Assembly (NCBI GenBank): GCA_035318965.1
Contig: DATHDR010000090.1
Location: forward strand, 1 to 30,678
DNA from: Verrucomicrobiia bacterium
GTDB lineage: Bacteria > Chloroflexota > Dormibacteria > Dormibacterales > Dormibacteraceae
Reading direction: 5' to 3'
DNA: 30,678 nt
This document shows positions 1 to 30,678 of the stretch, piece by piece. The position numbers were made by a program, and so were the translations under genes. Each line of letters opens with the position of its first letter. Position 1 is the stretch's first letter. The notes under the pieces were generated by a model. The model had not been told where the DNA came from, made no database searches, and worked only from the letters and a program-made list of their open reading frames with translations.

Positions 1-434
1 CGGCGTAGGTTGAAGACAGTGTGCCGGCGGGCAAGGTCGAGCATCTCGTCTTCGTCGAAGAGATCTCGCTTCTCACCCAGCTGCTTGCGCAGATGGCAGA
101 GAGCGGAGACCAACTGGTAGCCGATCTCACCTGAGCGCAGAGCAGCCGCCACCTTCGGCAGCGATTCCAGCTGTTCTCCGACACAGAGCCGGTCAGCCGC
201 TGAAGTCACCGACATATCGCAGGTGCGTCCGATCCAGGATGCCGCAGTGATGTTGCCACTGACCAGGTGCTCGCCCGCCTTCTGGGCGTCGCGTGCACTG
301 GCGCAGAACTCGCTCTCGAGCGCGTCAATGCCTGAACGGAGCTCTTTGATGTCGACCTGGCGATCCTCGCGAGCTTGAAACTCGCGGATCGCCGTCATCA
401 GTTTCGAGAGGGGTGTGCCCCCTTCCCCCAACAT
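1..434 (-). CDS. DUF222-domain protein (13E12-repeat/HNH-endonuclease-associated family), N-terminal part; runs off the left edge
   Basis: Not in the ORF track. Hand translation from ATG 434 is open to the edge: MLGEGGTPLSKLMTAIREFQAREDRQVDIKELRSGIDALESEF...TAASWIGRTCDMSVTSAADRLCVGEQLESLPKVAAALRSGEIGY. The W-x4-C...A...V...L..LP....AL..G.I pattern resembles DUF222 N-termini. The HNH domain, if present, lies outside the window. Confidence 0.75.
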   Translation of the reverse strand, partial: MLGEGGTPLSKLMTAIREFQAREDRQVDIKELRSGIDALESEFCASARDAQKAGEHLVSGNITAASWIGRTCDMSVTSAADRLCVGEQLESLPKVAAALRSGEIGYQLVSALCHLRKQLGEKRDLFDEDEMLDLARRHTVFNLR

Positions 435-440
435 GAGGAA

Positions 441-469
441 AGTTTACCAAACATACGTTCGCGTGTCAA
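441..469 (-). promoter_or_regulatory. Housekeeping-sigma promoter for the DUF222 gene (leaderless)
   Basis: Minus strand TTGACA (469-464), 17 nt spacer, TAAACT (446-441). ATG 434 follows 6 nt later with no SD. AT-rich tract at 471-480 upstream. Confidence 0.85.
448..461. promoter_or_regulatory. LexA/SOS box in the promoter spacer
   Basis: Minus strand CGAAC-GTAT-GTTTG, one mismatch to the Gram-positive consensus CGAAC-N4-GTTCG, lying between -35 and -10. Confidence 0.75.
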
Positions 470-584
470 GGATTAATTTACACAAGCCAGTCCCACCCCA
501 CCGTGACTGTCCCCACCCGAGCCCCGCCCCAATTCCCTTTTCCCAGTCCTTCCGCACCGTCCCTTCAGACCTAGACTGGGCGCT

Positions 585-947
585 GTGATCAGCGGGGCTC
601 ACGTGATCGTGTACAGCAACGATGCCGAGGCGGATCGGAACTTCTTCAACCACATCTGCGGGTTCGAGTCGGTCGACGCCGGCGGCGGTTGGTTGATCTT
701 CCGCCTGCCCCCGGCGGAGGTCGCCTTTCATCCCGCCGACGAATACAGGAACGAGCTCTATCTGATGTGCGACGACCTCGAGGCTACCGTCGTAGGCCTT
801 AAGCGAAAAGGAGTTGTCACCACGGGAGACATTGAAGAGCGCTCGTGGGGGCGGATGGCTCACATCAAGCTTCCGGGTGGCGGGGTCTTGGGAATCTATC
901 AGCCGAAGCACCCTCTTCCGCCGTCGGAGCCGATTACAAAAGACTGA
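585..947 (+). CDS. VOC/glyoxalase-bleomycin resistance family protein
   Basis: 120 aa; H-VIVYSNDAE...FF, WLIF.LPP.E.AFHP, ELYLMCDD, GD.EE.SWGR, LPGGG.LGIYQP match the small VOC fold. TAGACT (572-577) lies 7 nt before the GTG. Confidence 0.85.
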   Translation: MISGAHVIVYSNDAEADRNFFNHICGFESVDAGGGWLIFRLPPAEVAFHPADEYRNELYLMCDDLEATVVGLKRKGVVTTGDIEERSWGRMAHIKLPGGGVLGIYQPKHPLPPSEPITKD

Positions 948-990
948 CCGCGCCGCAATCAACCTCTGACAGCGCCGCCTCATCGTGATG

Positions 991-1012
991 CTCGATCCAC
1001 CGAAGGATCGAG
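991..1012 (+). other. Perfect 8-bp hairpin in the intergenic/5' leader region
   Basis: CTCGATCC-ACCGAA-GGATCGAG, followed by AAATTCAC and the GAGG SD of the next gene. Confidence 0.5.
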
Positions 1013-1034
1013 AAATTCACAAGAGGTGCGTGCG

Positions 1035-1460
1035 ATGAATCCGTTTGCCGCCGTCGCAGTCAAGACCGTCGGAGCGGCCAGTGCCGCCGTTCTGTTGAGC
1101 CTGGGCGTGGTCCAGGCCGCGAGCCCCAGTCCAAGCCCGACCCCGACCACCGATCAACGATCCGACCGCCGCGCAGTAGCCAGGGCGGTGCTCGAGTCCG
1201 AAGCCGCCGTGCTTGGGCTCACGCCCAAAACGCTGCGCGAAGACCTACGGAAAGGTCAGAAGGTGTCTGACCTCGCCAAGGACAAGGGGATGACCAAGGA
1301 GCAGTTCGCAACCAGGCTAGTCGCGAACGTGAAGCCCCGCCTGGCGGCGCTCGTCGACCACAAGGTCATCACGCAGGTGCAGGCGGACAAAGTGATCGAC
1401 CGGATCTCCAACGGTCACATCCCGTTCTGGGATGGCCTCCACCGCACAACCCCCAAGTAA
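1035..1460 (+). CDS. Secreted hypothetical protein
   Basis: GAGG(T) SD at 1023-1027 favours ATG 1035. Signal peptide ends VVQA-A, then an SPSPSPTPTT linker and a helical LGLTPKTLREDLRKGQKVSDLAKDKGMT motif. Confidence 0.7.
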   Translation: MNPFAAVAVKTVGAASAAVLLSLGVVQAASPSPSPTPTTDQRSDRRAVARAVLESEAAVLGLTPKTLREDLRKGQKVSDLAKDKGMTKEQFATRLVANVKPRLAALVDHKVITQVQADKVIDRISNGHIPFWDGLHRTTPK

Positions 1461-1474
1461 TCTCCTCCCCTAGC

Positions 1475-1500
1475 GAGGGCCTGGCGCAAGTCAGGCCCTC
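1475..1500. terminator. Hairpin between convergent genes, likely bidirectional terminator
   Basis: GAGGGCCTGGC-GCAA-GTCAGGCCCTC: 11-bp stem (one G.U) with a GNRA loop, between stops at 1460 (+) and 1506 (-). U-tract is weak. Confidence 0.65.
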
Positions 1501-1505
1501 CAATT

Positions 1506-2564
1506 TCATGGCCGCGTCCGTACCCGCGCGGCCATCGTGATCTGCTTCCACTTCTTCCGCTCCTCGATGCGGATCCGCGCGTCGGTCTTGGCCGCCACCG
1601 CCCGCAGCTCCCTCTGCAGCTTCCGATAGCTTTGAAACCGTCCCGCATCGAGACTTCCAGCAGCCACCGCCTCCTTGATCGCGCACCCCGGCTCCGTCGC
1701 GTGCGCGCAATCACTGAAACGACAGCGCAGCGCCAGCTCCTCGATGTCCTCGAACAACCCACCCAACCCGCCTTCCCCTTCCCAAAGCTGCGCCTCCCGC
1801 AGCCCCGGCGTGTCGATGATCATCCCGCCTTGCGGCAGCTGCACCAGCTGGCGGTGGCTGGTCATGTGCCGCCCCTCGCCCGAGCTGTGGATCGCCCGAG
1901 TGCGCATAAGGTCGGTGCCCACGATCCGGTTGATCAACGTCGACTTGCCGGCTCCTGACGGTCCGAGCAGAACGCCCGTCCGCGCCGGCTGAAGCTCGCG
2001 CAAGATCTCGTCAACGCCATCCCCTGTGACCGCGCTCGTCACCACGACCGGAGTGCCCATCGCGACAGCCTCGAGCGCGGCGCGCAGCTCCTCTACAGAC
2101 TCCGCAACGTCGGCCTTCGTCAGCAACACGACGGGCATTGCGCCGCTCTGCCACGCGATCGTCAGATACCTCTCGATCCGGCGCGCGTTAACGTCCGTCG
2201 CCGCCGCCACGACAAACGCCACATCGATATTCGCGGCGAGCACCTGTTCACGCGTTTCAACTCCGGCGGCATGGCGTGAGAACGCGGTTCGCCGGTCGAC
2301 GACGCCATGGATCACGTCGACCGGCTCGCGCTTGACGACGGCGACCCAGTCACCAACCGCGGGCAAGATCGACCCGTCGTTGCGCACGTGCTTTCCCACC
2401 GACGCCCGGCTCGCACCGGCGCCGTCGTGCACCAGGTATTCCGAGCCGTAGTCGGCGACGACCCGCGCGGGCACGCCCCCATCCAGGGCGAAAGGTTTGA
2501 ACTTTTCGTCGAAATATGAGTCCCAGCCCAGCAAGGCCAGCTGCGGACTGAAGTAAATGGACAA
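1506..2564 (-). CDS. rsgA: Ribosome small subunit-dependent GTPase A (circularly permuted GTPase), LGW N-terminal-extension type
   Basis: OB-fold region (PAVGDWV), AANID, G4 TKAD, G5 TSA, G1 GPSGAGKST, G2 GRHMT, G3 DTPG, Zn finger CRFSDCAHATEPGC. TTG 2564 with GGAGG 8 nt upstream is preferred over the track start at 2612. Confidence 0.92.
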   Translation of the reverse strand: MSIYFSPQLALLGWDSYFDEKFKPFALDGGVPARVVADYGSEYLVHDGAGASRASVGKHVRNDGSILPAVGDWVAVVKREPVDVIHGVVDRRTAFSRHAAGVETREQVLAANIDVAFVVAAATDVNARRIERYLTIAWQSGAMPVVLLTKADVAESVEELRAALEAVAMGTPVVVTSAVTGDGVDEILRELQPARTGVLLGPSGAGKSTLINRIVGTDLMRTRAIHSSGEGRHMTSHRQLVQLPQGGMIIDTPGLREAQLWEGEGGLGGLFEDIEELALRCRFSDCAHATEPGCAIKEAVAAGSLDAGRFQSYRKLQRELRAVAAKTDARIRIEERKKWKQITMAARVRTRP

Positions 2565-2734
2565 CGCGAAATCCTCCGGTGAAGGACGAGCGGGCGGTAT
2601 CGGTCCGCCCAAACCAGGAGGACTGCTTCTTAGAAGCGCGCTCCGGAGGCGGCCGACGGCCGGGAATCGGTCATTGCAAGCTCAGTCATTCGAACGCCAC
2701 CTCCTGTTCTAGATTTCGTGGCCGCAGCCTACCA
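2565..2734 (-). promoter_or_regulatory. rsgA promoter and structured 5' leader (candidate translational attenuator)
   Basis: Extended -10 TG-G-TAGGCT (2734-2726); anti-SD CCTCCTG (2621-2615); hairpin GGGCGG-ACCGATA-CCGCCC (2610-2592); 5' arm CGAAATCT (2718-2711) complementary to GGATTTCG (2574-2567). Confidence 0.6.
2630..2689 (-). CDS. Candidate leader peptide (uORF) MTELAMTDSRPSAASGARF upstream of rsgA
   Basis: ATG 2689 to TAA 2630, with a strong SD AGGAGGT at 2705-2699; lies wholly inside the rsgA 5' region. Confidence 0.6.
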   Translation of the reverse strand: MTELAMTDSRPSAASGARF

Positions 2735-3514
2735 CTACTTGCTCTTAAAGTCCGGCTTGCGCTTTTCTGTGAACGCCTTGATTCCTTCCTCCGCATCTTC
2801 GGACACGAACACGCGCCCGATCGCCTCGCGCTCGATCGCCAACCCGAGGTCCATCGGCCCGCCGTAGCCCTGGGTGATCGCCAGCTTGGCGTGTCCGATT
2901 GCGACCCCGGGACCGGCCGCCAGCTTGGCCGCGTACTCGATCGCGCCTGCGCGGCAGGCGGCCGCGTCAGGAAACAGCCGGTCGACGATCCCGATGTCTT
3001 TCGCCTCAGCCGGCTTCAGCGTGGTGGCGTTCGCGATCAGGTCCAGTCCCTTGGATAGCCCAACCAGTCGCGGCAGCCTCTGCGTGCCGCCCGATCCCGG
3101 AAACAGCCCAAGGTTCACCTCCGGGAGGCCGATCTGGTAACCGCCCTCGGCCGCGAACCGCACGTCGCAGGCAAGTGCGAGCTCCAACCCGCCGCCGAGG
3201 CAGTGTCCAGCTATCGCAGCAATGAAGACGAGAGGCGTGTTCTCCATCTTCCGGAACGCCTCGTGTGCCATGAGAGCGGTCATGAATCGCGACCTCGGGC
3301 TGCCCGCAGCGAAGGCGCCTACATCAGCGCCGGCTGAGAAGAACTTCTCTGAGGCGCTCGCCACGACAACCGCCGACTTGATGCTCAGGTCGATGCGTGC
3401 ATCGTCGATCGCACTGGCGAATTCGCGCAGGAACGCGTAGTCATAGCTGTTGGCCGGCGGCCGGTCGAGGACGATGACTCCGACGCCGCCTTCTTTCTCG
3501 AGCCTCACTGACAT
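2735..3514 (-). CDS. Enoyl-CoA hydratase/isomerase (crotonase) family protein
   Basis: LDRPPANS, FFSAGAD, GGGLELALACD, IGLPEVNLGLFPGSGGTQRL; both catalytic Glu positions are present. ATG 3514 with GGAGG SD. Confidence 0.92.
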   Translation of the reverse strand: MSVRLEKEGGVGVIVLDRPPANSYDYAFLREFASAIDDARIDLSIKSAVVVASASEKFFSAGADVGAFAAGSPRSRFMTALMAHEAFRKMENTPLVFIAAIAGHCLGGGLELALACDVRFAAEGGYQIGLPEVNLGLFPGSGGTQRLPRLVGLSKGLDLIANATTLKPAEAKDIGIVDRLFPDAAACRAGAIEYAAKLAAGPGVAIGHAKLAITQGYGGPMDLGLAIEREAIGRVFVSEDAEEGIKAFTEKRKPDFKSK

Positions 3515-3590
3515 CCCGCAGCCCTCCAAACGCCCAGAAGCCGACGACACCGATAATTGAAGCACTGACATTAAATCCGACCGAAGAGGG

Positions 3591-5036
3591 GTGCCGTATC
3601 AAATGGCAACGATGATCATCGAAGGCGAGAGGACCAGCGCCGCGTCCGGCAAGACGTACGAGGTCCGCAACCCGGCTACCGGCGAAGTCGTCGACCAGGT
3701 GCCCGCCGGCGGGCCGGCCGACGTCGACAAGGCGGCGCAGGCCGCACACAAGACTTTCGCGACCTGGTCGAAGCTTCCCGCCAACCAGCGACGCGAGATC
3801 CTGCACAAGGCTGCGCAGCACATGCTGGGGAAAGTCGAGGAGATCGCGACGATCCTCACCAAGGAGCAGGGCAAGACGATCCTGGAGTCGCGGCTCGAAG
3901 CGCGGCGGTTCGGCGAGAACATCGCGTGGTTCGCCGATCTCGCGGACAAGGTCCACGGCCAGCACGTGAGGCTCCCCGACACGACTACCTACGGCCTTGT
4001 GGTGCGCAAGCCCATCGGCGTGTGCGGCGCGATCGTGCCCTGGAACTTTCCCCTGACCCTCGCCGCCAACAAGGTCGCACCCGCGATCGCCGCCGGCAAC
4101 ACCGTGGTGCTCAAGCCCGCCAGCACGACGCCACTGTCGACGCTCGCCTGCATCGAGGCCTTGATCGAGGGCGGCCTGCCCGAAGGCGTGGTCAACGTCG
4201 TGCTGGGTCAGGCGACCGGCGAGGCCATTGTCGAGCACCCGCTCATCCGGAAGATCGCGCTGACGGGCTCGACGCCCACCGGCAAGCGAGTCATGGCCAA
4301 GGCCGCCGAGCAGCTGAAGAAGGTGACCCTGGAGCTTGGAGGCAGCGACCCGTGCATCGTGCTCGACGACGCCGACCTCGAGGGTGCCGCTCGCGCAATC
4401 TCGGTCGGCCGGTTCTTCAACTGCGGCCAACAGTGCCTGTCCACCAAGCGGCTCTACGTCCAGGAAGGGGCGTACGACGCGCTCATGGAGAAGCTCGTCG
4501 CGCGTGCATCCAAGCTCAAGCCTGGCAACGGTCTCGACAAGGACACCCGCATGGGACCGATGCACACCGAAACCCAGCGGGCGGAGGTCGAGGCGCAGAT
4601 CAAGGACGCGGTCGATCGCGGCGCCAAGGTCCTATACGGCGGCGGCCGTCCAAAGGGCGCCGAGTACGACAAGGGTTGGTTCATCGAGCCGACGATTCTC
4701 GTGGACGTCCCGGACGGCGCTCGTGTGTGGACCGAGGAGGTCTTCGGCCCGGCGCTGCCGGTGCGCAAGATCAAGGACCTCGACGAGGGCATCCGGCTGG
4801 GCAACGACACGCCGTTCGGCCTTGGCTCGTCGATCTGGACCGCGAACATGGCGTCGGCCTATCGCGCCGTCCAGGAGCTGGAGGCAGGCTACACGTGGGT
4901 GAACGCCCTGGTGATCGCCCACGACGAGCTGCCCTTCGGGGGCACCAAGCAGTCTGGCTTCGGGAAGGAGCACGGAGTCGAGGCTTTTCTCCAGTACACC
5001 GAGGAGAAGTCGGTCGTCTATGGCGGTGTCGGGTAG
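3591..5036 (+). CDS. NAD(P)-dependent aldehyde dehydrogenase
   Basis: PWNFP, LKPA, LTGSTPTG, LELGG, catalytic GQQC, EEVFGP, PFGG.KQSGFGKE. Start could be GTG 3591 or ATG 3603. Substrate cannot be assigned. Confidence 0.95.
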   Translation: MPYQMATMIIEGERTSAASGKTYEVRNPATGEVVDQVPAGGPADVDKAAQAAHKTFATWSKLPANQRREILHKAAQHMLGKVEEIATILTKEQGKTILESRLEARRFGENIAWFADLADKVHGQHVRLPDTTTYGLVVRKPIGVCGAIVPWNFPLTLAANKVAPAIAAGNTVVLKPASTTPLSTLACIEALIEGGLPEGVVNVVLGQATGEAIVEHPLIRKIALTGSTPTGKRVMAKAAEQLKKVTLELGGSDPCIVLDDADLEGAARAISVGRFFNCGQQCLSTKRLYVQEGAYDALMEKLVARASKLKPGNGLDKDTRMGPMHTETQRAEVEAQIKDAVDRGAKVLYGGGRPKGAEYDKGWFIEPTILVDVPDGARVWTEEVFGPALPVRKIKDLDEGIRLGNDTPFGLGSSIWTANMASAYRAVQELEAGYTWVNALVIAHDELPFGGTKQSGFGKEHGVEAFLQYTEEKSVVYGGVG

Positions 5037-5062
5037 GTAACCCTGGTCAGTAAGGCGACTCT

Positions 5063-5263
5063 GTGAGGGTTGGCGTCGGCGTCGTCGGTCTCCTCATCCT
5101 GCTGGCGGGGGCGGTCTTCGCCGGGCAGGGGCTCGGCTACATCCCCGGCAGCTTCATGACCGGCGACGTCAAGTGGTTCTGGATCGGCGGCGCGATGGTC
5201 GTGATCGGCCTGGCGCTGGGCGCCGCGGGGTTTATCAGCTGGCCGAGACGGAGCAAGACCTAG
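5063..5263 (+). CDS. Small two-TM membrane protein
   Basis: 66 aa, two hydrophobic helices around a QGLGYIPGSFMTG..W loop, basic C-tail; GC3-rich codons. Confidence 0.7.
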   Translation: MRVGVGVVGLLILLAGAVFAGQGLGYIPGSFMTGDVKWFWIGGAMVVIGLALGAAGFISWPRRSKT

Positions 5264-5655
5264 GCGGTTCGTCCGTTGAGCCGGTCCCATTGCGACTGAC
5301 ACTCGACGCATCGCGTCGCAGCCGGCTGGAACCGGAGCCGCTCCACCGGGATGTGCCGGCTGCAGCCTTCGCAGATGCCGTAGGCGCCTTCCCGCAGCCG
5401 CTCGAGGGCACGCTCGACCTGTTCCCGGTTCTGGTCGAGGAGGTGTACCAGGATGTCGGTTGTCTCGCGATCGGATAGGGCCTGCGCCAGGTCTGTGTCT
5501 TCGGGAATCCCCGTGATCACGCCGCCCGTCACGTCGTTCAATGGCCGGTGGAGCCCTGCTTCCTCACCGCACTGGGCGGCCAGCAGCTCTAGCTGTCGAC
5601 GGTCGGCCTCGAGCCTCTCTTCTGGAGCGTTCTCTGGTCTTCTGCGAATCGCCAT
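5260..5655 (-). CDS. DksA/TraR C4 zinc-finger protein
   Basis: C-x2-C-x17-C-x2-C (CEGC...CVEC), ALERL..G.YG, coiled coil with an acidic tip EDTDLA. ATG 5655 with GGAGGGGG SD. Confidence 0.88.
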   Translation of the reverse strand: MAIRRRPENAPEERLEADRRQLELLAAQCGEEAGLHRPLNDVTGGVITGIPEDTDLAQALSDRETTDILVHLLDQNREQVERALERLREGAYGICEGCSRHIPVERLRFQPAATRCVECQSQWDRLNGRTA

Positions 5656-5763
5656 TGACAATCCCCCCTCCAAACTGACTTTCCGGCCAGGCGACGTTTG
5701 GATTCGTCAGACACAACGCATGCATCAAGGCGCGTACCCGGGTCGCGCACAATTAGTCGCTTG

Positions 5764-6387
5764 ATGCCGCCCCCGCCGCAATCCCCCGTCAAGATTCTTG
5801 CCGTCGTGGTGGCCCTGGTGGCGCTCGCCGGTTGCCAACCGGCTCCGACCTCCCGGCCGGTGCCGAGCGTAGCGCAGATCGGGAGCGAACTCAAGTGTTC
5901 AAGCGGAGACACTGGCCTCACCGACGACCAGGCGGGTTGGGGATTCTGCCATCCGGGTACCTGGAAGTACCTGGAACGGTCGCAGACGAGCCTTAACCCT
6001 CGAGGCCTTGATCTGACCTTCGACATCACTTACGTGCCAAACCCTCCGGTGGCGTGCCCCCAAAGCTCCCCATCGCCTCTCGCTTCTCCGCCTCCGTCTC
6101 CGAGTCCGTGCTCGGGCGATTTCGCTTTCATGATCATCTCGACTTACGAGCGGGGCAACGCGTCAAACCTGTCCGGCTGGCAGCAAACGAACCTGACCAG
6201 TCCGCCGCCGGCGGGCGAGAGCATTTCATGGGGCAACGCGCTGGAGGCAACGAAATTCGCTGATGGGCGTCGAATCGCGCTCACGCCGCACCATGTGGTC
6301 GTTCTTGACCTGCACTCAGGTCAGGGTCGTCTCAACCTCGAAGTAGAGATGTCCAGCCGGCTGAACACCTGGAAATTCACTTACTAG
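5764..6387 (+). CDS. Predicted lipoprotein, unknown function
   Basis: Hydrophobic signal followed by lipobox LAG-C (Cys24); Pro/Ser-rich internal segment. Start is TTG 5761 or ATG 5764, after CACAAT (5748-5753). Confidence 0.72.
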   Translation: MPPPPQSPVKILAVVVALVALAGCQPAPTSRPVPSVAQIGSELKCSSGDTGLTDDQAGWGFCHPGTWKYLERSQTSLNPRGLDLTFDITYVPNPPVACPQSSPSPLASPPPSPSPCSGDFAFMIISTYERGNASNLSGWQQTNLTSPPPAGESISWGNALEATKFADGRRIALTPHHVVVLDLHSGQGRLNLEVEMSSRLNTWKFTY

Positions 6388-6391
6388 AGAT

Positions 6392-6424
6392 CTCCATCTG
6401 GACAGGGCATTCCCTGGGGTGGAG
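6392..6424. terminator. Hairpin between convergent genes
   Basis: Inner CAGGG-CATT-CCCTG and outer CTCCATC/GGTGGAG stems, between stops at 6387 (+) and 6426 (-). Confidence 0.5.
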
Positions 6425-6425
6425 C

Positions 6426-6767
6426 TTAGCTAGGCCTCTTGAACAGGGACTGCATCTTGATCGCCAGTCCCATGTCGCCTTTGATCTTGAGCTTGCCTTG
6501 CATGAAGGCCGCAGTTCCGTCGAGCTGGCCGGTCATGATCTTCACCCAGTCGCCGGCGTCGGCGAGCAGCGTGAGGTTGGCGGGCTCGGGGGGCTCGCCC
6601 TTCCCGGACTCGGCAGTGCCGTCGTGGATCTTCACCCACCACTTGCCGCCGGCATCACCAGACAAGTCGAACTGAATGGTCGCCTTGGTGCTTCCTGCCT
6701 TCTCGGGAACGATGTACTTGGGCAGCGCCTCGACGATCTGATCGGGTGACAGCTGGACTTCAGACAT
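6426..6767 (-). CDS. SCP2 sterol/lipid-binding domain protein
   Basis: ATIQFDLSG..GG.W.V.I.DG, AFMQGKLKIKGDMGLA.K; SD AGGAGGAG. Confidence 0.92.
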   Translation of the reverse strand: MSEVQLSPDQIVEALPKYIVPEKAGSTKATIQFDLSGDAGGKWWVKIHDGTAESGKGEPPEPANLTLLADAGDWVKIMTGQLDGTAAFMQGKLKIKGDMGLAIKMQSLFKRPS

Positions 6768-6829
6768 TCGCTCCTCCTGAGAGATCGGCCGAGGTGACTC
6801 GATTCATGTTAGTCCGCGACAATGCCGGG

Positions 6830-7807
6830 ATGGCGACAAGCGCCGCATTGACCGAGGTGGTGGCGGGCGTTTTCGAGCTCCGGCTGCCGATTCCATTCGA
6901 GGACGGGCTCGTCAATGTTTTCCTGTTCGTCGACGGCGCCGAAGCGGATCTCCTGGATTGCGGCATGAACTCCGACGAGTCGGTCGCGGAAATCAAGCAG
7001 GCGATGGCCCAGCTCGGCGCCAAGCGCCTGCGCCGCCTGGTCGTGACCCACATCCACCCCGACCACTACGGCGCCGCGGGATCGTTGGCCGGCGAGGGCA
7101 TGGCCGACCTCTACATCCACCGGCTCGAAGTACCACTCGTCCACCCGCGCTACGTGGAGCTCGAGCACCTGGTCAGCGAGGTGCGCACGTACCTGCTGGT
7201 GAACGGTGTGCCGGCCGATGACGCCGAGGAGCTAAGCAACTCGCAACGCGCGCTGAGCCAGGTGGTGAAGACGGCGGAACCGTCAGTGCAGCTGGACGGC
7301 GCCGAATCGCTGCACCTGGGCCGGCGACTTCTGCGCGTCGAATGGACGCCGGGGCATTCGCCCGGCCACATCTGCCTCTACGACCGTGAGGACGAGCTGC
7401 TGTTCGCGGGCGACACCTTGCTGCCCGAGCTCTCGCCGAACATCGGGCTGCACCCGCAGAGCACGCCCGACCCGCTCCACGAATACCTCGACGGCCTCCG
7501 CCGGCTCGCCGCCTACGAACCGAAGCTCATCCTGCCTTCGCACGGCCGTCCCTTCACCGATGCACCCGCCCGGGTCACGGTGCTGCAGGCGCATCACAAG
7601 CGGAGGCTCGACCAGATCGTGGAAATAGTCGGCCGCGGGAAAAAGACCGGGTGGGAGGTTGCGCTCGATCTGTGGGGCCCGCGCCAGAATCTCTACGAGA
7701 AGCGGCTTGCTCTCCAGGAGGCGCTGGCGCACCTGCAGGCGCTGGCCGTCGACGACCGCGTGAGCAAGTCGGTCACGCCCGAGTCTGTGCGCTGGACGCC
7801 CGCTTGA
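6830..7807 (+). CDS. Metallo-beta-lactamase-fold hydrolase with C-terminal winged-helix-like tail
   Basis: LLDCG, THIHPDH, TPGHSPGH, AGDT, PSHG; C-terminal EALAHL motif. ATG 6830 lies 6 nt after GACAAT. Confidence 0.88.
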   Translation: MATSAALTEVVAGVFELRLPIPFEDGLVNVFLFVDGAEADLLDCGMNSDESVAEIKQAMAQLGAKRLRRLVVTHIHPDHYGAAGSLAGEGMADLYIHRLEVPLVHPRYVELEHLVSEVRTYLLVNGVPADDAEELSNSQRALSQVVKTAEPSVQLDGAESLHLGRRLLRVEWTPGHSPGHICLYDREDELLFAGDTLLPELSPNIGLHPQSTPDPLHEYLDGLRRLAAYEPKLILPSHGRPFTDAPARVTVLQAHHKRRLDQIVEIVGRGKKTGWEVALDLWGPRQNLYEKRLALQEALAHLQALAVDDRVSKSVTPESVRWTPA

Positions 7808-8657
7808 TGCCAAGCGGGAAGAGCTCCGCGGGGTAGCACCCGACACCGACGACGCCAGGTCCGGCGTGGGCTCCGACGACCGGGCCCAGCGGCTGGATCA
7901 TCAACGTCTCCGCGATGGGTTCGAGGTCCCGGCCGATCCGCTCGGCGTCGGCCTCGGCGTCGGCGTGGCCGACGATGACGCAGACGCCGTGTCCGCGGTC
8001 GACCTCCCGTGTCAGCTCCACGATGTGGTTCAGCGCGCGCTCGAAAGTCCGCACGCGCTGCAGCGGGGTGACCTGGCCGTCCCGGATGCAGAGCACCGGC
8101 TTGACCTGCAGCACGGAGCCGAGCAGCGCGCCGGCGCGTCCGATGCGTCCTCCACGACGCAAGAACTCCAGGGTGGCGACAGAGAAGTAGGTCTGCACGT
8201 GCGCTCTCATGTTGAGGACCTTGGATTCGATCGCCTCCACGTCGGCGCCTTTCGACGACATCGCCGAGGCGGTCAGCGTGACCAGCCCCAGGGACATCGA
8301 AACGAGCTGCGAGTCGACCACGCGGACACGCTTGGGATCCGTCATGTCCGCACCCTGGCGCGCCGACCCGTAGGTCCCGCTCAGCTTCTCAGAGATGTGG
8401 ATCGAGATCACGCTCTCGTGGTCGGCCAGCAGAGCCGAATAGGCTTCCGCAAATCGGCCGGGTGAGGGCTGCGACGTGGTGGGGTGCGTGGTGACGCCCG
8501 GGAGCCGGCGATAGAACGCGTCAGGTGTGATGTCGACGCCGTCGAGCAGCGTCTTGCCGTCGAAGTTGAGCGTCAGCGGGACGACGGTGATGGAGTGCGA
8601 CGCGGCCAGCTCACGCGGAAGATCGGCTGTCGAGTCGGTGACGACGGCGACGGTCAC
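7773..8657 (-). CDS. DegV family fatty-acid-binding protein
   Basis: VVTDSTADL, TTSQPSPG, ISIHIS..LSGTY, VVDS...S..LG, TLEFLRRGGRIG, L.VKPVL, GAHAGPG. Confidence 0.95.
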   Translation of the reverse strand: MTVAVVTDSTADLPRELAASHSITVVPLTLNFDGKTLLDGVDITPDAFYRRLPGVTTHPTTSQPSPGRFAEAYSALLADHESVISIHISEKLSGTYGSARQGADMTDPKRVRVVDSQLVSMSLGLVTLTASAMSSKGADVEAIESKVLNMRAHVQTYFSVATLEFLRRGGRIGRAGALLGSVLQVKPVLCIRDGQVTPLQRVRTFERALNHIVELTREVDRGHGVCVIVGHADAEADAERIGRDLEPIAETLMIQPLGPVVGAHAGPGVVGVGCYPAELFPLGIKRASSAQTRA

Positions 8658-9187
8658 TGGTCAAGCCCGCGCCGGTCGATCATCGGCGGATCGTCCTTGC
8701 GCCGATTTCTCCGGAAGAACCGCAGCTCGATAGGCCTGATCGCCACCAACATCACGATGACGAGAAAGGCCGTGAAGACGGCGATGACGTAGTAGCCGAA
8801 CCCAACCGCCATGCCGAGCGATGCGGCCACCCAGATCGATGCGGCGGTGGTCAGGCCGTGAACGTCACTGCCCTGGCGCATGATCGCCCCCGCGCCGAGG
8901 AACCCGACCCCGGTGACGATCTGGGCGGCGATGCGCGTCGGGTCGACCCTGGTCCCGAACTCAGGCAACAGCCCGAGGGTCGTGAACATGCACGCTCCGA
9001 CTGCAATCAGCGCCATCGTCTTGATGCCGGCCGGATGACCCCGCAGCTCTCTTTCGGTCCCCAGAGCCAGACCAAGCACGAGGGCGACGACAAGGCGGAG
9101 TCCTAGGTCCGCCTCTCCGCCGGATAGAGGCAGCTGCTCAGCCTCGGCCGGGACGGCCCCCGGGTTTGTCCTGCGCCCCGGGCTCAT
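8654..9187 (-). CDS. MgtC/SapB family membrane protein (N-terminal domain only)
   Basis: G.ERE...HPAG.KT..L, DPTRIAAQIVTGVGFLGAGAI, GLTTAASIWV.A.LGMAVG. Start is uncertain (ATG 9187, or a non-canonical start near 9135). Confidence 0.85.
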   Translation of the reverse strand: MSPGRRTNPGAVPAEAEQLPLSGGEADLGLRLVVALVLGLALGTERELRGHPAGIKTMALIAVGACMFTTLGLLPEFGTRVDPTRIAAQIVTGVGFLGAGAIMRQGSDVHGLTTAASIWVAASLGMAVGFGYYVIAVFTAFLVIVMLVAIRPIELRFFRRNRRKDDPPMIDRRGLDQ

Positions 9188-9722
9188 CTTTTGCACCCGG
9201 CTCGTCCGGCAGCTCGGGCAGGTCAAGGCTGTTCACGAAGTCGCGAAAGACCGCGAGACGCTCCTCGTCGACCGGGGTCTCAGCCTTGTCCTTGTCTCCG
9301 CCATCCTCGTCCGCCTCGGGGATGATGCCCGCGGTTTCCATCACCTCCGTGGCGACGAAGATCGGACACTCGACCCGGACAGCGAGGGCTATGGCGTCCG
9401 ACGGGCGCGCGTCGAAGTCGAGGTCGCGGCCATCCTGCTTTACGTACAGGCGGGCGTAGAAAACCTGGTCGGCGAGCCTCGTGACGACGATCCGCTTGAC
9501 GCTGATCCCGAGGTCGCTGAAGGCGGTGGCCATCAGGTCGTGGGTGAGGGGCCGGCCCAGCGGGTTGCCGGAGATCTTGGTCGCGATCGCCTGGGCCTCG
9601 AACGACCCGATCCAGATCGGGAGGTAGCGGTCGGCCTCCTTCTCCTTGAGGATGACCAGGTGCTGGGCGGTCGGCATGTGTATCCGGATGCTGTCGACGG
9701 ACACCTCGATGAGGTTTTTCAT
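9138..9722 (-). CDS. Bifunctional nuclease domain (DUF151) protein
   Basis: LVILKE....RYLPIWIG.FEA.AI, RPLTHDL, FYARL, DARPSDAIALAVR..PIFV..EV. ATG 9722 lies 10 nt after TATAGT (9738-9733). Confidence 0.92.
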   Translation of the reverse strand: MKNLIEVSVDSIRIHMPTAQHLVILKEKEADRYLPIWIGSFEAQAIATKISGNPLGRPLTHDLMATAFSDLGISVKRIVVTRLADQVFYARLYVKQDGRDLDFDARPSDAIALAVRVECPIFVATEVMETAGIIPEADEDGGDKDKAETPVDEERLAVFRDFVNSLDLPELPDEPGAKDEPGAQDKPGGRPGRG

Positions 9723-9732
9723 CCTCGGTTCC

Positions 9733-9793
9733 ACTATACCTATCAGACCTTCAAGGTCCCGAGATTTGGCCATGCCGAAGCCCCCCGTAGAAT
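9733..9793. promoter_or_regulatory. Divergent -10 elements for DUF151 (-) and polA (+)
   Basis: TATAGT on minus (9738-9733); TAGAAT on plus (9788-9793), 6 nt before the polA GTG with no SD. Confidence 0.65.
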
Positions 9794-9799
9794 CCGAAC

Positions 9800-12487
9800 G
9801 TGGCGAAGGGGAAGCGGGGGCGTGTGGTGCTGATCGACGCCCACAGCCTCATCTATCGGGCGTTTTTTGCCCTGCCGCCGATGAGCACCTCGGACGGCCA
9901 GGTGACCAACGCGGTCTATGGGTTCACGTCGATGCTGGCGATCGTGCTCGCCTCGCGGCCCGAGTTCGCCATCGCGGCTTTTGACGTCGGCGCGCCGACC
10001 TTTCGCTCCAAGGAATACGTGGAGTACAAGGCCGGAAGGCGAGCAATGCCAGACGACCTGCGCCCTCAGATTGAAAAGGTGCGCGAGGTGCTGGAGAGCT
10101 TTTCCATCCCGATCCATGGGATCGAGGGTTTCGAGGCCGACGACGTCATCGGCACGCTTTCGCGGCTCGCGGAGGAGCGCGGACACGCTGTCACGATCGT
10201 TTCCGGTGACCTGGATTGCCTGCAGCTGGTCAGCGAGTCGGTCGAGGCGCTGGTGCCGAGGCGGGGGATCACCGACACCTTTGTGTACGGCCCCGACCAG
10301 GTCCGCCAGCGCTATGGGTTCGAGCCGGCGCAGCTGATCGATTTCAAGGCACTGCGCGGTGACACTTCGGACAACATCCCGGGAGTCCCCGGCGTCGGCG
10401 ATAAGACCGCGGCGAAGCTGGTGCAGGACTTCGGCAGCATCGAGGCCCTTCTCGAGCGTATTGACGAGCTGCCCGACGGTCGGCTGAAGACATCGCTCAA
10501 GGCCAACGCGGACCAGGTGCGGCTCGGGAAGCGCATGGTCACCATCGTTCGCGACGTGCCCGTCGAGCTGGAGCTCGAGCGCGCTCGCTGGACGCGATAC
10601 GACTACGAGAAGGTCCGCCAGGTCTTCGACAGGATGGAGTTCAGGCAGCTCCTCAGCCGCTTCCCGCCACCCGAGCAGGCGCCGGTGCAGCCCAGCCTCG
10701 CGTTCGAAGCGGCGCCTCAACCAGCGGGATTGAAGGTGGTCGAGGACGCGACCGAGGCGGCGAGCCTCCTCGACGGCTCACCCAATATCGGCGTGTTCGC
10801 GTTCACGGACGGCGCCGGCCGCGCCGCGCGAGTCCAGGGCCTCGGCGTGTCCACAGGGACGAACACCTTCTACGTCGCGGGCCAGGACGCGATGGATGCG
10901 GTCGCGAGCATGCTCTCAGGCCGGCCGATCGCCGGCCACGACGCGAAGGAGACAGAGCTCGCGCTGCGCTTGCTCGGCGGGGGAAGGCGCGACTGGGTCT
11001 TCAGCACATTTCTCGCGGCGTACCTGCTGGGTGCGGGCTCACGCGATCCACGCCTCGAAGACCTCGCCCGCGAGTTCCTCGACGTCACCCTGGTCAGCAC
11101 CGAGCAGCTGTTGGGCACCGGCCGTGCTGCCCGCAAAGCCGCTGATGTTCCGGTCAACGAGGCGGCAGAGTTTGCGGCTCGCAGGGCAGAGGCCATCCTC
11201 AACCTGGGACCGCGACTCGAGGCCGAGATGCGAAATCTCGGCGTGGACTACCTCTTCCACGAAATCGAGCTGCCCCTGGCGGGGGTCCTGGCTGACATGG
11301 AGTCGGAAGGCGTAGCGATCGATGTGCCTTACCTCAAGCAGATGCAGGACGAGCTGGGCGCGCAGCTGGCCGCAATTGAATCGGAAGTCGAGCAGGTCGC
11401 CGGACAGAAGTTCAACCTCAACGCCCCGCAGCAGCTGGCGAAGGTGCTGTTCGAGGATCTGCGGCTGCCTGTTGGCAAGCGGACGAAAACGGGCTACTCG
11501 ACGGATGCGGACACGCTGGAATCGCTTCGCGAGAAGCACCCGATCGTCGGCCTCATCCTCGAGCACCGGCAGCTGTCGAAGCTCAAGTCCACCTATGTAG
11601 ACGCCCTGCCCCAGCTGGTCGATCCGATGAGCGGTCGCGTCCACACGTCATTCGGCCAGGCCAGCACCGCCACGGGCCGGCTTTCGTCCTCCAACCCAAA
11701 CCTGATGAACATCCCGATCAGGAGCGAGCTGGGCCAGCGCATCCGCCGCGCGTTCAAGGCAGGGCGACCCGACCACGTCATGGTCTCGGCCGACTACTCG
11801 CAGATCGAGCTGCGCATCGCAGCGCACCTCAGCAGCGACCCGAAGCTGCTTGGCGCATTCGCCGCCGGACAGGACATCCACACCGCGACCGCGGCTGCCG
11901 TGTTCAAGATCCCCATTGAGTCCGTCAACCCGGACCAGCGCCGGCTGGCCAAGGTGGCCAACTTCGGGTCCATCTACGGGCAGGGTGAATACGGCCTGTC
12001 GCAACAGCTCGGGATCACAGGCGACGTGGCAAGGGAATTCCTCGCTCAGTACTGGTCGACCTACTCGCGCCTCAAGGAGTACCTCGACGAGGTGCGACGA
12101 AAGGCGCGTGAGGAGGGGTTCGTGGTCAGCGCGACCGGGCGGCGCCGCGCGATCCCCGACCTTCGGTCACCCAACTTCCAGCTGCGCAGCGCCGCCGAGA
12201 GGATGGCGATCAACTTCCCGATGCAGTCGCTTGCGGCGGACATCATCAAGATCGCCATGGTCAGGCTGCAGCGCGAGATCGAGGCGGACCAGATCGAGGG
12301 CCGCATGTTGCTGCAGGTCCACGACGAGCTGCTCTTCGAGGTGCCGCGCTCAGAGGTCGACCAGTTCGCCGAGAAGGTGCCCCGCATCATGACGGGGGCC
12401 TACGAGCTCGAGACGGGGATCGAGGTCGAGACGAAGGTCGGCCCCAACTGGGCGGACATGAAAAAGCTCGCTGTCGTCCGTGCCTGA
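9800..12487 (+). CDS. polA: DNA polymerase I
   Basis: 5'-3' exonuclease (IDAHSLIYRAFFA, EADDVIGTL, GDTSDNIPGVPGVG) and family A motifs DYSQIELR, K..NFG.IYG, QVHDEL; 895 aa. Confidence 0.99.
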   Translation: MAKGKRGRVVLIDAHSLIYRAFFALPPMSTSDGQVTNAVYGFTSMLAIVLASRPEFAIAAFDVGAPTFRSKEYVEYKAGRRAMPDDLRPQIEKVREVLESFSIPIHGIEGFEADDVIGTLSRLAEERGHAVTIVSGDLDCLQLVSESVEALVPRRGITDTFVYGPDQVRQRYGFEPAQLIDFKALRGDTSDNIPGVPGVGDKTAAKLVQDFGSIEALLERIDELPDGRLKTSLKANADQVRLGKRMVTIVRDVPVELELERARWTRYDYEKVRQVFDRMEFRQLLSRFPPPEQAPVQPSLAFEAAPQPAGLKVVEDATEAASLLDGSPNIGVFAFTDGAGRAARVQGLGVSTGTNTFYVAGQDAMDAVASMLSGRPIAGHDAKETELALRLLGGGRRDWVFSTFLAAYLLGAGSRDPRLEDLAREFLDVTLVSTEQLLGTGRAARKAADVPVNEAAEFAARRAEAILNLGPRLEAEMRNLGVDYLFHEIELPLAGVLADMESEGVAIDVPYLKQMQDELGAQLAAIESEVEQVAGQKFNLNAPQQLAKVLFEDLRLPVGKRTKTGYSTDADTLESLREKHPIVGLILEHRQLSKLKSTYVDALPQLVDPMSGRVHTSFGQASTATGRLSSSNPNLMNIPIRSELGQRIRRAFKAGRPDHVMVSADYSQIELRIAAHLSSDPKLLGAFAAGQDIHTATAAAVFKIPIESVNPDQRRLAKVANFGSIYGQGEYGLSQQLGITGDVAREFLAQYWSTYSRLKEYLDEVRRKAREEGFVVSATGRRRAIPDLRSPNFQLRSAAERMAINFPMQSLAADIIKIAMVRLQREIEADQIEGRMLLQVHDELLFEVPRSEVDQFAEKVPRIMTGAYELETGIEVETKVGPNWADMKKLAVVRA

Positions 12488-13304
12488 ACTACCCGAGGTG
12501 GAGACGATCGTCACGGACCTGAGGCCCCATCTTGCCGGCCGCACCATCGTCAGCTGCGATCTCCTGTTTCCATCCATTGTTCGGCACCCCGAGCCGGAGG
12601 TCTTCATCGACAGCGTCGCCGGCAGGCGAATCGCGGACCTGAGAAGGCGCGGGAAGTACATCCTCATCGACCTCGAGAACGATCTGTTGCTGGTGGTCCA
12701 TCTCGGGATGACCGGGCAGCTCCGCCTCGTCGATGCCAACAAGCCGCTTGAAATACACACGCACGCGGTCTTCATGCTTGATGACGGTCGTCATCTGCGC
12801 TATCGCGACCCACGACGTTTTGGACGTCTGCTGCTCGGCACCGAGGAATCACTGCTCGCTTCGAAAAAGCTGCCGCGACTCGGTCCGGAGCCGATCGATC
12901 CGACGTTCGCGGCAGACGAGCTGTATCGGCGCCTGCGCAAGCGCCGAACCGCGTTGAAAGCGTTCCTCCTCGACCAGGGAGCGGTTGCTGGTGTCGGCAA
13001 CATCTATGCCGACGAGTCGCTGCACCGCGCCCGGCTCCGCCCGGACCGACTGGCCGGCAGCCTCAGCCGCAAATCCGCCCATCGCCTTCACGAGTCACTT
13101 CGCGATTCCCTCCTGGTCGCCATCGCGAACCGGGGCAGCTCGGTCGACACGTACCGCGATGCCTGGGGAGAGATCGGAGGGCAGCAGGAGAAGCTGCTGG
13201 TCTACGGCCGCGCGGGCGAGCCCTGTTTCACATGTGGGCGGCCACTCGCGTTGATTCGCATCGCCGGCCGTAGCACCGTCTTCTGCCGCCGTTGTCAGAA
13301 ATAA
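12480..13304 (+). CDS. mutM: Formamidopyrimidine-DNA glycosylase / AP lyase
   Basis: N-terminal PELPEVE, RRGKY, HLGMTG, DPRRFG, GVGNIYADE, C-terminal CFTC...CRRC Zn finger; overlaps the polA stop. Confidence 0.98.
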   Translation: MPELPEVETIVTDLRPHLAGRTIVSCDLLFPSIVRHPEPEVFIDSVAGRRIADLRRRGKYILIDLENDLLLVVHLGMTGQLRLVDANKPLEIHTHAVFMLDDGRHLRYRDPRRFGRLLLGTEESLLASKKLPRLGPEPIDPTFAADELYRRLRKRRTALKAFLLDQGAVAGVGNIYADESLHRARLRPDRLAGSLSRKSAHRLHESLRDSLLVAIANRGSSVDTYRDAWGEIGGQQEKLLVYGRAGEPCFTCGRPLALIRIAGRSTVFCRRCQK

Positions 13305-13948
13305 GGTCTCGCCTGTTCGCGATCGTCGGCCTGTCTGTGGCGTTCGTCGCGATGACGATGGCCATCACGGCTGGCCTCTTCACGACCCTGGACCAGCAGG
13401 TCGCGCAAGCGATGCATAGCATCTGGCAGGAATCGCTGCACCCTTTGTTCCAGCTGATCGCGGAGCTGGGCGGGATTGAGGTGACGAGCATCCTGATGCT
13501 CGCGCTCTTCATCTATCTCTTGCGCGGCGGGTTTGGCGCCGATGCGCTCGTCGTCGTCGCGTTCGTCGGGGCTGTCGCGCTCGAGGTCCTCTACAAGTCC
13601 TTGCTGTATCACCCCGGCCCGCCCCTCTCAATTTCGCATCACGACGGACCGAGCCTGACGGGCCAGTTTTCCGACAGCCTCGGTAACAGTTTTCCAAGCG
13701 GCCACATGGTTCGCACCGTCGTCGTGTACGGCCTCCTGGCCTTCGTCGTCCGGCGTCTGTCGCGGTCTCGGACGCCGCGATCGCTCGCCATCCCCGTCGC
13801 GATCGCGATCATCGTCCTGATGGTCGTCGACCGCCTATACCTCGATGTCCACTGGGAGTCGGACGTGATCGGCGGCCTCCTCCTCGGCGGCCTCGCCCTG
13901 GTCGCGGCGACGGTCTGGCTGGATCGGCCTCGAAAAGCCGAGAATTAG
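13292..13948 (+). CDS. PAP2 family membrane phosphatase
   Basis: Multiple TM helices; K....HPGP, SFPSGH, RLYLDVHWESDVIGG. Confidence 0.88.
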   Translation: MSEIRSRLFAIVGLSVAFVAMTMAITAGLFTTLDQQVAQAMHSIWQESLHPLFQLIAELGGIEVTSILMLALFIYLLRGGFGADALVVVAFVGAVALEVLYKSLLYHPGPPLSISHHDGPSLTGQFSDSLGNSFPSGHMVRTVVVYGLLAFVVRRLSRSRTPRSLAIPVAIAIIVLMVVDRLYLDVHWESDVIGGLLLGGLALVAATVWLDRPRKAEN

Positions 13949-13951
13949 GGC

Positions 13952-14284
13952 GTGGGGGAGCGTGCAGTGTTGATCATGGTCACGACCGGCGGCCGGAACG
14001 ACGCCGAGCGGCTCGGTGAGGGATTGGTGGTCCAGCATCTGGCCGGCTGTTGCACCGTGGTGCCGACAGTGCATTCCGTGTATTACTGGGACGGCCAGCT
14101 GAAGCGGGAGCACGAAGCGCTCCTGCTCGTGAAAACCGTCGAATCGAAGTCGGCTGCCGTCCAGGAATACGTTCGGAGCCACCACGACTATGAGCTTCCC
14201 GAGATCCTCCAGATCGCCGTCGAAGGGGGTTCTCCGGCTTATCTGAAGTGGCTCGAAGACCAAGTGGTCCAAGAAGCGCACTGA
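13952..14284 (+). CDS. cutA: Divalent-cation tolerance protein CutA
   Basis: LAGC, SVYYWDG, E.LLLVKT, H.YELPEI, GSPAYLKW; 110 aa. Confidence 0.92.
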   Translation: MGERAVLIMVTTGGRNDAERLGEGLVVQHLAGCCTVVPTVHSVYYWDGQLKREHEALLLVKTVESKSAAVQEYVRSHHDYELPEILQIAVEGGSPAYLKWLEDQVVQEAH

Positions 14285-14316
14285 CTGTTAAGTAAGAACT
14301 TAGACTCTGGGGCTGG

Positions 14317-16590
14317 GTGGCGACTCTAGCCGACGAAAGGGACGATTCCAGCGGCACGAAAAAGCGCCGTCGGCGCCGCGCGCGGCGTGAAGCCGAAGCC
14401 GCAGCCGCCGCTGCCCTGATGCCGGCCGCCAACGGTGACGGAGACGTGGACGTAGACGCAGCCACCGTCCCGCTTGCGGAGATTGCCGCGATAGCTGTGC
14501 TCCCGGAGCCCGAGCCCAGCGTCAACCAGGCGGTGCTCATGCCGCCGCCGGTGCTCGAGCCGGACGATTTCAAAGATCTCCTCGGCCAGGCGGTCGGCCT
14601 GCGGCTGGACTCCGTCTCGCGCGAATTCGGCGGCAACGACGAGATGCACGTGACCGCGCTGAGGGATGTCTCGCTCGAGATCGGACCCTGCGAGTTCGTC
14701 TCTGTCGTCGGCCCGTCGGGCTGCGGCAAGACCACGTTGCTCTCGCTGATGGGAGGCCTGGACCGGCCGACCAGCGGGCACGTTTACGGAGCCGGACTTC
14801 CGCTCGGCGAGCTTTCCGAGCGCGACCTGGCCGACTACCGCCTGCAGCGAGTCAGCACGATCTTCCAGGCCTTCAACCTGATCCCCTCCATGACCGTCGA
14901 GGACAACGTGGCGCTACCGCTGACGCTGGCAGGGATCGAGCTCGACGAGCGTCGAAGGCGGGCGCGCCACCTCCTCGCGCTGGTTGGGCTGGAGCATCGC
15001 GCCCGCACTCGCGCACGCCTGCTGTCCGGCGGTGAGCAGCAGAAGGTGGCGGTGGCGCGGGCGCTTGCGAACCGCCCAGGCTTGATCCTCGCCGACGAGC
15101 CGACGGGAAGCCTCGACTCGACCGCGGGCGAAGGCGTCCTGAATCTTCTTGCGGACCTCAATCGTCGCGGGGCCACCGTGGTGCTGGTCACACACGACCC
15201 CGAGGTCGCGCGACGAGCGCGGCGCGTCATCCGGATGATCGATGGACGTGCGATCGAGCTCGAAGGTGGGAACCCCACGGTGCGCAAGCAAGAGCCGGTC
15301 GATCCCGCGCCGCGGCTCCACTGGCGGGACACCCTGAAGGTCGGGGTGGGCAGCGCGGGCCGGCGGCCTCTCCGCACGGCGCTCACCACCACCGGCGTGG
15401 CCATCGGCATCGCGGCGATGAGCTTGATCGTCGCGCTCGCGGGCGGCCTGCAGGGCGCGCTGAGCGCGCCGGCGCTCTCGACCAGCCAGGTGCACCAGGT
15501 CGCGGTCTACCCGGCAGCGGACGCCAGGGGCGGCGCGTTTGACAACGGCACCCTGTCCACGCTCGCCGCGCAGCCTCATGTGCGGGCGGCCTGGGGCCAG
15601 GTGGCGATGAGCGGGACATTCGCCTCCGGGACCCCGGTCGCCGCGGGCGCGACGCCACCGCCTCCATCCTCCGGGGCCCTCGTCTCCCTGGCGCCGGTCG
15701 GGTCGTCGAGCGGTACCCTCGCGCTCAGCGCAGGCCGGCTTCCGCGATCGGACGTGGCCAAGGAAGTGGTGCTCAGCGACAGCGAGGCCGCCGCGCTCGG
15801 GTACCTGTCGCGCGGGGCGATCGGCACCCAGGTCACCTACAGCGCCGCGTCCGGTGCGCTGCAGGTGCCGGGCTCCTCGCGGAACCCGGTCGCGAAACCG
15901 CTCGACCTGAAGCTCGTCGTCGTCGGCATCGTGTCGGGCAACGCGATGCCGGCCGGAGCTCCCGGTGGCATGGCGCCGTATGCGACGGTCCGGGACTACT
16001 GGGCGGCGCTCGCCCGGACCAATGGCTGGAAGGGCGGCGAGTATTCGACGATCACCTTGCTGGCGGATTCAGGGCTTGCCGTGGAAGGCCTGCGCGCGCG
16101 TGTGGAGGCCCTCGGATTCCAGGCGCAGACGTTCGGCGACCAGTTCCGCAGCTTCGAGGACCTGCTGGGGAAGATGCGCGTGGCGCTGCTGGGGCTCGCG
16201 CTCGTGGCGTTGCTGCTGGCCTGCCTTGGTATCGCCAACACGATGTACACCGCGGTGCTCGAGCGGACCAAGGAGATCGGCGTCCTCAAGGCTCTGGGCG
16301 CCCGCGCGCGGGACGTGCTGCTCATCTTCGTCGCCGAGGCCGCGGTCATCGGACTCGCGGGAGGCCTTGTCGGAATTCTTGTCGCCGTCGGGCTGGGCCG
16401 CCTTGGCAACAGCGCGGTCGACCGGCTCACGCAGTCCGTGTCGAGCGGCAGCTTCGATGTATTCCGCACAGACTTCGCAGTCGTCGCGGCGGGCCTGGTG
16501 CTCGCGATCGTGCTCAGCACGGTGAGCGGCCTGCTCCCGGCCTTGCGCGCCGCTCGCCAGGATCCCGTTAGAGCTCTTCGATACGAATAG
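14317..16590 (+). CDS. MacB-like fused ABC transporter (ATPase plus FtsX/MacB permease)
   Basis: Walker [27 protein letters not shown]; TM1, an extracytoplasmic domain, then [14 protein letters not shown] and GLLPA.RAAR.DPV.ALRYE. Start could be later (ATG 14418 or 14538). Confidence 0.92.
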
Positions 16591-16601
16591 GTGGTGAGGC
16601 C

Positions 16602-17816
16602 TTGCGAGCTTCCACCTACCCGCTGATCGATGCTGACGACGCTGCTGCCCTCGTCCTGAAACACACGCCCGTCCTCGGCATTGAAAAAGTTTCCCTCGCT
16701 CACTGTGTTGGACGCGTTCTGGCGGAGGACCTGGTTGCGCCCTCGTCGCTGCCCGCGTTCCCGGCCAGCGCCGTCGACGGTTACGCGGTCCGAGCTGCTG
16801 ATGCCGGTAAACAGCTGCGGGTGGTTGGCGAGTCGGCCGCGGGCAGGCCCTTCGACGGCAAGCTCACGCCCGGAAGCGCGGTCAGGATCCTGACCGGCGG
16901 AGTGCTGCCCGACGGCGCCGATTGCGTGGTGATGGTGGAAGACGTCGAGGAGAAGGGGGACCTTGTCACCGTCCCGACATCGCTCAAGCCAGGAGTGAAC
17001 TTTCACGCGCCCGGCGCCGACCTGCGCGCCGGCGAGCGGGTGGTTGTAGCCGGACAGCAGCTTGGCCCGGCGGAAATAGGGCTTGCGGCGGCGCTCGGCT
17101 TCCCGAGGTTGCCGGTCTACCGGAGGCCGCGTGTTGCATTGATGTCGACCGGCGACGAGCTGGTCGAGGTGGGGGGGAAGCCCGGGCGCGGGCAGATCCT
17201 CGACTCAAACCGGTGGGCCCTGCTGGCCGTCCTCCGCGAGGCCGGCGCCGATGTGAGGGGCCTTGGAATCGGGCCCGATGAGCCCGACGCGTTGCGCAAG
17301 CTCGTCGTCGAAGCCCTTCGGGAGGTCGATGTGCTGGTGACATCAGGCGGCGTCTCGGTCGGCACGCACGACCTCATCAAGCCTCTGCTCGAATCGCTCG
17401 GCAACGTGCACGTCGGGCGGGTCAAGCTGAAGCCCGGCAAGCCATTCACTTTCGCGACACTGCCCGAAGGCAAGGTTGCTTTCGGGCTCCCTGGCTTTCC
17501 CGTCTCCTCGCTCGTGACGTTCGAGGTGTTCGTCCGCCCGGCGCTGCGCAAGATGCAGGGATTCGCCCAGCTCCAGCGTCCGACGCTGCCAGTCCGCCTC
17601 GGCTACGACGCACGCGCGACGGCCGATCGCACCGAGTACCAGCGGGTGACGTTGAAGCGCGAGGGGCGGGAGCTGGTCGCCGAAACCACCGGGTCCCAGT
17701 CCTCATCGCGCCTCATGTCGCTGGCGGGAGCACACGCTTTGGTGCGCATCCCGCCCGGCGATCAGGGAATCAAGGTCGGAAGCACCGTCGAGGCGATCAT
17801 CCTGTCCCTACCGTGA
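16602..17816 (+). CDS. moeA: Molybdopterin molybdotransferase
   Basis: GRVLAED, SAVDGYAV, RILTGG.LP.GAD.V.M.E, STGDEL, SGGVSVG.HD, KPGKP, GLPGFPVS, QSSSRL.SL. Confidence 0.96.
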   Translation: MRASTYPLIDADDAAALVLKHTPVLGIEKVSLAHCVGRVLAEDLVAPSSLPAFPASAVDGYAVRAADAGKQLRVVGESAAGRPFDGKLTPGSAVRILTGGVLPDGADCVVMVEDVEEKGDLVTVPTSLKPGVNFHAPGADLRAGERVVVAGQQLGPAEIGLAAALGFPRLPVYRRPRVALMSTGDELVEVGGKPGRGQILDSNRWALLAVLREAGADVRGLGIGPDEPDALRKLVVEALREVDVLVTSGGVSVGTHDLIKPLLESLGNVHVGRVKLKPGKPFTFATLPEGKVAFGLPGFPVSSLVTFEVFVRPALRKMQGFAQLQRPTLPVRLGYDARATADRTEYQRVTLKREGRELVAETTGSQSSSRLMSLAGAHALVRIPPGDQGIKVGSTVEAIILSLP

Positions 17817-17981
17817 CTTACGGCCCTGGCCGGCTGCATCCTGGAGATCGCCTTTGATATCGCGAACAGTCCGCTTGGCGTCGCCAACCTTCTGCCGTGC
17901 CTGGCCTTTGAGCTCCTCTTTACGGTCGCCTGTGGCCTTGCCTTTGATCTCTTCCGCCTTGCCACGAATCTGATCTTTCAT
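17808..17981 (-). CDS. CsbD-like small stress-response protein (57 aa)
   Basis: Below the track cut-off. Hand translation: MKDQIRGKAEEIKGKATGDRKEELKGQARQKVGDAKRTVRDIKGDLQDAAGQGRKSR-TAG; the G...E.KGK.TGD...E..G...Q..G..K pattern is that of CsbD. Confidence 0.88.
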   Translation of the reverse strand: MKDQIRGKAEEIKGKATGDRKEELKGQARQKVGDAKRTVRDIKGDLQDAAGQGRKSR

Positions 17982-18016
17982 ACATAGGTAACGCCGGGTC
18001 GAATCGATCTGGCAGT

Positions 18017-18039
18017 CGAACGTTCGTTCGCTTTAGAAT
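18017..18039 (+). promoter_or_regulatory. LexA/SOS box plus -10 element upstream of uvrB
   Basis: CGAAC-GTTC-GTTCG (18017-18030) matches CGAAC-N4-GTTCG exactly; TAGAAT at 18034-18039. Confidence 0.88.
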
Positions 18040-18041
18040 TA

Positions 18042-20132
18042 ATGACTCCAATGCCCTCCAGCTTTCGTGTCGACGCACCCTTCAAGCCGGCCGGCGACCA
18101 GCCAGAAGCCATCAAGCAGCTGGTCGATGGCGTGCGCTCGGGCCTGACTCAGCAGGTCCTCGCGGGGGTCACCGGCAGCGGCAAGACCAACGTGATGGCG
18201 TGGGCCGTCGAGGAGCTGCAGCGGCCAGTGCTGGTTCTCAGCCCGAACAAGACGCTGGCCGCCCAGCTTTGCGCAGAGTTCCGGCGGCTGCTCCCGGACA
18301 ACGCGGTCGAGTACTTCGTCAGCTACTACGACTATTACCAGCCCGAGGCCTACATCGCGAGAAGTGACACGTACATCGAGAAAGACTCGAGCCGGAACGA
18401 AGAGATCGATCGCATGCGGCACTCGACGACCCAGGCCCTGCTCACGCGGCGTGACGTCCTGGTCGTAGCGAGCATCAGCTGCATCTATGGCATCGGCGCC
18501 GTCGAGGACTACATGGGCGAGTCGCTGCACGTCGAGAAAGGCCAGGCGATCCGGCGCGAGGTCTTCCTGCGCAAGCTGACCGAGATGCTCTACGAACGCA
18601 ACGACTACGACCTGGCACGGCTTCGCTTCCGGGTGCGTGGGGATGTCGTCGACCTGGTTCCCGCCAACGAAGAAAAGGTCTATCGAGTCGAGTTCTTCGG
18701 TGACGAGGTGGAGCGCATCCAGGAGCTCGACGCCGTGACGGGCGAGATCCTTGGCGCCCGCAACGACTTCACGATCTTCCCCGCGTCGCATTACGTGACG
18801 CCCGCGGACAAGCTTCGGCTTGCGATGTCTGACATCGAGGTGGAGCTCGACGAGCGCACCAAGTGGTTCGAGGAGCATGGCCGGCTGCTCGAGGCTCAAC
18901 GGCTGCGGCAGCGCACCAACTTCGACCTCGAGATGATGCGCGAGACGGGCACGTGCGCGGGCATCGAGAACTACTCCATGCATCTCACGCGCCGCAAGCC
19001 CGGCGACGCTCCGTACACGCTGATGGACTTCCTGCCGGACGACGCGCTGATCTTCGTCGACGAGTCACACGTGGCGGTGCCGCAGATCGGCGGCATGCTG
19101 GGCGGCGACCGCTCGCGCAAGGCGGCTTTGGTCGAGTACGGGTTCCGCCTGCCCAGCGCGTTCGACAACCGGCCGTTGAGCTTTGACGAATGGGAGGAGC
19201 GTGCGCGCGACGTCGTCTATGTGTCGGCGACTCCAGGTCCTTACGAGATGCGCCGCTCGCAGCGCACGGTCGAGATGGTCGTGCGTCCGACCGGCCTGGT
19301 CGATCCGACAGTCGAGGTGCGACCCACCGAAGGCCAGATCGACGACCTGCTCGCCGAGGTGAAGAAACGCGCGGAGCTCGGTCACCGCTCGCTGGTGACA
19401 ACTCTTACCAAGCGATTTGCCGAAGACCTGGCCGACTATCTGCGCGAATACGGGGTCAAGGTGCGATACCTCCACTCCGAGCTCGACGCGATGGAGCGCA
19501 TCGACGTGCTGCGCGACCTTCGCACCGGCGCGGTCGACGTGGTGGTAGGCATCAACCTCCTTCGCGAAGGGCTCGACCTGCCTGAGGTCGCGTTCATCGG
19601 CATCCTCGACGCGGACAAGGAGGGCTACCTCCGTGCCTACAGGTCGTTCATCCAGACGATCGGGCGGGCCGCGCGGAACGTCGAAGGTCACGTCGTCATG
19701 TACGCGGACAAGATCACCGACTCGATGCGCCAGGCTCTCGATGAGACCGAGCGCCGGCGCAACAAGCAGATCGCCTACAACGCGGAGCGCGGCATCACAC
19801 CGGAGACGGTGAAGAAGGCGATCTACCAGCTCGAGATCAACCAGAACGACCTCAAGGCGGACGCGGTGGAGATCATGGCCGGCGCGGGCGTGCCGCGCGA
19901 GGACTTGCTGGCGATCGTGCGGGACCTGGAGAAGGAGATGCGCCGGCTGTCGAAGGAGCTGCAGTTCGAGGATGCCGCTCGGGTGCGTGACCGGATCATC
20001 CTGCTTCGGAAGCGACTATCGGGCGAGGTGACGGGCAAGGAGAACGACGGCGACGTCGCGCTCGCCATCGCCGCAGCGCCCAAACAGAAGACGATGGTGC
20101 GCAACTATCGACCCGGCCGGCGAGGCCGGTGA
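18042..20132 (+). CDS. uvrB: Excinuclease ABC subunit B
   Basis: GDQP, GVTGSGKT, NKTLAAQL, beta-hairpin YYDYYQPEAY, DESH, GINLLREGLDLPEV, C-terminal UVR domain. True start may be ATG 18051. Confidence 0.99.
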   Translation: MTPMPSSFRVDAPFKPAGDQPEAIKQLVDGVRSGLTQQVLAGVTGSGKTNVMAWAVEELQRPVLVLSPNKTLAAQLCAEFRRLLPDNAVEYFVSYYDYYQPEAYIARSDTYIEKDSSRNEEIDRMRHSTTQALLTRRDVLVVASISCIYGIGAVEDYMGESLHVEKGQAIRREVFLRKLTEMLYERNDYDLARLRFRVRGDVVDLVPANEEKVYRVEFFGDEVERIQELDAVTGEILGARNDFTIFPASHYVTPADKLRLAMSDIEVELDERTKWFEEHGRLLEAQRLRQRTNFDLEMMRETGTCAGIENYSMHLTRRKPGDAPYTLMDFLPDDALIFVDESHVAVPQIGGMLGGDRSRKAALVEYGFRLPSAFDNRPLSFDEWEERARDVVYVSATPGPYEMRRSQRTVEMVVRPTGLVDPTVEVRPTEGQIDDLLAEVKKRAELGHRSLVTTLTKRFAEDLADYLREYGVKVRYLHSELDAMERIDVLRDLRTGAVDVVVGINLLREGLDLPEVAFIGILDADKEGYLRAYRSFIQTIGRAARNVEGHVVMYADKITDSMRQALDETERRRNKQIAYNAERGITPETVKKAIYQLEINQNDLKADAVEIMAGAGVPREDLLAIVRDLEKEMRRLSKELQFEDAARVRDRIILLRKRLSGEVTGKENDGDVALAIAAAPKQKTMVRNYRPGRRGR

Positions 20133-20551
20133 GGAACGTCAAGCGCGCCGAAAGTTTGCTTGCGGCGAAGCCGGACGGGTGGATGCAAACGCTCGGCGCT
20201 CGCATCACCGAGGCCGAGCCGGGTCGTGTCGTGCTGGAGCTCGAGGCAGGGCCGCAGCATCGCCATGGCGGCGGGGTGGTCCAGGGCGGAGTGATCACTC
20301 AGATCGCTGATGCGGCGATGGGGATGTCGCTGGGCACGCTCCAGGAAGACGGGATGTGGAATACGACCATCGAGTTGAAGATCAACTTCCTGCGCCCGGT
20401 GATCGAGGGGCGTCTGCGAGCGGTCGGCCGCGTGATCGAGATGCGGCAGACGCTGCTGTTCAGCGAGGCTGACGTCCTTGATGAGGGTGGTCGCCTGGTC
20501 GCTCACGCATCGTCGACATGCATGCCGGTCCCGGAGGGGCAGGGCCGATGA
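20129..20551 (+). CDS. PaaI family hotdog-fold thioesterase 1
   Basis: GVVQGG...IAD.AMG, TIELKINFLRP, EADV.D..G.LVA; GTGA overlap with the uvrB stop. Confidence 0.88.
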   Translation: MRNVKRAESLLAAKPDGWMQTLGARITEAEPGRVVLELEAGPQHRHGGGVVQGGVITQIADAAMGMSLGTLQEDGMWNTTIELKINFLRPVIEGRLRAVGRVIEMRQTLLFSEADVLDEGGRLVAHASSTCMPVPEGQGR

Positions 20552-21006
20552 GTGAGGTCAAATCAGCGTCCAGGGCATGGACCTGGCTCGGCCTCCAGAC
20601 CGTCGAGACCGCGGACGGCACCGCAACCGTTGAGATGAAAGCCAGGGAAGACATGGCCAACCACTCCGGTTTCGTACACGGTGGGATGATCAGCACCCTG
20701 GCTGATTCGGCCATGGGGCTGTCGGTGCGGACGCTGAAGCCGGGCGTCGTACGGTCGATGAGCTTTGATTTGAAGCTCAGCTTCATCTCTGCTGCCAGGA
20801 TCGGCGAGACGCTTCGGGCAACAGGACGAGTGATTCATGCCGGTCGGCGCACCGTCGTGACGGAGTGCAGGGTTGAAGGGCCAGACGGGAAGCTGGTCGC
20901 CACCGCGAGCGGTACGTTTTCGGTAACCAGGGAAAAGGAATACTCAAGCTCGGCCCCCTCTCACCAGTCTCCCCCCAAGGGGGGAGAGGACAAGGAACAG
21001 ACCTAA
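20548..21006 (+). CDS. PaaI family hotdog-fold thioesterase 2
   Basis: N..G.VHGG.ISTLAD.AMG, DLKLSFI, VIHAGRR, G.LVA.A.GTF; ATGA overlap with the upstream gene and a GGAGG SD. Confidence 0.9.
20954..20989. repeat. REP-like palindrome inside the 3' end of paaI-2
   Basis: CCCCCTCTCACCAG-TCTCCCCCC-AA-GGGGGGAGA-GG, with perfect 9-bp arms at 20968-20987. Only one copy in the window. Confidence 0.5.
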
Positions 21007-21009
21007 CTC

Positions 21010-23919
21010 ATGCCAACTGACCAGATCACGATCCGCGGAGCGCGGGAGCATAACCTGAAGAACGTCACGCTTTCGATCCCGCGTGACAAGCTCGTCGTGT
21101 TCACCGGGCTCTCGGGCTCCGGAAAGTCCTCGCTTGCCTTCGACACGATCTACGCCGAAGGGCAGCGCAGGTACGTCGAATCCCTCAGCGCCTACGCGCG
21201 GCAGTTCCTGGGTCAGATGGAAAAGCCCGACGTGGACACCATCGAAGGACTCTCGCCCGCGATCTCGATCGATCAGAAAGGAACCTCGAAGAATCCTCGC
21301 TCGACGGTGGGGACCGTGACCGAGGTCTACGACTACCTGCGCCTCTTGTATGCGAGGATCGGCCACCCTCATTGCCCGGTGTGCGGGCGCGAGGTCCGCC
21401 GCCAGACCGTCGACCAGATGGCCGACCACGTCGAGAAGCTGCCCAAGGGGACGCGGGTGATGGTCTTGGGCCCGGTCGTCAAGGGTCGCAAGGGCGAGTA
21501 CCGCTCGCTGATTGACGACGTGCGCAAGTCCGGGTTCGTCAGGGTGCGAGTTGACGGCAATCTGTACGAGCTCACCGAGCAGATTCCGCTCGACCGGAAC
21601 AAGAAGCACGACATTCAGGTCGTGGTGGACCGCATCGTTGTCGGGCCGGAACAGCGGACGAGGCTCGTCGAGTCGATCGAAACTGCGGCGCGGCTTGGCG
21701 GAGGCCTGGTGATCATCGTCCCGGACAAGGGCGACGAGATTCAGATGTCGATGGACTACGCGTGCCCGTACGACGGCACCAGTGTGTCCGAGCCCGAGCC
21801 GCGCAACTTCTCGTTCAACAGCCCGCACGGCGTGTGCCCGACCTGCACCGGGATCGGCTTTCAGCTCGTAGTCGACGGAGACCTTGTCGTGCCCGACCCA
21901 TCGCTGTCCCTTCGCGAGGGAGCGATCGCCGCGTGGAGCCGATCTCAGTTCTTCTACCCGGAGCTGCTCGAGTCGGTCAGCAAGTACTTCGGCATCGACA
22001 TGGACAAGCCGTGGTCGAGGCTGGCGAAGCAGCAGCGCGACGTCCTGCTCAACGGCACAGGCGACAAGAAGATCCGGTTCGGCTACAAGAACCAGTACGG
22101 GCACTCGCGCTGGTACGAGGCGCCTTTCGAAGGCGTGATCGCCAACCTCCAGCGGCGCTACCAGGAGACGCAGTCCGAGTACTTGAAGACGGAGCTCGAA
22201 AGGTACATGTCGGACAAGCCCTGTCCGGCGTGCAAGGGTCGCCGCCTCAAGCCCGAATCGCTCGCGGTCACTGTCGCGAACCACAACATCGCCGAGGTAT
22301 GCGTTCTGCCGGTGAGCGCTGCGATCGGCTTCTTCGACAACCTTGAGCTGACCGATCGAGAGCAGCTGATCGCTCGCGGGATCCTGAAGGAGATCCGCGA
22401 ACGTCTGCAGTTCATGATCGACGTCGGGCTCGAGTACCTCACGACCGAGCGTGCGGCCAACACCCTCTCTGGCGGCGAGTCGCAGCGCATCCGTCTAGCC
22501 ACCCAGATCGGCTCGAAGCTGATGGGGGTGCTTTACATTCTCGACGAGCCTTCGATCGGCTTGCACCAGCGCGACAACCGGCGGCTGATCAACACCCTGC
22601 TGCGGCTGCGCGACCTTGGCAACACTCTGATCGTCGTAGAGCACGACGAGGAAACGATCCGTTCGGCCGACTACATGGTGGACATCGGGCCGGCTGCAGG
22701 GGAGCACGGCGGCGAGATCATCGCCGCGGGTACGGTCGAGCAGGTGTTGCGCGACCCGAACTCTCTGACGGCCGCCTTTCTGCGTGGAGATCGCGTCATC
22801 CCGATTCCGCCGCGGCGGCGTGCCGGCACCGGCAAGCGCCTGGTGATTCGTGGAGCGCGCGCGAACAACCTGAAGGGCATCGACGTCGCGATTCCTTTGG
22901 GCGAGTTCGTCGCAGTGTCAGGCGTAAGCGGTTCGGGCAAGTCATCGTTGGTGACGGACATCTTGAGCCGCAAGGTCGCCCAGCACTTTTTCAGGGCGAA
23001 GGACCGGCCCGGCCCGCACGACGCGGTCGAAGGCCTCGAGCATATCGACAAGGCGATCGACATCGACCAGTCGCCCATCGGGCGCACGCCGCGATCCAAC
23101 CCGGCCACCTACACCGGGATGTTCACCTACATGCGCGAGCTGTTCGCGCAGCTTCCCGAGGCGAAGATGCGCGGCTACAAGCCAGGGCGCTTCAGCTTCA
23201 ACGTTCGCGGCGGCCGGTGCGAGGCGTGCCAGGGCGACGGGATCATCCAGATCGAGATGCACTTCCTGCCCGACGTGTACGTGCCGTGCGAGGTCTGCCA
23301 CGGGACTCGCTACTCGCGCGAGGTGCAGGAGGTGAAGTTTCGCGGCCACTCGATCTCCGATGTTCTCGAGATGACTGTCGACGAGGCCGTTGAAGTCTTC
23401 GAGAACGTGCCCCGGATCAAAGTGAAGCTGAAGACGCTGCAGGACGTGGGCCTCGGCTACATCCGGCTAGGCCAGCCGGCGACCCAGCTGTCGGGCGGTG
23501 AGGCGCAACGGGTGAAGCTGTCCGCCGAGCTTTCGCGCCGTGACACCGGGCGGACCCTGTACCTGCTGGACGAACCGACGACGGGCCTCCACTACGCAGA
23601 TGTGGAGCGTCTGCTGGTCGTGCTGCACCGCCTGGTCGACCACGGCAACACGGTGGTCGTGATCGAGCACAACCTTGACGTGCTCAAGACCGCGGACTGG
23701 CTGATCGACCTCGGACCAGAAGGCGGGGAGAAGGGCGGCTATGTGATCGCGGAGGGGACGCCTGAGCTGGTGGCGGGGAATCCCGAATCCTCGACCGGCC
23801 AGTTCCTGCGCGCGCCGCTGGCGAAGGCAGGGCGGCGTCCGGAGAAGTCGAACGGCGCCATACGCGCCCGCGACTCGAAGCGCCGAACGCCCGCCCGTCG
23901 CGTCAAAGTCGCCGTCTGA
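21010..23919 (+). CDS. uvrA: Excinuclease ABC subunit A
   Basis: Two ABC ATPase modules ([25 protein letters not shown]; [25 protein letters not shown]), [10 protein letters not shown], Zn modules; 969 aa. Confidence 0.99.
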
Positions 23920-23954
23920 AGACCGAAACCTCATCAACAACTTACGGGGCGCTG

Positions 23955-25130
23955 ATGCGCGTCCCGGGCTTCGCCCGCCTGTACGCCGGCCTCCTGCTCG
24001 GTCGGGTCGCCGGCTCGATGGTCACGGTGACGCTGGTCCTCTTTGTGCTGGCCCGCTACCACTCCCCGCAGCTCGCCGGCGCTACCGCTTTCTTCAGCCT
24101 CTTTCCCGGCCTTGTGGTGTCCCCGGTCGCGGGCGCCCTACTCGACCGGCACGGCCGCGGGCGGCTGGTGGTGCTCGACTATCTCACCGCCGCTGTCACC
24201 GTGGTGCTTCTTGCGGGGCTGTCGGCACGCGAGCTCCTTCCCTGGGGAGCGCTGCTGGCCATCGTCAGCTTCGCCTCACTGACCAACCCGCTCAGCAACT
24301 CGGGCGCTCGGTCGCTGTTCCCGTTGATCGCGCCGCGTGCTCTCTGGGAACGAGCGAACGCGCTCGACAGCAGCGGTCACGTCATCGCGCAGCTTGTGGG
24401 GGCTCCGCTCGCGGGGGTCCTGGTCGGCGTCCTTGGGCCTGAGTGGGCGCTCGCCGCATGCGGCGTGGTTTTCGCCGCGGCCGCGGTGGTCATGCTCCGG
24501 CTGCCTGAACCGACCTCGACCGCTGTCATCGACGGATCGATCCTTTTGAACGCCTGGCGCGGCCTCCAGTACGTCATGCGCAATGCAACCTTGCGCGGCC
24601 TGGCGATGACGCTGATCACGTTCAACCTGAGCTGGGGCATCCTGGCGATCGCGGTCCCGGTGCTCCTCCTTGATCGTCTCCACGAGGGACCGGCGACCGT
24701 CGGTTTCGTGTGGGGCGTGATGGGCGCAGCCGGCCTGGTCTCCGCGCTAATTGCCGGACGCATGTCCAGCCGCGGGCGCGAGAGACATCTGATGTTCGTC
24801 ACCATCCTGATCAGCGCCGCGGGCATCGCGCTGCTCCCGTTTGCGACCGCGCTGCCGGTCGTCCTGCTCGCGATCATGATCTTTGGAGCGGCGAACGGGC
24901 CGTTTGACATCGGGTTGTTCACCCTTCGTCAGAGACGGACCGACCCGGCGTGGTTCGGCCGGGCGTTTGCGGTGTCGATGTCGATCAACTGGGTCGGGAC
25001 GCCGGTCGGCTCAGCCCTGGCGGGGACCCTGATCGGCTGGTCCCTGAACGTTGCCCTCTGGGCGGCGGTGCTGGCGGCGTTGGTGGCGGCGGTGTTCCCG
25101 CTCCTCGCGGTGCCGGCGCAAGACGACTAG
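23955..25130 (+). CDS. MFS transporter (DHA3/MefA-like efflux type)
   Basis: 391 aa with about 12 hydrophobic segments, motif A G.LLDRHGRGRL, ERANAL, GRAFA. Confidence 0.88.
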   Translation: MRVPGFARLYAGLLLGRVAGSMVTVTLVLFVLARYHSPQLAGATAFFSLFPGLVVSPVAGALLDRHGRGRLVVLDYLTAAVTVVLLAGLSARELLPWGALLAIVSFASLTNPLSNSGARSLFPLIAPRALWERANALDSSGHVIAQLVGAPLAGVLVGVLGPEWALAACGVVFAAAAVVMLRLPEPTSTAVIDGSILLNAWRGLQYVMRNATLRGLAMTLITFNLSWGILAIAVPVLLLDRLHEGPATVGFVWGVMGAAGLVSALIAGRMSSRGRERHLMFVTILISAAGIALLPFATALPVVLLAIMIFGAANGPFDIGLFTLRQRRTDPAWFGRAFAVSMSINWVGTPVGSALAGTLIGWSLNVALWAAVLAALVAAVFPLLAVPAQDD

Positions 25131-25546
25131 CGCGGCCTGAGGAAAAAGACGCCGATGCCGAGCACGAAGACCAGGAAGAGCACTCCGATGATCACAAGGA
25201 AGATCAGCACGAGGTGGGCGGCGCCGATGATCATGCCGGCCGTCGCCATGCCCATGCCCCCTTCTCCCGTCTCCTTGATCTGCTTGCGCGCCATATAGCC
25301 GGTGATGACCGCGATCAGGGCGACGGTGAAGCCGCCGAGGCCGGGAACGATGTGCGCGAAGAACGATCCGATCCCCGTGGCCAGGCTGACGATGGCCAGC
25401 GTGTTGGTGCGCGTCCCGGCGGCCGGCGTGTAGGTCGGACCCATAGGTCCGGGCGGGACCGTGCTGGTGGGTGCCGACTGCTGGCCGGCGATCTGCGTCG
25501 GCGTCGCCGAAGGCTGAACCGGAAGCTCGCTGGGCGTGGTGCTCAT
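25127..25546 (-). CDS. DUF4190-like membrane protein with Pro-rich N-terminus
   Basis: RTNTLAIVSL..GI, A.ITGYMARKQIKETGEGG.GMATAG.IIG. ATG 25546 lies 7 nt after TACACT (25559-25554). The track ORF extends spuriously to 26518. Confidence 0.85.
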   Translation of the reverse strand: MSTTPSELPVQPSATPTQIAGQQSAPTSTVPPGPMGPTYTPAAGTRTNTLAIVSLATGIGSFFAHIVPGLGGFTVALIAVITGYMARKQIKETGEGGMGMATAGMIIGAAHLVLIFLVIIGVLFLVFVLGIGVFFLRPR

Positions 25547-25553
25547 GAGCCCG

Positions 25554-25573
25554 AGTGTACGGCTTCCTACAAT
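25554..25573. promoter_or_regulatory. Overlapping divergent promoters for DUF4190 and uvrC
   Basis: TACACT on minus (25559-25554) and TACAAT on plus (25568-25573) within a 36-bp intergenic gap; no SD on either side. Confidence 0.65.
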
Positions 25574-25582
25574 CGGATTCCG

Positions 25583-27433
25583 ATGGCGATAAGTCTCGAA
25601 GAAGCGGTCAAGCGGCGTCTGAAGGCCGTACCCGACGGACCTGGCGTTTACCTGTTTCGAGACAGCAAGACCCAGGTCATCTATGTCGGCAAGGCGCTGC
25701 GCCTGCGTGATCGCCTGCGCTCGTACTTCACGCCTGGCTACGCGCCGACCGCCCAGGTGGCCGAGCTCGTGCGAAAGGCGACGGACTTCGAGTTCGTCAC
25801 CACCGCCAACGAGGTGGAGGCGCTCGTCCTCGAGAACAGCCTCATCAAGAACTACAGGCCTCGTTTCAACATTCGACTCAAGGACGACAAGAACTATCTC
25901 TACCTGAAGCTTCCGATTACCGAGGAGTTCCCGCGCGTCCACTACTCGCGCCGGGTTCAAAACGACGGTGCCCAGTACTTTGGCCCTTACACCTCCGCCC
26001 AATCGCTGCGCGGAACGGTCAAGTCGATCCGCCAGCTTCTTCCTTTCCGGACGTGCTCGGACGAGATCTTCAAGCAAGGCAAGGTATGCCTGGACTTTCA
26101 TATCAAGCGTTGTCCGGGCCCGTGCGAGAGGCGCATCAGCCCGGAGGATTACAAAGCCCGAATCAACGAGGTTGCGCTCTTCATGGAGGGCCGCTCGGAT
26201 CTTCTCGTTCGTGAGCTCAAAGAGCGGATGGATGACGCGGCAGCCAGGCTCGATTTTGAGAATGCAGCGCGTTATCGCGATCAGCTCCAGTCGATCGAGC
26301 GCATCGCCGACCGCCAGAAGGTCCTCACGCACAGCCGCGACGACCAGGACCTGGTCGCCTATGCGCGTCACGGTCGCGAGGTGTTCGTGGAAGTTGCGTA
26401 TGTCCGGCAGGGCAAGATGGTCGGCCACGACGGGCATGCGCTGGATGGCGCCGCCGACGCGGCCGAGGGCGAGCTGCTGCGCGGCTTTCTGCTCCAGTAC
26501 TACGCGAGCGCGACGCACGTGCCGCGCACGGTGATCTTGCCCGGGCCCGTTGACGAACCCGACCTCCTGGCCGGGTGGTTGGGGCAGAAGCGAGGCGGCC
26601 CGGTCACGATTGAGATCCCTCAGCGCGGGCGCAAGAAGGCGCTGGTCGCGCAGCTGGCCGAGACTGCGGCCCAGGAGCTCGAGCAGCTGCGCATCCAGGC
26701 CGACTACGACCGCAGCAGGACCGAGCCGATGCTCGCCGCCCTTGCACAGGCGCTCGAGCTGGAGATCCCGCCGAAGCGGATCGAGTGCTACGACATCTCG
26801 AACATCCAGGGCGACTCAGCGGTAGGAGCGATGGTCGTGTTCGAAGACGGCCGTCCGCGCAACGATCACTATCGACACTTCAGGATCAAGTTCGTCCCGG
26901 GCCCCAACGACTTCGCGATGCTGCAGGAGGTGCTGCGTCGCAGGCTCGAGCGGCTCGAGTCGTCGCAGCGCCGCGAGGAAGCGGACGTGGTGGGCGACCG
27001 CTCGTTTACCAGCCGGCCGGACCTCATCCTGATCGACGGAGGCCGCGGCCAGCTGAGTGCTGCGCTCGAGGTGCTCGAGGCGGCGGGGTTCGCGGACATC
27101 CCGACCTTTGCGCTGGCCAAGGAGCGCGAGGAGATCTTCGCTCCGGGCCGCGCTGAGCCCATCGTCCAGGAACACAACTCGCCTGGCATGTTCCTGGTCC
27201 AGCGGATCCGCGACGAGGCTCATCGCTTTGCGATCACCCATCACCGCAAGGTTCGCTCGCGTAAGGCGCTGACGTCGCCGCTGGATTCGGTGGAGGGCAT
27301 CGGCCCGGCGCGCAAGCGCGCGCTCCTGCGACACTTCGGCTCCGTGCAAGCGATCCGGGACGCGCCCGTTGAGGACATCGTGAAGCTCGGCGTGCCGGAG
27401 CGCCTGGCGAAGCGTTTGAAAGAAACGCTGTGA
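25583..27433 (+). CDS. uvrC: Excinuclease ABC subunit C
   Basis: GIY-YIG domain (GVYLF..IYVGKA..R), Cys cluster (RTC..CLDFHIKRCPGPC), UVR domain, RNase-H-like domain (ECYDISN, LIDGG), HhH2 (GIGPARK). Confidence 0.98.
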   Translation: MAISLEEAVKRRLKAVPDGPGVYLFRDSKTQVIYVGKALRLRDRLRSYFTPGYAPTAQVAELVRKATDFEFVTTANEVEALVLENSLIKNYRPRFNIRLKDDKNYLYLKLPITEEFPRVHYSRRVQNDGAQYFGPYTSAQSLRGTVKSIRQLLPFRTCSDEIFKQGKVCLDFHIKRCPGPCERRISPEDYKARINEVALFMEGRSDLLVRELKERMDDAAARLDFENAARYRDQLQSIERIADRQKVLTHSRDDQDLVAYARHGREVFVEVAYVRQGKMVGHDGHALDGAADAAEGELLRGFLLQYYASATHVPRTVILPGPVDEPDLLAGWLGQKRGGPVTIEIPQRGRKKALVAQLAETAAQELEQLRIQADYDRSRTEPMLAALAQALELEIPPKRIECYDISNIQGDSAVGAMVVFEDGRPRNDHYRHFRIKFVPGPNDFAMLQEVLRRRLERLESSQRREEADVVGDRSFTSRPDLILIDGGRGQLSAALEVLEAAGFADIPTFALAKEREEIFAPGRAEPIVQEHNSPGMFLVQRIRDEAHRFAITHHRKVRSRKALTSPLDSVEGIGPARKRALLRHFGSVQAIRDAPVEDIVKLGVPERLAKRLKETL

Positions 27434-28101
27434 CTCTGGTCATCGTTGGCGGCGGGACCGAGCCCGAGCTTGAGGAGGGCCTGGGCGTCCTGCTCGACTC
27501 TGGCTTTCAGCTCGCGCGCTGGCTTTCGCCCTGGGACGAAGCCGACGCCGTGCTGCCGCTGCGGGGCGACGCGGTGTCGCTGCTGAAAGATGCGGACGCT
27601 CAAAACATCCAGTACGTGCTCGTTCACGTCGGCGCCGGTGATGGACGTGCCGGCGGCAGCCACGATCGTGCCCATCATCGAGTCGACGTTGCGCAGCTGC
27701 GCGAGCTGGCGCACCAGCTTCGCTCCCGAGAGCGCCTGCTCATCACGTGCCTCGCCTTCGGATACAAGAACGGCATCCCGGACGGCGCCTCGTGGGTCGT
27801 CGACGTCAGGCTGCTCGAGAACCCGTACTGGGTCGACGAGCTGCGGCCTCTCGACGGTCGCGATCCGCGCGTACGCGACTACGTGATCAAGCAGCCGGCG
27901 GCCCAGGAGCTGCTGGAAAACCTGGAGACGACGCTGCGCGCCGCGATCCCGCACTACCGCGAACGCGGCCGCTCTCATTTGACTGTCGCGTTTGGGTGCA
28001 CCGGTGGCAGGCAGAGGTCGGTGTCGATGGCGCGCGAGATGGCGGCTCGCCTCGAAAGCGTCGATGGCATCGACGTCGAGTTCACCGCCCGCGACATTTG
28101 A
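27430..28101 (+). CDS. rapZ: RapZ (YvcJ/YhbJ)-like protein with intact C-terminal domain but a shortened, Walker-A-less N-terminus
   Basis: AFGYKNGIP, DVRLL.NPYW..ELRPLDG.D..V.DYV, T.AFGCTGGRQRSV; directly after uvrC (GTGA overlap). N-terminus MTLVIVGGGTEPE lacks GxxGxGKS/T. Confidence 0.8.
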   Translation: MTLVIVGGGTEPELEEGLGVLLDSGFQLARWLSPWDEADAVLPLRGDAVSLLKDADAQNIQYVLVHVGAGDGRAGGSHDRAHHRVDVAQLRELAHQLRSRERLLITCLAFGYKNGIPDGASWVVDVRLLENPYWVDELRPLDGRDPRVRDYVIKQPAAQELLENLETTLRAAIPHYRERGRSHLTVAFGCTGGRQRSVSMAREMAARLESVDGIDVEFTARDI

Positions 28102-29039
28102 CCCGGGCGCTCGTGCTGGGCGGCGCGGGATTTATCGGAGTCGCCGCGTGCAAGGAGCTGATGCGCCGCGGCGTGGAGACCATCGCCGCCGGCCGGAAGG
28201 ATCGGCCTTACGGCGTGTTCACCAGCTATGTGACGATCGATCGGTTTGACGAGGAACAGCTAAAGCAAATGCTGGACTCGGTGCAGCCTGACGTCCTGCT
28301 GGACCTCGCGTGCTTCACGCCGGCGGAGGTCGAGGTGGCGATGCGAATTTTCGAAGGCGAGCGCTATGTCTTCGTTTCCACCGGCGTGTACCCGCACCTG
28401 AACGGCCGGCCCGCTCGCGAAGAGGACTTCATCCCGCTCGAGGGCGACCCGCCTGAAATGCTCGATTACCTCGAGGGCAAGCGCTGGTGCGAGACCGTCC
28501 TGGCGCGCAGTCACGACTTCCCATGGACGGTGATCCGGCCACCCGCCGTTTTCGGACCGGCCGATCACACCCTGCGCATCGCGGCGTACATCCAGCGGGT
28601 CGAGGACGGCGGTCCGGTTCTCGTGCCAGAGGAGTCTTATGAGCGGCAGGCCGGCCTGGCGTGGGTCAAGGACATCGGCTACGCGTGCGCGCTGGCTTGT
28701 GATCTACGCAAGGACCTGACGCGCAAGGCGTATAACGCGGCCTTCGATGGAGTGAGCGTGCGGGATCTCATCGAAGGCATCGCGCGGGCGACGGGCAAAT
28801 CCGCCCGCTTGCATCCGATGCCGTTCGAGCAGCTGCCGGACGGTGCGAGCCCCTACGGACCGGATCCGAGCCGATCCGCGGGATACGTTCTCGATCGAGC
28901 GCGGAAAGAGCTCGGTTTCGAGCCGTCGGCGCTCGAGGATGCGCTGGCCGAGACGCTTGCCTGGTACCGAGTCGCGCGGCCGTCGCATCCTGGCTATGCG
29001 AACCGAGCCAAGGAGCTCGCGCTTGCCGGCGCCGCGTGA
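28098..29039 (+). CDS. NAD-dependent epimerase/dehydratase family (atypical SDR)
   Basis: TTGA overlap start; VLGGAGFIG Rossmann motif, FVSTGVY, YLEGK (YxxxK), IRPP.VFGP. Confidence 0.88.
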   Translation: MTRALVLGGAGFIGVAACKELMRRGVETIAAGRKDRPYGVFTSYVTIDRFDEEQLKQMLDSVQPDVLLDLACFTPAEVEVAMRIFEGERYVFVSTGVYPHLNGRPAREEDFIPLEGDPPEMLDYLEGKRWCETVLARSHDFPWTVIRPPAVFGPADHTLRIAAYIQRVEDGGPVLVPEESYERQAGLAWVKDIGYACALACDLRKDLTRKAYNAAFDGVSVRDLIEGIARATGKSARLHPMPFEQLPDGASPYGPDPSRSAGYVLDRARKELGFEPSALEDALAETLAWYRVARPSHPGYANRAKELALAGAA

Positions 29040-30024
29040 GGTCCTCGCCGCCCGGCTGAGGTCCCAGGCCAATGCGTGCGCGGAGCTGGGTTCGCCCTTC
29101 TACGCGTCGCTCCTCGAATTCGCGGCCGCGGACCTGGAGGCGGGCGGTCCGGTCTGGGACGTGCTGGACGGCTATGAAGCCGAACACGAGTGGGCAGCTC
29201 TCGCGCTCCGCTTGATGGGCGCAGTCCACCGTCTGGTGCTAAATGAGACCCTGCCCGAGCTGGCGCCGCACTACCCGTCGGTCGGCGGAGACGGCGACGC
29301 GCCGGCCGCGTGGCCGCTCTTCAGACAGGCGCTGATCGACCACCCGGCAGAGATTGGCCGCCTGGTCTCGCGTGGATGTCAGACCAACGAGGTCGGCCGA
29401 AGCGCTTCTCTCCTGGGAGGCTTCCTCGAGGTGGCGCACCGCACCGGCTTGCCACTCCGCATTCTCGAGATCGGCGCCAGCGCCGGCCTCAACCTGCGCT
29501 GGGACCACTACCGATACGAATCAACAGAGGGCGCGTGGGGCGAACCCACTTCGCCCGTGCGCTTCGACCACGCTTTCGAGCTTTCACCGCCGCTCAACCG
29601 GTCAGCTGACGTGGTCGAACGGAAAGGGTGCGACCTCAATCCCGTGGATCCGACGTCGTCCGAGGGCGCGCTGACGCTTCGCTCCTTCATCTGGGCCGAC
29701 CAGCTGAGCCGCCTCTCGCTGCTGGATGGCGCGATCAAATGCGCCGAGGAGGTGCCGGCCGAGGTCGAGCGCATCGACGCCGCGGCGTTCCTCGAGCGCG
29801 AGCTGACGGCGCATCGCGCGGGGATGGCGACGGTCGTATACCACTCCGTGTTCATGCAGTACGTAGGCGCGGAGGGCCAGGAGCGGATCAAGCGAGCCGT
29901 CGCGAATGCTCCGGTCCACTATCTGACCATGGAGCCGGTCGAAGGAACCTTCGAAGTGCGGCTGGGGGGCGAGCTGCTCGGCACGTCGGGCCCGCATGGG
30001 ACGCACGTGCGATGGCTGCGATGA
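29023..30024 (+). CDS. DUF2332 family protein
   Basis: QA.AC..LGSPFY, LRL.G.VH.LVL, QTNEVGRSA, LEIGASAGLNLRWD, R.GCDL.P, YHSV..QY. TTG 29023 with AGGAG 7 nt upstream. Confidence 0.85.
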   Translation: MPAPREVLAARLRSQANACAELGSPFYASLLEFAAADLEAGGPVWDVLDGYEAEHEWAALALRLMGAVHRLVLNETLPELAPHYPSVGGDGDAPAAWPLFRQALIDHPAEIGRLVSRGCQTNEVGRSASLLGGFLEVAHRTGLPLRILEIGASAGLNLRWDHYRYESTEGAWGEPTSPVRFDHAFELSPPLNRSADVVERKGCDLNPVDPTSSEGALTLRSFIWADQLSRLSLLDGAIKCAEEVPAEVERIDAAAFLERELTAHRAGMATVVYHSVFMQYVGAEGQERIKRAVANAPVHYLTMEPVEGTFEVRLGGELLGTSGPHGTHVRWLR

Positions 30025-30678
30025 GGCGGTTCGCGCCGTACGCGGTCGCGATCGGCGGCGTGATCGCGATCACCGCGGCCATCGAGCTCATCAATTCGCT
30101 GGCGCCTATCCCGGGTCTCTCCGCTCTGTACCTGCTCCTGGTCCTTTGGCTCGGGGCGCGATGGGGAAGGGGCCCGGCGGTCGCCGGCAGCGTCGCCGCC
30201 TTCTTGCTCTACGACTTCTTCTTCGTTCCGCCTGTGGGCACTTTCTCAGTCAGAGGCCCCGCCGAGCTCCTCGAGCTCGTCGTCCTGCTCGCCGTCGCCC
30301 TGGTCACAAGCCAGCTGGCCGCCTCGCTTCGCCGCAGCCAGGCGCGGGCCCAGGCGCTCGCCGAGGAGTCACGAGCTCTCTACGAGCTGGCCGCGGCAGC
30401 TCTGCGCTCGTCGGATATCTCGGTGGCCCTTTCGATGCTGAGCCGGCGCGCCACCGAGCTGCGTGGCGTCGGCCGTTTCGCGTTGGTGGCCGTTGACTCG
30501 GGACAGCCCAGCGCCTTGGCCGGCAGCGAGCTGAGCGCCGGCGAGCTCAAGCAGGCGTTTTGGTCTCACGAGCACGATCGCCAGGTCGGCGTCTCAGTTC
30601 GCGACGGCGCGGTCAAGCGGGTGCGACCACATCCCGGCGCAACGGAACCGGCTTACCTTCCCCTGACCAGCGGCGTCG
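30021..30678 (+). CDS. KdpD-like sensor (DUF4118 four-TM domain plus coiled coil/GAF-like region), partial; runs off the right edge
   Basis: Not in the track. From ATG 30021 (ATGA overlap): MRRFAPYAVAIGG...LYLLLVLWLGARWG..PA..AS..AFLLYDFFFVPP.GTF, open to the window end. The kinase domain is not visible. Confidence 0.8.
   Translation, partial: MRRFAPYAVAIGGVIAITAAIELINSLAPIPGLSALYLLLVLWLGARWGRGPAVAGSVAAFLLYDFFFVPPVGTFSVRGPAELLELVVLLAVALVTSQLAASLRRSQARAQALAEESRALYELAAAALRSSDISVALSMLSRRATELRGVGRFALVAVDSGQPSALAGSELSAGELKQAFWSHEHDRQVGVSVRDGAVKRVRPHPGATEPAYLPLTSGV

Follow-up and report, generated by a model that had tools for sequence, protein, structure and literature searches.

The 170-nt spacer between ech and rsgA in a Dormibacteraceae genome is, on comparative grounds, a conserved RNA leader that has apparently not been described before. 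We consider it very likely that this leader regulates rsgA in cis and that its action depends on a short upstream open reading frame (uORF); comparison among relatives gives strong evidence that the arrangement lies well beyond chance. As to how it works, we lean towards a four-segment leader-peptide attenuator of the ermC type, with a dedicated promoter, that would be opened by a ribosome at the start or first codons of the uORF. Most likely, the leader ties production of RsgA, the factor that completes maturation of the 30S subunit, to the performance of the ribosome.

The Dormibacteraceae (Candidatus Dormibacterota) are uncultured soil bacteria, and the sequence analysed here comes from a metagenome-assembled genome (MAG). 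The window is the whole stretch of 30,678 nt (contig DATHDR010000090.1 of assembly GCA_035318965.1). The ech-rsgA intergenic spacer is on the minus strand and contains all of the leader elements, which are listed together with the two flanking genes:

2735 to 3571, minus strand: ech (enoyl-CoA hydratase), the upstream neighbour, identified by NCBIfam enoyl-CoA hydratase models; context, outside the switch.
2726 to 2734, minus strand: extended -10 element TG-G-TAGGCT, read directly, with a predicted transcription start site at about 2719.
2696 to 2706, minus strand: segment 1, the Shine-Dalgarno sequence of the uORF (SD1), CAGGAGGTGGC; CAGGAGG at 2706-2700, extended to GGAGGTGGC at 2704-2696.
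2630 to 2689, minus strand: uORF, with ATG at 2689-2687, 19 codons (MTELAMTDSRPSAASGARF) and TAA at 2632-2630, from direct reading and relatives.
2641 to 2662, minus strand: segment 2, the uORF core CGGCCGUCGGCCGCCUCCGGAG, codons RPSAASG, defined by conservation and covariation.
2625 to 2637, minus strand: mini-hairpin GCTTC (2637-2633)-TAA-GAAGC (2629-2625) with the uORF stop in its loop, read directly.
2612 to 2627, minus strand: segment 3a, the anti-SD AGCAGUCCUCCUGGUU, with TCCTCC at 2622-2617 followed by TGGT, from RNAduplex and covariation with the rsgA SD.
2592 to 2610, minus strand: hairpin f, GGGCGG (2610-2605), loop ACCGATA (ACCGAUA in RNA) and CCGCCC (2597-2592), with 0/2000 in the swapped-partner test described below.
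2565 to 2581, minus strand: segment 4, the rsgA SD (SD2) CCGGAGGA at 2579-2572 and its spacer, read directly.
1506 to 2564, minus strand: rsgA coding sequence, 352 aa, with start codon UUG at 2564-2562, identified by TIGR00157 (147.9 bits, cut-off 100).

The 5′ strand of hairpin f constitutes segment 3b, and its 3′ strand forms part of segment 4. An earlier reading made from the sequence alone (hereafter the sequence-only reading) had proposed the promoter, SD1, uORF, anti-SD, central hairpin and SD2, and each of these is present at the coordinates given in the list.

That the regulated gene is rsgA, as had been proposed, is borne out. Its product scores 147.9 bits against the curated RsgA model TIGR00157, whose cut-off is 100, and is named ribosome small subunit-dependent GTPase A in the source records; its homologues carry a recorded PF03193 domain. 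The sequence-only reading was mistaken, however, in calling the gene an rsgA paralog. A single RsgA match was found in the source MAG, which is 85% complete, and most relatives likewise carry rsgA in single copy, so that the gene is to be regarded as the organism’s own RsgA. The start codon, taken across the leaders, is UUG in 68 of 72 and GUG in the remaining 4. The gene order ech-rsgA is retained in most relatives, and in six that have an extra gene between the two, the promoter and the leader are still present.

The distribution of the leader was followed with a covariance model made from 26 orthologous loci with RsgA identities of 66-93%, all of which keep the leader. Of 151 Dormibacteraceae genomes, 83 (in 14 of 37 genera) contain the leader according to this model, always as a single copy, and none of a further 146 genomes in the phylum sample gives a match. 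Together with a pattern scan of species genomes, the covariance-model set gave 79 distinct leader copies; two of these, L049 (G148) and L218 (G034), are from unpublished genomes, and no claim made here depends solely on either. For distant taxa, a search for close homologues gave only relatives of at least 80% identity, and a search of representatives was used instead. The available runs labelled as RNA are mostly DNA of relatives, and show only that positions 2636-2704 are the segment most commonly found across strains.

The evidence for a dedicated promoter is that a TANNNT -10 box lies at a constant distance from SD1 in all 78 of 78 leaders, preceded by TG in 55 of them. In the window, the TAG stop codon of ech (2737-2735) is overlapped by the extended -10 element (2734-2726). 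The box is kept whatever the upstream DNA may be, whether the 3′ end of ech, another gene or a palindromic insert, and because it remains constant despite such differing contexts, we take the leader to have a promoter of its own. The SD1 that follows is also strongly conserved, with the extended word GGAGGUG present in 66 of 71 leaders, 8-10 nt upstream of the AUG.

About 77 of the 79 copies retain an intact uORF preceded by a ribosome-binding site of its own. The uORF has 19 codons in 59 of 73 copies, with a range of 17 to 21, and among the length variants 14 are in frame as against 2 that are out of frame (L098 and L068). The proposal that the spacer contains a genuine uORF thus stands, its start, frame, length and stop position being conserved through the relatives, and the uORF is very probably translated. 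We considered and rejected a programmed frameshift that would move ribosomes translating the uORF to the frame of rsgA: that frame is open for 39 codons upstream in the window and for only 6 in G007, and its extent varies among relatives.

The conservation of the uORF is, however, distributed in an unusual manner. Seven codons, the RPSAASG core, are almost invariant, third positions included, and column conservation reaches 0.98 over 2662-2648 versus 0.43-0.75 in the flanking coding sequence. The Ala codon adjacent to the core varies freely (GCG 24, GCT 23, GCC 10), and because the wobble positions within the core are nearly invariant while this neighbouring codon is free, the core appears to be constrained as RNA. 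The core contains CCUCC as an anti-SD, the SD-like word CCGGAG and a sequence complementary to the 5′ strand of hairpin f. Outside of the core, the peptide evolves almost neutrally, with 13 synonymous and 34 nonsynonymous variant codons; the entropies of the three codon positions are 0.81, 0.98 and 0.88, and three-base periodicity is absent. Only E3, T7 and A17 show mainly synonymous change, and apart from these, peptide-level purifying selection outside the core was sought and is undetectable. It is this near-neutrality that gives no indication of a specific arrest peptide. The uORF is not known to match any arrest motif (SecM, TnaC, MifM, ErmBL/CL and others), the residues of the core may reflect RNA constraint alone, and the string RPSAASG is absent from the literature searched. 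We conclude from these patterns that the conserved property is probably the act and geometry of translation together with an RNA motif, rather than a specific arrest peptide.

The mini-hairpin that places the uORF stop codon in a loop had been singled out in the sequence-only reading. It is present in the window, and compensatory variants of it are seen in the closest relatives. It does not hold as a feature of the family as a whole: under a strict test it was found in 14 of 72 leaders, against 0.14 in shuffled controls, a result by which we do not count it as general, and across the family it was judged no commoner than in shuffled controls.

Pairing among the segments was examined with a swapped-partner test, in which the duplex energies of native partners are compared with those of partners exchanged among leaders. 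Within the family, native partners are better than swapped ones by 0.80 kcal/mol for anti-SD:SD2 (-0.80, 0/2000), by 0.43 kcal/mol for hairpin f (-0.43, 0/2000) and by 0.22 kcal/mol for the helix between the core and the hairpin 5′ strand (core:hairpin-5′; -0.22, 0/2000), results that we regard as only supportive because the permutations ignore relatedness. RNAduplex pairs the anti-SD with the rsgA SD and its spacer, and the two strands of this helix change in a matched fashion by lineage, as in CUCCUCG/CGAGGAG and CCUCCC/GGGAGG. The proposed sequestration of the rsgA SD by the anti-SD therefore has the backing of covariation from both sources, and the proposed central GGGCGG/CCGCCC hairpin is likewise conserved and covarying. 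The 5′ strand of the hairpin, GCGGACCGA, is invariant, and against it the 3′ strand is found in either of two registers, CCGCCC and GUCCGC.

The core:hairpin-5′ helix was absent from the list of pairings in the sequence-only reading. In RNAalifold, the uORF core pairs with 2624-2598, a span that covers the anti-SD and, in hairpin f, the 5′ strand and the loop. A compensatory change from U-A to C-G is found in L078 and L086, where the core has CCG in place of UCG and the hairpin strand correspondingly has CCGG in place of CCGA, and G-U intermediates are also seen. These changes support the invariant uORF core as the probable alternative partner of the anti-SD and hairpin region. Two other partners had been proposed, and neither fares well. 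The toggle of the anti-SD between SD1 and SD2 lacks covariation, and its SD1 pairing is 7 bp only in the window; relatives have CCTCCGCC, which allows only 5 bp. Similarly, the pairing of the transcript 5′ end with GGATTTCG shows no covariation in the swapped-partner test. SD1 is complementary to GCCGCCUCC, which lies inside the uORF core. Within the family, this SD1:core helix (segments 1 and 2, or 1:2) gives no covariation signal in the swapped-partner test, as both sides are constrained.

Besides a short leader ORF with a ribosome-binding site of its own, two further structural features characteristic of ermC-type attenuators are found in the leader. The SD of the regulated gene is sequestered in a conserved helix (0/2000 within the family, 1/5000 across lineages), and an exclusive alternative helix, core:hairpin-5′, involves the leader ORF. 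The 2:3 and 3:4 helices define two mutually exclusive states, a closed state consisting of the hairpin and anti-SD:SD2, and an alternative state in which the core takes up both the anti-SD and the 5′ strand of the hairpin. The support for these states comes from comparison among leaders; the fold of the single sequence is unremarkable relative to shuffles (z = -0.51).

From these elements a mechanism can be proposed. Segment 1 would be the SD and initiation region of the uORF, segment 2 the invariant uORF core, segment 3 the anti-SD together with the 5′ strand of hairpin f, and segment 4 the 3′ strand of the hairpin together with the rsgA SD. In the naked RNA, 1:2 and 3:4 would be paired, so that the ribosome-binding sites of both the uORF and rsgA would be closed. 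A ribosome on the start or first codons of the uORF would release segment 2, which could then pair with segment 3, and this 2:3 pairing would remove the dedicated anti-SD from the rsgA SD and UUG start. Once the ribosome had advanced onto the core, or had terminated and left, 3:4 would re-form and the switch would close. Synthesis of RsgA would accordingly be predicted to rise when ribosomes load on the uORF yet initiate or advance slowly. The sequence-only reading had noted the lack of a U-tract and had favoured translational control, and we agree: a scan of the window found no terminator-like site in the leader, and because a U-tract is lacking the output here looks translational.

Folding models bear on where the ribosome would act. 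Constrained ensembles were computed over 59 leaders, with occupancy of the uORF start represented by a mask from SD1 to +13. In the naked RNA, the cost is 0.05 kcal/mol for SD1:core, which dominates this ensemble, 0.3 for anti-SD:SD2 and 2.6 for core:hairpin-5′. When SD1 to +13 is masked, core:hairpin-5′ falls to 0.26 and anti-SD:SD2 rises to 3.1 kcal/mol, which is the exchange of partners that the mechanism would predict. The accessibility of SD2 was modelled with a footprint at each uORF codon, with varied 3′ edges at the stop and with the alternative helix enforced. The cost of opening GGAGG of SD2 is about 6.1 kcal/mol in the naked RNA. Masking the start brings it to 6.4, enforcing the alternative helix to 5.4 and placing a ribosome at the stop to 4.6, and over all modelled states, the supposed ON state included, it is flat at 4.2-6.5 kcal/mol. 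Because this cost stays high in every state, thermodynamics does not demonstrate that SD2 becomes accessible, and because it hardly changes between states, the sign of regulation that we propose is inferred. Taken as a whole, the folding points to the uORF start, rather than the stop, as the position whose occupancy would act as the trigger. Start occupancy is nevertheless a tentative choice, which we hold less firmly than the four-segment architecture itself.

The layout can be followed beyond the family. The covariance model missed the RsgA genes of other Dormibacteria families, which are about 50% identical, but in 13 of 15 of their upstream regions an SD and an ORF of 15-24 codons lie 60-110 nt upstream, compared with 1 on the reverse strand and 0.16 in shuffles. 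With 13 of 15 observed and 0.16 expected, the distant uORF is not a chance feature. In these families a change in SD2 is matched in both copies of the anti-SD, as with GGGAGG and CCUCCC. Across 18 Dormibacteria lineages, the swapped-partner test gave -1.38 kcal/mol (39/5000) for 1:2, -3.87 (0/5000) for 2:3 and -2.61 (1/5000) for 3:4, set against reversed-partner controls for composition of -1.09 (465/5000) for 2:3 and +1.30.

Still more distant relatives have a similar organization with a different output. Other classes of the phylum contributed 13 full-length orthologues, of which 3 have a promoter-like site, GGAGGGGUGU, a uORF of 15-17 codons and two terminator-like hairpins; one of the three genomes, GCA_001466665.1 (locus L226), is presumably a Dehalogenimonas. 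In these three leaders, the SD extension and the 5′ half of the terminator are an identical word that is complementary to the 3′ end of the uORF, and masking the start in models gives an antiterminator fold. L219 has a hairpin with a U-tract. In addition, RsgA proteins of 40-41% identity are encoded on three contigs whose composition is unrelated (26, 33 and 58% GC), and each contig has a long gene-free region before rsgA with an SD and a uORF of 23-24 codons; in L246 the 5′ half of a terminator-like hairpin is complementary to the 3′ end of the uORF. A terminator between the leader ORF and rsgA is present in L226, L227, L230, L219 and L246. In summary, relatives at 40-50% RsgA identity have the same layout and the same predicted flip, with the segment-3/4 hairpin taking the form of a terminator-like hairpin with a U-tract. 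The leaders of relatives range from 26 to 70% GC and share no nucleotide similarity, yet the SD, AUG, frame, length and stop of the uORF are kept.

Several other scenarios are possible. The sequence-only reading had proposed that a ribosome pausing at or near the uORF stop covers the anti-SD and thereby frees the rsgA SD; such a ribosome would also cover the CCUCC of the core, and its pause would come from slow termination or translation stress. Some properties of the 3′ end of the uORF would fit such a pause. In 65 of 73 copies the stop follows the core at a distance of exactly 3 codons, and the final sense codon has C as its last base in every case. The stop codons are UAA (41) or UAG (24) with UGA used only once, though in 13 of 25 of the same genomes TGA is the stop codon of ech. 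The uORF stop and the start of the anti-SD are 2-16 nt apart, and a stop codon in the A site gives the lowest modelled opening cost of SD2 of all positions. The modelled effect is small, however, amounting to a gain of only about 1.4 kcal/mol (from about 6.0 to 4.6). The distance that is conserved is the one from core to stop and not the one from stop to anti-SD, and the final two or three residues of the uORF are freely variable. The SD1/anti-SD toggle does not covary and is reduced to 5 bp in relatives, a stop pause leaves no role for the covariation-supported core:hairpin-5′ helix, and in terminator-type relatives a ribosome modelled at the uORF stop favours the terminator, that is, the OFF state. 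We judge a pause at the stop to be unlikely as the trigger, start occupancy remaining the reading that we prefer.

A simpler scenario is plain translational coupling with no sensing, in which translation of the uORF unfolds the structure that hides SD2, and the weak, UUG-initiated synthesis of RsgA stays in fixed proportion to translation of the uORF. The contrast between a uORF with a strong extended SD and an AUG and an rsgA with a sequestered SD and a UUG would suit such an arrangement, as would the stability of the SD2 helix in all modelled states and the fact that its opening cost is lowest with a ribosome at the stop. Coupling would not explain why an invariant core has two alternative partners, why the uORF sequesters its own SD, or why relatives have a terminator/antiterminator layout, and the 55-70 nt between the uORF stop and the rsgA start are long for direct coupling. 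We regard it as improbable.

The terminators of the low-GC relatives raise the question of whether the switch is transcriptional here as well, in which case hairpin f would be a pause site or a terminator that is weak or poor in U, and its antiterminator would be the uORF core. The homologous positions in relatives are terminator-like hairpins with U-tracts, in some copies within the Dormibacteraceae a U-run comes after GUCCGC, and the core:hairpin-5′ pairing has the support of covariation. On the other hand, a terminator after hairpin f is absent from the window and inconsistent within the family, most copies having only 3-4 U in the 10 nt past the hairpin, often after a 5-nt spacer. Moreover, the covarying anti-SD:SD2 helix spans the hairpin and would be relevant only in transcripts that had been read through. 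A transcriptional output in the window is thus very improbable. Least probable of all is a trans-acting factor (RsgA itself, a ribosomal protein or a small ligand) that binds the invariant GCGGACCGA and the core with the reading frame being incidental, for although the nucleotide invariance of both elements exceeds coding need and constraint on the rest of the peptide is weak, the SD, AUG, frame, length and stop persist through sequence turnover even in nucleotide-dissimilar leaders, the invariant strands are mutually complementary with compensatory changes present, and there is no match to an Rfam family.

The four-segment attenuator that we favour would belong with the known leader-peptide attenuators; what makes it notable is its target, a 30S assembly GTPase, and its recurrence across phyla. 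Like the attenuators of ermC, ermB, cat and cmlA, it has a short leader ORF with its own SD, a main-gene SD held within a hairpin, and a segment of the leader ORF that competes for a hairpin strand, such that the position of the ribosome would select the fold; the ermC leader is also about 19 codons in length. It differs in that the regulated gene encodes a ribosome-assembly GTPase and not a resistance gene product. Segment 1 is, furthermore, the SD and initiation region of the uORF itself, so that the uORF ribosome-binding site is sequestered, and the uORF is without a known arrest motif, its peptide being poorly conserved outside of the RNA-constrained core. The leaders of vmlR, bmrCD and Listeria hflXr consist of a uORF and a terminator/antiterminator ahead of a gene that acts on the ribosome, a layout matched by the distant relatives L226, L227, L230, L219 and L246. 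In contrast to these, the hairpin in the window has no U-tract, and RsgA is an assembly factor rather than a rescue or protection factor.

A further parallel is toiL-topAI of E. coli, in which ribosomes stalled by tetracycline at the uORF start codon relieve repression (PMC12121999). The toiL uORF is 8 codons long and acts together with Rho termination inside topAI (PMC12121999). In both systems, occupancy of the uORF alters pairing around a downstream ribosome-binding site (predicted, for the rsgA leader), and the start is the position favoured by the folding of the rsgA leader. The two have no sequence relationship, and toiL has been shown experimentally, whereas the rsgA leader is known from sequence and folding. 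The sequence-only reading had treated the leader as apparently undescribed, and the searches agree with it. The window has no match in Rfam at gathering score, with chance-level matches only at E up to 10, and the leaders of the relatives have none; the literature searched contains no description of an rsgA leader or of cis-regulation of rsgA.

One further scenario goes beyond the attenuator itself. The leader could be a direct sensor of 30S competence, its first segment being the strong SD of the uORF. Subunits able to bind that SD yet unable to go on, whether immature 30S without the RsgA checkpoint or initiation complexes arrested ahead of elongation, would keep the switch open, and more RsgA would be made. 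The UUG start might then add a second layer through laxer start-codon proofreading on immature subunits, and the same logic would be carried by unrelated sequences before this type of RsgA in several phyla. We consider this rather unlikely as it stands, somewhat more so than a pause at the uORF stop and somewhat less so than plain coupling.

Finally, we note what the leader may imply for the control of ribosome assembly. Gene annotation consistently misses the uORF, and with an open frame running ahead of the true UUG, the start of rsgA is easily misplaced, so that the annotation of rsgA in these genomes is affected. Little is known, in general, about how bacteria adjust their supply of ribosome-assembly factors to demand. 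The leader bears on the possibility of feedback between translation status, or 30S maturation, and the production of an assembly factor, and on whether RsgA joins HflX and the ABC-F proteins among the stress-inducible ribosome factors. The similar leaders found in other Chloroflexota and in unrelated low-GC contigs suggest that the output of RsgA may be widely tied to ribosome performance through its own mRNA.

In the window, the rsgA leader lies directly downstream of ech, an enoyl-CoA hydratase gene. Six relatives (rsgA loci L005, L015, L017, L018, L020 and L027) carry an extra gene between ech and the rsgA promoter, with spacers of 300-650 nt, so the unit does not include the adjacency of ech and rsgA.

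The leaders of some relatives also contain short palindromic inserts, GC-rich and about 30 nt long, of the CCCCTC...GAGGGG type, which are found at differing points and do not destroy the leader. They look like a family of miniature repeats that belongs to these genomes.

Positions of palindromic inserts in relatives' rsgA leaders
Between the hairpin and SD2, the rsgA Shine-Dalgarno sequence: L002, L015, L017
Between the ech stop codon and the promoter -10 element: L003, L012, L013
After the uORF: L075, L085

In assemblies of soil metagenomes, contigs that come from many other strains match the window over the uORF core only (2636-2704), which produces a sharp peak of summed contig depth at those positions. 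Two genomes of the same class (loci L221 and L223, family f4) encode a related RsgA (43-45% identical) without a uORF leader, and the upstream context of rsgA differs there; these cases may reflect either loss of the leader or a separate RsgA lineage.

The uORF stop codon (2630-2632 in the window, and the equivalent position in 72 relatives) is UAA or UAG, with UGA occurring only once, whereas in about half of cases the neighbouring gene in the same lineage ends in TGA. The base preceding the stop is C in every one of these copies. It may matter that a single release factor terminates the uORF, or else a constraint acts on the RNA.

The rsgA frame lacks a stop codon upstream as far as a TTG at 2612 (2565-2612), and ORF callers may therefore add 16 codons that span SD2 and the hairpin; the alignment places the conserved start at 2564. 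Of 72 Dormibacteraceae copies, 68 begin rsgA with UUG (2562-2564 in the window), four with GUG and none with AUG, and UUG is also used in distant low-GC relatives (L227, L246 and L247). Such a weak start codon, conserved on the gene of an assembly factor, may itself be regulatory.
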